Source of the DNA: an uncultured Chloroflexia bacterium
Lineage (GTDB): Bacteria; Chloroflexota; Limnocylindria; QHBO01
Length of the DNA: 64,000 nt
Assembly: GCA_963840145.1 (NCBI GenBank)
Contig: CAWIXR010000002.1
Location: 256,280 to 320,279 of the forward strand
Direction of reading: 5' to 3'
Shown: in pieces, positions 1-64,000 of the stretch
Numbering within the stretch: the first letter of the stretch is position 1
How the letters are laid out: each line of letters begins with the position of its first letter
Program-made: the position numbers and the translations under genes
Notes under the pieces: generated by a model
The model's database searches: none
What the model saw: the letters and a program-made list of their open reading frames with translations, nothing else
Told to the model about the DNA's origin: nothing

Positions 1-4
1 GGGA

Positions 5-1219
<1,215 letters not shown>

Positions 1220-1368
1220 GTGGGGAGTGTAGCCCGCAGCGGTCGTTGCACGGGATGACACCAAGTCTGAAGGAGTGACCGTTCGCTCGGCGCTGGTTGC
1301 ACCCAATGACTCCCTGGACGGCGGGGCCTGTCGTCGTTCGGACTTAGTGGCACCGGCTGCAACGCGAG

Positions 1369-2394
1369 CTAGGGAACGAGCACCACCTTGCCGGCGTGGC
1401 GCGAAGCGACGAGCTCGAAGGCCCGTTCCCACTCGGACAGCTGGAGCCGGTCGGTGATGATCGGCGTCACGTCAAGCGACCCTGAGCGCAACAACGCCTG
1501 CGTCCGCTCCCACGTGTCGTAGATGCGGCGGCCGTAGATGCCGTGCAGGCGCAGGCCCTGCATGATCACGCGTTCGGAGAGGTCGACGGTCGGCGGCTCG
1601 CCGAAGATGCCGAGCAACGAGATCCGACCTCCTCGCGTGACGACCCGGAGCGCGGAGTCAAGCGCCTGCGGCGCGCCGCTCATCTCGAGCACGACCTCGA
1701 CCCCGTCGCCGCCGGTCGCGTCGCGGATCCGCTCTTCCGTGGCCGGATCGGCGCCGTCGAGCATGAGGTCGGCGCCCATCGTGCGAGCCAGCTCGAGACG
1801 GAACGGCTCGGTGTCGGTGGCGATCACCAGCGAGGCGCCGGCCGCCTTTGCGATCCCGACCGCACAGAGGCCGATCGGACCGCACCCGGTGACGAGCACC
1901 GTCTTCCCCTCGATTGACTCGACGAAGGCGGCGTGGACCGCGTTGCCCATCGGCTCCTGGAGCGCGACGACCGCCGGATCCAGCCCGTTCGACTCGATCG
2001 CGTTGGCCTCGGGAATGACGACGCGCTCGGCGAAGCCGCCATCGGTGTGGACGCCGATCACCCGCGAGTTGCGACACAGGTGCATGTCGCCGCGACGGCA
2101 TTGGGCGCAGGTCCAGTCGAAGAGGTGGCTCTCCACCCCGACGAGGTCGCCCTCCTTCACCCGGGTGACGCCCTGACCGATCCCGATCACCGTCCCCGCC
2201 AGCTCGTGCCCGAGAATCCTTGGGGGCTCCATGTTGTCGGCCGCCCAGTCGTCCCAGTCGAAGAGGTGCAGGTCGGTCCCGCAGATGCTGGCCGCATCGA
2301 CGCGGAGGAGAACCTCGCCCGCGCCCGGCGTGGGAGCGGGCCGCTCGACGAGCTCCGCGCCGGGCCCCGGGCGGACCTTGGCCAGCGCGAGCAT
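1369..2394 (-). CDS. tdh: L-threonine 3-dehydrogenase (Zn-dependent MDR)
   Basis: ORF 1369..2949 trimmed to Met186 ([10 protein letters not shown]...). Near-colinear similarity to Tdh: ICGTDLH, GHE..G, CxxCxxG Zn site, GxGxxG NAD fold, GIYGR. Operon with kbl. Confidence 0.88.
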
Positions 2395-2417
2395 CGTGCC
2401 GGCGCCGATCGTCGCGC

Positions 2418-3329
2418 TCACCGCGCCGGCTCCGCGAGCGACCCGAACCCGGCGGCCTCGGCGTGATCGGTGATCCGCGGCAGCTCGTCGACGACGGGAT
2501 TCTCGATCGCGCCGATCCCCGCGATCTCGCAGCGCATGACGTCGCCATCGGCCAGGTAGCGCGGTGGCTGCTGGTAGTGCCCGACGCCGGCGGGCGTGCC
2601 GGTGGCGATGACGTCGCCGGGCTCGAGGGTGATCGTGCGCGACGCGAACGCGACCACCGTGAAGACGTCGAAGATCATCTCGGCGGTCGTCGAGTCCTGC
2701 CACGTCTCCCCGTTCACTGCCGAGCGCATGCGCAGCGCCTGCGGATCGCCGAGCTCGTCGGTGGTCACGACCGCCGGGCCCATCGGCGCGAATCCGTCGC
2801 TGCCCTTGGCCCGCAGCCACTGCCGATCCTCGCGCTGGAGGTCGCGCATCGTGACGTCGTTGAGGATCGAGTACCCGAAGATGACCCCCGGAGCCTCCGC
2901 CGGGCCGATGCGCGAGGCGTGCTTCCCGATCACCACCGCCAGCTCGCACTCGAGGTCGAGCTGCTCGGTCGCGACCGGCCGCGTGACCGATGCTCCGGGG
3001 TGCGAGACGGCGTTTGCGAACTTGCTGAACAGCATTGGGTAGGCAGGAGGCGCGACGCCCTGCTCGCGGCAGTGGTCGTGGTAGTTGAGGCCGACGCAGA
3101 CAATCTTGCCGGGTCGCCGGATCGGCGCCTGGAGAACGACCTCATCGGGCGTGAAGGTCTGCGCGCGGACTTGGAGATCCTCGACGTCCGCGGCCGCGAT
3201 CCCGCGCGCGAGCATCTCGCCGACGTCGGTCACCCCGAGGACGGCGGTCAGGTCGTGGATCGTGCCGCCCGCGGCCTCGACGCCGAGCCGCGACCCGGAG
3301 CCTTCGTGGGAGTACGTGACGAGCCGCAC
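2418..3329 (-). CDS. fumarylacetoacetate hydrolase (FAH) family protein
   Basis: 303-aa ORF with the FAH-fold signature (KIVCVGLNY..HCRE, metal-binding E/D residues). Probably a 2-keto-4-pentenoate/oxaloacetate decarboxylase-type hydratase. Confidence 0.8.
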   Translation of the reverse strand: MRLVTYSHEGSGSRLGVEAAGGTIHDLTAVLGVTDVGEMLARGIAAADVEDLQVRAQTFTPDEVVLQAPIRRPGKIVCVGLNYHDHCREQGVAPPAYPMLFSKFANAVSHPGASVTRPVATEQLDLECELAVVIGKHASRIGPAEAPGVIFGYSILNDVTMRDLQREDRQWLRAKGSDGFAPMGPAVVTTDELGDPQALRMRSAVNGETWQDSTTAEMIFDVFTVVAFASRTITLEPGDVIATGTPAGVGHYQQPPRYLADGDVMRCEIAGIGAIENPVVDELPRITDHAEAAGFGSLAEPAR

Positions 3330-3348
3330 GCGGCCGAGTATAGGGAGG

Positions 3349-3780
3349 TCAGTCCTCGCTGAAGTACGCCCGGGCCGATGGCCGGAGAAGGCCGATCAGC
3401 AGCCCCGCGCTGACGAGCAGCCCTATCGGCACGAACAGCGTGTACCACCCGTTCGCGGCCACGGCCGGCATCTCGAGCAGGATCGGCGGCAGGCCGGCCA
3501 GGATCGGGACCGGCAGCAGCGCGATGCCGATCGCGAACCGGTAGCCGATCCGCTTGCGCTGGAGCGCCACAGTGATCCCGAAGAGGACCGCGGCCAGCTC
3601 GACCATCATGAAGATGCCGAGCAGGCTGAATGGCGCGCGCTCGCTGAAGTCGATGAACTCGACGATCCGCCCGAGCAGCAGCCCGGTGATGATCAGCAGG
3701 CTGAAGGCCCAGACGAACCAGAGGCGCACCGACAGGGGCATCGGTGGCCGATCTCCGGTGACCTCGGGTTCGGTGCTCAC
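3349..3780 (-). CDS. small integral membrane protein (4 predicted TM helices), unknown function
   Basis: 143-aa ORF with four hydrophobic ~20-aa segments. No recognisable domain. Confidence 0.55.
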   Translation of the reverse strand: MSTEPEVTGDRPPMPLSVRLWFVWAFSLLIITGLLLGRIVEFIDFSERAPFSLLGIFMMVELAAVLFGITVALQRKRIGYRFAIGIALLPVPILAGLPPILLEMPAVAANGWYTLFVPIGLLVSAGLLIGLLRPSARAYFSED

Positions 3781-3882
3781 GGGCCGATCCTAGCCGGAAC
3801 CGTTGTGTGCGGCGCCCGCGCCGGATATTCCCCGTGTGCGTGTAAGGGCCACGACGTGGCCGTTTCATGCACCACCGGACTC

Positions 3883-3990
3883 AATCGGCCAGGATGCGGC
3901 CGCTTGCCTGGCCGTTTCAGTCACCGAGTGAGTAATCGGCCACTTCTTGGCCGATACAGGCGCCCTGGGAATATCTCGCTCCGATCACGG
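3883..3990 (+). repeat. conserved ~110-nt intergenic element A containing perfect palindrome ATCGGCCA-cttc-TGGCCGAT (3934-3954)
   Basis: About 75% identical over ~108 nt to 32611-32717. Shared blocks are AATCGGCCA, TTGCCTGGCC, (A/T)TCGGCCACTTCTTGGCCG and GGGAATATCNCGCT. Lies in the divergent region upstream of the HK/RR operon. Confidence 0.5.
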
Positions 3991-4016
3991 GCCCCCCGCC
4001 CCCTACCATCAGTCCC

Positions 4017-5549
4017 ATGGATTGGCTCGCGGAGCTGTTCGAGACCAACCGCATCATCGTCCTCTCGGTCTACGGGCAGGTCTTCTTCGTGATGGGCCTG
4101 GCGGTCGCGCTCCAGAGCCGGCAACGGTCGCAGCTGCCGCTGGCCCGACCGCTCGGCTGGCTCGCGGCCTTCGGCCTGCTCCACGGGCTCATGATCTGGG
4201 GCTACCTGTTCGTCCCGATCCAGGCCGGCTGGCTGCCGCCGCCGGTGATCGAGGCGCTGCTCGGCCTGCAGCTGCTGATGAAGCCGATCAGCTTCGCGCT
4301 GCTCTTCCAGTTCGGGATCGAGCTGTGGATTGCGACGCGCAACGGCGAGCGCCCGCTGCCCACCATTCGGGGGCAGCCCTGGCTGCGGCTGATTCCGATC
4401 GCGACGCTGGCCCTGTGGACGGTCGCCACGGTCGTGCTGTCGACCACAGTCGCGGCGGGCTTCGTGCCCGACGTCGGTCCGTGGCTGCCCTCGCCGCAGA
4501 TCGGCGCCGCGCTCGCCGAGGTGGGAGCGCCGCTGGCGGTGGGCGACGTCGTGGCGCGCTACATGATCGCCGTGCCCGCGTCGCTGCTGGTGGCGGTGAC
4601 ATTGCGCCGCACGACGCGCCTGCTGGCGCCGATGGCCGGCCGCGGCGTCGCCACGGCACTGTCGGCCGCGTCGGTCGCGTTCGTGGTCTTCGCTATCGTC
4701 GGCGGCCTCGTGCCGATGGAGGCGCCGTTCCCGCTCGCGTCGGTGCTCAACGACCAGGTCGTGCTCGCCACGCTCGGCATCCCGATCGAGGTGTTCGTCT
4801 CGATCACCGGCCTGGCCATCGCGATCGCGGTCATCGTCAGCCTCGAGCTGTTCGAGCAGGAGACCGATCGCGCCCTCGCCGACGCTCGCCGACGCGAGCT
4901 CCTGCTCCGCGAGCGCGAGCGCATCGGCCGCGACCTGCACGACGGGATCATCCAGTCGATCTACGCCGCGGGCCTGCACCTCGAGCAGGCTACGGCCGAC
5001 ATCGGCGACGGCGGCGACGGGGCACCGGCGCGAGAGCGGATCGCGACGGTTATGGGCGAGCTGAATCGGATCACGAACGACATCCGCAGCACGATCTTCG
5101 CGCTCCGCTCCGGTGATCTCGAGGCGCGCGACGCCGAGGCGATCGTCCTGGCCGCTGCCGACGAGCTCCAGGCCCACACGCTGGTGAAGCTCGAAGTCTC
5201 GACCGATGGGCTGTTCCGGCCGCGGCTGCGTCCCGAGCAGGCGGAGGAGCTGCACCACCTCGTTACCGAGGCCTTCAGCAACGTCCTGCGCCACGCGCAC
5301 GCCAAGCACGTGAGCGTCCACATGGCCTGCACCCAGCGCCGCTTCACGCTCGAGATCCGCGACGACGGCACCGGCTTCGACCCGTCAGCGCCTCCACCGC
5401 GCGCCCGGCGGGGGCAGGCCCAGGGCCTCGCCAACATCCGCAGGCGTGCCGAGCTGCTGGACGCGACGCTCGAGGTCGAGAGCGCCCCCGGGCGCGGTAC
5501 GCGCCTCTCGCTTACGATGCCGGTGGCCACCACGCGGCGGCCGACCTGA
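4017..5549 (+). CDS. sensor histidine kinase, multi-TM N-terminal sensor + HisKA_3 + HATPase_c (NarL-partner type)
   Basis: N-terminal ~280 aa form 7-8 hydrophobic helices. H-box ERERIGRDLHDGIIQSIY is HisKA_3; the C-terminal G-box region is RGTRLSL. Followed 5 nt later by a LuxR-family RR. Confidence 0.85.
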   Translation: MDWLAELFETNRIIVLSVYGQVFFVMGLAVALQSRQRSQLPLARPLGWLAAFGLLHGLMIWGYLFVPIQAGWLPPPVIEALLGLQLLMKPISFALLFQFGIELWIATRNGERPLPTIRGQPWLRLIPIATLALWTVATVVLSTTVAAGFVPDVGPWLPSPQIGAALAEVGAPLAVGDVVARYMIAVPASLLVAVTLRRTTRLLAPMAGRGVATALSAASVAFVVFAIVGGLVPMEAPFPLASVLNDQVVLATLGIPIEVFVSITGLAIAIAVIVSLELFEQETDRALADARRRELLLRERERIGRDLHDGIIQSIYAAGLHLEQATADIGDGGDGAPARERIATVMGELNRITNDIRSTIFALRSGDLEARDAEAIVLAAADELQAHTLVKLEVSTDGLFRPRLRPEQAEELHHLVTEAFSNVLRHAHAKHVSVHMACTQRRFTLEIRDDGTGFDPSAPPPRARRGQAQGLANIRRRAELLDATLEVESAPGRGTRLSLTMPVATTRRPT

Positions 5550-5554
5550 AGCGC

Positions 5555-6250
5555 ATGACCGATACCCCCCAGAACGTCGCGCCCGCGACGCCCATCCGGA
5601 TCCTCATCGCCGATGACCACGAGGTGGTCCGCATCGGCCTCGCCGCCATGCTCGCCGCACAGGAGGGCTTCGAGGTCGTGGCGCAGGCTGCCACCGGCGA
5701 CGAGGCGACCCGGCTGGCGCTCCACCACCGGCCCGACGTGGTCGTGATGGACATCCGCATGCCTGGCGGCTCGGGGATCGACGCCTGCCGCGCGATCACC
5801 GCCGCTCGCCCCGGCACGCCCGTGATCATGCTGACCAGCCATGCCGACTCCGACGCCCTCTTCGACGCGATCGACGCCGGCGCCTCGGGCTACGTCCTGA
5901 AGCGGGTCGGCTCGCGCGAGCTGATCGACGCGGTGCGCACGGTTGCCGCCGGCGGGTCGCTGCTTGACCCCGCCGTCACCCGCCCGGTCCTCGATCGCAT
6001 CCGCAACGCCGGTCGCCTCGAGGAGGCCGGCGCCTTCGCCGATCTCACCGAGCAGGAGCGGCGCGTGCTGGCACACATCGCCGACGGTGCCTCGAACCGC
6101 CAGATCGCCGATCGCATGGGTTTGGCCGAGAAGACGGTCCGCAATTACGTCTCCAGCATCCTCGCCAAGCTGGCCCTCGAGAGCCGGTCGCAGGCGGCGG
6201 CGTACGCCATCCGCAACCGCCTCCCCGAGCTCGCGGCGAGCGAGGCATGA
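5555..6250 (+). CDS. two-component response regulator, NarL/LuxR family (REC + HTH_LuxR)
   Basis: Receiver motifs are ILIADDH, the phospho-Asp in VVVMDIRMPG, and the conserved K in VLK. The C-terminal LuxR HTH is TEQERRVLAHIADGASNRQIADRMGLAEKTVRNYVSSILAKL. Confidence 0.9.
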   Translation: MTDTPQNVAPATPIRILIADDHEVVRIGLAAMLAAQEGFEVVAQAATGDEATRLALHHRPDVVVMDIRMPGGSGIDACRAITAARPGTPVIMLTSHADSDALFDAIDAGASGYVLKRVGSRELIDAVRTVAAGGSLLDPAVTRPVLDRIRNAGRLEEAGAFADLTEQERRVLAHIADGASNRQIADRMGLAEKTVRNYVSSILAKLALESRSQAAAYAIRNRLPELAASEA

Positions 6251-6897
6251 GGCGACCGCCGCAGGCGCTGCACATCGGCCTGGCGATGCTCCTCCTGTCC
6301 GGCTGCGTCTTCACGCCGTCGCCGTCGCCCTCACCGACCGCGTCGCCGACCGTCGAGCCGAGCCCGTCCCCGTCGCCGTCCGCCACCGCGGGCCTGAGCG
6401 GGACGGCCGAGCCGACCACGACCGCATCGCCCGAGCCGGAGCTCGGCCTCGACCTTCCCGAGGAGGCCGATGACCGCGTCGTCGCCGTCACCGTCGAACC
6501 GCAGGTCGGCGCCGACGGCGGCAGGATCGTCGTCACCGTCGTCAGCCAGGCCGACGACATGATCGAGGAGCTCGTCCTGCGCTGGCCGCGCGAGCTGAAC
6601 CGGACGCTGTTCCTGCGGCCGTTCGAGCCGTCCGAGCAGCGCATCGCCGAGTTCGGGCCTCCGCTCGTGCAGCCATGGACGAAGTGGGTGCTCGGCCCCG
6701 GCGAGGATGGCGAGCCGGCCGGCACCGTCTCGCTCGGGTGGGGCCCGCTGTTCCCCGGCGCGACCCTGACGATCCCGGTCCTCGTCGTCCGTCGCGGAGG
6801 TGGCCCGGTCGAGTTCGACCTCCAGGTCCTCTCAACCAACGACATCCTCACCGCGCCCGACGGCGAGCCCGCCGAGTTCCGCGTGACGGTGCCCTGA
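6247..6897 (+). CDS. lipoprotein with Pro/Ser-rich linker, unknown function
   Basis: Signal peptide plus lipobox LLSGC, then an SPSPSP linker. Start overlaps the RR stop (ATGA). Confidence 0.6.
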   Translation: MRRPPQALHIGLAMLLLSGCVFTPSPSPSPTASPTVEPSPSPSPSATAGLSGTAEPTTTASPEPELGLDLPEEADDRVVAVTVEPQVGADGGRIVVTVVSQADDMIEELVLRWPRELNRTLFLRPFEPSEQRIAEFGPPLVQPWTKWVLGPGEDGEPAGTVSLGWGPLFPGATLTIPVLVVRRGGGPVEFDLQVLSTNDILTAPDGEPAEFRVTVP

Positions 6898-7601
6898 TGC
6901 CTGCCATCCTCCCGCCCTGGACCGAGGCCGATCCGGTCCTTCACGCGCGACTGACCGCGGCAATCGACCCCGACCGCAAGGTCCTCGACGCGCTCGAGCG
7001 GATCATCCCGCTCAGCGGCAAGCGCATCGCGGACATCGGGACCGGGATCGGCCACTACCCGATGCTGCTGGCGCACCGCACCGGACGGACCTACGGCATC
7101 GAGACCGATCCGGTGCTGCTGGCCGAGGCTCGGCGGCGCGCCGCCGAGTCGCACCAGCCGAATATCCGGATCGTCGAAGGCAGCGGCACGTCGCTGCCGC
7201 TCCGCGACGGGGCGGTCGACGTCGTGCTCACCGCCGGCATCATGCCCGAGGACTCGTCACTGCCCGCCATCGAGGAGGCGCTGCGGGTGATTCGGCCCGG
7301 CGGACGGCTGATCGCGATCGGCTACTACGGCCGCGACGACGTTGCCCAGCTGCTCGAGCCGGAGGTGGTCGCCGCATCGGTCGAGGCCACCCAGCGCCGA
7401 ACCGGGTGGTGGGTGCGCAACGGGTTCAAGATCAAGGTCGTCCATGCGAAGGTCGACCTCAGCGACCCCGACATCGCGCACGACCTGCTGCCGCGCCTCT
7501 ACGGAGATCGCGGCCGCGCCTACCTGATGGCGCCCCACGGCGGGTCCCTGCGCCTGAACCTCGGCCTCTACCATCGGGGGCCGATCGAGCCCGCAGGCTG
7601 A
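6897..7601 (+). CDS. class I SAM-dependent methyltransferase
   Basis: ORF 6675..7601 trimmed to Met75 (MPAILPPW; ATGA overlap with the lipoprotein stop). SAM motif I is IADIGTGIG; motif post I/II is VDVVLTAG...RVIRPGGRL. Confidence 0.75.
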   Translation: MPAILPPWTEADPVLHARLTAAIDPDRKVLDALERIIPLSGKRIADIGTGIGHYPMLLAHRTGRTYGIETDPVLLAEARRRAAESHQPNIRIVEGSGTSLPLRDGAVDVVLTAGIMPEDSSLPAIEEALRVIRPGGRLIAIGYYGRDDVAQLLEPEVVAASVEATQRRTGWWVRNGFKIKVVHAKVDLSDPDIAHDLLPRLYGDRGRAYLMAPHGGSLRLNLGLYHRGPIEPAG

Positions 7602-7689
7602 GAATCGGTGACACCGACCACCACGCACGACGCATTCCGTGCAGATACAGCCTTGCGGTCGCTGTTCGGCGCGGATATCATCGATGGGT

Positions 7690-7730
7690 CCGAAGGCCAG
7701 GCTCTTCTCCCCCCGGAGCCTGGCCTTCGG
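7690..7730 (+). terminator. 15-bp perfect GC-rich hairpin (ccgaaggccaggctc / gagcctggccttcgg), possible U-less terminator or regulatory structure
   Basis: Perfect inverted repeat between the methyltransferase and the ALDH gene. No downstream U-tract. Confidence 0.3.
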
Positions 7731-7826
7731 CGTTGTCCGGCCCAGGGACGCGCCGATGCGATAATGGGCCGCCCGAGACGCCAGCCACTGATTTCCCCTC
7801 GCAGCGCAGGAGGCGGACGACGCACG

Positions 7827-9398
7827 ATGGCCACCACGCCGCGCATGAAGATCACCTACGCGACGCTCTCGGCCGACAACGAGGAGCTCCAGTCCTCGTT
7901 CGACGCCGCCCTCGAGGGCGCCCGCGCCTCGCTCGGGCAGACCTACCCGATGATCATTGGCGGCGAGGAGCGCCTCGGCGACGAGACCTTCGAGGACCGT
8001 TCGCCGACCGACCGTGCCCTCGTCGTCGCCCGCTTCCCGGTCGGCACGAAGCAGGACGTCCGTGACGCGATCGCCGCGGCCCGCGCCGCCTACCCGGCCT
8101 GGCGCGACACCCGGTGGCGCGACCGCCTCGCCATCCTGCGCCGCGCCGCCGAGCTGATCAGCGAGCGCCAGTTCGACTATGCCGCGCTCATGGCCCTCGA
8201 GGTCGGCAAGAACCGGCTCGAGGCCCTCGGCGACGTCGAGGAGACCGCGGACCTGCTGCGCTACTACGGCGACGAGTTCGAGAAGGCGGACGGCTTCGTG
8301 AAGCCGATGGGCTCGCTGTCATCGGCCGAGAAGACCCGCTCGGTCCTGCGACCGTACGGCGTGTTCGGCGTGATCAGCCCATTCAACTTCCCGATGGCGC
8401 TCGCCGGCGGGCCCGCCGGCGGCGCGATGATCGCCGGCAACACCGTCGTCCTCAAGCCATCGTCGGATGCGCCGCTGCTGGGCTGGAAGTTCGGCGAGGC
8501 GCTGCGCGACGCGGGCCTGCCCGACGGGGTCTTCAACCTCGTCACCGGCCCAGGCGAGACGGTCGGAGCGGAGCTGGAGGACAACCCCGGCATCGACGGG
8601 CTCGTCTTCACCGGCAGCTACGAGGTCGGGATGCGGCTGTATCGGTCCTTCACGAAGGACTATCCGCGGCCGATCATCACCGAGATGGGCGGCAAGAACC
8701 CGGCGATCGTGACCGCCAACGCGGACCTCGACGAGGCCGCGGAGGGCGTCATGCGCTCGGCCTTCGGCTTCGACGGCCAGAAGTGCAGCGCCAACTCACG
8801 GGTCTACGTCGAGAAGCCCGTCGCCCGCGAGTTCGTGGATCGCCTCGTCGAGAAGGCGCGCGGGATCACCGTCGGCGATCCGACGCAGCGCGAGAACTGG
8901 ATGGGCCCGGTCATCAACCAGCGCGCGCTCGACACGTTCTCGAAGGCCGTCGCCGACGCGATGGCCGATGGCGGCACCGTCGAGATCGGCGGCTCGACCG
9001 ACGACTCGAAGGGCTTCTTCCCGACGCCGACCGTGGTGACCGGCCTACCGCTGGATCATCGACTCTTCCACGACGAGCTGTTCGTGCCGTTCCTCGTGGT
9101 CGGCGAGGTCGACTCGCTCGACCAGGCACTCCACGAAGCCAATGACACCGAGTACGGCCTCACCGCCGGCATCTTCAGCCGCGACCCCGCCGAGGTGCAG
9201 CGCTTCCTCGACACGATCCAGGCCGGCGTCGTGTACGTGAATCGCCGCGCCGGCGCCACGACCGGTGCCTGGCCGGGCATCCAGAGCTTCGGAGGGTGGA
9301 AGGGCTCGGGCTCGTCCGGCAAGGGCGGGCTCGGCCCGTATTACGTCCAGCAGTTCCTGCGCGAGCAGTCGCAGACCGTCGTGGGGGAGGAACGGTGA
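7827..9398 (+). CDS. aldehyde dehydrogenase family, 1-pyrroline-5-carboxylate/glutamate-semialdehyde dehydrogenase-like
   Basis: ORF 7608..9398 trimmed to ATG 7827, which has AGGAGG 12 nt upstream. ALDH motifs present: GGKNPAIV, GFDGQKCSA catalytic Cys, ANDTEYGLTAGIFS. C-terminal tail GGWKGSGSSGKGGLGPYY resembles RocA/PruA-type P5CDH. Confidence 0.82.
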   Translation: MATTPRMKITYATLSADNEELQSSFDAALEGARASLGQTYPMIIGGEERLGDETFEDRSPTDRALVVARFPVGTKQDVRDAIAAARAAYPAWRDTRWRDRLAILRRAAELISERQFDYAALMALEVGKNRLEALGDVEETADLLRYYGDEFEKADGFVKPMGSLSSAEKTRSVLRPYGVFGVISPFNFPMALAGGPAGGAMIAGNTVVLKPSSDAPLLGWKFGEALRDAGLPDGVFNLVTGPGETVGAELEDNPGIDGLVFTGSYEVGMRLYRSFTKDYPRPIITEMGGKNPAIVTANADLDEAAEGVMRSAFGFDGQKCSANSRVYVEKPVAREFVDRLVEKARGITVGDPTQRENWMGPVINQRALDTFSKAVADAMADGGTVEIGGSTDDSKGFFPTPTVVTGLPLDHRLFHDELFVPFLVVGEVDSLDQALHEANDTEYGLTAGIFSRDPAEVQRFLDTIQAGVVYVNRRAGATTGAWPGIQSFGGWKGSGSSGKGGLGPYYVQQFLREQSQTVVGEER

Positions 9399-9826
9399 TG
9401 ACCGCGCGTCCGCACGTTCTCGACGAGACACTCGTCCAGCCCTCCGGCTGGTTCGCGGTCCAGCTGCGCTACGCCTACCTCGCCGGCGATCCGGAGGCCG
9501 CGACGATGGTCGAGGACCGCGTCGTCCTCGTCGACGGCGAGGACGAGGAGGCCGCACTCGGTCGCGCGGTCGAGATGGCGCCCGAGTACGAGGACGAGTA
9601 CGAGACCGATGAAGGCGGCACCGGCTCGATCCGCTTCGAGGGCATCGTCGCCATCAAGGAGCTCGACGACCCACCCGGCGCCGGCACGGAGGTCTGGCAC
9701 GAGTTCATGAACCCGGACCCCGCTCGCCCGGCACCGAAGGAGAACGGCAACGGGGACGGCGAGGGCGAGCCGCTGCCGCCGGTGTACCCCGCGGAGATGG
9801 CCTTCCCTCGCGCGCACGACGACTGA
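9398..9826 (+). CDS. conserved hypothetical protein (DUF4288-like)
   Basis: 142-aa ORF whose start overlaps the ALDH stop (ATGA). It has an acidic C-terminus. The family assignment is tentative. Confidence 0.55.
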   Translation: MTARPHVLDETLVQPSGWFAVQLRYAYLAGDPEAATMVEDRVVLVDGEDEEAALGRAVEMAPEYEDEYETDEGGTGSIRFEGIVAIKELDDPPGAGTEVWHEFMNPDPARPAPKENGNGDGEGEPLPPVYPAEMAFPRAHDD

Positions 9827-9833
9827 CCGACCG

Positions 9834-10859
9834 ATGTCGGGCTGGCGCATCGCGGCCTATCGCGCCGCGCGCCCGCTCCTCTTCCTGGCCGATGCGGAGC
9901 GCATCCACCACGTCACGCTGAGCCTCCTCGGGTCCTCGTTCGGCCGCACGCTGGCGCCGTTCGCTTCGGGCGCCCGAAGCGGGGAGCCGGTGGAGCTCAT
10001 GGGGTTGCGCTTCCGCAACCGGGTCGGCCTCGGAGCCGGGTTCGACAAGGACGGCCTCGCCATCGAGGGCTGGGCCGCGCTCGGCTTCGGCTTCGTCGAG
10101 CTCGGCACGGTCACGCCTCGACCGCAGGCCGGAAATCCTCGACCGCGCCTCTTTCGTCTGTCGAAGGACGCGGCGCTCATCAATCGGATGGGCTTCAACA
10201 ACGCCGGGGCCGATGCGCTCGCGCGCCGCATCGCCGCCGCCCGCCCGAAGCTGCCGGACGGGTTCGTCATCGGCGTCAACATCGGCCGCAACCGCGATGG
10301 CGATATCTCCGACTACCCCGCCGCCGCCCGCGCGGTCGCTTCCGTCGCGGACTACCTGGCGATCAACGTCAGCAGCCCGAACACACCCGGACTCCGCGAC
10401 CTCGAGGACCCGGAGCGGTTGCTCGAGCTGCTCGCTCTCGTCCTGGAGGCGGCTCCATCGGTCCCGCTCGTCGTCAAGCTGTCGCCCGACCTCACCCACA
10501 ACGCGCGTGCCGACATCATCCGCGCGCTTCCCGAAGCGGCGGGCGGCGTGATCCTCAGCAACACGACCACGGTGCGCGTCGGCCAGCGTTCGCGCCTGGC
10601 CGGTCAGGAGGGCGGGCTGTCGGGCGCGCCGCTGCGCCCGCTGACGCTCGCGGCCGCCGAGGGCGCTCGCCGCACTCTCGGCCCGGATCGCGTGATCGTC
10701 GCCTCGGGCGGCATCGGCTCAGGAGCGAATGCGGCCGCCGCGCTGGCTGCCGGCGCCGACCTCGTCCAGCTCTGGACCGGGATCATCTACGCGGGACCGG
10801 GGCTCATCAGCGAAGCCATTCAGGAGTGCCAACAACCGGTCCGGGGAACGGCTGCCTAG
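9834..10859 (+). CDS. pyrD: dihydroorotate dehydrogenase (quinone), class 2
   Basis: Class-2 DHODH motifs: N-terminal membrane-association helix, GLRFRNRVGLGAGFDKDG, VELGTVTPRPQAGNPRPRLFRL, NVSSPNTPGLR. Confidence 0.9.
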   Translation: MSGWRIAAYRAARPLLFLADAERIHHVTLSLLGSSFGRTLAPFASGARSGEPVELMGLRFRNRVGLGAGFDKDGLAIEGWAALGFGFVELGTVTPRPQAGNPRPRLFRLSKDAALINRMGFNNAGADALARRIAAARPKLPDGFVIGVNIGRNRDGDISDYPAAARAVASVADYLAINVSSPNTPGLRDLEDPERLLELLALVLEAAPSVPLVVKLSPDLTHNARADIIRALPEAAGGVILSNTTTVRVGQRSRLAGQEGGLSGAPLRPLTLAAAEGARRTLGPDRVIVASGGIGSGANAAAALAAGADLVQLWTGIIYAGPGLISEAIQECQQPVRGTAA

Positions 10860-11092
10860 AAAGCGCGATGTTCCTGGGACGCAACCACGGGGTTCGGCCG
10901 CCTCCGTTGTCAATCCTTGCGCCGCGTGACACGACGACGCCTTCCGGACCGAATCCGGGTCGAAGTTCGTCGTTAGGTGCCCGGCGCAAAGCGGCGTGGA
11001 CTGGACGGGTCTGAATCCCCTGCTAGGATGCGTCGGTCTAGCCAAGGTGCGCGGGCAGGACGCGCCGCTCCGTTCACGGAGTGCACCACCTC

Positions 11093-12463
11093 ATGACGAC
11101 CATGGAAGCCACGTCCTCAGCTGCGGCTGCCCCGGAACCGATGGCTCCGCACATCATCACCGAGCTGCCCGGACCGAAGGCCCGGGCCATCATCGCCCGC
11201 GACGAGGCCGTCGCCAGCCCTTCGCTGACCCGCGCCTATCCGCTCGTGGCGGAGTCCGGCGAGGGCATGGTCGTGACCGATGTCGACGGCAATCGCTTCC
11301 TCGACTTCGCCGCCGGCATCGCCGTCTGCTCGACCGGCCACGCCCACCCGAAGGTGACGGCCGCCATCAAGGAGCAGGCCGATCGGCTCATCCACATCGC
11401 CGCGACCGACTTCTACGAGCCCCGCTACCTCGAGCTCATGGAGCGGCTGGCGGCGATCGCGCCGTTCAAGGAGAAGGCGCGCGTCTTCCTCACCAACTCG
11501 GGAACCGAGGCGGTCGAGGGTGCCATCAAGCTGGCCCGCTACCACACCCATCGGCCCGGGATCATCGCCTTCGAGGGCGGCTTCCACGGCCGCACGATGG
11601 GCTCGCTCTCGCTCACCAACTCGAAGATCAAGCAGCGCGCCGGCTTCGGCCCGCTCATCCCGATGGTCCACCACGCGCCGTTCCCGCGCGTCCGCGCCTG
11701 GCGCGACCAGACCGGCGGCGACGGCTCCGCCGAGCTGGAGTACCTGAAGCGCACGATCTTCGGCCGCCAGATCTCGCCCAAGGACGTCGCGGCCATCGTC
11801 GTCGAGCCGATCCAGGGCGAGGGCGGCTACTTCCCCGCTCCGGCCTCGTTCCTCCAGGGACTGCGTGAACTGTGCGACGAGCACGGCATCGTCCTGATCG
11901 CCGACGAGATCCAGTCCGGCATGGGCCGCACGGGCCGCTGGTGGGCGATCGAGGAGTCCGGCGTCGAGCCGGACATCATCACCGTGGCCAAGGGCATCGC
12001 CAGCGGCATGCCCATCGGCGCCTTCGTCGGCCGCGACTCGCTGTGGACCTGGCCGCCGGGCGCCCACGGCTCGACCTTCGCCGGCAACCCGGTCTGCGCC
12101 GCCGCGGCCCTCGCCACGCTCGACGTGATCGAGTCCGAGGGCCTGGCCACCGCCCGCGCGATGGGCGATCGCCTGCGCATCGGGCTCGAGGAGGTCGCCC
12201 GCGGGACCGATGCGGTCGTCGACATCCGCGGTGCCGGCCTCATGCTCGGCGTCGAGTTCGCGACCCACGAGGCTGCGGAAGCGGTCCAGGAGGCCGCCTT
12301 CCAGCGCGGCCTGCTGACCCTGGAGTGCGGCGAGTCGTCGCTGCGCTTCAGCCCGCCGCTGATCGTCGATGCCGAGTCGGTCGACACCGCCATCCGGATC
12401 TTCGGCGAGGCGCTCCCGGCGGCCTCGCCCGCAGAGGCCGGCACGGCCGTGACCGGCGGCTGA
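11093..12463 (+). CDS. gabT: 4-aminobutyrate aminotransferase (class III PLP aminotransferase)
   Basis: Colinear with mycobacterial/E. coli GabT: ITELPGPKA, VDGNRFLDFAAGIAV, AFEGGFHGRT, VVEPIQGEGG, ADEIQSG, TVAKGIA (PLP Lys). GGAG lies 12 nt upstream of the ATG. Confidence 0.8.
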   Translation: MTTMEATSSAAAAPEPMAPHIITELPGPKARAIIARDEAVASPSLTRAYPLVAESGEGMVVTDVDGNRFLDFAAGIAVCSTGHAHPKVTAAIKEQADRLIHIAATDFYEPRYLELMERLAAIAPFKEKARVFLTNSGTEAVEGAIKLARYHTHRPGIIAFEGGFHGRTMGSLSLTNSKIKQRAGFGPLIPMVHHAPFPRVRAWRDQTGGDGSAELEYLKRTIFGRQISPKDVAAIVVEPIQGEGGYFPAPASFLQGLRELCDEHGIVLIADEIQSGMGRTGRWWAIEESGVEPDIITVAKGIASGMPIGAFVGRDSLWTWPPGAHGSTFAGNPVCAAAALATLDVIESEGLATARAMGDRLRIGLEEVARGTDAVVDIRGAGLMLGVEFATHEAAEAVQEAAFQRGLLTLECGESSLRFSPPLIVDAESVDTAIRIFGEALPAASPAEAGTAVTGG

Positions 12464-12473
12464 AGGTCCGAGG

Positions 12474-13145
12474 ATGGCCGGCGCGGGCCGCGTCCTGATC
12501 ACCGGCGCGAGCGGTGGCGCCGGAGGGGGCGTGGTCGCGGCCTTCCTCGAAGCGGGCTGGCAGGTGGCAGCCGTCACGCGCCGCGACCCGCCTGGCGAGC
12601 CGGCCGAGGTTGCGTGGATCCGCGCCGATCTCGTCGACGCCGACGCGGCCACCGCCATGGTCGCCGAGGCGGTTACCGCGCTCGGCGGCCTCGACGCACT
12701 CGTCTGCCTCGCCGGTGGCTACTCCAGCGCGAAGCTCGAGGAGCTCGCCTGGGCCGATTTCGAGCAGCAGTTCGCGACGAGCCTGCGGCCGACGGTCGAA
12801 TCGGTCCTCGCGGCGCTCCCGGCTGTGCGGAAGTCGCCGTCCGGGGCGATCGTCACGATAAGTGCGCAGACGACCCTGAAGCCCGGGCGCAACGCCGGCC
12901 CGTACGCCGCCGCAAAGGCCGCGGTCGCGACCTGGTCGCTGTCGCTGGCGGCCGGCCTCAAGGCATCGGGCGTGCGCGTGAACTGCGTTCTGCCCGGAAC
13001 GCTGGACACCGAGGCCAACCGGGCATCGATGCCGGACGCGAAGCGCGACGCGTGGGTCGGGCCGCGCGAGCTCGGCAACCTGATCGTCTACCTCTGTTCG
13101 CCGGCCTCGAAGCCGCTGACCGGGACCGCCATCCCGATCGGCTAG
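12474..13145 (+). CDS. SDR family oxidoreductase
   Basis: N-terminal ITGASGGAGG Rossmann motif. Active-site YAAAK (YxxxK). Confidence 0.82.
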   Translation: MAGAGRVLITGASGGAGGGVVAAFLEAGWQVAAVTRRDPPGEPAEVAWIRADLVDADAATAMVAEAVTALGGLDALVCLAGGYSSAKLEELAWADFEQQFATSLRPTVESVLAALPAVRKSPSGAIVTISAQTTLKPGRNAGPYAAAKAAVATWSLSLAAGLKASGVRVNCVLPGTLDTEANRASMPDAKRDAWVGPRELGNLIVYLCSPASKPLTGTAIPIG

Positions 13146-14416
13146 CTGCCGTCCGCGAGGTCGGAGATGCTGCTCGGCGTGAGCCCCTTGGCCCGCAATC
13201 CGCGGATCATCGACGGCAGCGCGTCGAACGTCTCCCAGCCACCGAGATGCGCGAGCACGATGCTGCCGTTCGCCGCGCCGTTCACGACCTTGTCGGACAT
13301 CGACAGCGCGGTCGGGCCGCCGTCGGCGATCGGCCTCCAATCGATCGTGTCGATGTGCCACATGACCGTCTTCTTGTAGCCGGCCGCCGAGGCCGCGATG
13401 CGGACCTGTTGGTCGTGCGACCCGTACGGCGGGCGCCAGTACGGCAGCGTCGACATCCCGGTGATGCCGACGACCGTCGTGTTCGTCGAGTTGAGCTGCG
13501 ACTGCACGAACGACGACGAGGCGTGCCCCGCCGGGCACCCGGTGCCGCCGCCGCGCACGAGGTCGCAGTGGTCCTGGGTGTGATTGCCGAACTCGAAGAC
13601 CGCGGGGAAGCTGTCCATGAACTCGAGGACGGCGTTGCCGGCCGGCACCTCGGCGGCGTCGCCGGTCGGGAAGATCGTCGCGCAGACGCCGTTGAGGAGC
13701 AGGCGCTTGGCGATCGCCATCGCCGGATCGAGCCGGCCGCCCATGTCGAACGTCAGCGCGACCTCGGGACCGGCGCTGGTGAGCCGTGACCAGACCGCGG
13801 TCCCGCCATCGGCCTTCGGCCCGGTCCGGCAGTCGAGGACCCGCGCAAGGTGGTTGCCGCCCGACGGCAGCCAGGCACCGGCGAACGGCCCGCTGACGAC
13901 CGAGTAGTAGAGCGTGCCGTTGATGACTGCCGACCCCGACGCCATCGCGCTCGACGGCGAGTTCACCGTCAGGACCGGCGCGCTGACGAGGTTCCAGCTC
14001 GCGTCGAACGTGTAGGCGAGGACCTTGCCGACCGGCAGGCTGATCGCCCGATCAGGCGTGAAGTCCCGCTCGCCGACGATCCCGACGACGTACGCCACGA
14101 TCGACTCGCGGATCCAGTAGCCGGCCATCGGCCCGGTCGACATGCGCAGGAAGACGCCGCGCGTCCCGATCGACGAGCGCTGGACGGTCTGCACGCTCAA
14201 CGGGTCGACGGCGTTCGCGGAGCGGCTGCCGGTGATCGTGCCGTTCGCGTTGAAGGTGTACCCGGTGTGATGGCCGGCCTCCAGACGCATCGTCATCGGC
14301 GCCGATGGCGTGGGCGAGACGGCCGCGACCGGGCTCGGGCCGCCGACCGATGGGACGGCGAACGCGGTCACCGCCACGAGAGCGGCGAGACCGATGCGAG
14401 CGATGGTATTGCGCAT
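13142..14416 (-). CDS. secreted polysaccharide deacetylase (CE4/NodB domain)
   Basis: Signal peptide. NodB motifs TFDMGG, HTQDHCDL, PYWRPPYG. The N-terminal ~200 aa form an extra beta-rich domain. Confidence 0.8.
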   Translation of the reverse strand: MRNTIARIGLAALVAVTAFAVPSVGGPSPVAAVSPTPSAPMTMRLEAGHHTGYTFNANGTITGSRSANAVDPLSVQTVQRSSIGTRGVFLRMSTGPMAGYWIRESIVAYVVGIVGERDFTPDRAISLPVGKVLAYTFDASWNLVSAPVLTVNSPSSAMASGSAVINGTLYYSVVSGPFAGAWLPSGGNHLARVLDCRTGPKADGGTAVWSRLTSAGPEVALTFDMGGRLDPAMAIAKRLLLNGVCATIFPTGDAAEVPAGNAVLEFMDSFPAVFEFGNHTQDHCDLVRGGGTGCPAGHASSSFVQSQLNSTNTTVVGITGMSTLPYWRPPYGSHDQQVRIAASAAGYKKTVMWHIDTIDWRPIADGGPTALSMSDKVVNGAANGSIVLAHLGGWETFDALPSMIRGLRAKGLTPSSISDLADGS

Positions 14417-14435
14417 GATGGGTTCCCCCTTCGGG

Positions 14436-15554
14436 TCAGTTCAGCAGGTCGGAGAGGCTGGTCAGGGTGAATCCGCGGTCGCGGAGCCCCGGCACGATGA
14501 GCTCGAGCGCGTCGATCGTCTCGTAGCCGCCGAGGTGGAAGAGGACGTTCGAGCCGTTCACCGAGTTGTTGATGACCTTGGCCGCGATCTGGGCGGCAGT
14601 CGGGCCGCCCTGGCCGATCGGCTTCCAGTCGACCGTGTCGATGTCCCACAGGAAGGTCTTCGTATAGCCCACCGAAGCGACGGCATCGATGACCGCCTGG
14701 TTGACCGATCCGTACGGCGGGCGCCAGTAGGGCTGCGGGTTCTGCCCGGTGCCGGCGCGGAGGATGGCCTCGGCATCGGTCATCTCCTGGCGGATTCGGT
14801 TGGCGTCGAAGGACCCGGTGCATGGCCCCGTGCTCGGCGATCCGCCACCGCCGCGCGCGAGGTCGCAGTGGTACATCGTGTGGTTGGCGATCTCGAACAG
14901 CTCGGGGTGGTCGCGGATGATCGCCATCACCTGCCGGCCCTCATCTGTCTCGCTCATCACGCCGGTGGCGAAGATCGTGGCGCACACCTCATTATCGACG
15001 AGGAAGTTCATGATCTCGACCGCCGGGTCCATGCGCCCGCCCATGTCGAAGGTGAGTGCCACGCCCGGACCGGCGTCGGGGATCGTGCGGAAGGTCTGTG
15101 GCGAGCCCGCGCCGACGCGGTTGTTGGCGGTGCAGCCCGAGCCCGATGGCGGCGGGACCGGCGTGGCCGTCGGGGCCGGCAGCGGCGTGACCCCGGGGTC
15201 GCCGCTCACGATCAGGACCCAGCCGGGCTCGATGACGCCGGGGTCCGTCAGCAGTGACGGGTAGGCATCGCCGTTCCAGGCCTGGAGCTGCGTGGCGGTC
15301 GTGCCGTAGGCGCGGGCGATCCCCGTCAGCGAGTCACCCCGCTGGACGGTGTACGTCGTGCCGGTCACCGGCGACTCGTCGGGGCTCGACGAGGGCGTCG
15401 CGTCGGGGTCGTCGGACTCCGACGGTGCTGGCGAGAACGTGCCGCCACCGGGCAGGCCGATCGTTGGCGTGGACCTGGGCGTGGCCGCCGGGCTCGCGCA
15501 GGCGGAGACGGCGAGCAGCAGCGCAAGAAGGCTCGGCAGCCGGATGGAGCGCAT
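14436..15554 (-). CDS. lipoprotein with LysM domain + polysaccharide deacetylase (CE4/NodB) domain
   Basis: Lipobox LAVSAC. LysM is YTVQRGDSLTGIARAYGTTATQLQAWN. NodB motifs TFDMGG, HTMYHCDL, PYWRPPYG. Paralog of the upstream gene. Confidence 0.82.
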   Translation of the reverse strand: MRSIRLPSLLALLLAVSACASPAATPRSTPTIGLPGGGTFSPAPSESDDPDATPSSSPDESPVTGTTYTVQRGDSLTGIARAYGTTATQLQAWNGDAYPSLLTDPGVIEPGWVLIVSGDPGVTPLPAPTATPVPPPSGSGCTANNRVGAGSPQTFRTIPDAGPGVALTFDMGGRMDPAVEIMNFLVDNEVCATIFATGVMSETDEGRQVMAIIRDHPELFEIANHTMYHCDLARGGGGSPSTGPCTGSFDANRIRQEMTDAEAILRAGTGQNPQPYWRPPYGSVNQAVIDAVASVGYTKTFLWDIDTVDWKPIGQGGPTAAQIAAKVINNSVNGSNVLFHLGGYETIDALELIVPGLRDRGFTLTSLSDLLN

Positions 15555-15558
15555 GGGC

Positions 15559-16305
15559 CTAGTTGTGGTGGTAGCCGATGTCCGACGGTTGCACCGGTGG
15601 CATTGCGCCGTCGTCCAGCAGGCGTGCCTCGCGCTGAAGGAGGTGGAGCTCGGTGCGGAGGCGCGTCGCCGCGTCGGGAATCTCGAGCAGGTGCTGCTTG
15701 CGTGACAGCTCGATCTGGAGCAAGCCGCCGATCGCGTAGCTCGCGGCGACCGGGTCGTCCGGGAGGTGAATCGGCTTGAGCATGCGGTCGAGCGAAGCGG
15801 CCACGTCGGTAGGCTCCTGCGGTTCGTTGCGGCCCACAGACGCCGCCCGCACCACGAAACGTTTCACCGTGGCGAGGTAGCCGTCGAGCGCGGCCTGCAC
15901 GCGCGGCATCAGCGCGGCGGCCCCGTCGCCGGTCGGATCCGGGATCTCGGTGGCCTCGACCAGGTTGTACGGCGTGCTCGCGTCCTCGACCGCCGCGATG
16001 TGCGCGCGGGCCACGCCGACCCCGATGAGCATCCAGCGACCGTCGGGGAACCGCTCGGCGCTGCGCACCTCGCAGATCGTGCCGACGTCGTGGATCGTGG
16101 CGTTCGCGGCGCCCTCGGCGCCGTCGGTGATCATGCTCACGACGAAGCGGCCGGCATAGGGCGAGTCATCGGCCATCAGGTCGGTGGCCATGGCCCGGTA
16201 GCGCTCCTCGAAGATGTGCAGCGGGAGCGGCAGGTGCGGGAAGAGCACCGTGTGGAGCGGGAAGACCGGAAGCTGCATCGCGGGGGCATCCTGCCACCGG
16301 TCCAT
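15559..16305 (-). CDS. LON N-terminal (substrate-binding) domain protein, standalone
   Basis: LPVFPLHTVLFPHLPLPLHIFEERYR matches PF02190. There is no AAA+ or protease domain. The true start may be Met10 (16278). Confidence 0.72.
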   Translation of the reverse strand: MDRWQDAPAMQLPVFPLHTVLFPHLPLPLHIFEERYRAMATDLMADDSPYAGRFVVSMITDGAEGAANATIHDVGTICEVRSAERFPDGRWMLIGVGVARAHIAAVEDASTPYNLVEATEIPDPTGDGAAALMPRVQAALDGYLATVKRFVVRAASVGRNEPQEPTDVAASLDRMLKPIHLPDDPVAASYAIGGLLQIELSRKQHLLEIPDAATRLRTELHLLQREARLLDDGAMPPVQPSDIGYHHN

Positions 16306-16333
16306 GGCCGCGGCAAGCGCGGCGGGGCGCCGG

Positions 16334-16350
16334 AGTATATATGTATATAC
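16334..16350 (-). promoter_or_regulatory. AT-rich near-palindrome GTATATATGTATATAC about 30-45 nt upstream of the LON-domain gene start; candidate -10/operator
   Basis: A 16-mer of pure A/T/G(Y) in a ~70% GC context, flanked by CCGG. Located between the ALDH stop and the LON-domain gene start. Confidence 0.3.
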
Positions 16351-16368
16351 CGGTGGCCCGTAAGACCG

Positions 16369-17865
16369 CTACTCGTCGATGAAGGTCGTGTCGATCTGCG
16401 CGCGCTGGAGCTTGCCGGAGTAGTCGATGTAGACGCTCTTCCACTCGCTGAAGAAGTCGAGGGCGGCCTGTCCGACCTCGCGGTGGCCGTTGCCGGTGGC
16501 CTTCGTGCCACCGAACGGCAGGTGCGCCTCCGCGCCGATCGTGCCGTGGTTGACGTACCCGAGGCCGGTGTCGAAGTCGCGGATCGAGCGGAAGGCGAGG
16601 CCGATGTCGTTCGTGAACAGCGAGCTCGACAGCCCGTACTTCACGCCGTTCACGACCCGCACCGCCTCGTCCCAGTCGTCGACCGGGATCACCGAGGTGA
16701 CGGGCCCGAAGATCTCCTCCTGCGCGATCCGCGCGTCGGGCTTGACCTCGGCGAAGATCGTCGGTTCGAAGAAGGAGCCCTTCGCCAGCGCGCCATCGCG
16801 CGCGGGCCCGCCGCCGATCACCAGATCGGCCTCGTCGCGGCCGATGGCGGCGTAGGAGGCGATGCGCTCGACAGCGGTCTCGTTGATGACCGGCCCGACA
16901 TCGGTCTTCTCGTCCAGGCCGTCGCCGAGGACCAGCTTGGCCACCCGCTGCTGCAGCCGATGGACGAAGTCGTCGTGGATGGACCGATGCACCACCAGCC
17001 TCGATGCCGCCGTGCAGCGCTGGCCGGAGGTTCCGAACGCGGACCAGACGACGCTGTCGAGTGCGAGGTCGAGGTCGGCGTCCTCCCAGATCACGATCGG
17101 GTTCTTGCCGCCCAGCTCGAGGCTGACGCGCTTCAGCGTCTTCGCGGCGCGGGTGCTGATCTCGATGCCGGTATCCGTATGGCCGGTAAAGCTGATGAGC
17201 TTGACGTCGGGGTGGTCGACGATCGCATTGCCGACCTCGCCGCCGGAGCCGGTAACGACGTTCACGACGCCCTCGGGAAGGCCGCCCTCGACGAGCAGCT
17301 CGACGAAGCGGACCAGGCACGCCGGTGTGTCGGACGCGGGCTTGACGACGGCCGTGTTGCCGCAGATCAGCGCCGGGAACAGCTTCCAGGCGGGGATCGC
17401 GACCGGGAAGTTCCAGGGCGTGATGACGCCGACCACGCCGATCGGCCGGCGGATGGCCATCGCGAACTTGTCGGGCATCTCCGACGGCACGGTCTGGCCG
17501 AAGAGGCGGCGCCCCTCGCCGCCCATGTAGTAGGCGACGTCGATCGCCTCCTGGACGTCGCCACGCGCCTCGGGCAGCACCTTGCCCATCTCGCGCGTCA
17601 TCAGCCGGCTCAGCTCCTCCTTGTGCTCGGCGAGGAGCCGCGCGATGCGGAACAGGATCTCGCCGCGCTTCGGCGCCGGCATCCCGCTCCAGGCGGGGAA
17701 GGCGGCCACAGCCGCCGCGACGGCGGCGTCGACGTCGGCCGGACCGGAGGCGGCGAACTCCCCGACCACGTCGTCGCGGTTCGCCGGGCTGACGCTGGTG
17801 AATGTTGCGCCCGATCCGGCCGGCTTCCAGTCGGCGCCGATCAGGTTCTGGTAGGTCTTCGTCAC
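16369..17865 (-). CDS. aldehyde dehydrogenase family protein
   Basis: ORF 16369..18336 trimmed to a GTG start (Val158) preceded by GGAGAG 9 nt upstream. ALDH motifs: VITPWNFP, ELGGKNP, GQRCTAASR catalytic Cys, EIFGPV. The upstream 157 codons are low-complexity. Confidence 0.85.
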   Translation of the reverse strand: MTKTYQNLIGADWKPAGSGATFTSVSPANRDDVVGEFAASGPADVDAAVAAAVAAFPAWSGMPAPKRGEILFRIARLLAEHKEELSRLMTREMGKVLPEARGDVQEAIDVAYYMGGEGRRLFGQTVPSEMPDKFAMAIRRPIGVVGVITPWNFPVAIPAWKLFPALICGNTAVVKPASDTPACLVRFVELLVEGGLPEGVVNVVTGSGGEVGNAIVDHPDVKLISFTGHTDTGIEISTRAAKTLKRVSLELGGKNPIVIWEDADLDLALDSVVWSAFGTSGQRCTAASRLVVHRSIHDDFVHRLQQRVAKLVLGDGLDEKTDVGPVINETAVERIASYAAIGRDEADLVIGGGPARDGALAKGSFFEPTIFAEVKPDARIAQEEIFGPVTSVIPVDDWDEAVRVVNGVKYGLSSSLFTNDIGLAFRSIRDFDTGLGYVNHGTIGAEAHLPFGGTKATGNGHREVGQAALDFFSEWKSVYIDYSGKLQRAQIDTTFIDE

Positions 17866-18236
17866 GAGGTGTGTCTCTCCGGAGTGCGGGCGGTGGTTCG
17901 GTGGGGCTGCGAGCGTATCGGTTCGTCGTTGTACGCGCCAGCGCGGATTCCCGGGGCGAGCGGGACATTCGCCCCTTGGGCCGATGGGCGCGCCTCCTGC
18001 ATCATCGGTCCACAATTGAAGAACCGTCGTGGCGGGTTCCTGTAAACCAACGAATACGGGGCTGAAGTAGTGGCACCCCGCCATGACGGATCGACGCCGA
18101 TGCCGGTCCGGAAACGGGCCGGCATCGGTCTTGTTCCAGTAAGCGGCTGGTAAGCGGCCGCAAAGATACTCGGCGTCAGAATGGTCGACAGACATCCGAT
18201 CGCCGGCTCGCCTCCGTGGAACAGGAGGCTGCCCCG

Positions 18237-19163
18237 ATGCTCTCTCGACGGATCGCGCTGGCCATGCTCGGCTCCGTGCTGATCCTTTCCGCCGGCGTGA
18301 TGCCGGCATCGGCCGCAAGGCCGACGCGCCCGGCACCCGCTGCCGAGCGCCCGAACCCTCCGGCGGAGCGTCCGCTCACCGCGGAGGAGCAGGCCGCGTC
18401 CGCCCGCAAGGTCGCCGCCGCCATGCGCTACCTCGCCTCGCCGGAGGCCCAGGCCTTCGGGCGGGTGACGCTCGCCTGCGCCACCCCCGAGGCACCCCCA
18501 CCCGCGGAGCCCGGCACCGATGGCATGAGCCCGCAGGCCGATCCAACCACGAACAGCGCCTGCGGCCCGCCGTCCGACTTCCTGGGCGTCTCGGCTCGCG
18601 ACCAGATCAAGTGGTTTTACTGCGGCCCGGCGGTCGGCCAGGTGATCGCCAACTACACCTGGGCGGTGCCGCTCCAGGCAAACAAGTACACGCAGAACCA
18701 GATCGCGGCCTGGATGGCCACCGATGCCAATGGGGGCACGAGCGCGTTCACGATGGAGGACGGGCTCGAGCTGGCAACGGCGGGCGCGCCTCGCCGTCCG
18801 GCCGGCTGGGACTGGGTCGTGACGCGCCTCGAGGACACCGACCACGACGGCACCTTCGGCGACCAGCTCCACGACTACGTTCGCGCGAACGTGACCGGCA
18901 GCAGGATGGCCCTCGCCATCTCCGTCAAGCCGCACGATCCCAACGGCCGATTCCACCTCAGCAGCTGGCCGGACCCCGTCGTCTCGGGTGGCCACTGGAT
19001 CGCCGCCTACGGCTGGTGGGGGATCTACGACGGGACAAACAGCGCGCGACTGTACTACACCGACTCGTCCGAGGATGAGGGCGGGGCCACTGGGCGCTTC
19101 TGGGATCCCGTGCGCCACATCGGCGGCATGATCCGGGACCACCTGCAGCGGTTTGTCTGGTGA
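18237..19163 (+). CDS. secreted protein, possible papain-fold/C39-like cysteine peptidase
   Basis: ATG 18237 with AGGAGG 8 nt upstream. Signal peptide RRIALAMLGSVLILSAGVMPASA. Candidate Cys (FYCGPAVGQ) and His (GGHWIAAYGW) dyad. The fold assignment is tentative. Confidence 0.6.
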   Translation: MLSRRIALAMLGSVLILSAGVMPASAARPTRPAPAAERPNPPAERPLTAEEQAASARKVAAAMRYLASPEAQAFGRVTLACATPEAPPPAEPGTDGMSPQADPTTNSACGPPSDFLGVSARDQIKWFYCGPAVGQVIANYTWAVPLQANKYTQNQIAAWMATDANGGTSAFTMEDGLELATAGAPRRPAGWDWVVTRLEDTDHDGTFGDQLHDYVRANVTGSRMALAISVKPHDPNGRFHLSSWPDPVVSGGHWIAAYGWWGIYDGTNSARLYYTDSSEDEGGATGRFWDPVRHIGGMIRDHLQRFVW

Positions 19164-20383
19164 AACGCGGTCGGCGCGTCTCGGCGGTCCTGGTCGCCGC
19201 GAGCGTCCTGGGGGTGGCGGGCTGCACGTCCGCCACTCCGCCGCCCAGCGCCATTGGCTCGAGCCCGACCGCATCGGCCTCGCCCAGTCCGCAACCGACC
19301 GCGACTTCGTCGCCGACCAGCACGCCCGGCCTCTCCGCCGAGATGGAGGTCGGCAGCCTGGAGCCGGAGCTGACCGACACGATCCTCGAGTTCGCCAGCG
19401 ATGGCGAGTCAGTGCTCTTCTCGTCCGGCTTCGCCGAAGATGCCGGTCGCGATGCCTCGCCCGACCTGTGGCGCTACCGCGCCTTCGCCGACGACCCGCC
19501 CGAAGTGATGTGGCGGAATCCCGAGCGCGATCACTCGATCGTGAGGATCGCCGGAGACCTCGGGATGGTGGCCTTCGCAGAGATCCCGACCGACGGCGAG
19601 CGGGCCTGGAACCTCTGGCTCATCCCGCGCCACGCCGACGAGGCGATCCTGCTGGACATGCATCCCGGCGACGAGGACGTGCCGGGCTTCGTGCCCAGCT
19701 TCAGCGTCCAGGAGGAGACGATCGTGTGGACGGCGTTCGACCGCGGGCCGGACGGTCCGGTCTCGCAGCTGCTGGTGGCCCGGGCGCCCGACTGGCAGCC
19801 GGCGGTCGTGCTCGAGCGCGCGGCCGCGGAGGCCGAGCTGTGGTTTCCGTCGCTGTACGGCAACCGCGTCGTCTTCTGCGAGGTCGTGTACGCGGCCGAT
19901 CGGACGAGCGATGACCGCACCGTGTTCCTGCTGGACCTCTCCGTGCCAGGCGTGGAGCTCGAGCAGCTGAGCCATTCGGACCTGGCCACGATGCCGATCC
20001 TCATCGAGGAGACCGTCTTCTGGAAGGAGGCCGAGCCCGGCTTCAGCATGTTCAACTGGGGCCTGCCCTGGCGGCACGAGATCGGCGGCCCCGGTCCGGT
20101 CCGGCTCGACGTCGCGCCGCTGGAGTTCGTCAACTACCCCTCGGCCGGAAGCCGGTTCGTGGCGTGGTGGTCGGCAGATGCGTTCACGTTCGCGGTCTAC
20201 GACCTGCTCGAGGACCGGATGCGGGTGATCGAGCAGTACACCGCGGCCTCTCAGGCCAACGTCCTGCGGCCGCACATCGCCTGGGACCTGCTCGTCTGGC
20301 TGTACGTCGAGGGGGAGGGCGGCGAGGACAGCTACGCCGAGCTGCGCTACGCCGTGATGCCGCCGGTTCGCGCTCCGCCCTAG
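19160..20383 (+). CDS. lipoprotein, unknown function
   Basis: GTG start overlapping the upstream stop (GTGA). Lipobox LGVAGC followed by an S/T/P-rich linker. 407 aa. Confidence 0.65.
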   Translation: MKRGRRVSAVLVAASVLGVAGCTSATPPPSAIGSSPTASASPSPQPTATSSPTSTPGLSAEMEVGSLEPELTDTILEFASDGESVLFSSGFAEDAGRDASPDLWRYRAFADDPPEVMWRNPERDHSIVRIAGDLGMVAFAEIPTDGERAWNLWLIPRHADEAILLDMHPGDEDVPGFVPSFSVQEETIVWTAFDRGPDGPVSQLLVARAPDWQPAVVLERAAAEAELWFPSLYGNRVVFCEVVYAADRTSDDRTVFLLDLSVPGVELEQLSHSDLATMPILIEETVFWKEAEPGFSMFNWGLPWRHEIGGPGPVRLDVAPLEFVNYPSAGSRFVAWWSADAFTFAVYDLLEDRMRVIEQYTAASQANVLRPHIAWDLLVWLYVEGEGGEDSYAELRYAVMPPVRAPP

Positions 20384-20414
20384 CCTCGCGCTCCGCGTTC
20401 GCCTCGCGCCCGCG

Positions 20415-21800
20415 CTAGGGACGCGTCATGCGCACGACGTCGAGCGCCTCGTCGAGCTCCGCCTCCGTCAGCCGGCCGTCCCGGACGTGCCCGCGCTCGA
20501 CGACCACCTCGCGGATCGAGCGTCGCTCGGCGAGCGCCTGCTTCGCGACGCTGGCCGCCTCCTCGTAGCCGAGGTATCGGTTCAGCGGCGTGACGATGGC
20601 CGGGGAGCCCTCGGCGTACTCGCGCATCCGCTCGACGTTGGCGGTGATCCCGCTGACACATCGGTCCGCCAGGAGCCGCGTGACCGAAGAGAGCAGGCGG
20701 ATGGACTCGAGCAGGTTGCGGCCGATCAGCGGCAGCATGACGTTGAGCTCGAAGTTGCCCGACGCGCCCGCCCAGGCGATCGCGGCGTCGTTGCCGACGA
20801 CCTGCGCACACACCATGAGCGTGGCCTCGGGGATCACCGGGTTCACCTTGCCCGGCATGATGCTGCTGCCCGGCTGGAGGTCGGGAAGGTTGATCTCGCC
20901 GAGGCCGGCGCGCGGTCCCGAGCCCATCCAGCGCAGGTCGTTGGCGATCTTCGTGAGGCTGACGGCGATCGTCCGCAGCTGCCCGGACAGCTCGACGAGC
21001 GCGTCGCGCGCGCCCTGCGCCTCGAAGTGATCGCGCGCCTCCGTCAGCGGCAGGCCCGTCGAGGCGGCCACCTCGGCGATCACCCGTCCGCCGAATCCGG
21101 CCGGCGCATTGATGCCGGTCCCGACCGCGGTCCCGCCGAGAGGCAGCTCGGCGACGCGCGGCAGCGTGGCGTTCAGGCGCTCCACGCCCATCCGCACCTG
21201 CGCGGCATAGCCGCCGAACTCCTGGCCGAGGGTCACCGGCGTCGCGTCCATCAGGTGGGTGCGGCCGGACTTGACGACCTCCGCGAACTCGCCGGCCTTG
21301 GCCTCCAGCGCATCGGCCAGGTGCCCGAGCGACGGCACCAGCTCCCGCAGCACGCCCGCCGTGGCGGCAACGTGGATCGACGCGGGGAAGAGGTCGTTCG
21401 ACGACATCGGGTGGTTGACGTCGTCGTTCGGGTGGACCGCTCGGCCGAGCCGCTCCCCGGCCAGGCTGGCGAGCACCTCGTTCATGTTCATGTTGCTGCT
21501 CGTGCCCGACCCGGTCTGGAAGACGTCGATCGGGAACTGCGCGTCGTGGTCGCCGCGCGCAACCTCGTCCGCGGCCGCGGCGATCGCATCGGCCACGTCG
21601 GCCTCCTGAAGGCCCTGCTCGCGCTTGACCGATGCGACCGCCGCCTTGATGCGGGCCAGCGCCTCGATCTGGGCGCGCTCGAGGCGCACGCCGGAGATCG
21701 GGAAGTTCTCGACCGCGCGCTGGGTCTGGGCTCCCCACCTGGCATCGGCCGGCACGCGCACCTCTCCCATCGAGTCGCGCTCGATGCGCTCCTCGCTCAT
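20415..21800 (-). CDS. fumC: fumarate hydratase, class II
   Basis: Lyase-1 family signature [11 protein letters not shown] (Gly at the position that is Ala in AspA). Colinear with FumC over 461 aa. Confidence 0.9.
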
Positions 21801-22249
21801 CGGTTCAAGTCGTGGGCATCGGCGTCGGTGAATCGGAGGATCGGCGGGATGAGGTACGGCAGGTGGCCGTTCTCGAGGTCGTCCAGGATCCGTCTCGCCT
21901 CACCGATGAGCTCGTTGACGAAGACGCCCCGATGCGCCGGCTCGTACGGGCGCAGCTTGTCGATCCCCTCCTTCAGCTTGTTGCGTGCGCCGCGCATGTT
22001 CCGGCGCTGGAGGTGGAGCAGGCCCGCGGCGACCTGGATCAGGCCCTGGTAGAAATCGCGCTCCTCGTCGGGCGCGGCACGCCACATCGTTTCCCACGCC
22101 TCGTGCGCATGCCAGTAGCGAACTCCGTTGAAGAGGGCCACGGCGCGTCGGAAGAGGCGATCGGCCTCGGCCGGATCGAGCGGCTCGGTGCGGCCGGCGG
22201 GCTGGCGATCGGGCTCCGCTGGGGCTTGCGGGGCGGGCGTGTCGCTCAT
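21797..22249 (-). CDS. DUF309 domain protein
   Basis: ORF trimmed to Met20. DUF309 motif is [17 protein letters not shown]. Stop overlaps the fumC start. Confidence 0.7.
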
Positions 22250-22280
22250 CGCGGCGATCGTAGCAGCACGGTTCCCTTCG

Positions 22281-23138
22281 TCATCGGTGACTGAAGACGG
22301 CCGCACCGGCGCTGGCCACGATCACCATCGCGATCGCAAGCAGATCGCGAGCACCGAGGTCCTGCCCGAGCACGACGAAGCCGGCCAGCGCGGCGACCGC
22401 GGGGTCGAGCGACATCAAGATGCCGAGAACGGCCTCCGGAAGCCGGCGCAGGGCCTCCAGCTCGAGCGAGTACGGCACCACCGAGGAGGCGAGCGCCACG
22501 ACGAGCGCCGAGGCCAGCAGGTCGGGCTCGAGGAGCGCGCCGTTCGCCTGGATCACGCCCGCCGGGAGCACGATCAGCGCGCCGACGACCATCGCCAGCG
22601 CGAGCCCAGAGCCGCCCGGGAACGCCGCCCCGACGCGCTTGCTCAGGTAGATGTAGGCCGCCCAGCACGCCGCGGCGACGAGCGCGAAGCCGATGCCGAC
22701 CGGATCCACCGGTCCGCCGCCGGGACCGACGAGCAGGACGATGCCGGCCGCGGCAAGCGCGATCCACACCCCGTCGAGCGGCCGCCTCGAGCCGATCACC
22801 GCCACGAGCAACGGACCGGCGAACGTGATCGTCACCGCAACCCCGAGCGGGATCCGGTCGATCGCCTCGTAGGTCGACCAGTTCATCAGCCCGAGCGCGA
22901 CGCCGAACGCCCCCGCCAGCCGCAGGTCGCCGGTCAGCCGAGGGCGCCAGATCGCCCACAGCACGATCGCCGCGAACGCCAGCCGCAGGAACGCCGCACC
23001 AGCCGGACTCAGCTCGTCGAACAGCGTCACGGCGAACGCCGCACCGACCTGCGGCGACACCGTCGCGGCGAGCACCAGGCCCACGGCGAGCGCGCGCTCC
23101 CGGCCAGCTGGGGCCCGCCCGCCCACGTCCCGGTTCAT
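22281..23138 (-). CDS. EamA/DMT family transporter
   Basis: Ten predicted TM helices in two EamA repeats. 285 aa. Confidence 0.8.
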   Translation of the reverse strand: MNRDVGGRAPAGRERALAVGLVLAATVSPQVGAAFAVTLFDELSPAGAAFLRLAFAAIVLWAIWRPRLTGDLRLAGAFGVALGLMNWSTYEAIDRIPLGVAVTITFAGPLLVAVIGSRRPLDGVWIALAAAGIVLLVGPGGGPVDPVGIGFALVAAACWAAYIYLSKRVGAAFPGGSGLALAMVVGALIVLPAGVIQANGALLEPDLLASALVVALASSVVPYSLELEALRRLPEAVLGILMSLDPAVAALAGFVVLGQDLGARDLLAIAMVIVASAGAAVFSHR

Positions 23139-23181
23139 CCGGGGAACCCTACATCGGGCGACGATCGGCGACCCTGCCGCG

Positions 23182-23622
23182 CTAGAGCTCGCCGGCCTCC
23201 ATCATCCGCTTGAGGTTGACGAGCCCCCGGTCCCACCGGCCGCCGTACCAGCGCCCGACGAGTGCACCGACCGGACGCATCAGCCCGCCCATGAGGATCG
23301 AGGTCTCGACGTCCACGCGCGCTCCGCCCTCGATCGGCGCGAACCTGAGGGTTGCCTCGAACGGCGCACTCCGCGACGTGCCCTTCATCGCCGCGAGCCG
23401 TGGCGGGTCGTACGCGGTCACGACCGCATCGTTCTCGGCGGCGCGGCCCATCATCCTGACCGTGGCCCGGCGCGTCGACCCGATGCCGTGGGGCGGGGGC
23501 GACGTCCATCGTTCCTCGACGTCCAGTGGGAACCAGCGCCCCAGCTTCGTCACGTCGGTGAGGACGGCGAAGACGTCTTCCACCGGACGCGAGATCTCGA
23601 TCGAGTGACGAGTGGTCGCCAT
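23182..23622 (-). CDS. SRPBCC (polyketide cyclase/dehydrase-like) family protein
   Basis: 146 aa. N-terminal IEISRPVEDVFAVLTDVTKLGRWFP is typical of Polyketide_cyc2. Confidence 0.7.
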   Translation of the reverse strand: MATTRHSIEISRPVEDVFAVLTDVTKLGRWFPLDVEERWTSPPPHGIGSTRRATVRMMGRAAENDAVVTAYDPPRLAAMKGTSRSAPFEATLRFAPIEGGARVDVETSILMGGLMRPVGALVGRWYGGRWDRGLVNLKRMMEAGEL

Positions 23623-23658
23623 GAACCCCTCAACGTTGCCGACCGGTCCGGATCGGTC

Positions 23659-25104
23659 CTAATCGACGATCTTCGCCATCACGTGCTTGATGATCGTGTA
23701 GTCCTCGATGCTGTACGAGCTCATGTCCTTGCCGTAGCCGGACTGGCCGAAGCCGCCGTGCGGCATCTCGGACACGATCGTGAGGTGGTCGTTGATCCAC
23801 ACCGTGCCGTAGCGCAGGGCCTTCGCCGCGCGCAGCGCGCGCTTCACGTCCTTCGTCCAGACCGATGCCGCCAGCCCGTACGGGACACCGTTGGCCCAGC
23901 GAATCCCCTCCTCCTCGTCACCGAAGCGCTGGACCGTCACGACCGGCCCGAACACCTCGGACTGGACGATCTCGGCGTCCTGCTCCACGCCGGTTACCAG
24001 CGACGGCCGATAGAAGAAGCCGCGATCGCCGAACGTCTCGCCGCCGGCGGCGATCTCGGCGCCGTAGCCGCGGGCGCGATCGACGAAACCGGAAACGCGC
24101 TCTTGCTGCGCCCTGCTGACCATCGGTCCCATGTCGAGCTCGGGGTCCGAGGCGGGATCGCCGACCTTGATCGACTCGACGGCGGGAACGAGCGCCTCCA
24201 GGGCGCGGTCGTAGCCGTCGCCCATGACGATGATCCGCGTGGCGGCGGTGCAGTCCTGGCCGGAGTTGAAGTAGCCCGCCAGCTTGATCGTCTCGGCCAG
24301 GGCGTCCATATCGGCGTCGTCGAAGACGAGGACCGGTGCCTTGCCGCCGAGCTCGAGGTGTACGCGCTTGACCGTCTGCGCCGCGGCGGCGGCGATCTCC
24401 TTGCCTGTGGCGGTGTCGCCGGTAAGGCTGACCATGTCGACGTCCGGATGACGGATGAGCCGATCGCCCACGACGGCGCCCGGGCCGGTCACGACGTTGA
24501 GGACGCCCTTCGGGAAGATCTCGGCCGCCAGCTCGCCGATGCGAAGCGCGGACAGCGGGGTCATCGACGACGGCTTCAGGACGACCGTGCAGCCGGCGGC
24601 GAGGGCCGGGCACAGCTTCCAGATCGCCATCATCAGCGGGTAGTTCCAGGGCGCTACCTGCCCGACGACGCCGGCCGGCTCGCGGCGGAGCATGCTCGTG
24701 TGGGTGTTCACGTACTCGCCGGCGGCCTTACCCTCGACCACCCGCGCGGCGCCGGCGAAGAAGCGGACGTTGTCGACGGTGAACTCGACGTCGAAATCGG
24801 CCACGCCCTTCGGCTTGCCGACGTTCGCCTGCTCGAGGCTCGACAGCGTCTCGGCGTCGCCCTCGATCGCATCGGCAAAGGCATGGAGCGCCTTTGACCG
24901 ATCCTGCGGCGTCGACTGCGACCAGACCTCGAAGGCGGTGCGGGCGGCGGCCACGGCGCGGTCGACGTCGGAGGCGTCGCCCTTCGGGACCCGGGCGATC
25001 TCCTCCTCGGTTGCGGGATTGATCACCGGGGCCGTCTCGCCGGAGGCGGCATCGGCCCAGTCGCCGTCGATGAACATCTGCAGGCGGGTCGCGGTGAGCG
25101 TCAT
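23659..25104 (-). CDS. aldehyde dehydrogenase (aminobutyraldehyde/betaine-aldehyde DH-like)
   Basis: ORF trimmed to Met20 ([16 protein letters not shown]). ALDH motifs: [24 protein letters not shown] catalytic Cys, EVFGPV. Confidence 0.85.
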
Positions 25105-25260
25105 CGTTCGTCGGTTCCTCGGCGCTTCATGTGATGCGTGGCCGCGGCCGGTCCGCGCCACCGATCTCGCCGATTCTACCCGCGATCGCCCCGGATTCCA
25201 CCAACCTCGATTCTGTGGAAATCTCGGTTCGGCTTGCCTGGACTCGGCTGCCTGAAGGAC

Positions 25261-25824
25261 TCAGTCGCGGACGGGGCGGAATCCCCCATCGGCCGCGCGG
25301 GCCGCGACGAACAGCAGGTCCGCCAGCCGGTTGAGGTATGCCAGCACCTGCGAGTCCGGCAGCTCGCCGGCCTCCGAGAGCGCGACCGCCCGACGCTCGG
25401 CGCGGCGCACCGTCGTGCGCGCCAGGTCGAGCGCGGCGCCGGTCATCGACTCCCCGGGCACGACGAACTCGGTCGGCTGCTCGACGAGCTCCTCGAGCGC
25501 GTCGATCTCACCCTCGAGCGCGGTGACCATCTCGGCGGTCACGCGCGAGACGCCATCGGTCAGGCGGTTGCGGCGGTCGGCGTGCGTCGCCAGCTCGGCG
25601 CCGACGACGAACAGCTCGCGCTGGAGCCGGAGGATGAGCTCGGCCAGGCGCGCTTCGGTCCGGTCGGTGGCGGAGCCGATCGACGCCCGCGCCAGGCCCA
25701 GCGCGGAGACGGCCTCGTCGGTGGTGCCGTAGGCATCGGTCCGCAGGTCGGCCTTGCTGATCCGGTCGCCGCCGAACAGCAGCCCTGTCGTCCCGGTGTC
25801 GCCCTTGCGGGTGTAAATACGCAT
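25261..25824 (-). CDS. ATP:cob(I)alamin adenosyltransferase, PduO/MMAB type
   Basis: Trimmed to MRIYTRKGDTGTTGLLFGG. Canonical PduO-type N-terminus (IYTRxGDxGxT). 187 aa. Confidence 0.8.
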   Translation of the reverse strand: MRIYTRKGDTGTTGLLFGGDRISKADLRTDAYGTTDEAVSALGLARASIGSATDRTEARLAELILRLQRELFVVGAELATHADRRNRLTDGVSRVTAEMVTALEGEIDALEELVEQPTEFVVPGESMTGAALDLARTTVRRAERRAVALSEAGELPDSQVLAYLNRLADLLFVAARAADGGFRPVRD

Positions 25825-25866
25825 GGCCGCCATCGTAGCCGGGCAAGCGTCTGGCAGACTCCGTGC

Positions 25867-26304
25867 ATGAAGAAGGCCGTGGCCGATCAACGCAAGCGCG
25901 CACTCGTCGTCAACGATACGCAAGAGATCCTCGAGCTGTTCGACGAGATCCTCGACGGGATGGGGTTCGAGGTGGTGTTGATGAGCTATGCCCCACGCGA
26001 GCTCCAGCGCATCCGCGAAGTGGAGCCGGACATCATCATCCTCGACTTCCTCATGGGGGATCGCGAGCTGCTCGGCTGGCAGCTCCTACAGAAGCTGAAG
26101 ATGGATCGCGGCTTGGCAACGATCCCAATCGTCGTCTGCACGGCCGCTGTCAAGGCCGTGCACGAACAGCAGGGATACCTCACTGAGCAGGGCGTGATGA
26201 TCGTGCTCAAGCCGTTCGTCGTCGACCAGCTAGAGGAAGCCGTCCGGGCATCGATGGAGCAGCCGCCGACGGCCCGCCGGATCCAGCAGAAGGTGACCGC
26301 CTAG
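25867..26304 (+). CDS. single-domain response regulator (CheY-like receiver)
   Basis: In-frame ATG of ORF 25138..26304. Receiver motifs: LVVNDTQ, IILDFLM phospho-Asp, VLKP. No output domain. Confidence 0.75.
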   Translation: MKKAVADQRKRALVVNDTQEILELFDEILDGMGFEVVLMSYAPRELQRIREVEPDIIILDFLMGDRELLGWQLLQKLKMDRGLATIPIVVCTAAVKAVHEQQGYLTEQGVMIVLKPFVVDQLEEAVRASMEQPPTARRIQQKVTA

Positions 26305-26591
26305 AAGAGGCCGGGTGGGGGCTCCCAGCGCTCGGCGAGGAGGGTCACCTTGACCGGCGGCCCGACGACCTCCTCCGTCTTGGTCTTCACGGTCTGGATC
26401 AGCTCGCCGGCCCACGGGCAGAACGGCGTGGTGAGCACCATCTTGATCTCGGTCGGGGCGCCATCGGTGCCGAGCTCCACGGCCTTGATCAGGTCGAGGT
26501 CGACGATGCTCATCCCGATCTCAGGATCGTGGATGTCGTAGAGCGCGGTCATGACCTCGTCCACCTTGGCGAGATCGGAATCAATTGCCAT
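26301..26591 (-). CDS. metal-sulfur cluster assembly factor (DUF59/MIP18/SufT family)
   Basis: 96 aa. ALYDIHDPEIGMSIVDLDLI...TTPFCPW is the DUF59 signature with its conserved Cys. Confidence 0.75.
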   Translation of the reverse strand: MAIDSDLAKVDEVMTALYDIHDPEIGMSIVDLDLIKAVELGTDGAPTEIKMVLTTPFCPWAGELIQTVKTKTEEVVGPPVKVTLLAERWEPPPGLF

Positions 26592-26782
26592 CGCAACCAG
26601 TGTACCCCTCCTGCGCGGGAGAGTGCCCGAGGGCCAACCGTTACACGCTCCTCACGGCGTCGAATCTCCCTCACGCCAAGCGCGGTGATTGCCCGTATCC
26701 CGCCGCGGTACTCCTCTCAGGGCGGCGCGTCGGGAACAAAGACTCGACGCTGCCGTACGCGCCGCCCACTGCCAGCGAGTGC

Positions 26783-28690
26783 CTACTTGAAACGGAACTC
26801 GGCGTAGTGGAAGGTGCCGTCGGTGAGCTTGAGGACGAAGGTGCGACAGGTCTGCTTCCAGGCTGGGCTCGTACTCCACCAATAGGTGTAGACGCCCTTC
26901 TTGGCGTCGTAGGTCAGGACCTTGGGGCCGGCCAGCGTCGGATCGGTCGCGTCGGCCGAACCCGCGGACCCGCAGGCATGGCTTGCGGAGGCAGGGTAGC
27001 CCGCGGCGATGACGCCCAGGCCCTGGTCGCCTCCGAGGCTGAACTGCATCTTGACCATGTTGCCGGCCTTCACCTGGTTGATGCCTGGCGGGTTGCTCAA
27101 GCCGCCGAGGAAGCCGCTGAAGTCGTAGCCCAGCCGCTGGCCCACGTTCCAGGTGCTGGCCGATGCGGTCAGGATGGTGATCTCGGCGGTGCCGGCGCCG
27201 CTGGCGATGCACGGACTGGGCGTGGCCGTGCCGGTCGGGCTGCAGGAGCTCGTGATTGGCACCCCGTTGCGGAAGATGGTGGCGGGCACCAACGAGGGAT
27301 CATCGACATGGAAAACGAGTGTCAGCGGGTTGTCCACCGTGGTCGCTGCGGTCGAGACGATCTCGAGTTGCTGGCCAACGAACTCGTAGCCCGCGGGTGC
27401 GGGGTCGAGGTCCGCCTCCGTGATCGTGACCGATCCGCCCCCGGCCCCTGCAGGCACGATCACGTCCGTCGTCACCGGCCCAGCCTCAGGCTGGGTCGTA
27501 ACCGTGCCGCCGGATTCGGGGATCGCTGCGACGGTGACCGGATCGGAGGACGTCGAACCGCACGCGTTGCTTGCCGACACCGTCACCGTGTACGTGACGC
27601 CGGGGGTGAGCACGCCGATGCTTTTCGTCCTCTCGGTGCTGCCGACCTCCCCGAGGGTCGCTCCTTGCTCGCCGTGGGCGACGTTGATCCCATAGCCCGT
27701 GATGGCGCGGCCGCCGTCATCTGCGGGGGCCACCCAGCTCACGGTCGCCTCCCCGTCTGTTGCAATCGCGACGGCCACGTTGGTTGGCGCTCCAGGCGGT
27801 CCTCCCTGGAACGTGCGAGTGACCTCGAACGAGGCCGGAATGTCCGCCGCGGATAGATAGCTCTCGTTGCCGACAACGTCGGTGAGCACGGCGTCGTTGG
27901 CCGTCCAGATGCCGAGCTCGGCGTCCATGTCGAGGAACACCTGTACGAGATAGTGGTCGGCGCCCTGGGGATCGAAACCCAGCTGCCACGTGTTTCCGCT
28001 CGGACTCATGAAGGTAATCGGCGAGCCCGGGTAGAAGCCGGCGAGGTCATCGGTGATGACCGCATCGAACTCAACCTTGCGATTCGCGGGATCGCAGTCG
28101 CCCACGTCCACGGATTGGTACGTCGGGGAAATGGAGACCAGCGTGGGCGCCGTGACGTCATCGGTGCCGTCGACCGTGACACCGCCGGGAAATCCGAGGC
28201 CGACCAGCGCTGCCGCATCCAGGTAGAACGAGTTGTAGTCCGGGTCCTGCGCACTGACGGCGACTGTCCACTCGCCCGTCGCCGCATACGGCGGGAAGGT
28301 GACATCCACCGTGAAATCGTCGGGGTTGTCCGTGGTGGCGGTGTTTCGCTCGAAGAAGCCGACCGCGTAGGCACTGCCGCGGGGTGCCCAGAAGCTGATC
28401 GTCGGACCCTCTTGGATCACTTCGCCGGACTCGGGGTCCCTCATGAGGTCCACGACGCCACTTTCGTCTGTGATCGTCGCCGTGACCGTAATCGTGACCG
28501 GGCTGGCGCCGTTGACGATCGCGGCCGGCGTGAACGCCAGTGCCTCCAGAGTCGGTGGGCTTCCGTCGTCGGCAAGCGCCGTCCCAGGAAGGCTTGCCAT
28601 GCATAGAACAGCGATCAGGGCGATTGCCAGGCGCACGGATCTGGAAGGGAGAGGAGTCAACGGGGACCTCTGGGATGTGGACCAGCTCAT
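26783..28690 (-). CDS. large secreted protein with fibronectin type III-like domain(s)
   Basis: Signal peptide RLAIALIAVLCMASLPGTALA. Fn3-like segment PGAPTNVAVAIATDGEATVSWVAPADDGGRAITGYGINV. T/S/G-rich beta repeats. 635 aa. Confidence 0.7.
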   Translation of the reverse strand: MSWSTSQRSPLTPLPSRSVRLAIALIAVLCMASLPGTALADDGSPPTLEALAFTPAAIVNGASPVTITVTATITDESGVVDLMRDPESGEVIQEGPTISFWAPRGSAYAVGFFERNTATTDNPDDFTVDVTFPPYAATGEWTVAVSAQDPDYNSFYLDAAALVGLGFPGGVTVDGTDDVTAPTLVSISPTYQSVDVGDCDPANRKVEFDAVITDDLAGFYPGSPITFMSPSGNTWQLGFDPQGADHYLVQVFLDMDAELGIWTANDAVLTDVVGNESYLSAADIPASFEVTRTFQGGPPGAPTNVAVAIATDGEATVSWVAPADDGGRAITGYGINVAHGEQGATLGEVGSTERTKSIGVLTPGVTYTVTVSASNACGSTSSDPVTVAAIPESGGTVTTQPEAGPVTTDVIVPAGAGGGSVTITEADLDPAPAGYEFVGQQLEIVSTAATTVDNPLTLVFHVDDPSLVPATIFRNGVPITSSCSPTGTATPSPCIASGAGTAEITILTASASTWNVGQRLGYDFSGFLGGLSNPPGINQVKAGNMVKMQFSLGGDQGLGVIAAGYPASASHACGSAGSADATDPTLAGPKVLTYDAKKGVYTYWWSTSPAWKQTCRTFVLKLTDGTFHYAEFRFK

Positions 28691-29259
28691 GTATTACCTC
28701 GTCGGGTCAGCACAGCGCCGAGCGCGAGGCTGGACGCCAGTCCAGCACGCAATAGGGTCTGTCGCACGGGTGAGCTCTCCCAAAAAGGACGGCCGATCTG
28801 CGATCGCACTGGTTTGCGCGATGCGGGAGACCCACCGGGCACGAGCCCGAGTCTGGTCTCGAATCACTCCCGGCGCATCAGTGCCAGTACTGAGTGGGGT
28901 ACGGAACGGCGGCCGGGTGGCCGGCATGGCCGAAACGGAGCCGCCCGTCCCGAGCGGGCTGGACGACGCCTCGTTAGGCGGCCGACCGGATTCCACTGGG
29001 CCAGATCGACGACGGAGTTGTCGCGCGACGTATGCGGCATTTGCGGTTACGGTCCGTCTGAAGAGCGGGGCCAACGGGCGTCCGCCAGGATGACCGTCTT
29101 CGCATACCAGTCGCATCCTGCGTCTCGGTCGTCGAGGCGTGCAAGGTGGATCTCTGTCTCCAACTTCTTCTTCGAACTGACTGCGAGCACGGGGCAGGCG
29201 GCACGTCCCGCGCGCCCGTGTCGGTCTGCAACGTCGCAGATTGCACCAATCAACGACCT

Positions 29260-29622
29260 CTATTCCGAACTCGCGTTCAGCCGGACACGGGCGAGGTCGA
29301 CGGCCATCGTCAGGTCCGTCATCCGCACGTACTCGTCGCTGGGTTCAGCCGCATAAGATTCAGGACCGGCAAGCCAGTCCCACAGACTTGGATCGACCTC
29401 ATCCAAGGAATGCGCGAGGTCGAGCAGCTCTTCTGGCGATGCTTCCGAGACGCGTTGCTCCCGCTCGTAGTCGTCGGGTAGTCCCCACTTCTCCGCAAGA
29501 GCGAGCAGCCGGTCACTACGAACGGCAGCAGGCATACGCCCTTCACTGCTCATCAGAGACCTCCAGCAATCATTGATTCTCTCCCGAACGATCCATCGCC
29601 GTGTGTACGGGAGATCGTCCAC
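29260..29622 (-). CDS. hypothetical protein (acidic, 120 aa) in lower-GC gap
   Basis: The only sizeable ORF in the 28.7-29.7 kb gap. Local GC is lower, about 60%. No recognised domain. Confidence 0.35.
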   Translation of the reverse strand: MDDLPYTRRWIVRERINDCWRSLMSSEGRMPAAVRSDRLLALAEKWGLPDDYEREQRVSEASPEELLDLAHSLDEVDPSLWDWLAGPESYAAEPSDEYVRMTDLTMAVDLARVRLNASSE

Positions 29623-29723
29623 CCGTTCGCTTCCCGCCGCGGAACTCGTTCGTCGACGCTCGTGAAGGTCCTGACGTGCTTGCCTGACCTCGCGCGAAGG
29701 GCGTGCGACCGCGCGAATTCTCC

Positions 29724-30467
29724 CTAGAGCAGCGAGGTGTCGTAGTCCGGGTGCGGGTTCGGGACGAGCGGGCGGACGCGCTGATAGCCCTCGTAGATCG
29801 GCTCTTCCGACTCGATCGCGCCGCGCAGCGACGCGATGACCTGTGCCATATCGGCCTGGCTGGCGTGGCTCTCGAGCGCGGCCAGCTTGCGCGGCGCGAC
29901 CGCCGTGATGTCGATGCGGTGCGTGGCGCCCTGCTCCTCGGGAGAGAGGTCGTAGAGGTTGCCGCCCGGATCGAAGACCGGGGAGACGACGAACACCGAA
30001 TTCGGCGCCCGGCCCGTGTCCGATAGCCGTTCCACCGCCCAGCGCGTGGCGTTGCCGACGACGATGTGGTCTGGGTGGCCGGTGACGCCGTGCGGGCCGA
30101 AGGTGATGACCGCCTGCGGGCGGACGCGCGCCAACCAGTCGGCGATCTCCTCGACAAGCTGGTCGAAGGGCGCATCGGCCAGTCCGCCGTCGGGGTAGTC
30201 GAGGCCCTGGACGAGGTCGATCCCGATCGCCTTTGCGGCGCCGATGAGCTCCGACTCGCGGACCCCGCCGAATGCGGGGTCCGGCTCACCGTCCGGCGTT
30301 CCCGCCTCGCCGCGCGTGACGACCAGCAGCGACGTCTGCAGGTACGCGTCGTACGACAGCGAGAGGGCGCCGGCGCACCCGACGCTCTCGTCGTCGGGGT
30401 GGGCGAGGACGGCCGCGATGCCGCCTGGCTTGGGCGGCCCGTGCATTCTCGGCGCGGCCTGGCTCAC
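29724..30467 (-). CDS. PIG-L/LmbE family N-acetylglucosaminyl deacetylase
   Basis: Motif AHPDDESVGCAGAL (HPDDE) plus HPDH further on. Probable GTG start at 30467 overlapping the upstream TGA, with AAGGAGG 4 nt upstream. Alternative ATG at 30446. Confidence 0.75.
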   Translation of the reverse strand: MSQAAPRMHGPPKPGGIAAVLAHPDDESVGCAGALSLSYDAYLQTSLLVVTRGEAGTPDGEPDPAFGGVRESELIGAAKAIGIDLVQGLDYPDGGLADAPFDQLVEEIADWLARVRPQAVITFGPHGVTGHPDHIVVGNATRWAVERLSDTGRAPNSVFVVSPVFDPGGNLYDLSPEEQGATHRIDITAVAPRKLAALESHASQADMAQVIASLRGAIESEEPIYEGYQRVRPLVPNPHPDYDTSLL

Positions 30468-30814
30468 CGTTCCTCCTTCGGGACTGCGTCGGACTCCTCG
30501 TCGGACAGGAAGGTCGAGCCCTGCCGCTCGACCGAGGTCCTCATCGTACGCAGGACGGCCAGCTTTGCGCTGGCGACCTCGACGATGAAGCGGCGCGTCC
30601 CCTCGTCGTCGAGCTGCGAGCCCGGCGGCGCGCTGCCGCGCCCGACGTTGAGCCAGGCCAGGTGATATCGGTCCATCCGGCCCCAGACGCGCTCGAGCAG
30701 CCGATCCGACTCGAGCAGCCAGGCTCCGAACCGATCCCAGGCCGGCTCCGCCAGGAGCCCTTCGCCGGTACCGATGAGCTCGTCGGTGGCGTCGAGGAAT
30801 GCGGTGCGCGACAT
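30464..30814 (-). CDS. hypothetical protein, 116 aa
   Basis: Non-low-complexity C-terminal part of ORF 30464..31522 starting at MSRTAFLDATDEL. Translationally coupled to the PIG-L gene. Divergent from the GGDEF gene. Confidence 0.5.
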   Translation of the reverse strand: MSRTAFLDATDELIGTGEGLLAEPAWDRFGAWLLESDRLLERVWGRMDRYHLAWLNVGRGSAPPGSQLDDEGTRRFIVEVASAKLAVLRTMRTSVERQGSTFLSDEESDAVPKEER

Positions 30815-30872
30815 GACCGCGCGTGGTCGATCGGTCACGCAGGGGAGAGTATCCGAACGAGGCGTTCGTACC

Positions 30873-32543
30873 ATGGTCGCGGGTGGTGCGCGCAGGCACA
30901 CTCGGGCCGTGGATCGCGCTCGGGCGCTGAACATCCTCTTCGCGCTTGCCATCGCGGCCGTTCCGGTCGGGTTGGTGCTCGCCGTGCGCGGCCTCCCGGC
31001 CGTCGACCTCGCCGATTCGGCGCTGCCGTGGCTGCCGGCGGCCTTCCTCGCCACGCTCGTGCTCGTGGCCGCGTTAGGGGCGCTGGCGGCATTGGTTCGG
31101 GCGCTCCGGACCGGCTCGATCGCCAACCTGCTCGAGTCGGGCGCGTCGGCCGCGCTGGCCGGTGGTGCCGTCGTCATGCTGACCGGCGAAGGGTCCCTGG
31201 CGGCCCCGGTGCTCGCCGCGGCCGTGCTGCTGGCCGTCGCGCCGTTCGTCGGAACACGCGTGGTCGCCGGCGGGCCGGCCCGGCTGATCGGTGCGGCGGT
31301 GGCGGTCATGGCGGTGGCCGAGGCGTTCGCGCTACTGACCGTCATTCCAGTGACGGCCGACCTGCTGGAACCGCTCGCGCCGGTCCTACTCGGGCTGGCG
31401 GTCCTGGCCGCCGGCGTCGCGGTCGTCCTGGCCACGGGGCTCAGATCCGCGAGTGCCGGGCTGGTGGCGGCCGGGGCGGTCGGTCTGCTGGCGGATCGCG
31501 ACGGCTCGCTGGAAGGGCTCATCGGCCTGGCCGCGCTGATGGCCGGGCAGGTGCTGGCGATCGCGGCGGCGCTGGCGCCGGAGCCCGACGAGGTCGAGGA
31601 ACGCCTTCCGGAGCTCGCCGGCCGCCTGGCCGATGCGGTCCTGCGCTTCGACGGTCACCTGCGGCTCCGCGATTGGAATCACGCGGCGGCCACCCTGCTC
31701 GCAATCGACACCTCGTCGGCGGGCGTGCGGATCGACGATCTGCTCGGCGTCTCGGTCGCCGACCTTCCGTCGGGCGACGCGACCACCGTCTCGCGCGGCG
31801 GCGTCGGAGGGCTGGAGGTGGCGATGCATCGGGCCGGGCCGGGCGTGGTCGCCGTCGTCCGCGAGGCGGGAGGCACGCCCGAGGTCGAGCGCCTCGGCAA
31901 CGAGCTGCGCACGACGATCGAGGAGCTGCTGCGCGCGCGACGCACGATCGATCTCCAGCGCGGCGAGCTCGAGCGCTCGTCGACGGTCGACCCGCTCACC
32001 GGCATCTCCAGCCGCGGCGCGATCCTCGAACGGCTGCGGATCGAGGTTGCCCAGGCGCGCCGCTACCGGCACCCGCTTGCGGTCGTGCTGCTCGACGTCG
32101 ATCGCTTCGGCGAGATCAACGAGGCGTACGGCATCGCCGGGGGAGACGCGGTGCTGCGCGAGGTCGCGCTGCGCATGCGGCTGCGCGTACGCGAGGCCGA
32201 TGCCCTCGGCCGCGCGGGTTCGGACGGGTTTCTCGCGACGCTACCGCACACCGACGAGGCCGGCGCTGCGACCTTCGCCGATGCCCTGCGCATCCGGCTC
32301 GGTCTGCGGCCGGTGCGCGTCGGTGACTCGGAGCTGCAGGTCACGGTCAGCATCGGGGTCGCGACGATGCGCCCCGGCGAGGACCTCGATGTCGACGGTG
32401 TGCTGGCGCGGGTGCAGGAGGCGCTCGACAGCGCGCGCGGCGCGGGGGGCAATCGGATCGCCCTCGATCGGATGCACGGGCTCGCCCGTCTCGCCGACCG
32501 CCACCCGACCGACGAGCTCGATGACGATCGAGCGGTCGAGTAG
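30873..32543 (+). CDS. membrane protein with C-terminal degenerate GGDEF domain (GSDGF)
   Basis: About 8 TM helices, then a linker/PAS-like region, then a GGDEF domain: DPLTGISSRG, LLDVDRFGEINEAYG, and RAGSDGFLATLP in place of RxGGDEF. Confidence 0.8.
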   Translation: MVAGGARRHTRAVDRARALNILFALAIAAVPVGLVLAVRGLPAVDLADSALPWLPAAFLATLVLVAALGALAALVRALRTGSIANLLESGASAALAGGAVVMLTGEGSLAAPVLAAAVLLAVAPFVGTRVVAGGPARLIGAAVAVMAVAEAFALLTVIPVTADLLEPLAPVLLGLAVLAAGVAVVLATGLRSASAGLVAAGAVGLLADRDGSLEGLIGLAALMAGQVLAIAAALAPEPDEVEERLPELAGRLADAVLRFDGHLRLRDWNHAAATLLAIDTSSAGVRIDDLLGVSVADLPSGDATTVSRGGVGGLEVAMHRAGPGVVAVVREAGGTPEVERLGNELRTTIEELLRARRTIDLQRGELERSSTVDPLTGISSRGAILERLRIEVAQARRYRHPLAVVLLDVDRFGEINEAYGIAGGDAVLREVALRMRLRVREADALGRAGSDGFLATLPHTDEAGAATFADALRIRLGLRPVRVGDSELQVTVSIGVATMRPGEDLDVDGVLARVQEALDSARGAGGNRIALDRMHGLARLADRHPTDELDDDRAVE

Positions 32544-32571
32544 GCCGCGCCGCTATTCCTGGAGCGCGTGT

Positions 32572-32717
32572 ATCGGCCAAGCAGTGGCCGATACAGTCAC
32601 GGCGCGAATGAATCGGCCACGGTGAGGGCGTTTGCCTGGCCCTTTCAAGCGTCCACGGCATATTCGGCCACTTCTTGGCCGCTTCATCCAGCGGGGGAAT
32701 ATCGCTCGGCCGAAAGG
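32572..32717 (+). repeat. intergenic element B, homolog of element A, plus a second perfect palindrome ATCGGCCA-agcag-TGGCCGAT (32572-32592)
   Basis: See element A. The block 32611-32717 aligns with 3883-3990. Extra half-sites (CGGCCAG/CGGCCG) follow to about 32760. Confidence 0.5.
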
Positions 32718-32774
32718 CGCCGTATGACATCGCGGCCAGTTCATCGGCCGTGAATGAGCGTGAATCGGGTCAAG

Positions 32775-32819
32775 TTATCCACCGCTGTCATACAATGTGT
32801 GGACAAGCACGTTGATAAC
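32775..32819. promoter_or_regulatory. cluster of three DnaA-box-like 9-mers (TTATCCACC; TTGTCCACA on minus; TTATCAACG on minus) upstream of thyX
   Basis: GTTATCCACC at 32774-32783. TGTGGACAA at 32798-32806 is the reverse complement of the actinobacterial DnaA-box consensus TTGTCCACA. GTTGATAAC at 32811-32819. Confidence 0.3.
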
Positions 32820-32862
32820 CCCGTAGGCAGGCCAGCCCGGCGCTGGCACCGTTGAGGCACTC

Positions 32863-33807
32863 ATGCCATCGACCTCCTCCGACCTCTCCGCCAAGCTCAT
32901 CTTCCCCACGCGGGAGATCGTCGAGGAGTTCTATCTCCCGATCATCTACACCGCATGCCGCACCTGCTACTCCGAGCTCGTCCCCGACAGGATCTGGGAC
33001 AAGGCCGTCAGCCGCGAGGTGGCCGACGAGAAGCAGCAGAGCCTCGTGCGCAAGGTGATGGAGTCGGGGCACGGCTCAACGATCGAGCACGTGAACTTCA
33101 CCTTCGCGATCAGCGGCGTGACCCGGACGCTCAGCCACCAGCTGGTCCGGCATCGCGCCGGCACGGCTTTCGACCAGCAGTCGCAGCGCTACGTGTCCTT
33201 CAAGAAGCGCGACAACTACACGGTCCCCGAGAGCATCGCCAACGGCGACCTGCCCGATGACCTGGCCGGCCGCTTCCAGCGCGCGATCGACGACAACCTC
33301 GACCTCTACGGCCAGCTGCTGCAGGCCGAGGTGCCCGCGGAGGACGCGCGCTTCATCTTCCCGAACGCGATGCAGACGAACCTGATCATGACGGTCAACC
33401 TGCGCCAGCTCATCCACATGAGCGGTCTACGGCTGTGCACGATGGCGCAGTGGGAGATCCGCCAGCTGTTCAAGCAGATCCGCCACGAGATCTTCCGGGT
33501 CAGCCCGTTCTTCGGCAGCTTCCTCGTCCCGAAATGCGTGCCGCTCGGCTACTGCGACGAGATGGGCAACCGCGACGAGCACTGCCGCATCAAGCCGCAC
33601 CGCGACACGGTCATGGCCGTCTGGGATGCCTACCGCGCCGGCTCGCTCGAAGAGACCGATGGGCCCGTCGTACCGGACACGAGCCCCTTCCGCCCCAAGC
33701 CGCGGCGCGTGCCCCTGCCGGTGGCCGAGGGCGACATTCGACCGACGGCCTCGACCGAGCTGCTCGGCGCCGGCATCGGCCAGGCGGGAGACTCCGACCG
33801 GGTCTAG
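32863..33807 (+). CDS. thyX: FAD-dependent thymidylate synthase ThyX, with ~60-aa Cys-containing C-terminal extension
   Basis: ThyX motif RHRAGTAFDQQSQRY (RHRxxxxxxxSxR) plus flanking conserved blocks. 314 aa. Confidence 0.9.
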   Translation: MPSTSSDLSAKLIFPTREIVEEFYLPIIYTACRTCYSELVPDRIWDKAVSREVADEKQQSLVRKVMESGHGSTIEHVNFTFAISGVTRTLSHQLVRHRAGTAFDQQSQRYVSFKKRDNYTVPESIANGDLPDDLAGRFQRAIDDNLDLYGQLLQAEVPAEDARFIFPNAMQTNLIMTVNLRQLIHMSGLRLCTMAQWEIRQLFKQIRHEIFRVSPFFGSFLVPKCVPLGYCDEMGNRDEHCRIKPHRDTVMAVWDAYRAGSLEETDGPVVPDTSPFRPKPRRVPLPVAEGDIRPTASTELLGAGIGQAGDSDRV

Positions 33808-34235
33808 TTGTCCGGCGAGACCCCGTCGCCGAGGGTGAAGCGCCGAAGCTCCTCCGCGCACTTCTCGGCCAGCCGGCGAGCCTCGTTCACGAGGAACGAG
33901 CTCATCTTCGTGGAGTCGACGATCAGCAGCGTGTGGCCGCGCTCGTTGCGGTCGAGCACGATCCGATCCTCGCCGTGGAAGCTGATCCCCCAGTTGGCCT
34001 GCAGCTGGACGAGCTCGGCGAGCACGACCTTCTCGGCGAAGTACCAGTCCAGGAACTCGGCGTTGAGGGCGTTCACCACGTCGCGTAGCTGCAGGGTCTC
34101 GTTGCGCCGCAGGCGGGAGACGAAGTGCACGACGCGGAGGGCGGCGAACGGATCGCCGGCGCGCGCGATCTGCGGGGGCGCGAGCGTCGGATCGGGCATG
34201 CCGTCGGGGGCGGCACCGACCAGCTGGGAGGTCAT
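33804..34235 (-). CDS. hypothetical protein
   Basis: 143-150 aa ORF downstream of csaA on the minus strand. No recognised domain. Confidence 0.45.
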   Translation of the reverse strand: MTSQLVGAAPDGMPDPTLAPPQIARAGDPFAALRVVHFVSRLRRNETLQLRDVVNALNAEFLDWYFAEKVVLAELVQLQANWGISFHGEDRIVLDRNERGHTLLIVDSTKMSSFLVNEARRLAEKCAEELRRFTLGDGVSPDN

Positions 34236-34252
34236 CAGTTGGCGAGTATGCC

Positions 34253-34588
34253 TCAACCGATGCGAAGCCCCTCGGGCGAGGCTGGATCGGGCCGCAGCAG
34301 GAAGACCTCGCCGTCATCGCCCATCGCGCCGAGCACGAGCACTTCGCTGGCGAGGCCCGCGATCCGGCGCGGCGGGAAGTTGAGGACCGCCACGACCTGG
34401 CGACCGACGAGGCCCTCGCGGTCGGGGTAGGTCACGGTCAGCTGCGCCGAGCTCACGCGCTCGCCGACCTCCGGGCCGAAGTCGATCCGCAGCCGATACG
34501 ACGGCTTGCGCGCCTCGGGGAACGGCTCGGCCGCCACGATCCGGCCGACGCGCATCTCGACGCGCTCGAAGTGCTCCAGGTCGATCAT
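34253..34588 (-). CDS. csaA: tRNA-binding protein / export chaperone CsaA (Trbp111 family)
   Basis: ORF trimmed to MIDLEHFERVEMRVGRIV. Near-colinear with B. subtilis CsaA, with FPEAR and NFPPRRIAG..SEVLVLG blocks. 111 aa. Confidence 0.85.
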   Translation of the reverse strand: MIDLEHFERVEMRVGRIVAAEPFPEARKPSYRLRIDFGPEVGERVSSAQLTVTYPDREGLVGRQVVAVLNFPPRRIAGLASEVLVLGAMGDDGEVFLLRPDPASPEGLRIG

Positions 34589-34742
34589 CGGCGAAGGGTA
34601 CCGGAGCGGGGCGGGACCGGTGCGGCGGCGCACTGGGCCCACGCTGGGACTATCGGCCCAGTGAGTGTGTCGTGGCCGGCGCGTACGGTTGCACGGGGCC
34701 GCGCACGCAAGCCACGCGGCCCGCTTCGAGCAGGAGACGACG

Positions 34743-35318
34743 TTGACGTTCTGGAACTGGCGCCGGAGTCCCGGGCCGACGGCCACACAGGGGTCCGCCG
34801 CACTGGCCGCCTCCTCTCCGGACCTGGCGCCGATCGAGCTCTACACCGCCGACGCGCGGATCGTCGGCTGGCTCGCGCCCAACGGGCAGCGCGTCACCGA
34901 TCTGCTCGCCACCCGCGACGAGCTGCGACTGTGGCGCCCGAGCCCGGGCCCGCTCGACGACATGGAGCCGCCCGGCGACCTGCCGCCCGGTGGCGAGAGC
35001 GGCGAGTGGGAGAGCCTGCCCACCGCCCGCGTCATCCTGGCCATGCCGCCCGAATGGCGAGCCAGCCGCCAGCTGCGTCTCCACAAGCGGCTCCGCCGCG
35101 CGGCCCTCGTCGCCGGCCCGTTCAGCGTGACCGGCAACATCCATCTCCAGCCCGGCGTCGAGGTCGGCCCGCACATCCTGCGCAGCTCCAGCTTCCTGCC
35201 ACTGACCGATGCCTACCTGCTCCACACCGGCCAGCCGCCCTTCGAGCACGTCGTCAGCGTCGTCATCGTCAACGCCGCCCACGTCTCGCAGATCGTCCCG
35301 CTCGTCACGCTGGCCTGA
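34743..35318 (+). CDS. hypothetical protein (first gene of liu cluster?)
   Basis: In-frame TTG at 34743 with GGAGA 5 nt upstream. 191 aa. The start is uncertain. Confidence 0.4.
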
Positions 35319-35355
35319 TCCGCGGCGCGGCGCGGGGCGCGGCGATAATCCCCGC

Positions 35356-36954
35356 ATGGCCGTCCTCCGCAGCTCCATCGATCCCGAGGCGCCCGAGACG
35401 CGCGCGAACACCGAGGCGATGCAACGCCTCGTCGAGGACCTGCGCGCGCGAACCGATGCGCTGAGCCGCAACGGCGCCGGCGGCGACGAGCGCTCGATCG
35501 CCCGCCACAGGGAGCGCGGCAAGCTGCCGGTCCGCGAGCGGATCGATCGGCTCATCGACCCGGGCTCGGCGTTCCTCGAGCTGAACGCGCTGGCGGCCAA
35601 CGGCCTCTACGACGACGAGGCGCCCGGGGCGGGGATCGTGACCGGCATCGGCCGCGTGGAGGGCATCGAGTGCGTGGTCGTCGCCAACGACGCGACGGTC
35701 AAGGGCGGCACGTACTACCCGATGACGGTGAAGAAGCACCTTCGCGCGCAGGAGATCGCGCTCGAGAACGGGCTGCCGTGCCTCTACCTGGTGGACAGCG
35801 GCGGCGCCTTCCTGCCGCTGCAGGACGAGGTCTTTCCCGATCGCGACCACTTCGGCCGCATCTTCTACAACCAGGCTCAGCTATCGGCGCGCAGGATCCC
35901 GCAGGTCGCGCTGGTGATGGGCTCCTGCACGGCCGGCGGCGCCTACGTCCCGGCGATGAGCGACGAGACGGTCATCGTCAAAGGCACCGGCACGATCTTC
36001 CTCGGCGGCCCGCCGCTCGTGAAGGCGGCCACCGGCGAGGAGGTGACGGCCGAGGAGCTCGGCGGCGCGGAGGTGCACACGACGCAATCGGGAGTGGCCG
36101 ATCATTTCGCCCTCGATGACGACCACGCGCTCGCGATCGGCCGCCAGATCGTGCGCAACCTGGCCCGGCGCAAGCCGGAGCCGCCGTGGGAAACCGGCGA
36201 GCCGTGCGAGCCATCGGTCCCGGCGGAAGGCCTGTACGGCGTGATTCCGGCCGACGCCCGCCAGTCGTACGACGTCCGCGAGGTCATCGCGCGCCTGGTG
36301 GACGGCTCCGACTTTCACGAGTTCAAGGCTCGCTATGGCGAGACGCTCGTCACCGGCTTCGCGCGGATCATGGGCTACCCGGTCGGGATCCTCGCCAACA
36401 ACGGGATCCTGTTCAGCCAGTCGGCGCTGAAGGGCGCCCACTTCGTCGAGCTCGCGTCCCAGCGCAAGGTTCCGCTCGTCTTCCTCCAGAACATCACCGG
36501 CTTCATGGTCGGGCGCGAGTACGAGGCCGGCGGCATCGCGCGCGACGGCGCCAAGCTCGTGACCGCGGTGAGCACGACGAACGTGCCGAAGTTCACCGTC
36601 ATCGTCGGCGGCAGCTTCGGCGCCGGGAACTACGGCATGGCCGGTCGCGCCTACGGCCCGCGCCAGCTGTGGATGTGGCCGAACGCGCGGATCAGCGTGA
36701 TGGGCGGAGCCCAGGCGGCGCGCGTCCTGTCGACGGTCCGCGGCGGATTCGAGACCGATGCGGACCGCGACGCCTTCGAGGCGCCGATCCTCGAGAAGTA
36801 CGAGCTCGAGGGCTCGCCGTATCACTCGACCGCGCGGCTGTGGGACGACGGCGTGATCGACCCGCTGGACACGCGCCGCGTCCTCGCCCTCGGCATCAGC
36901 GCGGCGCTCAACGCCCCGATCCCGGAGCCCGGCTTCAGCCTCTACCGGATGTAG
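35356..36954 (+). CDS. methylcrotonyl-CoA carboxylase beta subunit (carboxyltransferase)
   Basis: ORF trimmed to [11 protein letters not shown]. Acyl-CoA carboxylase carboxyltransferase fold: [23 protein letters not shown], biotin-side [11 protein letters not shown]. 532 aa. Confidence 0.88.
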
Positions 36955-36988
36955 CCGATGTCGGCATCGGTCATGCGGTGCCCAACGC

Positions 36989-37627
36989 ATGCACATCTGG
37001 AGCGAGCGTCCCCTCATGCGCGCCGGCGAGATCGCAGCCGACGTGGCGACGCTGGTGTGGCTCACGATCTGGATCGATCTCGGCGTCCGGCTGTACGGCC
37101 TCCTCGCCAACCTGGCCGAGTCCGGGCGGCTGGTGCGCGACGGTGGCACCGGCATCACCGACGCGGGCGAGACGATCGGATCGGCGATCGACGGCATACC
37201 GCTGGTCGGCGAGGGTGCCGCCGACGGCATCCGCGGCGCGCTGGCCGCCGCGGGTGAGCCGCTCATCGTCTTCGGCACCGATCTCGAGCGGCTGATCATC
37301 ATCATGGCCGCCGTGCTCGGCGCGCTGCTCGTTGCCGTCGCGATCGTCCCGTGGCTGAACCGATACCTGCCGTGGCGCATCGCCCGCTGGCGCCGGCTGA
37401 ACGCCGCCTCGCGGGTCATCCGCGGGTCGAAGCGCCGGACGGAGCCGATCGCGGACGAGACGCTTCAGTCACTCCTGGCGTCGCGCGCGGTCCATCGGCT
37501 CGAATACGACGAGCTCCTCGAGTTCAGCCCCGATCCGTTCGGCGACTGGGTCGCCGGCCGCCACGACCGGCTGGCGATGGCCGAGCTCGACCGCGTCGGC
37601 CTGCGTGGGTTGGCGCCGCCGCGCTAG
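36989..37627 (+). CDS. membrane protein, unknown function
   Basis: 212 aa with two hydrophobic helices. Inserted within the liu cluster. Confidence 0.55.
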   Translation: MHIWSERPLMRAGEIAADVATLVWLTIWIDLGVRLYGLLANLAESGRLVRDGGTGITDAGETIGSAIDGIPLVGEGAADGIRGALAAAGEPLIVFGTDLERLIIIMAAVLGALLVAVAIVPWLNRYLPWRIARWRRLNAASRVIRGSKRRTEPIADETLQSLLASRAVHRLEYDELLEFSPDPFGDWVAGRHDRLAMAELDRVGLRGLAPPR

Positions 37628-37640
37628 GCTCACGCCACCG

Positions 37641-38453
37641 ATGCAACCCGCAGATCGACCCGCCCCCGGCTCCCACGACCGGTCCGTCCCCTCCGGCTCG
37701 CTCGAGGAGAGCGCCGCCAACCTCTTCGACGCGATGCTCGCCGCCCGCGCGGCCGAGGAGCGCGGCGAGCGTGGCCCGCTCCACGCCTTCTTCCGCACGC
37801 TGATGAGCGGCACGCTCCTGCTGCCGGTGCCTCCCGACCATGGCGACGAGGCCAAGGCGGCGCTCGAGTCGGCCGTCAACGACGACGAGCAGGTCGAGAT
37901 CAGCGTGATGCTCGCCCGCGAGGCGGGCGGCGAGACGGTGGGGGTCGTCTTCGGCTCGTTCGCCGCGCTCGCCGCCTGGGCGCCGTCGGGCAGCGGCAAC
38001 CTTCCGCTGCCGGCGCGGATCGCGATCGCCAACCTGGCGGCCGCCGGCATGCCGGCGATCATGGACCCCGCCGGACCGGTGCCCTACCGCTTCGAGACCG
38101 ATGAGCTCGCCGCGCTCGCCGAGGGCCGCCTGCCCGGCAGCGACGAGCCGCTGTTCGAGGCCACCACCCGGTCCTCGATCCGGGTCCTCCTGCCCGGCAC
38201 CGATACCCGCGACCTCGAGCGCCGTCTCACCTCCGAGCTGGAGCCGACCTCGGTCGACGCCGCCTACCTCGTCGAGACCGACTCCGGCGGTGGTGACCGA
38301 CGGCTGATGCTCGGGCTGGTCGGCGAGCCCGGAGCGACGGCGACGGTCGACGTTCCGGACGGCACCGACGTCGTCTGGCTCGAGGAGCCGCTGCTGGCCC
38401 AGGTCCGCGCGGTCGCCGAGCCGTTCCACCGCCGCGGTCGGGCGGCTCGATGA
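37641..38453 (+). CDS. SseB family protein
   Basis: The N-terminal segment ...LHAFFRTLMSGTLLLPVP resembles the E. coli SseB N-terminus (PAFFRTLLESTVWVPG). Start taken at Met13 of ORF 37605..38453. Confidence 0.6.
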   Translation: MQPADRPAPGSHDRSVPSGSLEESAANLFDAMLAARAAEERGERGPLHAFFRTLMSGTLLLPVPPDHGDEAKAALESAVNDDEQVEISVMLAREAGGETVGVVFGSFAALAAWAPSGSGNLPLPARIAIANLAAAGMPAIMDPAGPVPYRFETDELAALAEGRLPGSDEPLFEATTRSSIRVLLPGTDTRDLERRLTSELEPTSVDAAYLVETDSGGGDRRLMLGLVGEPGATATVDVPDGTDVVWLEEPLLAQVRAVAEPFHRRGRAAR

Positions 38454-39241
38454 GCAGCCTGCGGGTCGAGCGTGACGGCCCGTTCGCGCAGGTGACGCTG
38501 GACCGCCCGGAGGTCCGCAACGCGTTCAACGCCGAGCTGATCGGTGAGCTGCGAACGACCTTCGAGGCGCTCTCGACGGAGGCCCCGGACGCGCTGCGCG
38601 GAGTCGTGTTGGCCGGGAGCGGGTCGGTCTTCTGCGCCGGCGCCGACGTCGACTGGATGCGCTCGGCCATCGGCCTCGGCGTCGCGGAGAACGAGCGGGA
38701 TGCTGCCGCGCTTCACGCGATGCTCGCGGCGGTGGACCGCTGCCCGGTCCCGGTGATCGCCCGCGTCCAGGGGGCCGCGCTCGGTGGCGGGATGGGCCTC
38801 TGCGCGGTCTCGGACGTCGTCGTCGCCGCGGCCGATGCGACCTTCGGCTTCACCGAGACGAAGCTCGGCATCATCCCGGCGGTCATCAGCCCGTTCGTGC
38901 TGGCAAAGATCGGCGAGTCGCACGCTCGCGCGCTGTTCGCCACCGGCCAGCGCTTCGACGCCGATCGAGCGATGCGGATCGGCCTCGTCCACGAGGTGGT
39001 GGCCGACGAGGTGGAACTCGACGCGCGCGTTGACCAGCTCGTCGGCGAGGTGCGCTCGGCCGGACCGACGGCGGCGCGGGCGGCCAAGGCCCTCGTCCGC
39101 GAGCTGCGTGCCCTGAGCCCCGACGAGGCACGGGCCCACACGATCCGGCACATCGCCCAGCAGCGGACGTCGGCCGAGGGCCAGGAGGGCCTCGGCGCCT
39201 TCCTCGAGAAGCGGCGCCCGAGCTGGACCGCAGAGGAATAG
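38450..39241 (+). CDS. enoyl-CoA hydratase/isomerase (probable methylglutaconyl-CoA hydratase)
   Basis: Crotonase fold: VLAGSGSVFCAGADV, catalytic GGGMGL, E in FTETKLG. Lies within the MCC cluster. Confidence 0.85.
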   Translation: MSSLRVERDGPFAQVTLDRPEVRNAFNAELIGELRTTFEALSTEAPDALRGVVLAGSGSVFCAGADVDWMRSAIGLGVAENERDAAALHAMLAAVDRCPVPVIARVQGAALGGGMGLCAVSDVVVAAADATFGFTETKLGIIPAVISPFVLAKIGESHARALFATGQRFDADRAMRIGLVHEVVADEVELDARVDQLVGEVRSAGPTAARAAKALVRELRALSPDEARAHTIRHIAQQRTSAEGQEGLGAFLEKRRPSWTAEE

Positions 39242-39443
39242 CCGCGGCCGATGGACGCCGGGCTCTGCGATCGGTGCCGCTACCAGCGGATCGTGGGGAA
39301 CGCGCGCGGCAGCACGTTCAGCCTGTGCGAACGCTCGGGCTCCGATCCCCGCTATCCGCGCTACCCACGACTCCCCGTCCTCGCCTGCCCTGGATTCCTC
39401 CCACGTCTGCCCGACCAGGACCGACCCCTGCGACAATCGCGAC

Positions 39444-41471
39444 ATGCCTGTTGACCTGACCCCGCGACAGGTCGCCGATGAGCTCGGCGTCACCGTCCGG
39501 ACCGTGCAGCGCTGGATCGCGGATGGCCGCCTCCCGGCGACACGCGTCGGATCCCGGGTCCGCGTGTCGCGTTCGTCGCTGTCTGCGGTCGCCGAGGCAG
39601 CTCCGAGCGCACCTGCCGCCGGGCCGATCCGGACGCTGCTGATCGCGAACCGCGGCGAGATCGCCGCGCGGGTCGCGCGGACGGCGCATCGGCTCGGGAT
39701 GAGGGCCGTCGGCATCCACGCGCCCGACGAGCGGCCACCAGCTGCCGCGGACGAGGCGCACGAGGTCTCCGGCTACCTCGACGGCGCCGCGATCATCGCG
39801 GTCGCCCAGCAGACCGGCGCCGATGCGATCCATCCCGGGTACGGATTCCTCGCCGAGAACCCCGACTTCGCCCGGGCCGTGGCGGCGGCCGGCCTGCGGT
39901 GGGTCGGTCCGCCGGCGGACGCGATCGCGGCCATGGGCGACAAGGCCGAGGCCCGTCGTCACGCGGCCGCGCACGGCGTCCCGACGGTCCCCGGCTACGA
40001 CGGCGCCGACCAGGGCGACGTGACGCTCGCGCGCGAGGCCGGACAGATCGGCTTCCCGCTGCTCGTCAAGCCGAGTGCGGGAGGCGGCGGCAAGGGGATG
40101 CGCGTGGTCCGCGCCCCTGCCGACCTCACGGAGGCGCTGGCCGGCGCACGCCGCGAGGCGGATCGGTCCTTCCGCGACGATCGGCTCATCCTCGAGCGCT
40201 ATCTCGAGCGTTCCCGCCACGTCGAGATCCAGGTGCTCTTCGACGCGGCCGGGCACGGCGTCCACCTCGGCGAGCGCGACTGCTCGGCGCAGCGGCGCAA
40301 CCAGAAGATCGTCGAGGAGTCGCCGGCGCCATCGGTCACGGCGGACCTTCGCGCGCGCATGGGCACCGCGGCCCTGGCGGTGGCGGCGGCCGCCGGCTAC
40401 GTCAGCGCCGGAACGGTCGAGATGCTGCTGACCGATGCGGGCGAGTTCTTCTTCCTCGAGATGAACACGCGGCTGCAAGTCGAGCACCCCGTCACCGAGG
40501 CCGTCACCGGCCGCGACCTCGTCGCCGATCAGCTCGCGATCGCCGCCGGCGCGACGCTCGCCGACCTCGGTCTCGAACGGCCGCCGGCGTTCCGCGGCCA
40601 CGCGATCGAGGCCCGCCTCTACGCCGAGGACCCCGAGTCCGGATTCCTCCCCGCCACCGGCCGCCTGGCGCTCCTGCGCTGGCCGTCCGGCGTGCGCATC
40701 GACACCGGCGTGGCGGAGGGCGACGTCGTCGGCGACCGATACGACCCGATGTTGGCCAAGCTGATCGCCCATGGCTCGACCCGCGCGCAGGCGCTCGACC
40801 TGCTGCGGGAGGCGCTGGAAGGCACGACGCTGCTGGGCGTGCGCACGAACCTGCGCTTCCTGCGCTGGCTGCTCGACCGGCCCGAGATGCGCGACGGCGA
40901 GGTCCGCACCGACACGATCGCGGAACTCGAGCTTCCCGGTCCGCCGGCCGTCGAGGACGCCCATTGGCAGGCGGCCGCGCGGCTCGCGGCCTCCGACGCG
41001 AGCGATCCCTGGGCCGATGGCTGGCGGCTGAACGCGTCGAGGGTTCGGCGCATGCGCAACGGCGACGACGAGCGCTCGGTGATCGTCACCGGCCCGGAGC
41101 CGGCGGCCACCGCGGTCCGCGACGGAGGCACGCTCCACGTCGACGTCGACGGGCAGAGCCTCGAGTTCAGCATCGCCGAGCCGCCGACCGTGGAGTCGGC
41201 GGTGGCGCACGCCGCGACGGCCGACGAGGGCTCATCGGTCCTGACCGCGCCGATGCCCGGGCGCGTGATCGCCGTCCGCGCCGCCACGGGCGAGTCGGTC
41301 CGTGCCGGCGCGCCGGTCGTCGTCATCGAGGCGATGAAGATGGAGCACGCGGTGGCGGCGCCGATCGACGGGACCGTCGAGCGCGTCGCGGTCCGCGAGG
41401 GCGACCAGGTCGAGCGCGGGGCAGTGGTGGCCGAGATCGTCGCGGGCGATCGGCATACTGAGGCCCAATGA
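39444..41471 (+). CDS. methylcrotonyl/acyl-CoA carboxylase alpha subunit (biotin carboxylase + BCCP) with N-terminal excisionase-type HTH fusion
   Basis: Residues 1-46 LTPRQVADELGVTVRTVQRWIADGRLPATRVGSRVRV form an HTH_17/excisionase-family DNA-binding motif, followed by an Ala/Pro linker. Then biotin carboxylase IRTLLIANRGEIA..., the ATP-grasp, and C-terminal biotinyl EAMKME. Confidence 0.85.
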   Translation: MPVDLTPRQVADELGVTVRTVQRWIADGRLPATRVGSRVRVSRSSLSAVAEAAPSAPAAGPIRTLLIANRGEIAARVARTAHRLGMRAVGIHAPDERPPAAADEAHEVSGYLDGAAIIAVAQQTGADAIHPGYGFLAENPDFARAVAAAGLRWVGPPADAIAAMGDKAEARRHAAAHGVPTVPGYDGADQGDVTLAREAGQIGFPLLVKPSAGGGGKGMRVVRAPADLTEALAGARREADRSFRDDRLILERYLERSRHVEIQVLFDAAGHGVHLGERDCSAQRRNQKIVEESPAPSVTADLRARMGTAALAVAAAAGYVSAGTVEMLLTDAGEFFFLEMNTRLQVEHPVTEAVTGRDLVADQLAIAAGATLADLGLERPPAFRGHAIEARLYAEDPESGFLPATGRLALLRWPSGVRIDTGVAEGDVVGDRYDPMLAKLIAHGSTRAQALDLLREALEGTTLLGVRTNLRFLRWLLDRPEMRDGEVRTDTIAELELPGPPAVEDAHWQAAARLAASDASDPWADGWRLNASRVRRMRNGDDERSVIVTGPEPAATAVRDGGTLHVDVDGQSLEFSIAEPPTVESAVAHAATADEGSSVLTAPMPGRVIAVRAATGESVRAGAPVVVIEAMKMEHAVAAPIDGTVERVAVREGDQVERGAVVAEIVAGDRHTEAQ

Positions 41472-42367
41472 CCGACGTCCGCATCTACGAGGTCGGGCCG
41501 CGCGACGGGCTCCAGAACGAGGCCGCGCCGATCCCGACCGAGGCGAAGCTGCGCTTCATCGACCTCCTGGCCGATGCGGGCCTGCGCGAGATCGAGGCCA
41601 CAAGCTTCGTCTCGCCGCGCGCGATCCCGCAGCTCGCCGATGCCGACGACCTGATGGCGCGCCTCGAGCGGCGGCCCGGCGTGCGCTATCCGGTGCTCGT
41701 GCCCAATGCGCGCGGGATGGAGCGCGCGGAGGCGGCCGGCGTCGACGCCGTCTGCGTCTTCACCGCGGCGTCCGAGGCGTTCACCGCGCACAACATCAAC
41801 ATGACGATCGCGGAGTCGATCGACGCGTTCCGGCCCGTCGTCGCCCGCGCGCGGGAGCTCGGCTGGTGGACCCGCGGCTACGTGAGCACCGCCTTTGGCT
41901 GCCCGTACCAGGGCGCGGTCGAAGAAGGGGCCGTCGTGGACGTCTCGCAACGGCTCCTCGATCTGGGGATCGACGAGCTGAGCATCGGCGACACGATCGG
42001 CGTTGCCGTCCCGGCCGACGTGCGTCGCGTGGTCGGCGCGCTGACCGCCGCGGGAATCGCGACCGAGCGCCTGGCGATGCACTTCCACGACACCCGCGGC
42101 ACGGCACTGGCGAACGTCTCCACCGCGCTGGAGCTGGGGATTCGCTGCTTCGATGCCTCGACCGGCGGCACGGGCGGCTGCCCGTACGCCCCGGGCGCTG
42201 CCGGCAACCTCGCCACCGAGGACCTCGTCTACCTGCTCGACCGCGAAGGGCTGTCGCACGGCGTGGACCTGGATCGGCTGCTCGTGGCGGCCCGCCACGT
42301 GAGCGATACGCTCGGCCGGCCACTGAGCACAAAGGTGGGCCAGGCCGGCGGCTGGCGTCTACCATAG
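41468..42367 (+). CDS. hydroxymethylglutaryl-CoA lyase
   Basis: HMGL-like TIM barrel with EVGPRDGLQNE, catalytic Cys in GGCPYAPGAAGN, and HFHDTRG. Confidence 0.9.
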   Translation: MTDVRIYEVGPRDGLQNEAAPIPTEAKLRFIDLLADAGLREIEATSFVSPRAIPQLADADDLMARLERRPGVRYPVLVPNARGMERAEAAGVDAVCVFTAASEAFTAHNINMTIAESIDAFRPVVARARELGWWTRGYVSTAFGCPYQGAVEEGAVVDVSQRLLDLGIDELSIGDTIGVAVPADVRRVVGALTAAGIATERLAMHFHDTRGTALANVSTALELGIRCFDASTGGTGGCPYAPGAAGNLATEDLVYLLDREGLSHGVDLDRLLVAARHVSDTLGRPLSTKVGQAGGWRLP

Positions 42368-42374
42368 GCCGCCG

Positions 42375-43349
42375 ATGGACGCCGAGGTCGCGCCCCGCCC
42401 ACTGATCCTGGATGTCGACACCGGGATCGACGACATGATCGCCCTGCTCATCGCGGCCACGAGCCCGGAGATCAACCTGCGTGGCGTGACCTGCGTGGCC
42501 GGCAACGTCGAGATCCACCACGTCGCGCGCAACACCGGCAAGGTGCTGCGCATGGTCGGCCGCGGCGACGTGCCGGTCAGCATCGGCGCCGCCCGTCCGC
42601 TCCAGCGCCGGCTGCGCACGGCACCCGACACCCACGGCCCGACGGGCACCGGCTACGTCGAGCTGCGCGGCGAGGAGCGTGGCCTCGGCACGACCGAGTA
42701 CACCGCGATCCCCGCCAGCCGCTACATCGGCGCGCACGTGAGCCGCCACCCTGGCGAGATGTCGATCGTCGCGCTCGGGCCCTTGACGAACCTGGCGGCC
42801 GCCGCCCAGCACGGCACCGACCTGGCGGGCTCGACCCGCGAGGTGATCTGGATGGGCGGAACGCTCGAGGAGCGCGGGAACACGACGGAGACCGGCGAGT
42901 GGAACGCCTGCGTCGATCCCGAGGCCGCGGAGACGTGCCTGCGGGCCGGCGCGATCCACCGCATCTTCCCGCTCGATGCCACACAGGACGTGATCTTCAC
43001 CATGGAGGACCTCAATGCGCTCCCCGAGACGCACCTGACCGGCATCGTTCGTGACGCGGTGCGCTTCTACGTCGGCTTCCATCGCCAGGCCGATGGCATC
43101 GACGGCGCCTACCTGCACGACCCTGTCGTGCTCATCGCCTCGCTGCTGCGCCCCGACCTCGTGACGGAGACCGTGAGCGAGACGCTCGCCTGCGACACGA
43201 GCGCCGATCCGTACCTGGCCGGGAGCCTGTATCGGTCGGAGGAGGGAAGCCGGCCGCCGGTCCGGGTCGCCACCGCCATCGATCCCGACGGCATGAAGGC
43301 CGAGCTGATCTCGCGCCTCGCCCGCGCCGTCAGCGTGCCCTACAGCTGA
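42375..43349 (+). CDS. nucleoside hydrolase (IU-NH family)
   Basis: N-terminal aspartate cluster LILDVDTGIDD (DxDxxxDD). 324 aa. Confidence 0.85.
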   Translation: MDAEVAPRPLILDVDTGIDDMIALLIAATSPEINLRGVTCVAGNVEIHHVARNTGKVLRMVGRGDVPVSIGAARPLQRRLRTAPDTHGPTGTGYVELRGEERGLGTTEYTAIPASRYIGAHVSRHPGEMSIVALGPLTNLAAAAQHGTDLAGSTREVIWMGGTLEERGNTTETGEWNACVDPEAAETCLRAGAIHRIFPLDATQDVIFTMEDLNALPETHLTGIVRDAVRFYVGFHRQADGIDGAYLHDPVVLIASLLRPDLVTETVSETLACDTSADPYLAGSLYRSEEGSRPPVRVATAIDPDGMKAELISRLARAVSVPYS

Positions 43350-43380
43350 ATCGCCCGCACACCGGAGGAGGGTTCCACCC

Positions 43381-44484
43381 ATGGTCGTACGCTGGATCGC
43401 TGCCCTCGTCGCGTTCCTCGTCGTCGTCACCGCCGGCGTCGTCCTCGCCGGCGGCATCCCGGATCCCGGCGAGGCCGATCCGGTCACCTTTGCCTACCAG
43501 GCGGTAGCGGACGTCCTGGCGCTCGTCCTCGGCGTCGCGCTGCTCGCCGCGATCGCCGTGTGGCTAGTCGTCGAGCGCATCCAGACCGGGGCAAACGCGT
43601 CGGTGAGCACCCAGTTCACGACGCGCACGCTCATCCTCATGCCGATCGGGATCGCCCTGAACATCATCCTCGGCCAGACCGTGGCATCCGCGTTGAAGAT
43701 CCCGATCTACCTCGACTCGATCGGCACGATCCTCGTCGGCGTCCTGGCCGGCCCGCTGGCCGGAGCCGCCACCGGCCTGCTCGCCAACGTGCTGTGGGCG
43801 TACGTGATCCCGCCACCATTCCAGTACCCGCCCGCCGCGGCGTTCGCGATCGTCGCCGCGGTCATCGGCCTTCTTGCCGGCATCGCCGGTGGGCAGGGGT
43901 TCCTCCGCCCGCGGTTGAACCGGCCGGTCGGGCAGCTCGTCGCTGGCGGCGCGATCACCGCCGTCGTGATCGGCCTGCTGGCCTACGTCGGCTACCTGGG
44001 CTATACGGCCGCCATCGGGCCGGCGAGCCTGGCGCCGACATCCGACAACGCGATCTTCGTCATCCTCGGCTGGGTGGCGCTGGGCCTCGTGCTCGCCACG
44101 GTGATCGGCCTGTTCGCGCTGCTCATCCTGCGGCGCGACCTCACCGCCACCTACGTCGTCGTCGTCGGGATGGTGACCGGCATCGTCGCCGCGCTGATCA
44201 GCGCCCCGATCGCGGCCGGCGTCTTCGGCGGCGTCACCGGCGCGGGCACCGACTTCCTGGTTGCCGCGTTCCGGCAGGGCGGTGCCGACATCGAGGCCGC
44301 GACCCTCGGCCAGGGCCTGATCAGCGACCCGATCGACAAGATCACGACCTTCTTCGTGGTGTACCTCATCGTCAGCGCGATGGCACGGCGCATGAAGGCG
44401 CGCTTCCCGCAGGGAGAGCAGCTGCTGGAGGAGACCGATCAGCCGGCCGCCGAGGAGGGTGAGTGGCGGGGAGCGCCCGCCTGA
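43381..44484 (+). CDS. ECF transporter S (substrate-specific) component, unusually long (~10 TM)
   Basis: The core TRTLILMPIGIALNIILG...IPIYLDSIGTILVGVLAGPLAGAATGLLANVLW resembles ECF S components. Extra N- and C-terminal TM helices take it to 367 aa. Followed by EcfT and two EcfA. Confidence 0.6.
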   Translation: MVVRWIAALVAFLVVVTAGVVLAGGIPDPGEADPVTFAYQAVADVLALVLGVALLAAIAVWLVVERIQTGANASVSTQFTTRTLILMPIGIALNIILGQTVASALKIPIYLDSIGTILVGVLAGPLAGAATGLLANVLWAYVIPPPFQYPPAAAFAIVAAVIGLLAGIAGGQGFLRPRLNRPVGQLVAGGAITAVVIGLLAYVGYLGYTAAIGPASLAPTSDNAIFVILGWVALGLVLATVIGLFALLILRRDLTATYVVVVGMVTGIVAALISAPIAAGVFGGVTGAGTDFLVAAFRQGGADIEAATLGQGLISDPIDKITTFFVVYLIVSAMARRMKARFPQGEQLLEETDQPAAEEGEWRGAPA

Positions 44485-45293
44485 GCGACGGCGCTGCGGC
44501 GACCGATCGGGGCGTCCCGGACTTCCTCGGGCGCCCCGGACCGAGCGCGGTCCATCGGCTCAACCCGCTCACCAAGGCGACCCTCGCCACCGTCACCGCC
44601 ATCGCGGCGGTCGTCCTCGGCGGGCTGCTCGGCCCGGCGCTGCTGGTCGTCGTCGCGGTCATCGTGCCGGCGCTGTTCGCCGGAGTCATCGGTCAGCTGG
44701 CTCGGCTGGCACTGCTGCTCTCGCTGCCGCTCGCCGTCTCGGCGCTGCTCGTCAACGTCTTCTTCTTCCCCGGCGGTACGACGGTCCTGTTCCAGGTCGG
44801 ACCGATCACCGCCACCGCCGAGGGCCTCGCCTTTGCCGTCGAGATCCTGGCGCGGATCCTCGCCATCAGCGGCGCGGTCACGCTGTTCTACCTGACGACG
44901 CGGCCGTCGGACCTCGTCATCGACCTCGAGCGCCGCGGGGTCAGCCCGCGCGTAGGGTTCGTCGCCAACGCATCGGTGCAGACGGTGCCGGCCATGGTCG
45001 AGCGCGCGGGCCAGATCACCGCCGCGCAGCGCGCCCGTGGGCTCGATACCGAGGGCTCGGTATGGCGCCGCGTCCGCGGGATCGTGCCGATCGTCGGCCC
45101 GGTGATCCTCGGCTCGATCGCGGAGATCGAGGAGCGCGCGATGGCCCTCGAGGCCCGTGGATTCGGCCGGCCGGGCCGCCGCACGCTGCTGTGGGCGCCT
45201 GCGGACTCGCGCGCGCAGGCCGTCGCGCGCTGGGCCCTGCTGGCCGCGCTCGTCGCGCTGATCGTCGCGCGCCTTGCGGGGTGGCTGCCGTGA
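44463..45293 (+). CDS. ecfT: ECF transporter transmembrane component EcfT (CbiQ family)
   Basis: Five TM helices plus the conserved C-terminal coupling motif region ARGL..E...A..ARG. Confidence 0.8.
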   Translation: MAGSARLSDGAAATDRGVPDFLGRPGPSAVHRLNPLTKATLATVTAIAAVVLGGLLGPALLVVVAVIVPALFAGVIGQLARLALLLSLPLAVSALLVNVFFFPGGTTVLFQVGPITATAEGLAFAVEILARILAISGAVTLFYLTTRPSDLVIDLERRGVSPRVGFVANASVQTVPAMVERAGQITAAQRARGLDTEGSVWRRVRGIVPIVGPVILGSIAEIEERAMALEARGFGRPGRRTLLWAPADSRAQAVARWALLAALVALIVARLAGWLP

Positions 45294-46105
45294 GCATCGA
45301 GCTGGCGGGGGTCGGCTACCGCTACGCCGGCGAGGCGCAGCCGGCCCTGCTTGACGTCGATCTCGAGCTGCGCGACGGCGAGGTGCTCGGCGTCGCCGGT
45401 CGCTCCGAGTCGGGCAAGACGACGCTGTGCCTCGTCGTCAGCGGCATCGCGCCACGGACAATCGGCGGGCGCATTCGCGGGCACGTCACCCTGGACGGTG
45501 AGGCGGTCGACGACTGGCCGATGCATCGGCTCAGCCAGCGCGTCGCGATCGGCTTCCAGAACCCGACGACGCAGCTGTCGCAGGTCGCCGAGAGCGTCTT
45601 CGAGGAAGTTGCCTTCGGACCGATGAACCTCGCGCTGCCGCGCGACGAGGTCGTCGCCCGCACCTGGGACGCGCTCGCCGCGTTGCGCATCGACGATCTC
45701 GCAGAGCGCGATCCGCGCCGCCTGTCGGGCGGGCAGCAGCAGCTCGTCGCGATCGCCGGGCTGCTGGCGATGCGCCCACAGCACCTCGTCCTCGACGAGC
45801 CGACCGCCCAGCTCGACCCGGCCGGCACGCGGCTCGTGGCCGCCGCCATCTCGCGGCTGGCTGCCGACGGCGCCTCGATCCTGGTGACGGAGCAGAAGAC
45901 CGACCTGCTCTCGGCCGTCAGCTCGCGGGTGCTGGTACTGGATGGCGGCCGGGTGGCGCTCGCCGGAGACGCGGCGTCGGTGCTCGGCGACGAGCGGCTG
46001 ACGGCGCTGGGCGTGGCGGAGCCGTCATCGGTACGGCTGCGGCGGGCGATCGCGGCGGCCGGAATCGACGGCACGCGCATCGAGGCGGTGGCGAGCGATG
46101 CCTGA
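45290..46105 (+). CDS. ecfA: ECF transporter ATPase component EcfA
   Basis: GTG start overlapping the EcfT stop (GTGA). Walker A GRSESGKTT, signature LSGGQQQ, Walker B LVLDEPT. Confidence 0.85.
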   Translation: MSIELAGVGYRYAGEAQPALLDVDLELRDGEVLGVAGRSESGKTTLCLVVSGIAPRTIGGRIRGHVTLDGEAVDDWPMHRLSQRVAIGFQNPTTQLSQVAESVFEEVAFGPMNLALPRDEVVARTWDALAALRIDDLAERDPRRLSGGQQQLVAIAGLLAMRPQHLVLDEPTAQLDPAGTRLVAAAISRLAADGASILVTEQKTDLLSAVSSRVLVLDGGRVALAGDAASVLGDERLTALGVAEPSSVRLRRAIAAAGIDGTRIEAVASDA

Positions 46106-46907
46106 GCTCGCGGTCACCGGCCTCGTCCACGCCTACGCCGAGGGCGGCGTGCGGGCGCTGGACGGGATCGACCTGGCGATCGGCCCGGGCGAGCGCGTGG
46201 CGATCGTCGGTCAGAACGGGAGCGGCAAGACGACGCTCGTGCGCCACCTCAACGGTTTGCTGCGGCCGACCGCCGGCACGGTGCGGCTGGACGGCGTCGA
46301 CGCCGCCACGATGACGGTCGCGCAGCTGGCGGCGCGCGTCGGGCTCGTCTTCCAGGATCCGGACCGCCAGATCTTCTCCGGCTCGGTTCGCGGCGAGGTC
46401 GAGTTCGGGGCGCGCAACGTCGGCCTGCGCGATGACGCCCGGCGCGTCGCGGTGGCCAACGCGCTGCGTGCCACCGGGCTGGAGGGTCACGTGGCGATGA
46501 ACCCGTACGACCTCGGCGGCGCGCGTCGGAAGCTGCTGGCGCTCGCATCGGTCCTGGCGATGGAGACCCCGGTGCTCATCCTCGACGAGCCGACGACCGG
46601 CCAGGACGCGGCCGGCGAGTTGCGGGTGCGGGAGATCGTCGAGTCGGTGGCCGCCGCCGGCCGGACCGTGGTCGCGATCAGCCACGACATGCGCTTCGTG
46701 GCCGAGACCTTCGAGCGCGTCGTCGTCATGCGGGCCGGTCGCGTGATCCTCGACGGCAGCCCGGCGACCGTCTTCGCCGCGGAGTCATGGGAAGCGCTGC
46801 GCTCGACGTACCTCGAGCCACCATTCGCCGCGCTCGTCGGCGATCGACTGGGCCTCGGCTCGACGCCGACAGATGCGAGCCTGGTCGGGGCGCTCGCCGC
46901 TCAGTAG
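46098..46907 (+). CDS. ecfA: ECF transporter ATPase component EcfA'
   Basis: Walker A GQNGSGKTT, signature LGGARRK (degenerate LSGGQ), Walker B LILDEPT. Confidence 0.85.
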   Translation: MPELAVTGLVHAYAEGGVRALDGIDLAIGPGERVAIVGQNGSGKTTLVRHLNGLLRPTAGTVRLDGVDAATMTVAQLAARVGLVFQDPDRQIFSGSVRGEVEFGARNVGLRDDARRVAVANALRATGLEGHVAMNPYDLGGARRKLLALASVLAMETPVLILDEPTTGQDAAGELRVREIVESVAAAGRTVVAISHDMRFVAETFERVVVMRAGRVILDGSPATVFAAESWEALRSTYLEPPFAALVGDRLGLGSTPTDASLVGALAAQ

Positions 46908-47344
46908 AAGCCAGGCGGCGGCGGGAGCGGGTTGCCCTCGGCGTCGAGGCGATCGTCGGTCGGAAGGTCGTCGCGGTGCTCGCGTCCCTCGATCGGTCCG
47001 GGGATCGGCAGGGCCATGACGCTGGAGGGGACCTCGTCCAGCCGATCGGCGATGCCGCGCAGGCCCAGGCGGCGGAGGGCGGGCCCGAAGCGATCGGTGA
47101 AGTCGGGGTCGCGGAGCAGGCCGAAGGCCAGCGACGAATGCGCTCGGTTGAGGAGCTCGATCGCGCGCGCCGATTCATAGGCGTTGACCTGGTTCAGCCC
47201 GAGCTGCCGCTCGAGGGTGTCGAGCGCCCGATTTGCCTCTTTGCGCGTCGCCTTGCTGAAATGGGGCGTGCGATTCACGAGCAGCTTCGTCCGGTAGAGC
47301 GCCTCGCGCACCCGAGCGTCACGATTGAGGTTGGCCTGGGTCAT
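46901..47344 (-). CDS. hypothetical protein
   Basis: ORF trimmed to Met36 (MTQANLNRDAR). 147 aa. Convergent 7-nt overlap with ecfA'. Confidence 0.45.
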   Translation of the reverse strand: MTQANLNRDARVREALYRTKLLVNRTPHFSKATRKEANRALDTLERQLGLNQVNAYESARAIELLNRAHSSLAFGLLRDPDFTDRFGPALRRLGLRGIADRLDEVPSSVMALPIPGPIEGREHRDDLPTDDRLDAEGNPLPPPPGFY

Positions 47345-48002
47345 GGTCCGAATACTACGCGAGGAGCCCGGCTGGGAGGACTCGCTCGCCCGTGCCTTGG
47401 ATCGCGCGCCCCGGCCGATTCCCCTCGACGAGCGGCTCCTGCCGCGCACCGCCGACGGCCAGGTCAGCCGGCGCCGATTCGAGCGCGGCGACTTCCCGCC
47501 CGCCCGCGCCGCGGCGACGCTGCTGGCGATCTACCCAGATGCAGAGGGCAACCTGGTCGTGCCCCTGACCGTGCGGCACGGCGACCTGCGCGCCCATGCC
47601 GGCGAGGTCTCGCTCCCGGGCGGGTCCGTCGACGCGGCCGATGCGAGCCCCGAGGCGGCCGCCCTGCGCGAGGCGTGGGAGGAGGTCGGACTGCCGCCGG
47701 ACGGCGTGCGCATCGTCGGCCGGCTCGACCCGGTCTGGATCCCGACCAGCAACTTCGAGCTGCTGCCGTTCGTGGGGACGGTCGCTGTACGGCCGGCGCT
47801 CGTGCCGCATGACGCGGAGGTGACCGCCATCGTCGAGCTGCCGCTCGCCGGGCTGTGGGACCCGCACGTGGTCGGGATCGAGGAGATCGTCGTGCGCGGC
47901 CTGACGCTGCGCGCCGGCGCATATCGGTACGGTGGGGTCGTGGTCTGGGGCGCCACCGCGCTCACGCTCGGGATGCTGGCGCACGTCCTCGACGCGCCCT
48001 AG
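47343..48002 (+). CDS. NUDIX hydrolase (CoA pyrophosphatase-like)
   Basis: Nudix box LPGGSVDAADASPEAAALREAWEEVGL. Start chosen at ATG 47343 in frame with ORF 47325; it overlaps the divergent gene start by 2 nt, so the start is uncertain. Confidence 0.72.
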   Translation: MVRILREEPGWEDSLARALDRAPRPIPLDERLLPRTADGQVSRRRFERGDFPPARAAATLLAIYPDAEGNLVVPLTVRHGDLRAHAGEVSLPGGSVDAADASPEAAALREAWEEVGLPPDGVRIVGRLDPVWIPTSNFELLPFVGTVAVRPALVPHDAEVTAIVELPLAGLWDPHVVGIEEIVVRGLTLRAGAYRYGGVVVWGATALTLGMLAHVLDAP

Positions 48003-48829
48003 CGCCGGGTCTGGACCGTCGTCTTCAGCGTGCGCAGCGCTTCGAGCAGCGCGCCGTGCTGGGCGCGCGGGGCGGCCACGATGTTCGCCCGCGGGCCGCT
48101 GATGTCCGGGTTCCACCACGCTCCCCCGCGCAGGTCGGTGACGACCGCGCCCGCTCGCTCGGCGATCAGCCCGGCCGCGGCCACATCCCACGGCGAGAGG
48201 CCGCCGTTCTGGACGAAGGCGTCGAAGCGGCCGTTCGACACGTACGCGAGCGCCAGCGCGGCGCTGCCCATCCGACGGTGGATCCGGATCTGCGGCGCGA
48301 TCCGCCGCTCCCTCGCCAGGCCGCCGCGCCCGATCACGGCCAGGCTGACGACGTAGTCGCTCAGGGTCTGCTTCGTCGAAGCGGCGATCGTCCCGCCGTC
48401 GAGGGTCGCGGGACCGTCGACGGTGGCGGCATACAGGTCGTCCCGGCCTGGATCGAGGATGACCCCCACGGTCGGCCGGTCGTCGACCACCAGGCCGATG
48501 CTCACGCAGTAGAACGGGATCCCGTTGGCGTAGTTGACGGTGCCGTCCAGCGGATCGATGACCCACGTCCGCCCGTTGCCCGACCCGTCGTCGCGCAGCA
48601 CGCCGGCATGCTCGCCGGACTCCTCGGCCAGGATCGCGTCGCCGGGGAACCGATCCTTGATCGCGCCGATGACCAACTTCTCCGAGGCGTAGTCCGCATC
48701 GGTCACGACGTCGCGCTTGCTCTTGTAGTCGATCTTCTGGACGCGCTCGTAGCTGTCGAGCAGGATCGCGCCGGCCTTCCGGGCGAGGTCGGTCGCAAAG
48801 GCGAGCTCATCGGCCCAGTTGCTGCTCAT
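47999..48829 (-). CDS. inositol monophosphatase family protein (SuhB/HisN-like)
   Basis: ORF trimmed to Met74 (MSSNWADEL), which has GAGGTGG upstream. IMPase motifs: EESG, WVIDPLDGT, and WDVAAAGLI near the C-terminus. Confidence 0.85.
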   Translation of the reverse strand: MSSNWADELAFATDLARKAGAILLDSYERVQKIDYKSKRDVVTDADYASEKLVIGAIKDRFPGDAILAEESGEHAGVLRDDGSGNGRTWVIDPLDGTVNYANGIPFYCVSIGLVVDDRPTVGVILDPGRDDLYAATVDGPATLDGGTIAASTKQTLSDYVVSLAVIGRGGLARERRIAPQIRIHRRMGSAALALAYVSNGRFDAFVQNGGLSPWDVAAAGLIAERAGAVVTDLRGGAWWNPDISGPRANIVAAPRAQHGALLEALRTLKTTVQTRR

Positions 48830-48834
48830 CCACC

Positions 48835-49209
48835 TCAGGGTAGCCGGAACCCGACCACCGTCACGGTGACCTCGCCCTCGGGGCGGCCGAGGAAGCCGAA
48901 GGAGATCTCGACCTCGCTTCCGGATGGCAGGAAGTCGATCGTCACCTCGCTCTCCTCCTCCGCTCCGTCGACCGTGGCGGTCGCGCGCACCACGAGCGAT
49001 TCGGCGGCCACGTCGCCATCGTTCCGTGCGGTGGCGGGCAGCATCCATCCGCCGGCGATGTCGTATCCGTCACCCGGCCGGACCTCGACGACGGGCTGCG
49101 GCGGACGGCCCTCATCGGTGATGCCGTCGATGACGAGGAAGCCGACCAGGCCGACGACCGCCGCAACGCTGATCCCGAGGACGACCCACTCGAGCCAGTT
49201 CTGACGCAC
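48835..49209 (-). CDS. small membrane-anchored protein, unknown function
   Basis: 124 aa with one N-terminal TM helix followed by an acidic beta-rich domain. Confidence 0.5.
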   Translation of the reverse strand: MRQNWLEWVVLGISVAAVVGLVGFLVIDGITDEGRPPQPVVEVRPGDGYDIAGGWMLPATARNDGDVAAESLVVRATATVDGAEEESEVTIDFLPSGSEVEISFGFLGRPEGEVTVTVVGFRLP

Positions 49210-50112
49210 CTACGCGGCCTCCTGCTGCCCTTGCCGGCCCTCGTCGCCGCCGACCAGGAGCCGGCCGGCCGCCGCGCCGAAGGACGCCACCACGGAGAGC
49301 ATGATCGTCTGGCCGGCGATTGCCGACCACGATGCACCGTCCGTGCGGCCAAAGGCCCAGAGGAGCAGAAGACTGACGAACAGGCTCACGGCATACGCCG
49401 CGATCGTCTCGGTGACCGGGTGGTCGAGCGGGCTGTCCCCAACCTGGAACTGCCGTCCGCCTCTGAAGCCGGCGTAGAAGACGATCGCGAAGGTCATCGC
49501 CAGCGACGCCGGGATCACCAGCAGCAGGAGCCACCAGTCGGCCTCGATCCCGAGAATCATCGGCTCCTCCGTGGGCGCGACGTTGAGCGCGAAGAGCAGC
49601 GCAGCGCCGGCCGCAATGAAGAGCCTCCCGAAGCCGCCGACGCCGCCGTCGCCGACCGTGCTGCCCTGGTCTTCGGCGGAATCATCCTCGGGCAGGGCGA
49701 GCTGCGTGGCCGCTAGGGAGACACCGAAGGCGACCGGAATCATCTCGAGCGCGATCTTGCCGACGGCATCGCGCAGGCCCGTCTCGAGCCCGATCCGCCC
49801 GAGCAGCAGCAGCGCCACGCTCGCGACCACCGCAGCGATTCCCATCGTCTCGCCCGAATCGATCAGCAGTTCGCGCCAGGTCCGATCGCGCCGGAAGCCA
49901 CTCACCGCGCTGTAGCCGATGACGACGACGAACGCCACACCCAGCAGGACCACGATCTTCCACGATGGCAGGAGGAACGAATGAGCCCACATCTCCATCG
50001 TGAAGAGGAGTGGAAGACCGATCAGCAGCCCGCCACCCGTTGCGCGGACGAGGTCACGGACCGTGGCGTCCACCGAGTCGGACTTCGGGCCGCGAACTCT
50101 GCTCACGACCAT
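49210..50112 (-). CDS. integral membrane protein, unknown function
   Basis: Six or more TM helices. Start taken at Met15 to avoid overlapping the divergent deoD start; ATG 50154 is the alternative. Confidence 0.6.
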   Translation of the reverse strand: MVVSRVRGPKSDSVDATVRDLVRATGGGLLIGLPLLFTMEMWAHSFLLPSWKIVVLLGVAFVVVIGYSAVSGFRRDRTWRELLIDSGETMGIAAVVASVALLLLGRIGLETGLRDAVGKIALEMIPVAFGVSLAATQLALPEDDSAEDQGSTVGDGGVGGFGRLFIAAGAALLFALNVAPTEEPMILGIEADWWLLLLVIPASLAMTFAIVFYAGFRGGRQFQVGDSPLDHPVTETIAAYAVSLFVSLLLLWAFGRTDGASWSAIAGQTIMLSVVASFGAAAGRLLVGGDEGRQGQQEAA

Positions 50113-50152
50113 CTCCCATGCACGTGGCACACCATTCTGTACGCTACGCCGC

Positions 50153-50878
50153 ATGCCACAGATCCACCTTCGTGCCGAGGAGGGCGACTACGCGCCGCTC
50201 GTGCTTCTCCCTGGCGACCCCAACCGCGCTCGACGAGTCAGCGAGCGATTCGACGAGGGCAGCGTCCGCCAGGTGAACGAGCACCGTGGCCTGCTCGGCT
50301 TCACCGGGACGTACCGCGGGACGCCGGTCAGTGTCCAGACCAGCGGGATGGGCACGCCGAGCCTGAGCATCGTCGTCGAGGAGCTGCTGCGCCTCGGCGC
50401 GCAACGGCTCATCCGGATCGGGACCTGCGGAGGGATCGCGAAGGGACTGAAGACTGGCGACCTCGTGATCGCCACGGCGTCGTGTCCGGTCGACGGCGCC
50501 ACGGCCACGTACCTCCATGGCGAGCCGTACGCGCCGGCCGCCGACTTCGCGCTCACCCGAGCGCTGGTCGACGCTGCGGCAGAGGCCGGTATCACGGCCG
50601 CGACGGGGCTCATTGCATCGGTGGACGTCTTCTACAACACCGATGACGACTACGCCCAGCGCTGGCGGGACCGGGGCGTCCTCGCCTTCGAGATGGAGGC
50701 CTCGGCACTCTTCTTCCTGGCGGCTCGCGCCGGCGTCCAGGCCGCCTGCGCGCTGACCGTCAGCGACGTCCTGTCCGATGAGGTCACGACCGAGGAGTCC
50801 TACCTCCCGCTCGACGAGCTCAACCAGGCGATCGACCGGATGATCGGGGTCGCCCTCGACGCTGGTATCGCGGGGTAG
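50153..50878 (+). CDS. deoD: purine nucleoside phosphorylase, DeoD type (PNP/UDP family 1)
   Basis: In-frame ATG of ORF 50000..50878. Colinear with E. coli DeoD: VLLPGDPNRA, GLLGFTGTYRG, SGMGTPS, IRIGTCGG, FEMEASAL, CALTVSDV. Confidence 0.85.
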   Translation: MPQIHLRAEEGDYAPLVLLPGDPNRARRVSERFDEGSVRQVNEHRGLLGFTGTYRGTPVSVQTSGMGTPSLSIVVEELLRLGAQRLIRIGTCGGIAKGLKTGDLVIATASCPVDGATATYLHGEPYAPAADFALTRALVDAAAEAGITAATGLIASVDVFYNTDDDYAQRWRDRGVLAFEMEASALFFLAARAGVQAACALTVSDVLSDEVTTEESYLPLDELNQAIDRMIGVALDAGIAG

Positions 50879-50888
50879 ACTCGGAGCC

Positions 50889-52055
50889 ATGACCGATACG
50901 CTCCCGCGAGGCGCCGCCAACCAGGCGGGCGCGATCATCAACCCGAACGCCGCCGCCGAGGCGCAGGACTTCCTGCCTCTCAACGGCATCGACCACGTCG
51001 AGTTCTGGGTCGGCAACGCGAAGCAGGCCGCGCACTACTACCGCGTGCTGTGGGGCTTCACGCCGGTGGCCTATGCCGGGCTGGAGACGGGCGTGCGGGA
51101 TCGGTCCAGCTTCGTGATGGTCCAGAACGACATCCGCTTCGTCTTCACCGCACCGATCTCGCCCGATGGCGAGATCGCCGAGCACGTGGCGAAGCACGGC
51201 GACGGGGTCAAGGACATCGCCTTCTCTGTCGACGACGTCACCTCGGCCTGGGAGGAGACGACGAAGCGCGGCGCGCACTCCGCCCTGGAGCCGTCGACGC
51301 TCGAGGGCAAGAAGGGCGTCCTCCGCCGGAGCTCCATCCACGCCTACGGTGAGGTGGTGCACTCGTTCGTCGATCGGTCCGACTATCACGGCGCCTTCGC
51401 CCCCGGCTACCACCGCATCACCAACCCGGCGCCGGCGGCGAGCGGTCAGAGCCTGCTCGAGGTGGACCACTGCGTCGGCAACGTGGCGCTGGGCGACATG
51501 AATCGGTTCGTCGACTTCTACCGCGACGTTCTGGGCTTCGCGCAGCTCATCCATTACGACGACAAGGTCATCCACACCGACTACTCGGCGCTGATGAGCA
51601 AGGTGATGACGAACGGGAACGGGCGGATCAAGTTCCCGATCAACGAGCCCGCGGCCGGCAAGAAGAAGAGCCAGATCCAGGAGTTCCTCGACTACTACCT
51701 CGATGCCGGCACGCAGCACATTGCGCTGCGCACCGAGGACATCGTCGGCACGGTCCGCGCCCTCCGCGAGCGTGGCGTCGAGTTCCTCGGCATGCCGCAC
51801 GCGTACTACGAGTCGCTCCCCGACCGCGTCGGCGACGTCGGCGTGCCGATCGACACCCTCGAGGAGCTCGGCATCGAGGCCGATCGCGACGAGGAGGGCT
51901 TCCTGCTCCAGATCTTCACCCGCCCCGTGCAGGATCGGCCGACCTTCTTCTTCGAGATCATCGAGCGCCACGGCAGCCGGGGCTTTGGCGTCGGCAACTT
52001 CAAGGCGCTCTTCGAGGCGATCGAGATCGAGCAGGCGCGGCGCGGCAACCTCTAG
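50889..52055 (+). CDS. hppD: 4-hydroxyphenylpyruvate dioxygenase
   Basis: Two VOC/glyoxalase-fold halves with iron ligands HVEFWV, QHIALRT and FFFEIIER. 388 aa. Confidence 0.9.
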   Translation: MTDTLPRGAANQAGAIINPNAAAEAQDFLPLNGIDHVEFWVGNAKQAAHYYRVLWGFTPVAYAGLETGVRDRSSFVMVQNDIRFVFTAPISPDGEIAEHVAKHGDGVKDIAFSVDDVTSAWEETTKRGAHSALEPSTLEGKKGVLRRSSIHAYGEVVHSFVDRSDYHGAFAPGYHRITNPAPAASGQSLLEVDHCVGNVALGDMNRFVDFYRDVLGFAQLIHYDDKVIHTDYSALMSKVMTNGNGRIKFPINEPAAGKKKSQIQEFLDYYLDAGTQHIALRTEDIVGTVRALRERGVEFLGMPHAYYESLPDRVGDVGVPIDTLEELGIEADRDEEGFLLQIFTRPVQDRPTFFFEIIERHGSRGFGVGNFKALFEAIEIEQARRGNL

Positions 52056-52190
52056 GACCGTGGTCCTGCCGAGTACTGCATCAGAGTCCACTCTCTGTTA
52101 AACCGCATCGCGGCGGCAGGCGTTGCCCGCGGTCGACATGTGACCCGGGGTCCCATCAGGCCATCGCGCGACGCGTCGCCGTGATCCACG

Positions 52191-52301
52191 ATGGAATCGA
52201 GTGGCGGCTGCTGCCCACCGCCGCCCTCTCGGGTGAGCCGCGCGCCGACCGCCACGTGCCCGGCGGTCGGCGGACGCGGCCCCAGCCCTCCTATCGGCTA
52301 G
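52191..52301 (+). promoter_or_regulatory. candidate proline-rich leader peptide uORF (MESSGGCCPPPPSRVSRAPTATCPAVGGRGPSPPIG*) overlapping a strong hairpin (about 52237-52280), 15 nt upstream of proS
   Basis: ATG 52191 to TAG 52299-52301. Nine of 36 codons are Pro, including a CCA-CCG-CCG-CCC run. The hairpin gccgcg-c-gccgaccgcc / ggcggtcggcg-gacgcggc has about 17 bp. No obvious SD precedes the uORF. Confidence 0.3.
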
Positions 52302-52315
52302 GATTCGGGGCTCAA

Positions 52316-53752
52316 ATGAGCACCGAGAAGCTGCCACGGCAGCAGGACGACTTCCCCGGCTGGTACGTCGAGGTCGTGAAGCGGGCCGAGATGGCCGAGC
52401 ACGGCCCGGCCAAGGGCTCGATGATCATCAAGCCCCACGGCTACGCCATCTGGGAGCACACCCAGCGCGCGCTCGACGACCGGATCAAGGCGACCGGCCA
52501 CGAGAACGTGTACTTCCCGCTGCTCATCCCGATGAGCCTGCTCGAGCGGGAGGCCGATCACGTCGAGGGCTTCGCGCCGCAGGTCGCGGTCGTCACCCAC
52601 GGCGGCGGCGAGAAGCTGGAGGAGCCGCTCGCCATCCGCCCCACCAGCGAGGCGCTGATCTGGAACAGCTACAAGCGCTGGATCCAGAGCTATCGCGACC
52701 TGCCGCTGCTCTACAACCAGTGGAACAACGTCCTTCGCTGGGAGATGCGGACGCGCCTCTTCCTGCGGACCAGCGAGTTCCTGTGGCAGGAGGGCCACAC
52801 CGCCCACGCCACCTCGGCCGAGGCCACCGAGGAGGCGCTGCGCATGCTCGACGTCTACCGCCAGGTCGCCGAGGAGGTGCTCGCCATCCCGGTCCACACC
52901 GGCCGCAAGACCCCGGCCGAGCGCTTTCCCGGAGCCGATGAGACCTACTGCATCGAGGGCCTGATGCGCGACACGAAGGCCCTCCAGTGCGGCACCAGCC
53001 ACTTCCTCGGCCAGAACTTCGGACGCGCCTACGACGTGACCTTCCTGAACGCCGATGGCGAGCTCGAGCACGCCTGGGGAACGTCGTGGGGCTTCAGCTC
53101 GCGAATGGTCGGCGCCACGATCATGGCCCACGGCGACGACGCCGGCCTGCGCCTGCCGCCAGCCGTCGCGCCGGTGCAGGTCGTGATCGTGCCGATCCAC
53201 CGCACCGACGACGAGCGCGCCTCGGTCCTTGCCGTCGCGGAGCCGCTGCGCGCCGAGCTGGCTGCCGCCGGCATCCGGGTCCGCCTCGACGACCGCGTTC
53301 AGCATCGGCCCGGCTACAAGTTCGCCGAGTGGGAGGTCAAGGGCGTGCCGGTGCGGATCGAGCTCGGCCCGCGCGACGTGGCCGCCGGCAAGGTGGTGCT
53401 CGTTTCGCGCTTGGGCGGCGACAAGGAGGAGGTCCCGCTCGGTGAGGTTGCATCCGGCATGGCGGATCGCCTGGCCTGGACGCAGCGCGCGATCTTCGCC
53501 GATGCGGTCGCCTTCCGCGAGGCGAACTCGCACACGATCGGCTCCTTCGAGGACTTCGCGACCGGCGTCGAGGAGAAGGGTGGGTTTTGGATCGGCGCCT
53601 GGTGCGGCGACGACGCCTGCGAGGCCGAGATCAGCGCGAAGACGAAGGCGACCATCCGCTTCCTGCCGCTCCAGCCCGCCGATCCAAGTGCCGCCTGCAT
53701 CCACTGTGGCAAGCCTGGGGTCGACACCGCCACCTGGGCACGGGCCTACTGA
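52316..53752 (+). CDS. proS: prolyl-tRNA synthetase, archaeal/eukaryotic-type (class II)
   Basis: ORF trimmed to MSTEKLPRQ. ProRS type-3 motifs: FPGWY, IRPTSE, class II motif 2 FLRTSEFLWQEGH, motif 3 region, and a C-terminal Zn-binding CxxC...C..C (WCGDDACE...ACIHCG). Confidence 0.9.
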   Translation: MSTEKLPRQQDDFPGWYVEVVKRAEMAEHGPAKGSMIIKPHGYAIWEHTQRALDDRIKATGHENVYFPLLIPMSLLEREADHVEGFAPQVAVVTHGGGEKLEEPLAIRPTSEALIWNSYKRWIQSYRDLPLLYNQWNNVLRWEMRTRLFLRTSEFLWQEGHTAHATSAEATEEALRMLDVYRQVAEEVLAIPVHTGRKTPAERFPGADETYCIEGLMRDTKALQCGTSHFLGQNFGRAYDVTFLNADGELEHAWGTSWGFSSRMVGATIMAHGDDAGLRLPPAVAPVQVVIVPIHRTDDERASVLAVAEPLRAELAAAGIRVRLDDRVQHRPGYKFAEWEVKGVPVRIELGPRDVAAGKVVLVSRLGGDKEEVPLGEVASGMADRLAWTQRAIFADAVAFREANSHTIGSFEDFATGVEEKGGFWIGAWCGDDACEAEISAKTKATIRFLPLQPADPSAACIHCGKPGVDTATWARAY

Positions 53753-53755
53753 GCG

Positions 53756-54172
53756 ATGCGCCGCCCGGCTGCCGGGCTGGTGGCCCTGCTGCTCGCCGGC
53801 TGCGGCATCCTTCCGTCAGGCGTGCCCGACTGGGTCACCAACCGCCAGCCGCTGCCTGCATGCTCCGCCGGCGTCGTCGACGTCGACAGCCCTGAAGCGG
53901 AGGCAGGGCAGAAGTGCCTGCTCGATGCGTTCCTCGAGGGACGCGGCGCCGAGCTCGTCACCGCCGGGCGGATGGAGACGGGCGACCCACTCGTCTCGTA
54001 CGTCCGCATCCACGAGAACGGCACGGTCGAGATGTTCCTCAATCTGGGCGACGACCCGTTCGCCCCGGGTGCGTGGGAACGCCACCGGTGCGAGGACCTT
54101 CTCAGAACCGACCCGGAGGACGTTCGCGAGGGATTCACGCTGGCGGGATGCGAGCCGCTGCCTGTCCCGTGA
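53756..54172 (+). CDS. lipoprotein, unknown function
   Basis: Signal peptide plus lipobox LLAGC. 138 aa with four further Cys. Confidence 0.55.
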   Translation: MRRPAAGLVALLLAGCGILPSGVPDWVTNRQPLPACSAGVVDVDSPEAEAGQKCLLDAFLEGRGAELVTAGRMETGDPLVSYVRIHENGTVEMFLNLGDDPFAPGAWERHRCEDLLRTDPEDVREGFTLAGCEPLPVP

Positions 54173-54194
54173 CGGCAACGAGTAGCATCGGCCG

Positions 54195-55172
54195 ATGACC
54201 ACCTCGGCAGGGCCGCACATCGTGTCGATCGACGAGATCCGCGCGGCCGCGGAGCGCATCCGGGGCGTCGCCACCCGCACGCCACTGCTGCGCTGGGACG
54301 ACACGACATGGCTGAAGCCGGAGTCCCTCCAGCCCGTCGGGGCCTTCAAGATGCGGGGCGCCTACAACAAGATCGCCTCACTGACCGATGCCGAGCGCGC
54401 CCGCGGCGTCGTCACCTACTCGTCCGGCAACCACGCGCAGGCGGTCGCCCGCGCCGCGCGGCTGCTTGGAGCGCGGGCCGTCATCTGCATGCCGCGCGAC
54501 GCGCCGCGCGTGAAGATCGAGGGCGTGGAGCGTGACGGCGCCGAGATCCAGCTCACCGGCATGGACTCCGAGGAGCGCCACGTGCTCGCCCTGCGGCTCG
54601 TCGAGGAGCGCGGCCTCGTGATGGTCGAGCCATACGACGACCCCGCGATCATCGCCGGCCAGGGGACGTGCGGGCTGGAGATCGTCGAGGACCTGCCGGG
54701 CGTGACGAGCGTGCTGATCCCGACTTCCGGAGGCGGACTGTCAGCGGGAGTGTCGACCGCCGTTCGCGCGCTGGCGCCCGCGGCACGGATCATCGGCGTC
54801 GAGCCGGACCTTGCCGCCGACGCCAAGGAGTCGCTCGAACGCGACGAGCTCGTGACCTGGACCGCGGAGCAGACCGGCCGAACGATGGCCGATGGCCTGC
54901 GCACGAACTCGCTCGGCCCGCTTCCCTTCGAGCACCTGCGGCGCTTCATGGACGAGATCGTGACCGCCACCGAGGCGGGCATGGCCGAAGCGATGCGCAA
55001 GCTCGCCCGCCGCGCCCGCCTGGTCGTCGAGCCCTCCGGCGCGGTCGCGATGGCCGCCCATCTCGCCGATGCCGCTCCCCGCCGCGATGGCGACGACGCC
55101 CGGGTCATCGTGATCAGCGGCGGGAACGTCGACCCCGAGCTGTACCTGCGGATCCTCGCCGGCGAGCTCTAG
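54195..55172 (+). CDS. threonine/serine dehydratase family PLP enzyme (threonine ammonia-lyase-like, catabolic type)
   Basis: PLP Lys in SLQPVGAFKMRGAYNKI. Glycine-rich loop PTSGGGLSAG. Fold type II. 325 aa with no ACT regulatory domain. Confidence 0.85.
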   Translation: MTTSAGPHIVSIDEIRAAAERIRGVATRTPLLRWDDTTWLKPESLQPVGAFKMRGAYNKIASLTDAERARGVVTYSSGNHAQAVARAARLLGARAVICMPRDAPRVKIEGVERDGAEIQLTGMDSEERHVLALRLVEERGLVMVEPYDDPAIIAGQGTCGLEIVEDLPGVTSVLIPTSGGGLSAGVSTAVRALAPAARIIGVEPDLAADAKESLERDELVTWTAEQTGRTMADGLRTNSLGPLPFEHLRRFMDEIVTATEAGMAEAMRKLARRARLVVEPSGAVAMAAHLADAAPRRDGDDARVIVISGGNVDPELYLRILAGEL

Positions 55173-56491
55173 CCGCCGAGCAGCTCCAGGGCGCGGTCCA
55201 GCTGCGGGTCCTCGTCCGAGGTCGGATCCTCCGGCCCGGCGACCTCCACGTCCGGCTGGACGCCGTCGGGCGCGACCGAGTTGTGCTCGGGCGTGAACCA
55301 TCGGTCCGTCGTCAGGCGCAGCCCGCCGCCGTTGGGCAGGTCGTTCCAGATCTGGACCGTGTTCTTGCCGAAGGTTGCCTCGCCGACGAGCTGAGCGCGA
55401 CCGTGCTCCTGGATGGCGGCCGCCACGATCTCCGATGCCGACGCCGATCCGCCGTCGATGAGGACGACGACCGGAACGTCGTCGGATTGGAGCAGGCCGT
55501 CGACCGCGCGCCACTCCTGGACCTCCTCGCCGGACTCGACGGTGAAGAGCAGCTCGTCGGCCGGGATGAACTGCGACGCGATGCCGCGCGCCGCATCGAT
55601 GTACCCGCCGGGGTTGCCGCGCAGGTCGAGGACGAAGCGGGTCGCGCCCTGGTCGAGAAGGCCGGAGATCGCCTCGCGGACCATGTCGGTCGCGCGGGCC
55701 GTGAAGGTCGTCAGCCGGACGTAGCCGACGCTGTCCTCGAGCAGCTCCGCGCGGACTTCCTGGAGGTCGATGACCGCCCGGGTCACCGTGATGTCCATCT
55801 CCTCGTCGTCGCGGCGGATCGTGAGCGTCACGTCCGTCCCGGCCTCCCCGCGCACGATGTACACGAGCGAGCTCACCGACTCGCCGGTGGTCGACTCGCC
55901 GTCGATGGCGAGGATCTGGTCGCCGGGCTGGAGGCCGGCCTCCTCGGCCGGCGAGCCATCGAGGGGCGCGACGATGACCATCGCGCAGTTGTCGGTCACG
56001 ACCGTGCACGACTCGAGGTCCGCGGGGTCGGACAGGTTTTCCATGCCGACCTCGGCGCCGATGCCGCTGAACTCGCCGGACAGGTCCTCGAGCGCCTCGC
56101 CGTACTGCTCCGGCGGCAGGTAGCCGGAGTACGGATCCTCGAGCCCGTACTCGACCATCCCGCGCACCGCGCCATCCACGAGCTGCTCGTCGGTGATCTC
56201 GTCGACGTAGCTGGCGCGGATCTGCGCGTACGCGTCGCACAGGACCGCGAAGGCCTCGGCGGGCTCGGCGCAGGTGATCGTCTCGAGCACCGGGGTCGGG
56301 CCGGGCGCCTCGGACGGCACGACGACCGTGGGCTGCGGAGTCGCAGACGCATCGGCCTGGGCGACCGGGCCGCCGGATCCGCCGATGGCGAGGCCCGCGA
56401 TGAAGGTGATGGCTCCGAAGAGGAGCAGGACGCCGATCAGGGCGGCGGCGTTGACGAGCGGCGGTCGACCGGTGGTGGGGGTGGAGGTCAT
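55169..56491 (-). CDS. S41 family C-terminal processing peptidase (PDZ + S41)
   Basis: ORF trimmed to Met25 (MTSTPTTG; TM anchor). PDZ GLQPGDQILAIDG. Catalytic Ser in LIDGGSASASE and Lys in the GKNTVQ region. Confidence 0.85.
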   Translation of the reverse strand: MTSTPTTGRPPLVNAAALIGVLLLFGAITFIAGLAIGGSGGPVAQADASATPQPTVVVPSEAPGPTPVLETITCAEPAEAFAVLCDAYAQIRASYVDEITDEQLVDGAVRGMVEYGLEDPYSGYLPPEQYGEALEDLSGEFSGIGAEVGMENLSDPADLESCTVVTDNCAMVIVAPLDGSPAEEAGLQPGDQILAIDGESTTGESVSSLVYIVRGEAGTDVTLTIRRDDEEMDITVTRAVIDLQEVRAELLEDSVGYVRLTTFTARATDMVREAISGLLDQGATRFVLDLRGNPGGYIDAARGIASQFIPADELLFTVESGEEVQEWRAVDGLLQSDDVPVVVLIDGGSASASEIVAAAIQEHGRAQLVGEATFGKNTVQIWNDLPNGGGLRLTTDRWFTPEHNSVAPDGVQPDVEVAGPEDPTSDEDPQLDRALELLGG

Positions 56492-56581
56492 GGTGTTCCT
56501 GCGAGCTGGGAGGGCGGCCGGCGCATTCTCCCCCGAAATCGGCACGCCTGCTGGTGTCCGCACAATGACGAACGGCGAGCG

Positions 56582-57376
56582 TTACCCGCGAACGGCGCGC
56601 AGTCCGAGGAAGATCGGGATCTCGGCGTTCGCGCGCGCGTCCCCGCGCGCGGCCTTTCCGGGGCGGCGATCCGGCGGCAGGTCCGGGATCTCGAGCATCG
56701 CATCGGTGGCGAAGCCGGCATCGGCGAGTACGTTGACGTAGGCGCTGATCGGCCGATGGAAGCTCCGCGTCGGAAGGCCGCCGCCCAGCGATTTCATCGG
56801 CACCGCCATCTCGCCGAGGTAGGCGTCGATGCGCCGATAGACCAGCTTGCGACCGTCGTCGGTGCCCCAGCCGGAGTGGCGCGGCTGCCGGAACGCCGGG
56901 TGCGTCATCAGCAGGACGACGCGCGAGCGCGGCTTCAGCGCCCACTCGACCGATGCCACCACGTCCTCGAGCGGATCCATGTCCTGGATCGAGAGGAGAA
57001 ACATCGCCGCGTCGTGGGCAGCCGGCTCGAGGCCGGCCACCGCAGCCAGCCGCCGGGCGTCGCCGACGAGGAAGCGAGCGTCGCGCAGCCGGCCGTGCCG
57101 CCGCTTCGCGGCCGCGATCAGCTTCGCCGATGCGTCGATCACCGTGACGCGCGCGCCCGCCTCCACGAGGTACGGCGCCAGCACGCCCTGCCCGCCGCCG
57201 ACGTCGAGGATCGCCTCGCCGCGCATTGGCTGAAGGAGGTCCAGCACGGCCGGGATGGCCAGCTCACGGTGGTAGGCCGAGCCACGGTCCCCGACCCAGC
57301 CGTCGTACCAGGTCGCGACACGTTCCCAGCTCGTCTCACCTGTCGGGCCGCCGGGCCGCCGCGAGCGCCCGCTCAC
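56582..57376 (-). CDS. class I SAM-dependent methyltransferase
   Basis: Real C-terminal part of ORF 56582..58363. GTG start overlapping the TGA of the upstream LLM gene (GTGA). Motif I ILDVGGGQG. 264 aa. Confidence 0.72.
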   Translation of the reverse strand: MSGRSRRPGGPTGETSWERVATWYDGWVGDRGSAYHRELAIPAVLDLLQPMRGEAILDVGGGQGVLAPYLVEAGARVTVIDASAKLIAAAKRRHGRLRDARFLVGDARRLAAVAGLEPAAHDAAMFLLSIQDMDPLEDVVASVEWALKPRSRVVLLMTHPAFRQPRHSGWGTDDGRKLVYRRIDAYLGEMAVPMKSLGGGLPTRSFHRPISAYVNVLADAGFATDAMLEIPDLPPDRRPGKAARGDARANAEIPIFLGLRAVRG

Positions 57377-58395
57377 CGCCAGCCGAGCTCCGGCGCGACG
57401 TAGCGCAGGATGCTCTCGATGGCGTGTGCGTTGTAATCCACGCCGAGCTGGTTGGGGACGGTCAACAGCAGCGTATCGGCGGCGGCGATGGCGGTGTCCT
57501 GCGCTAGCTCGCGGACGAGCGCCTCCGGCTCGGCGGCGTAGGATCGGCCGAAGATTGCGCGCGTCTGCTCGTCGATGTAGCCGATCTGGTCGTGCTCCTG
57601 GTGGCCGCGGCCGAAGTAGGTGCGGTCGCGGTCGTCGACGATGGCGAAGATGCTGCGGCTGACCGAGACGCGCGGCTCGCGGGCGTGGCCGGCGGCGTGC
57701 CAGGCCTCGCGGTACGCATCGATCTGCCTGCGCTGCTGGACGTGCAGGGGCTCCCCGCTCTCGTCGAACACGAGCGTCGAGCTCATCAGGTTCATCCCCT
57801 GCTCGGCGGTGGACACCGCGGTGGCGGTGGCGGCGGCGCCCCACCAGATGCGCTCGCGCAGGCCGGGCGAGTACGGCTCGAGCCGGAGCAGCCCGGGCGG
57901 GTTCGGGAACATCGGCCTGGGGTTCGGCTCGGCGAAGCCGCGCCCCTCCAGGAGATCGAGGAATACCGCGGTGTGGCGGCGGGCCATGCCACCGTCGTCC
58001 TCGCCCTCGGCGGGGACGTAGCCGAAGTGCCGATAGCCCTCGATCACCTGCTCCGGCGAGCCGCGGCTGATGCCGAGCTGGAGCCGGCCGCCGGAGATGA
58101 GGTCGGCCGCTCCCGCGTCCTCGGCCATGTAGAACGGGTTCTCGTAGCGCATGTCGATCACGCCGGTCCCGATCTCGATGCGGCTCGTCCGCGCGCCGAC
58201 CGCGGCCAGCAGGGGGAACGGCGAGGCGAGCTGCCGGGCGAAGTGGTGGACGCGGAAGTAGGCGCCATCGGCCCCGAGCTCCTCGGCAGCGACCGCCAGC
58301 TCGATCGACTGGAGCAGCGCGTCGGACCCGGAGCGCACCTGCGAGTAGGGCGAGTCGGACCAATGACCGAACGAGAGAAAGCCGATGCGTTTCAC
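57373..58395 (-). CDS. LLM-class (luciferase-like) flavin-dependent oxidoreductase
   Basis: 340-aa TIM-barrel LLM family with GADGAYFRVHHF and MYENPFYMAEDAG. GTG start. Confidence 0.8.
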   Translation of the reverse strand: MKRIGFLSFGHWSDSPYSQVRSGSDALLQSIELAVAAEELGADGAYFRVHHFARQLASPFPLLAAVGARTSRIEIGTGVIDMRYENPFYMAEDAGAADLISGGRLQLGISRGSPEQVIEGYRHFGYVPAEGEDDGGMARRHTAVFLDLLEGRGFAEPNPRPMFPNPPGLLRLEPYSPGLRERIWWGAAATATAVSTAEQGMNLMSSTLVFDESGEPLHVQQRRQIDAYREAWHAAGHAREPRVSVSRSIFAIVDDRDRTYFGRGHQEHDQIGYIDEQTRAIFGRSYAAEPEALVRELAQDTAIAAADTLLLTVPNQLGVDYNAHAIESILRYVAPELGWR

Positions 58396-58452
58396 GCGAG
58401 AAATCTACTCGCAGGACTCGGGGTTCGCGCAGACCGGTGGCTCCGCGGGCGG

Positions 58453-59670
58453 CTAGGCCGCAGTGGGGAGCCGCTTCTCCAGGGTGACCTGGAGGTCCTG
58501 CGTGACGCCGGTCGCGAAGCCTGCTTCGCTGATGGCGAGGTAGTACTCCCAGGTCCGGATGAACCGCTCGTCGAATCCCATCGCGAGCGCCTCACTGCGC
58601 CGCGCGAGGAAGGTGCTGCGCCAGGTGCGCAACGTCCGGACGTAGTGCTCGGCGATGTCCCGGACGCCCGTCACCACCAGGCCGCTGCCGTGGAGCGAGC
58701 GTTCGATGGCCGCAAGTGACGGCAGCAAGCCACCGGGAAAGATGTACGTTTGGATCCAGTTGGCTCCGGTCACCTGGCGCCGATAGCCGACATCGGGAAC
58801 GGTGATGGTCTGCAGGCTCAAGCGGCCGCCGGGCGCCAAGGCCGCGCTACAGGCGCGGAAGAATGTCTCGAAGTACTGTGCGCCGACCGCCTCGAACATC
58901 TCGATCGAGACGACGGCGTCATACGTCCCTTCAATGTCTCGGTAGTCGCGAAGCTGGATGTCCACGAGGCGCTCAAGCCCGGCGGCTCGCACGCGCTCAC
59001 GAGCGAGATCGTGCTGCTCGCGCGAGATCGTGATCGAGGTCACCCGGCACCCGAGCTCGCCGGCGGCGTACATCGCGAAGCCGCCCCAACCGGACCCGAT
59101 CTCAAGCACGTGCATCCCCTCTCGCAGGGCGGCACCCTCAGCCACCAGCCGGTACTTGTTGCGCTGCGCCTCGGCAAGGGACTGGTCCGGTGCGGCGAAG
59201 ACGGCGCTCGAGTAGGTCATCGTCTCGTCCAGCCAGAGCCGATAGAAGTCGTTCCCCAGATCGTAGTGGGCGGCGATGTTGCGCCGCGCTCCGTCGCGCG
59301 TGTTGCGGCGCAGCCGATGGGCGACGGTCCGGCGCAGCTGCACGGGCGCCCGCAACGGGCCCGTCGAAAGCGAGAGCGCCTCGCGGTTTCGGGCGCCGAC
59401 GCGGATGGCTGCTGCCAGGTCCGGGCTCGACCACAACCCGTCGACATACGCCTCGCCGAGGCCGGTCTCACCGCCGATCAGCAGACGAAGGAACGCCTCG
59501 GAGTCGTGAACGACGATCCGGCCGCGCTCGGTCGCGTCGAGGTCACCGAACGTCCGGTGCGCTCCGTCGGGCAGGGTCACGTCCAGCCGTCCGCCGCGGA
59601 TGCGCGACGCTGACGCGAGGACGACGCGCTCGGCGACGCGCGTCAGGATCGGTGTGGCGACGGCACGCAT
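58453..59670 (-). CDS. cyclopropane-fatty-acyl-phospholipid synthase family SAM-dependent methyltransferase
   Basis: Trimmed to Met25. CFA synthase motifs: HYDLGNDFY, VLEIGSGWGG, YDAVVSIEMFEAVG, and FPGGLLPS near the C-terminus. Confidence 0.85.
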   Translation of the reverse strand: MRAVATPILTRVAERVVLASASRIRGGRLDVTLPDGAHRTFGDLDATERGRIVVHDSEAFLRLLIGGETGLGEAYVDGLWSSPDLAAAIRVGARNREALSLSTGPLRAPVQLRRTVAHRLRRNTRDGARRNIAAHYDLGNDFYRLWLDETMTYSSAVFAAPDQSLAEAQRNKYRLVAEGAALREGMHVLEIGSGWGGFAMYAAGELGCRVTSITISREQHDLARERVRAAGLERLVDIQLRDYRDIEGTYDAVVSIEMFEAVGAQYFETFFRACSAALAPGGRLSLQTITVPDVGYRRQVTGANWIQTYIFPGGLLPSLAAIERSLHGSGLVVTGVRDIAEHYVRTLRTWRSTFLARRSEALAMGFDERFIRTWEYYLAISEAGFATGVTQDLQVTLEKRLPTAA

Positions 59671-59693
59671 GCGACCGAGCGGCAGGACCGAAG

Positions 59694-60434
59694 TCACGAG
59701 ACCGCACTCCGGTGGCGATGGAAGGCAGCACCGTGCCGCCACAGCCGCAGGGCGTGTACGTGGATCATCGCAGTCGTCTTGTGCGTCACCAGCGGGTACC
59801 GCAGCAGCATGCTCGCCACCATGCGCGAACTCAAGCGTCGACGCGCGAGATCCAGGCTGGCATGGAGCTGAAGCGCGCCGTTCTTCGACTCGTTGATCGT
59901 GATGCGCAGGCGGTCGACCTCGTCGCGAACGCGCACTGTGTACGAGCCCACCGGGTCGATGAACGGCGACACGTAGAAGGCCTTGTCCATGGACGCCACG
60001 AATGTTGTGCCATCTCTCTGGGGCCGCAGCGTGTAGAGATGGCGCTCGCCGTGGGTGTTGTGGACCTCGACGATCACAATCCGCAGTGCTCCGCCGGGGT
60101 CTCGGCAGAGATAGAAGGACGCCGGGTTGAAGACGTAGCCGAACACCCGCAGGTTGGTGACGAGTGTGATTCGCCAGCCATCGGGCTCCGCTCCCTCGGC
60201 CCGAAGGTGCGCCAGGACCGACGCGCGCAGGTCGACCGCGGGCGGGACGAAATGGTCCGCGTCGCGAAAGGCCAGCGCGTTCGCGCGATTGCGCCCAATG
60301 AGCCGCACGCGGCGTGGGACCTCGCCGAGCTCGTCGAGGTCGAGCGCCACGTAGAAGACGCCGTGCTCAAGCTCGTACTTGACGGGCCCCGCACGCCGAT
60401 GGCGGACGATCCCCTCGAGGAGATGCGATCTCAT
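59694..60434 (-). CDS. DUF1365 family protein
   Basis: Real 246-aa C-terminal part of ORF 59694..61100 ([14 protein letters not shown]...). Start overlaps the upstream stop (ATGA). Confidence 0.8.
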
Positions 60435-61711
60435 GCCGCCAGCTCCACTTCCGCCGCGCGCACCCGCTCCGCCGCCTCGAAGCCCGAGCGACAGCCGTCC
60501 TCGTGGAATCCGTAGCCGAGATGCGCCCCGGCGTAGTACGTCGCCCGCCAGCCCTGGAGCTCTCGAAGCCTGGCCTGGGCGTCGAGCGTTCGGAACGTGT
60601 AGAGCGGGTGCCGCATCGTTCGCTCGGCGATGATCCGGTTCGGGTCGAGCCGCCCACGGTCGGGGTTGACCGACGTGCAGTACTCGGTTGTCCCCCGCAG
60701 GCCCTGCAATCGGTTCATGTGGTAGGTCATCGCGAGGACCTCGCCCGGCCGCCGGCAGTCTACCTGGTCCACGTTCCAGGAGGCGCGCGCCGCCAACCGC
60801 CTCGGCAGGAGCGTGGCGTCGGTATGGAGCACCACGTCGTTGGTCGTGTAGTCGAAGCCGCCCAGCGCCGTGCGCTCCCGCCCATCCGCGTCGTGGAGCA
60901 GGCTCAGGGCATCGTCGGCGTGCGTTGCGAGCACGACGGCGTCGAACCGCTCTTCCCAGCCCGCGGCGGTGCGCACGATGGCACCGTGTTGGCCGCGCCG
61001 GACGTCCACGACCCTGTCGCCGGATCGAACGGCGTCGGCAGGCAGCCGCTCGAGGATACGCTCGACGTAACGCATCGATCCCCCCGTGACCGTCCGCCAA
61101 CGGAAGGCGTTGCCGTAGCCGATGAGACCGTGGTGGTCCAGGAAGCGCAGGAGATAGTCGACGGGGAAGTCACCGATCTGCCTCGCCGCCGTCGACCACA
61201 CGGCCGACGTCAGCGGGAGGATGAAGTGGCTGCGGAACGCGACGCCGTACCCGCGCTCGCCGAGGAACTCCGACAGCGTCGTGCGTTCAATCGATGGAGG
61301 TGCGTCGAGACGCGCGCGGGCGTCGCGGTAGAAGCGAAGGATGTCGTTGAGCATGCCCCAGTGCGCGGGACGCACGATCGAGGTCGGGGGCGCGAAGAAT
61401 CCGCGCACCCCGCGCGTGCTCCACTCGAGGTCGCAGGCTCGGCAGGTGCCGCCGAGCGACATGTCACTGGGCTGTGACCCGACCCCCAGGTCGGCCAGCA
61501 GGCCCACAAACTGCGGGTAGGTTCGTTCGTTGAAGACGATGAAGCCGACGTCGACCGCGAGCGCTCCGTCCGCTGTCTCGACCTCGACCGTGTCGACGTG
61601 ACCCCCCGGCACACGCTCACCCTCGAACAATCGAATGTGGTGCCCATCTCGATGGAGCGCGTGGGCGGCGGTCAGCCCGCTGATCCCGGAGCCGACGATG
61701 GCGACTTTCAT
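60431..61711 (-). CDS. FAD/NAD(P)-dependent oxidoreductase, amine-oxidase/phytoene-desaturase-like
   Basis: N-terminal dinucleotide fold [15 protein letters not shown]...[11 protein letters not shown]. 426 aa. Confidence 0.85.
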
Positions 61712-62181
61712 GCCGCATCTCCACGGGGCGCCTGGGCGTGAGCCGCGGCCCGGGCGGCGAGCGTTCGGCGAATGCCGTCAGACGCGTCCGCGGCGATGCG
61801 CCGGAACGTGCCCCCCAAAAAAGGTTCGGCCAGCCGGCGCAGGCCGTTCAGGCGAATGTCGGCGGTGTACTCGACGATCGTTCCGGCGTCGTCACGCTCG
61901 AAGCTGATCTCGTCGGTGGCCGACACACCCGAGCCGGAGCCCTCGAGCACCACCCGGCGCGGCGGCTCGAACGCCACGATCCGGTACTCCATCGGCACGA
62001 CCGCATCGCCGCGACGAATGCCGAGCCGATAGCGCACGCCGACCCCTGCTTCGTCCGAACCGATGCGTTCGGCGGTGGCAACGCCGGGGTCCCATTCGGC
62101 GGAGTTGACGAAATCGGCAAGGTAGTCGAAGGCGTCCTCGATCGGGAGTGTGGTCGTGATGCGTTCGTTCAGACGAGTCAT
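61708..62181 (-). CDS. SRPBCC family protein
   Basis: Trimmed to [24 protein letters not shown]. Polyketide_cyc2-like. Stop overlaps the downstream start. Confidence 0.65.
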
Positions 62182-62249
62182 GTCAGTCTCAATACGGTTT
62201 GGGTCCAAATGTGCATGTGCACGTGCGGCGACGGGAGAGGGAGGTCGAG

Positions 62250-63236
62250 ATGGCGATGGGCTGGCGCGATGTGCTCGACGACGCGCTCGAGGTCACGGTG
62301 GTCGGCAGCTTCACGGGCCTCGGCATCGCCGCTCGGCGCCGCCTCCACGGTTGGAAGGATCCGGCCCCTGGAGCGCTGTCGAACAGGACGGTGGTCCTCA
62401 CGGGACCGACCTCCGGACTCGGCAGGCAGGCGGCCGACGACCTCGCCGCGCTCGGGGCGCGCGTCGTACTCGTCGGCCGTAGCCCGCAACGGCTGGCCGT
62501 GGTGCGGGACACGCTCCTCGAGCGCCATGGCGAAGACCGGTTTCCGACCGTCGTCGCGGACCTGGGGTCGTTGGCATCGGTGCGCGACGCGGTCGCGACA
62601 ATCACGGCATCCGAGTCGCGCATCGACGTCCTGGTCGACAACGCCGGTGCCATCTTTCCCGAATGGACCATCGGCCCCGACGGGATCGAGGCCACGCTCG
62701 CGCTCATGGTTGTCGGGCCGTTCGCTCTCGAGGCCGGGCTGCTCCCCCTGCTGCGCGCGACGCCGGCCGCGCGGGTCATCGCCATGAGCTCGGGTGGGAT
62801 GTATACGCAGAGCCTGCGGCTCGACGACCTTCAGTGGACGAAGGAACCCTTCTCCGGCCCGCGCGCCTACGCGAGGGCCAAGCGGGCGCAGGTGATGCTG
62901 ATGCGCGAGTGGGCGCGCAGGACGCGCGGTGAGGGCATTGCCTTCAACGCCATGCACCCCGGCTGGGCGGACACGCCGGGGCTCTCGGCGTCGCTTCCCG
63001 GCTTTCGGGAGCTCATGCGGCCGATCCTGCGCACGCCCGCCGAGGGCGTCGATACGCTCGCGTGGCTTGCCGCCGCTCCGGATGGAGGGCGTCGATCGGG
63101 CGCGTTCTTCCTCGACCGCCGAGCGCGACCATTCGACCGCGTGCCGTCCACACGCACCAGCCGGGGCGAGCGTCGCCGCCTGTGGCAGGCGGTTGTCGGG
63201 CTGGCGGAGATCGACGATCCGGCCCCGGAAGGCTGA
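62250..63236 (+). CDS. SDR family oxidoreductase
   Basis: ATG 62250 with GGGAGGGAGG upstream. Rossmann motif LTGPTSGLGRQ, the NAG motif, and YARAK (YxxxK). Confidence 0.8.
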   Translation: MAMGWRDVLDDALEVTVVGSFTGLGIAARRRLHGWKDPAPGALSNRTVVLTGPTSGLGRQAADDLAALGARVVLVGRSPQRLAVVRDTLLERHGEDRFPTVVADLGSLASVRDAVATITASESRIDVLVDNAGAIFPEWTIGPDGIEATLALMVVGPFALEAGLLPLLRATPAARVIAMSSGGMYTQSLRLDDLQWTKEPFSGPRAYARAKRAQVMLMREWARRTRGEGIAFNAMHPGWADTPGLSASLPGFRELMRPILRTPAEGVDTLAWLAAAPDGGRRSGAFFLDRRARPFDRVPSTRTSRGERRRLWQAVVGLAEIDDPAPEG

Positions 63237-63263
63237 CTCTTGCAGAATGATGGTTCGACCCAT

Positions 63264-63292
63264 GGTGTCCAGTGTTTGTGCAATGTGGACAC
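63264..63292. terminator. hairpin GGTGTCCA-N14-TGGACACC followed by AUUCUAG; candidate bidirectional terminator between convergent genes
   Basis: Perfect 8-bp stem inside a longer imperfect palindrome, in a locally AT-richer spacer between the SDR (+) and the HDAC-family gene (-). Confidence 0.4.
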
Positions 63293-63340
63293 CATTCTAG
63301 CATCACTTGTCCATGGCTTGTCTAGTGTGGTGGCACGCGC

Positions 63341-64000
63341 TCAGCGGCCGATCATGTCCCCGACGAAGGCGACCGCGTTGTCGCCGAGGGAGTCGATCGC
63401 GTAGCCGCCCTCCTGGATGACCACGACGGGCATGCCCAGCGACGCAATCGCAGAGCCGATGCGCGAGTAGTCATCGGTCCGCAGCGCGAAGTTGCAGATC
63501 GGGTCCGCGTGGTACGTGTCGAACCCCAGGGACAGGACGAGCGGCGCGTCGGGTTCGAATGCGCGGATCCCGTCCAGCGCCTCGTCCAGGGTGGCGAGAT
63601 AGGCATCGCCATCGGTCCCCGGCGGCAGCGGCAGGTTCAGCGTCGTGCCCTCGCCGGCGCCGGCGCCGCTCTCGACGGCGTACCCGCTGTAGTACGGGTA
63701 GATGCCGGCCGGGTCGCCGTGCAGGCTGACGTACAGCACGTCGCCGCGCTCCCAGAAGATCTGCTGGGTGCCGTTGCCGTGGTGGAAGTCGACGTCGAGG
63801 ATGGCCACGCGCTGCGCGCCGCGCGCGAGCACCGACTCCGCGACGATCGCCGCGTTGTTGAAGAAGCAGTAGCCGCCGATCAGGCCGCGGCCGGCATGGT
63901 GCCCCGGCGGCCGGCACAGCCCGTAGGCGAGCGGCTCGCCCGCCAGGACGAGGTCCAGGGCGGTCAGCGCGATGTCGACCGCGGCGTGCGCCGCCGCCGC
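63341..64000 (-). CDS. histone deacetylase/acetoin-utilization (HDAC/AcuC) family amidohydrolase, partial (N-terminus beyond window end)
   Basis: The frame is open through 64000. HDAC motifs are visible: GYCFFNNAA, ILDVDFHHGNGTQ, SLHGD, and GGGY near the C-terminus. Confidence 0.8.
   Translation of the reverse strand, partial: AAAAHAAVDIALTALDLVLAGEPLAYGLCRPPGHHAGRGLIGGYCFFNNAAIVAESVLARGAQRVAILDVDFHHGNGTQQIFWERGDVLYVSLHGDPAGIYPYYSGYAVESGAGAGEGTTLNLPLPPGTDGDAYLATLDEALDGIRAFEPDAPLVLSLGFDTYHADPICNFALRTDDYSRIGSAIASLGMPVVVIQEGGYAIDSLGDNAVAFVGDMIGR

Follow-up and report, generated by a model that had tools for sequence, protein, structure and literature searches.

The two similar blocks of non-coding DNA that lie upstream of a two-component operon and upstream of thyX in the 64-kb stretch of DNA analysed here (the window) are best explained, with a probability that we put at about 70%, as members of a single family of MITE-type elements, miniature transposable elements that are non-coding and non-autonomous, in Candidatus Limnocylindria (Chloroflexota). 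As judged by sequence comparison, the family displays an inverted-repeat architecture, TA flanks, a filled and an empty version of one site, a patchy distribution and rapid change, and neither a coding signal nor an RNA-family signal was detected within the element. The initial annotation had preferred another explanation, an operator for the NarL/LuxR-type response regulator, which would control its own synthesis and include thyX in its regulon; one of its fallbacks, a REP-like repeat family, proved essentially right and is refined here to a MITE-type dispersed repeat with an apparent TA duplication. Exact copies of the window's ThyX and response regulator were found on ENA metagenome contigs, and the closest named homologues of its ThyX and kinase belong to Candidatus Limnocylindria, an abundant, uncultured soil class.

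The similarity between the two regions had been described as a conserved block of ~110 nt, with about 75% identity between positions 3883-3990 and 32611-32717. The similarity is real, and its level was nearly as claimed (79/110 identical, 72%), but its extent had been set too small: true homology begins 55 nt to the left of that block and the repeat is 144 bp long. A repeat search of the window recovered it as 150 nt at 71% identity, ungapped. Copy A (3828-3971) and copy B (32556-32699) are both exactly 144 bp and match at 101/144 positions (70%) with zero indels, against a gapped null of 52.8 +/- 1.8% (maximum 60.4%) for 3000 random 144-nt segments of the window. Equal length, lack of indels and an identity of 70% versus 53% coincide with the same order and spacing of internal sites; they show common descent of the copies rather than a mere sharing of sites. 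The features of the two copies are given below; none is assigned to a strand.

3826..3827, TA left of copy A, read from the sequence
3828..3971, copy A, 144-bp element between the divergent genes for a 143-aa membrane protein (minus strand, start 3780) and a HisKA_3 kinase (start 4017)
3844..3864, copy A site 1, palindrome GGCCAC-GAC-GTGGCC from the pattern search, part of the left terminal inverted repeat (3828-3869)
3884..3917, copy A central split palindrome ATCGGCCA-N17-TGGCCG, which includes the conserved TTGCCTGGCC block; 28 of its 34 positions agree with copy B
3935..3955, copy A site 3, perfect palindrome ATCGGCCA-CTTCT-TGGCCGAT with zero pattern mismatches, inside the right terminal inverted repeat (3930-3971)
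3972..3973, TA right of copy A, read from the sequence
32554..32555, TA left of copy B, which together with 32700-32701 forms the putative target-site duplication
32556..32699, copy B, 144-bp element between the stop of a GGDEF gene (32541-32543) and the thyX promoter/leader region; nhmmer E 5e-41
32572..32592, copy B site 1, perfect palindrome ATCGGCCA-AGCAG-TGGCCGAT, with the loop in the opposite orientation to that of site 3
32612..32645, copy B central split palindrome, from the pattern search and the comparison with copy A
32663..32683, copy B site 3, TTCGGCCA-CTTCT-TGGCCGCT, from the pattern search and the comparison with copy A
32700..32701, TA right of copy B

Each copy carries three GGCCA/TGGCC sites at equal spacing (40 and 51 nt; 3844/3884/3935 in copy A and 32572/32612/32663 in copy B), and the palindrome pattern, with up to three mismatches allowed, matched 11 times in the window where 0.65 matches were expected. 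Site 3 of copy A is the perfect inverted repeat already recognized by the initial annotation, which had given it 20 bp, a 4-nt spacer and positions 3934-3954; the palindrome stands, although it measures 21 bp with a 5-nt spacer and lies one position further on. The sequences taken there for extra half-sites are likewise present, and they are in fact both arms of the central split palindrome CGGCCA-N17-TGGCC. The outer sites are embedded in terminal inverted repeats of ~40 bp, the left end matching the reverse complement of the right at 30/42 positions in copy A and 30/44 in copy B. Their consensus is 5'-TTCCsCC..GGGCGTAWCGGCCAC-TKC-TTGGCCGAT, each holding one 8+8 palindrome, and the end of the element can also be written TTCCsCC..CGGCCACTKCTTGGCCGAT, preceded by TA. 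An nhmmer profile of four copies matches every element in both orientations, with E ~1e-41 on the forward and ~1e-22 on the reverse strand (copy A alone scores 6e-42, and 1e-21 when compared with its reverse complement); the element as a whole is therefore an imperfect palindrome. As RNA, each copy is predicted to form one long hairpin (z = -6.0 for A, -3.9 for B), and the fold of single-stranded DNA gave z = -5.6 (A) and -3.2 (B).

A protein-coding function finds no support. The element is rich in open frames because it is GC-rich (62%, or 62.5% in copy A, and more A+T-rich than the window at 70.4%), and the frames differ between copies A and B, as the claim that no conserved peptide is encoded had implied.

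The thyX locus provides the comparison of a filled with an empty site. Copy B is missing from all five syntenic thyX loci of Candidatus Limnocylindria relatives (L126-L129 and L207; ThyX 77-96% identical). At the closest empty site (L207, ThyX 96%) the equivalent sequence is gcgcggTAtcgacc, which has one TA, and deleting 32556-32699 plus one TA from the window renders its flanks collinear with L207, raising the global alignment score from 164 to 294. A TA present twice at the filled site and once at the empty one would be the signature of a target-site duplication, which we infer from this one filled/empty pair at ~4% divergence and from the TA at eight element ends: it is found on both flanks of copy A, copy B, the short form of the sister strain (L002) and the copy in L007. 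The flanking TA could alternatively be part of the terminal repeat. The heptamer GGGAATA, which is simply the terminal GGAA of the element followed by the flanking TA, occurs three times in the window, each time at an element end.

Copy B is present only in the window genome and in a contig of a sister strain (L001), and from this distribution it is, in all likelihood, a recent insertion. Over the 6.9 kb shared by the window and L001 there were 15 mutational events, four of which fall within the 144 bp plus the right TA junction, where ~0.3 would be expected. At position 2828 of L001, a 2-bp deletion lies exactly at the junction of copy B with its right TA (window 32699-32700); this could reflect an assembly error or instability of the junction.

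The same five relatives that lack copy B retain another, conserved motif upstream of thyX. In all of them it consists of CACAAGATAGCGG, followed after ~10 nt by TTATCCACA-ccgctacatgt-TGTGGATAA, the last part being an inverted pair of DnaA-box-like 9-mers, and it is placed 30-50 nt ahead of a -10 box and an apparently leaderless thyX start. In the window it occupies 32775-32819 (TTATCCAC at 32775-32782, TACAAT at 32791-32796, TGTGGACAA at 32798-32806 and GTTGATAAC at 32811-32819), and elsewhere ~9930-9990 in L126, ~9915-9975 in L127, ~8660-8710 in L128 and ~9930-9985 in L129. As a candidate regulatory site of thyX, it is this motif that is conserved, rather than the 144-bp element. A second difference from the relatives was noted at some distance from copy B: a gene for a 635-aa fibronectin type III protein (26783-28690) stands between the FeS-assembly and PIG-L genes, and it looks like a lineage-specific insertion because these two genes are adjacent in L207 and L126-L128. 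The ~1 kb downstream of it (28691-29726) contains no clear gene.

Copy A has a different history. The operon downstream of it encodes the HisKA_3 kinase and the NarL-type response regulator (5555-6250), and 77 loci of this kinase were fetched from JGI metagenomes, of which ~50 retain the upstream region and were read directly. The element was not found in most of these ~50 orthologous upstream regions, and only the closest relatives have copies: by nhmmer, L130 and L187 (kinase 86-89% identical) carry the element and L166 a single unit, and a separate look-up added L208 (kinase 90% identical). In L130, L187 and L208 the palindromes bear shared disabling mutations (TGTCC, TCGCC) that are not compensated. 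In the sister strain (L002, extended as L209), locus A contains a 55-bp form with a single palindrome, strongly diverged and still flanked by TA on both sides, within flanks that are ~98-99.6% identical to the window; recombination between the outer palindromes would yield such a form. The comparison of these loci thus portrays the kinase-upstream copy as older, changing shape between strains and apparently decaying in sister lineages.

The two likely core promoters of this intergenic gap both lie outside the 144-bp element. TACCAT (4004-4009) precedes the kinase start ATG (4017) by 6-8 nt and TAGGAT (minus strand, 3792-3787) precedes the membrane-protein start GTG (3780) by 6-7 nt; both are conserved in ~50 orthologous loci, and such TANNNT boxes directly ahead of the two genes suggest leaderless transcripts. 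Only ~9 nt separate the two boxes in some relatives.

The kinase gap also holds at least three other, unrelated palindromic repeat families, acquired independently in other Limnocylindria lineages. A 142-nt tandem unit in L137 (583-791) contains TGACCGATATTTCGG four times; L204 (~700-900) has four CCGATTCATCGG-type palindromes; and in L142 (~430-590), L144 and L146 an inverted pair surrounds CGGTGCCGATAAATATCGGGCCG. Small repeats thus seem to have landed in this gap again and again.

Further members of the family were few. A strict DNA pattern gave 0 matches in JGI metagenome contigs, and six-frame translations of the element had no match among 5.8 billion proteins. A loose pattern searched against genome contigs gave mostly chance matches across phyla, L007 and L075 being the only true members among the matches listed. 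L007 has one copy, between co-directional SRAP and DUF5612 genes. L075, a Limnocylindria MAG, has two within 1 kb: the first (L075a) takes up the whole space between alcohol dehydrogenase and glyoxalase genes whose 3' ends converge, and the second (L075b) lies between the divergent glyoxalase and beta-lactamase-like genes. The contexts are thus all intergenic and functionally unrelated, whether divergent (A, L075b), co-directional (B, L007) or convergent (L075a). The 21-mer of copy A site 3 was found twice in L075.

In L075 the outer palindromes are direct and not inverted, which is unusual for terminal inverted repeats. Within each copy they are identical down to the loop, which is CTTCT twice in one copy and CTTCC twice in the other, and they differ between the copies (positions 4097-4117 and 4002-4024; 4927-4950 and 5030-5050). 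Such identity within an element suggests homogenization, for instance by gene conversion.

The window itself contains two copies, at unrelated loci, and no further copy was found in the sister strain over 13.8 kb beyond the window (6 kb on the left side, 7.7 kb on the right). Two copies in ~78 kb of this lineage would allow for anything from roughly 10 to a few hundred copies in a genome; because searches of public data found few, the family may be small. An 18-mer searched in viral contigs gave four chance matches, all within coding sequence, so no link to phage emerges. No transposase was recognized among the ~57 open reading frames of the window or next to any copy. The largest direct repeats of the window (13218-13782 versus 14506-15082, 71-81% identity) are of another kind, two tandem paralogous genes for polysaccharide deacetylases (13142-15554), one with a LysM domain.

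The features by which bacterial MITEs are recognized, namely a short non-coding sequence, terminal inverted repeats, a TA target-site duplication (here from one filled/empty pair) and polymorphism of presence and absence, are found together in this element (PMC2229807). By analogy, a TA-targeting DDE transposase encoded elsewhere would bind the terminal repeats, probably contacting the GGCCA/TGGCC arms, excise the element, paste it into a TA and thereby duplicate that TA; the best-known enzymes of this kind are those of the IS630/Tc1-mariner type. Some IS5-group elements also make 2-bp TA duplications. Side effects on neighbouring genes are possible: in a transcript of the GGDEF gene, the 144 nt of copy B would form a long hairpin at the 3' end of that gene.

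The likeliest of the rival accounts holds that the element is of the REP/REPIN type, an inverted doublet of repetitive extragenic palindromes that forms a hairpin in single-stranded DNA and is copied by a single-copy RAYT, the single palindromes being decaying remnants. A, B and L007 do have inverted outer palindromes, the element forms one hairpin over its whole length, every copy is extragenic, singlets occur in L002 and L166, and the arrangement varies between strains, all of which agrees with the published description of REPINs (PMC3116915). An inverted palindrome doublet, a hairpin and an extragenic position are thus found here too, except for the direct outer palindromes of L075; insertion without target-site duplication, however, is not what the thyX locus displays, where two flanking TAs face a single TA at the empty site. 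HUH/Y1 transposition is not known to yield a target-site duplication. Moreover, no RAYT was seen within the window, the observed density is low compared with the usual hundreds of REPINs, and the GTAG head typical of REPs is missing. We regard this account as unlikely.

A MITE could also have acquired a function, or be acquiring one, if its six CGGCCA half-sites were bound by a helix-turn-helix protein of the host or derived from the transposase, such that insertion rewires or insulates neighbouring promoters. The independent colonization of the kinase gap by several repeat families points this way, since it could reflect selection for insertions rather than mere tolerance at a hotspot. We nevertheless consider such co-option improbable.

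Improbable as well is the reading preferred by the initial annotation, in which GGCCA-N5-TGGCC forms a functional operator array bound by a dimeric helix-turn-helix regulator, the adjacent NarL-type protein or another, so that the kinase operon and thyX are controlled together. The geometry of the palindromes suits a dimer, there are three sites whose spacing is conserved, and copy A lies between two divergent promoters. Conservation between A and B is, furthermore, clustered in the palindromic sites (19/21 and 28/34 identical), and the spacers beside the central palindrome are near random at just 10/19 and 8/17 identical positions, a pattern that would also fit functional protein-binding sites and may reflect either selection for mobility alone or some use by the host. 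The sites are nevertheless not conserved at the orthologous loci, the thyX copy being absent from 5 syntenic loci and the kinase copy from most of ~50, and a lack of conservation in relatives is what the initial annotation had itself named as evidence against its operator. The GerE-type helix-turn-helix of the response regulator (AEKTVRNYVS..LAKL) is nearly invariant across 20 orthologues, including lineages without the palindrome such as L132 (helix-turn-helix region 96% identical), so a conserved autoregulatory operator would not be this palindrome. The likely core promoters fall outside the element, no sigma-70-type promoter pattern was found in either region, some copies occupy contexts without a promoter, including that between convergent 3' ends, and decayed copies lose the palindrome without compensation.

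The remaining fallback of the initial annotation, a structured non-coding RNA acting as a small RNA or as a cis-acting leader of three hairpins, could claim the strong predicted fold but is very improbable: Rfam gave no match at the gathering threshold over the window and at E <= 1, for both regions, only a meaningless microRNA (E = 0.19); the covariation term of RNAalifold was unfavourable (+1.45), the stems being invariant and not covarying; both strands fold symmetrically, as those of any inverted repeat would; neither a promoter nor a terminator pattern was found; and the element is missing at orthologous loci.

Several narrower candidates were rejected. A promoter borne by the element (TTGGCC-N16-GAATAT) lacks a conserved final T and a sigma-70 pattern, and the real -10 boxes lie elsewhere. 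For a SigB/SigF-like -10 of the GGGTAT type or an ECF-type GGAAT -35 there was no conserved downstream partner, the GGAATA in question being the end of the element plus TA, and a sigma-28 -10 (GCCGATAA-like) was at the wrong distance from any TAAA and not conserved. The copies stand singly at core loci and not in cassette arrays as integron attC sites do, and an intrinsic terminator is contradicted by the lack of a T-tract and of any terminator pattern in the two regions.

With the MITE as the preferred reading, the tempting regulon link between the two-component system and thyX is removed as false, and the case illustrates how a mobile repeat can mimic an operator array, with perfect palindromes at constant spacing just upstream of genes. 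What is gained is the definition, in Candidatus Limnocylindria, of a MITE family with a length of 144 bp, TA on its flanks and a palindrome in each terminal repeat. Its members can serve as strain markers, since two near-identical strains differ mainly at these sites, and they mark intergenic places that tolerate insertion. In other respects the finding is an ordinary one: the element is of a familiar kind and only this family of it was previously undescribed. A full-text literature search pairing Candidatus Limnocylindria with 'palindromic' found no paper.

Among known systems, REPINs share with this element two short inverted palindromes that fold with their spacer as one hairpin, an extragenic position and decaying singlets (PMC3116915). 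The flanking TA duplication here, by contrast, argues for cut-and-paste transposition of the DDE type rather than the action of a RAYT, none of which was seen in the window, and the density is lower. RUP of Streptococcus pneumoniae, which is mobilized by IS630-Spn1, is likewise short and non-autonomous, with terminal inverted repeats and insertion into a duplicated TA (PMC2229807). ISY100, of the IS630 family, also targets TA, which is duplicated on insertion, and has a transposase whose helix-turn-helix motifs bind the terminal repeats (PMC2170065). Since neither a transposase of the IS630 type nor a full-length element with matching ends turned up here, the link to RUP and IS630 is one of mechanism only. 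Bacterial MITEs in general are shorter than 200 bp, encode no protein, have terminal inverted repeats with 5'-TA-3' termini and a target-site duplication, and give rise to long stem-loop transcripts; their boundaries are set by comparing filled with empty sites (PMC2229807), as was done at thyX. The Correia/NEMIS elements of Neisseria differ from the present family in phylum and show no sequence similarity to it; the present element has a high GC content (62%), an 8+8 palindrome within each terminal repeat and no detected promoter-like or IHF-like motif. Two copies were observed in the 64-kb window; those of Neisseria number in the hundreds per genome. In construction the likeness is extensive: Correia/NEMIS elements are non-coding and ~105-155 bp long, with terminal inverted repeats of ~25 bp or longer, TA at both ends and a target duplication, they are mostly intergenic, they occur in long and short length variants, and their transcripts form long hairpins (PMC2229807).

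What the first reader, a model, noticed from the sequence alone, without database searches (positions are those of the whole stretch)
39444..39600. Excisionase-type helix-turn-helix domain fused in-frame to the N-terminus of the MCC alpha (biotin carboxylase) subunit
The first ~46 residues (LTPRQVADELGVTVRTVQRWIADGRLPATRVGSRVRV) match the HTH_17/excisionase DNA-binding family. An Ala/Pro linker follows, then a canonical biotin carboxylase start (IRTLLIANRGEIA). There is no alternative ATG/GTG between the HTH and the BC domain, so the BC domain cannot be expressed without the extension unless a CTG start is used. A DNA-binding domain on a catabolic carboxylase suggests a moonlighting autoregulator of the leucine/isovalerate (liu) cluster, or a gene-fusion artefact.
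Basis: seen in the sequence. Interest (0 to 1): 0.55.

Follow-up and report, generated by a model that had tools for sequence, protein, structure and literature searches.

The report
DNA-binding domain fused to leucine-pathway carboxylase
A biotin-dependent carboxylase of leucine breakdown really does carry a small DNA-binding domain on its front end, conserved across a whole soil-bacterial lineage, and its gene start sits on an almost invariant DNA motif, which suggests the enzyme switches off its own gene.

Summary
ORF 39444-41471 encodes an excisionase-type winged HTH (residues 5-52), a flexible Ala/Pro linker (53-61), and then a complete MCC-alpha-like biotin carboxylase with a BCCP domain.

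It is not an assembly artefact. All 77 informative related loci keep the HTH and the carboxylase in one ORF. Nearly all of the 120 best full-length homologues carry PF12728. Synonymous sites drift freely through the HTH codons, so the domain is translated and under protein-level selection.

Two new features emerged:
- **O1:** the 15 nt TGCGACAATCGCGAC (39429-39443) abut the ATG/GTG start in all 87 fused loci, while the sequence further upstream is unrelated. With the start codon it forms two 9-bp direct repeats (GCGACAATC | GCGACATGC) and has the geometry of an extended -10 promoter for a leaderless mRNA.
- **O2:** an inverted copy (39562-39579) lies inside the gene and is held at synonymous sites.

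The closest solved relatives of the HTH (Pukovnik Xis, RacA, BldC; D29 Gp36 is a further homologue known from the literature) bind 9-bp or GC-rich repeats, and Gp36 acts as a repressor.

Best reading: an enzyme that represses its own gene. DNA binding is inferred, not shown. I found no paper describing this fusion.

The parts
39444..41471 (+). Gene for the HTH-MCC-alpha fusion protein (675 aa)
   Evidence: ORF and translation; Pfam architecture; best solved relative is P. aeruginosa MCC alpha 3u9s, with query residues 61-570 aligned to chain residues 7-541.
39456..39599 (+). Excisionase/BldC-like winged HTH domain (residues 5-52): helix 7-14, recognition helix 18-27 (VRTVQRWI), beta-hairpin wing 32-42, helix 43-52
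   Evidence: PF12728 E 5e-13; TIGR01764; AF2 model with pLDDT 79; Foldseek hits to Pukovnik Xis, RacA and BldC. R19, Q22, R23, W24, G28 and G36 are invariant.
39600..39626 (+). Flexible Ala/Pro linker (residues 53-61)
   Evidence: Variable in length and sequence among homologues; pLDDT about 54, below 50 at residues 51-55.
39627..40922 (+). Biotin carboxylase core (BC_N, ATP-grasp, BC_C; residues 62-493)
   Evidence: Pfam PF00289, PF02786 and PF02785.
41241..41438 (+). Biotinyl (BCCP) domain, residues 600-665, with the EAMKMEH biotinylation motif (Lys632, nt 41337-41339)
   Evidence: PF00364; translation; motif invariant in 74 homologues.
39429..39447 (+). O1: invariant TGCGACAATCGCGAC abutting the start codon. 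It forms two 9-bp direct repeats, GCGACAATC (39430-39438) and GCGACATGC (39439-39447). It also reads as TGn + GACAAT + 6 nt + ATG, i.e. an extended -10 promoter for a leaderless mRNA.
   Evidence: Present in all 87 fused loci. Per-position identity is 0.92-1.00 at -15..-1, against 0.33-0.59 further upstream, in 78 unique sequences. Absent beside the BC start in 79 non-fused loci. It is the only exact copy in the window.
39562..39579 (-). O2: inverted copy inside the coding sequence (codons 40-46). The bottom strand reads GCGACGAACGCGACACGC, 15 of 18 identical to O1. Centre-to-centre distance from O1 is 136 bp.
   Evidence: Nucleotide-level constraint: Ser codons are TCG in 65/65, 64/66 and 67/69 sequences; Arg43 is CGT in 47/75, although CGT is rare elsewhere. 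GTCGC-N4-GTCGC occurs 4 times in 64 kb, and 2 of those are O1 and O2. O2 is missing in 9 loci that still keep O1.
41468..42367 (+). HMG-CoA lyase gene; it overlaps the stop of the fusion gene (ATGA) and is probably co-transcribed
   Evidence: PF00682; NCBIfam NF004283 scores 400.7 bits against a cutoff of 246; synteny in L081 and L082.
38450..39241 (+). Enoyl-CoA hydratase gene (probable methylglutaconyl-CoA hydratase), the conserved upstream neighbour
   Evidence: PF00378; synteny.
35344..36954 (+). Carboxyltransferase (MCC beta) gene, true start 35356, with its own GATAAT-N6-ATG element (35344-35349)
   Evidence: PF01039; N-terminus MAVLRSS conserved in 15 loci; only [CG]ATAAT is conserved upstream, with spacing varying from 6 to 10 nt.

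Best explanation
The gene encodes a genuine two-part protein, conserved across a lineage. An N-terminal excisionase/BldC-type winged helix-turn-helix is tethered by a flexible linker of about 10 residues to a complete 3-methylcrotonyl-CoA carboxylase alpha subunit (biotin carboxylase + BCCP).

The most likely role of the HTH is autorepression.
1. The alpha gene has its own minimal promoter (TGn-GACAAT, then 6 nt, then the ATG/GTG), which would give a leaderless mRNA.
2. That promoter and start are overlaid by two 9-bp direct repeats, GCGACAATC|GCGAC(A/G)TGn (O1).
3. HTH domains of the enzyme would bind these repeats head-to-tail, as BldC, Xis and D29 Gp36 do on their repeats, and so exclude RNA polymerase.
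4. A second, inverted copy 136 bp downstream inside the coding sequence (O2) would act as an auxiliary operator. Because the enzyme is oligomeric, it could be bridged to O1 by a DNA loop.

The signal that frees the DNA is unknown. It could be assembly with the beta subunit, substrate or ATP, or biotinylation state. Feedback that balances alpha against the separately transcribed beta subunit is the simplest idea.

Shown here: the fusion, its conservation, protein-level selection on the HTH, the fold, the two DNA elements, their nucleotide-level conservation, and their co-occurrence with the HTH.

Inferred: DNA binding, promoter activity, leaderless start, looping, and the physiological signal.
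For: **Fusion is real and selected**
- 77 of 77 informative loci are in-frame.
- Nearly all of the 120 best full-length homologues carry PF12728.
- Synonymous sites vary freely through the HTH codons while the residues are invariant.

**Domain is a DNA-binding-competent fold**
- AF2 gives helix-turn-helix, a beta-hairpin wing and a third helix.
- Foldseek and profile hits: Pukovnik Xis (46% identity, E 4e-9), RacA and BldC.
- The two base-contacting residues of RacA (K15, R19; PMC4914108) align with invariant R19 and R23 within a shared TVQRW recognition helix.

**Operator-like DNA**
- O1 is 92-100% identical at every position across 78 unique sequences, and it ends exactly at the start codon. 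The flanks are at background identity and the upstream neighbour gene differs between loci.
- In the same loci the beta-subunit promoter-like element keeps only ATAAT and drifts in spacing. O1 is therefore more constrained than a plain promoter.
- O1 is present in the fused forms about 50% identical in the N-terminal 185 residues (L001, L163-165). It is absent from 79 non-fused BC loci and from the non-fused paralogue L289.
- O2 is held at synonymous sites and is 15/18 identical to O1 in inverted orientation.

**Geometry has precedent**
- BldC protomers each bind a 9-bp direct repeat head-to-tail (PMC5859096).
- The Xis-like D29 Gp36 binds GC-rich GCGGC direct repeats and represses transcription (PMC12266134).

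**No Shine-Dalgarno sequence**
- There is none before the start, whereas other genes in the window have one.
Against: - No binding experiment exists, and no transcription start site data.
- The promoter scan found no sigma-70-type site, because there is no -35 element.
- O1 and O2 are complementary, so the same data fit an RNA long-range helix that hides the start codon.
- No second copy of the motif occurs at other genes of the cluster, so there is no regulon-type support.
- O2 is dispensable in 9 loci.
- The HTH scores well below the BldC-family cutoff (28 bits against 77), so the head-to-tail binding mode is an analogy.
- An identical 19-mer lies upstream of an unrelated phage antitoxin gene. 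If that is not chance, it favours a generic expression signal.
Confidence: 0.5

Rival explanations
1. O1 is only an expression signal: a self-contained extended -10 promoter with a leaderless start, in which every base matters because there is no -35 element. The HTH does something else, for example tethering the carboxylase to the nucleoid as RacA anchors DNA, binding elsewhere in the genome, or mediating protein contacts.
For: - Canonical register: TG at -15/-14, A at -11, T at -7, and 6 nt to the start.
- Similar -10-N6-7-ATG arrangements occur at other ORF starts in the window, and at the beta-subunit gene.
- The same 19-mer lies in an intergenic region before an unrelated phage gene.
- RacA-type domains also bind DNA non-specifically (PMC4914108).
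Against: - The beta-subunit element in the same genomes conserves only the hexamer and lets spacing drift, whereas all 15 positions and the spacing of O1 are fixed.
- A plain promoter does not explain the inverted copy O2 held at synonymous sites.
- It also does not explain why the motif co-occurs with the HTH in every fused locus examined and beside none of the non-fused BC starts.
- The phage match is within the number expected by chance.
Confidence: 0.22
2. O1 and O2 act as RNA. In a read-through transcript from the upstream genes they pair (5 + 10 bp around a 3x3 internal loop), enclosing the HTH-coding segment and burying the start codon. This would control translation of the alpha subunit. 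The HTH would not be involved.
For: - The helix is in the MFE and centroid structures of 39415-39600.
- RNAalifold picks it as the only conserved long-range structure in 33 sequences.
- Duplex energy is -27.5 kcal/mol, against -17.5 for shuffled 5' segments.
- The A/G start-codon polymorphism keeps a pair with U.
Against: - There are 0 compensatory changes. About seven single-sided changes break pairs without compensation.
- Overall folding z-score is only -0.98.
- Nine loci have lost O2 and have no alternative partner (energies at background), yet keep O1 invariant.
- The AAT in the predicted internal loop is invariant, which pairing does not explain.
- If the mRNA is leaderless, O1 is not transcribed from this promoter.
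Confidence: 0.15
3. The fusion is an assembly or annotation artefact, or stop-loss of a separate small HTH gene, and the carboxylase is really made without the extension.
For: - Some database entries for relatives are split or truncated (P0041, P0042, P0044, P0071, P0169).
- An in-frame GTG exists at codon 41.
Against: - The split entries are contig-edge or long-read frameshift calls. L290 still carries the motif and the HTH in the DNA.
- 77 of 77 independent loci are in-frame, with linkers of variable length.
- The HTH shows protein-level purifying selection.
- Codon 41 is not conserved as a start.
Confidence: 0.02
4. The HTH is a true excisionase (recombination directionality factor). O1 and O2 are recombination sites of a mobile or invertible element.
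For: - The closest solved relative is a phage Xis.
- O1 and O2 are inverted repeats flanking a 122-bp segment.
- In L083 a peptidase gene sits between two copies of O1 plus the first 11 codons.
Against: - No integrase or recombinase is present in the conserved neighbourhood.
- Synteny is stable, and all 87 loci show the same orientation.
- The inverted repeats are imperfect (12/15).
- The L083 junction is explained by microhomology (GTGGCC) with the peptidase's own start.
Confidence: 0.03

Closest known systems
BirA (biotin protein ligase / bio operon repressor), PutA, archaeal RbkR: bifunctional enzyme-repressors ('trigger enzymes')
   Same: A small N-terminal DNA-binding domain is covalently joined to a metabolic enzyme, with a candidate operator overlapping a promoter in the enzyme's own pathway. 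RbkR and trigger enzymes are discussed in PMC5397151 and PMC6978683. BirA and PutA are from general knowledge.
   Different: - The enzyme is different (a biotin-dependent carboxylase subunit that works in a large alpha/beta holoenzyme).
- The HTH class is different (excisionase/MerR-like wHTH, not the BirA wHTH or the PutA ribbon-helix-helix).
- The site is made of direct repeats, not a palindrome.
- No binding, corepressor or switch has been shown here.
BldC, mycobacteriophage Pukovnik Xis, D29 Gp36, RacA: stand-alone MerR-like / excisionase wHTH proteins
   Same: - Same fold and similar sequence (Xis 46% identity; RacA shares TVQRW).
- No coiled-coil dimerisation domain.
- Their known targets are 9-bp direct repeats (BldC), GC-rich GCGGC direct repeats with repression (Gp36), or GC-rich TGACGC half-sites (RacA). 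Sources: PMC5859096, PMC12266134, PMC4914108.
   Different: - Those are proteins of 55-70 aa, or carry a coiled-coil tail. Here the domain is the N-terminus of a 675-aa enzyme.
- The BldC-family model is not met (28 bits against 77).
- No integrase or att context exists that would make it an excisionase.
E. coli acetyl-CoA carboxylase carboxyltransferase (AccA/AccD) autoregulation
   Same: It is a subunit of a biotin-dependent carboxylase that binds nucleic acid to control synthesis of its own subunits, whose genes are not co-transcribed (PMC2831308).
   Different: That case uses the zinc finger of the beta subunit, binds mRNA, and represses translation. Here the alpha (BC-BCCP) subunit carries an added HTH, and the likely target is DNA.
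TnrA/GlnR with glutamine synthetase
   Same: A MerR-like wHTH on a flexible linker whose DNA binding is governed by a metabolic enzyme (summarised in PMC4914108).
   Different: There the enzyme and regulator are separate proteins that interact. Here they are one polypeptide.
LiuR (MerR-family) regulators of liu clusters in Proteobacteria (from general knowledge; not tested here)
   Same: A MerR-superfamily HTH dedicated to the leucine/isovalerate catabolic genes.
   Different: LiuR is a separate, full-length MerR dimer with a coiled coil that binds a palindrome.

Membership tests
HTH_17 / excisionase-family DNA-binding domain (PF12728, TIGR01764) | Profile match above the curated cutoffs | tested here: met
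   PF12728: 49.5 bits against 27. TIGR01764: 47.9 bits against 28.8.
HTH_17 / excisionase-family DNA-binding domain (PF12728, TIGR01764) | Winged-helix fold: helix, recognition helix, beta-hairpin wing, C-terminal helix | tested here: met
   AF2 gives H7-14, H18-27, E32-35, E38-42, H43-52, pLDDT 79. Foldseek to 4j2n Xis gives TM 0.74-0.81, rmsd 1.9 Å.
HTH_17 / excisionase-family DNA-binding domain (PF12728, TIGR01764) | Sequence-specific DNA binding | not testable with these tools
   Only a candidate site (O1/O2) and conserved basic residues R19 and R23, aligned with RacA K15 and R19 (PMC4914108).
BldC family (NF033787) | Family model score at or above cutoff | tested here: not met
   28.2 bits against a cutoff of 77. 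It resembles BldC in fold but is not a member.
Recombination directionality factor (functional excisionase) | Linked integrase/recombinase and att sites on a mobile element | tested here: not met
   No recombinase domains in the window neighbourhood or in syntenic loci. Locus orientation is fixed in 87 loci.
Classical MerR-family regulator | Coiled-coil dimerisation helix and effector domain after the wHTH | tested here: not met
   The wHTH is followed by a disordered linker and the BC domain. PF00376 scores below its cutoff (22.8 against 28.2).
3-methylcrotonyl-CoA carboxylase alpha subunit | BC_N + ATP-grasp + BC_C + BT region + biotinyl domain with the AMKM motif | tested here: met
   Pfam domains; EAMKMEH at residues 629-635; PF21139 BT_MCC_alpha recorded for several close homologues.
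3-methylcrotonyl-CoA carboxylase alpha subunit | Closest characterised relatives are MCC rather than PCC/ACC; genomic context of leucine catabolism | tested here: met
   The top PDB hit is 3u9s MCC alpha (E 3e-151), and five of the seven best are MCC. The cluster holds a carboxyltransferase, an enoyl-CoA hydratase and an HMG-CoA lyase.
3-methylcrotonyl-CoA carboxylase alpha subunit | Substrate specificity for 3-methylcrotonyl-CoA | not testable with these tools
   No equivalog model reached its cutoff. The assignment rests on similarity and context.
Bifunctional enzyme-repressors (BirA / PutA / RbkR type) | DNA-binding domain covalently fused to an active enzyme | tested here: met
   The catalytic and biotinylation motifs are intact and invariant.
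Bifunctional enzyme-repressors (BirA / PutA / RbkR type) | Operator at a promoter of its own pathway, bound by the enzyme | tested here: inconclusive
   A candidate operator O1/O2 co-occurs with the HTH in every fused locus examined. Binding and promoter activity are not shown.
Bifunctional enzyme-repressors (BirA / PutA / RbkR type) | Metabolite- or state-dependent switch between the enzyme and repressor roles | not testable with these tools
   No data.

The most novel reading that the evidence does not exclude
A biotin-dependent carboxylase subunit is itself a transcription factor. Unassembled or idle MCC alpha would bind, through its BldC/Xis-like HTH, two 9-bp GCGAC repeats that coincide with its own leaderless promoter and start codon. 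It would loop to a second operator embedded in the HTH-coding sequence. This would set alpha-subunit synthesis according to holoenzyme assembly or leucine-catabolic flux. It would be the first carboxylase of this class with a dedicated DNA-binding domain, and an example of an operator maintained inside the codons of the domain that reads it.
Probability: 0.4. Interest if true: 0.75.

Novelty: new variant of a known kind. Interest (0 to 1): 0.62.

Why it matters
Enzymes that double as regulators of their own pathway (BirA, PutA, RbkR) are few, and each has been informative about how cells sense flux directly.

If this case holds, it adds three things:
- a new enzyme class, the biotin-dependent acyl-CoA carboxylases;
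- a new domain class, the excisionase/BldC-type wHTH;
- an unusual layout, in which the operator coincides with a leaderless promoter and start codon and has a second copy written into the coding sequence.

It is also directly testable. The protein, an 18-bp site and a mutant design are all defined.

Practically, public annotation names many of these enzymes 'excisionase family DNA-binding protein'. That hides a core leucine-catabolic enzyme in an abundant soil lineage (Limnocylindria-type Chloroflexota).

Tried and rejected
**Searches that led nowhere**
- The genome-contig scan with an HTH+BC alignment was swamped by the LIANRGE pattern. It gave one fused locus (L001) and 79 ordinary BC loci, which I reused as negative controls.
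- The representative-library search with the HTH alone was dominated by tandem HTH_17 array proteins and by fragments of the fusion. It showed no separate small-gene ancestor.
- The cluster-member look-up returned no names.
- An exact look-up of the window protein found nothing.
- Rfam gave no match.
- The sigma-70/terminator scan found no sites.
- Literature searches for the fusion found nothing relevant.

**Readings I rejected**
- Upstream in-frame translation of CDNRD as the reason for O1 conservation. In-frame stops occur just upstream in relatives, and there are no synonymous changes.
- GTG41 as a conserved internal start.
- RNA pairing as the reason for O1 conservation.
- 'Non-fused close orthologues'. 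The apparent ones are truncated gene calls or long-read frameshifts. The one true non-fused protein (P0048/L289) is a different paralogue that follows a BCCP-like gene and lacks the motif.

**Unresolved**
- The phage match to the 18-mer could not be distinguished from chance once the 14-mer background was measured.
Full report
**1. The observation**

The ORF 39444-41471 (+) encodes 675 residues.
- Pfam places HTH_17 (PF12728) at residues 5-52 (E 5.2e-13, 49.5 bits against a cutoff of 27).
- It places Biotin_carb_N from residue 62, then the ATP-grasp domain, Biotin_carb_C and a biotinyl domain at 600-665.
- NCBIfam's 'excisionase family' domain model TIGR01764 is also above its cutoff.
- Between the two parts lies PSAPAAGPI. 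The biotinylation motif EAMKMEH is intact.

One statement is not exact: in-frame GTG codons exist at codon 21 and at codon 41 (39564-39566). No start codon occurs from codon 42 to the carboxylase core. Codon 41 is Leu in roughly a quarter of relatives, so it is not a conserved alternative start.

**2. Is the fusion real?**

A search with the full protein returned 120 best homologues of 70-85% identity (each a 90% cluster). Nearly all are 665-700 residues long and carry PF12728. Sources name them 'excisionase family DNA-binding protein', 'biotin carboxylase N-terminal domain-containing protein' or '3-methylcrotonyl-CoA carboxylase alpha subunit'. The organism labels are mostly Candidatus Limnocylindria or Chloroflexota.

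A search with the first 185 residues found fused forms down to about 50% identity, with a different HTH subtype (alignment).

I fetched 80 metagenome loci through the HTH peptide alone and checked them.
- In every one of the 77 loci with enough downstream sequence, the RTVQRW helix and the ANRGE motif of the carboxylase lie in one ORF, 41-59 residues apart.
- The other six end at the contig edge.

Apparent HTH-less relatives in the first search are truncated gene calls or long-read frameshifts. The one true non-fused protein (P0048/L289) is a different paralogue.

Codon analysis of 76 unique sequences shows free synonymous variation through the HTH, with invariant residues (for example Thr: ACG 40, ACC 32). 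That is the signature of a translated domain under purifying selection.

The start codon is the first possible one in the ORF. Met1 (or Val from a GTG start) is conserved: 60 ATG and 22 GTG.

An assembly artefact or recent stop-loss is excluded.

**3. Context**

The gene order is:
- carboxyltransferase (true start 35356)
- two unknown proteins and an SseB-like protein
- enoyl-CoA hydratase (38450-39241)
- the fusion gene
- HMG-CoA lyase (41468-42367, overlapping the fusion's stop)
- a nucleoside hydrolase
- an ECF transporter

This order is syntenic in long contigs of relatives. The fused forms about 50% identical in the N-terminal 185 residues also follow a hydratase gene and lie near a carboxyltransferase.

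The best solved relative of the whole protein is P. aeruginosa MCC alpha (3u9s, E 3e-151). Five of the seven best solved relatives are MCC alpha subunits. The alignment starts at query residue 61 and chain residue 7, so the first 60 residues are an addition that no solved carboxylase has.

The assignment as MCC alpha is by similarity and context, not by an equivalog model.

**4. The domain**

AlphaFold2 on an alignment of 30 HTH sequences gives helix 7-14, helix 18-27, a beta-hairpin at 32-42 and helix 43-52, with pLDDT 79.

The full-length model has pLDDT 87.7. It shows the same domain joined to the carboxylase by a low-confidence linker (residues 51-60, pLDDT about 54). The domain is therefore an independently folded, flexibly tethered module.

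The nearest solved structures, by Foldseek and by a sequence profile, are:
- mycobacteriophage Pukovnik Xis (46% identity, TM 0.74-0.81; profile E 4e-9);
- RacA (profile E 3e-6, sharing the recognition-helix sequence TVQRW);
- BldC (profile E 5e-5);
- RdfS (found by Foldseek only, E 0.03).

In RacA the base contacts come from Lys15 and Arg19 (PMC4914108). These align with Arg19 and Arg23 here, both invariant in every fused sequence.

The domain is not a BldC-family member (28 bits against 77). It is not a classical MerR, because it has no coiled coil. It has no recombinase partner that would make it an excisionase.

**5. An invariant DNA element at the start codon (O1)**

I aligned the 70 nt upstream of the start in the window and 86 related loci. 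The 15 nt TGCGACAATCGCGAC (window 39429-39443) directly abut the ATG or GTG in essentially all of them.

Per-position identity in 78 unique sequences:

| Positions | Identity |
|---|---|
| -45 to -17 | 0.33-0.59 |
| -15 | 0.92 |
| -14 to -7 | 1.00 |
| -6 | 0.94 |
| -5 | 0.97 |
| -4 to -1 | 1.00 |

The gene upstream differs between loci.
- Usually it is the hydratase stop codon, about 25-60 nt upstream of the start codon.
- In a subclade it is an S66 peptidase.
- In the window's sublineage it is a small Cys4 ORF.

The element therefore goes with the fusion gene, not with its neighbour. The fused forms about 50% identical in the N-terminal 185 residues keep GCGACAAT(C/T)..., 1-4 nt farther from the ATG.

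The core octamer is not found next to the carboxylase start in 79 non-fused loci, nor in L289. The window has no other copy above chance.

The conservation is at the nucleotide level. No synonymous-type changes occur in any frame, and in-frame stops lie just upstream in relatives.

Two readings fit, and they are compatible.

(a) Promoter. TG at -15/-14, GACAAT with A at -11 and T at -7, then 6 nt to the A/G of the start codon. This is an extended -10 promoter that would produce a leaderless mRNA.
- There is no Shine-Dalgarno sequence, whereas the ECF genes in the window have GGAGG.
- The beta-subunit gene has GATAAT-N6-ATG, and several other ORFs have TANNNT-N6-7-ATG.

(b) Operator. With the start codon the element is two 9-bp direct repeats, GCGACAATC | GCGAC(A/G)TGn.

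The beta-subunit element is a useful internal control. In 15 of the same loci only [CG]ATAAT is conserved there, and its distance to the ATG drifts from 6 to 10 nt. A plain promoter in these genomes is far less constrained than O1.

**6. A second, inverted copy inside the gene (O2)**

Within the otherwise freely drifting HTH codons, codons 41-45 (V S R S S) are frozen at the nucleotide level:
- Ser is TCG in 65/65, 64/66 and 67/69 sequences. At a neighbouring variable position that is Ser in only 23 of the 76 sequences, all Ser codon types occur.
- Arg43 is CGT in 47/75 sequences, although CGT is used 2-8 times at other Arg codons.

The conserved block GTCGCG-YTC-GTCGC (39566-39579) is the inverted counterpart of O1.
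- The bottom strand of 39562-39579 reads GCGACGAACGCGACACGC.
- O1 reads GCGACAATCGCGACATGC, so 15 of 18 positions are identical.
- GTCGC-N4-GTCGC occurs four times in the 64-kb window, and two of those are O1 and O2, 136 bp apart centre to centre.

Nine loci have a different C-terminal wing sequence (RIPR...) and lack O2, but keep O1 unchanged.

**7. DNA or RNA?**

O1 and O2 are complementary, so they could form an RNA helix (5 + 10 bp around a 3x3 loop) that buries the start codon.

In favour:
- The helix is in the MFE and centroid folds.
- It is the only conserved long-range structure RNAalifold finds.
- Duplex energy is -27.5 kcal/mol, against -17.5 for shuffled controls.

Against:
- There are no compensatory changes, and single-sided changes often break pairs.
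- The overall z-score is -0.98.
- The AAT of the would-be internal loop is invariant.
- The nine loci without O2 have no alternative partner (energies at background), yet keep O1 invariant.

O1 therefore has a function of its own. The RNA helix remains a possible second layer.

**8. Mechanism proposed**

Close relatives of this HTH give direct precedent.
- BldC has no dimerisation domain and binds 9-bp direct repeats head-to-tail. [quoted passage not shown]
- D29 Gp36 is a homologue of Pukovnik Xis. It binds GC-rich direct repeats containing GCGGC and represses transcription (PMC12266134).
- RacA reads GC-rich TGACGC half-sites (PMC4914108).

The proposal rests on three points: two 9-bp GCGAC repeats covering the -10 region, transcription start and start codon of the gene that encodes the domain; invariance of both the motif and the recognition helix; and co-occurrence of the two in every locus examined.

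The most economical reading is autorepression by promoter occlusion. O2 would be an auxiliary operator reached by looping, because the enzyme is oligomeric. MCC holoenzymes are alpha6beta6, as in 3u9s; I take this from general knowledge and did not test it here.

The beta gene lies 4 kb upstream and has its own promoter-like element. Feedback that matches alpha to beta is therefore a plausible purpose, analogous to E. coli carboxyltransferase controlling its unlinked accA and accD messages (PMC2831308).

Binding, promoter activity, the leaderless start, looping and the signal are all inferred.

**9. Novelty**

I found no paper describing an HTH-carboxylase fusion. The proteins are in public databases under automatic names.

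Conceptually the protein belongs with enzyme-repressors such as BirA, PutA and RbkR (PMC5397151, PMC6978683). It differs in enzyme class and in HTH class, and its operator is built of direct repeats that coincide with a leaderless start, with a second copy inside the coding sequence.

I rate it a new variant of a known kind, with moderate to high interest. The fusion itself is certain. The regulatory mechanism has about even odds.

**10. Caveats**

- Taxonomy rests on names attached to homologues.
- An identical 19-mer precedes a phage HTH_66-DUF433/PIN toxin-antitoxin pair. The 14-mer has more than 120 background matches in that collection, and only 1 of the 120 retrieved matches is followed by ATG or GTG. 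The phage match is therefore within chance expectation.

Noticed in passing
window 39251-39454 (+); L083 937-1146; L085 upstream of 1120: A 67-aa ORF with four conserved cysteines (CxxC...C...C; MDAGLCDRCRYQRIVGNARGSTFSLCERSGSDPRYPRYPRLPVLACPGF...) fills the 200-nt gap between the hydratase and the fusion gene. It is found only in the window's closest relatives. It is conserved with amino-acid substitutions, has no Pfam or NCBIfam match, and its 3' end reads through O1.
   Followed up: partly
L083 1115-1168 and 2215-2268: An S66 (LD-carboxypeptidase-like) gene sits between two copies of O1 plus the first 11 codons (MPDELTPRQVA). The junction falls at GTGGCC, which matches the peptidase's own GTG-GCx start in other loci. 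This points to microhomology-mediated rearrangement, which leaves the peptidase behind a copy of the O1/start signal.
   Followed up: partly
window 35344-35358; 15 related loci: The carboxyltransferase (MCC beta) gene starts at 35356, not at the longer ORF start 35209. It is preceded by GATAAT-N6-ATG. Relatives keep [CG]ATAAT at 6-10 nt from the ATG, which suggests a leaderless or near-leaderless transcript. Several other ORFs in the window show TANNNT-N6-7-ATG (for example 4017, 22249, 25824, 47344, 54195).
   Followed up: partly
L166 5100-5117, L167 9040-9061, L168 144-161 (IMG/VR contigs): The exact sequence CTGCGACAATCGCGACATG lies in an intergenic region of a phage-like contig (tape measure, small terminase). 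It is directly upstream of an HTH_66-DUF433 antitoxin-like gene followed by a PIN_10 gene. The count is within chance expectation given the 14-mer background, so its meaning is open.
   Followed up: partly
proteins P0241 (479 aa) and P0243 (623 aa): The best-scoring relatives of the HTH in the representative library include proteins made of eight tandem HTH_17/MerR-type domains. These are covalent arrays that would suit long runs of direct repeats.
   Followed up: partly
L082 10054-11922: In one relative the HMG-CoA lyase and the inosine-uridine nucleoside hydrolase are called as a single 622-aa product. In the window they are separate genes 7 nt apart (42367/42375). This may be a real fusion or a long-read frameshift.
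   Followed up: no
window 36989-38453; L081 5417-7187; L082 3499-6138: A conserved set of uncharacterised genes (a product of about 83 aa, a product of 204-213 aa with no family match, and an SseB-like protein) is kept between the carboxyltransferase and the hydratase genes in this lineage. That is unusual content for a liu cluster.
   Followed up: no
window codon 39 of the fusion gene (39558-39560) and relatives L086, L098, L124, L133, L147: Residue 39 is Met (ATG) in several relatives. Gene callers sometimes start there (P0042), giving spurious HTH-less annotations.
   Followed up: yes
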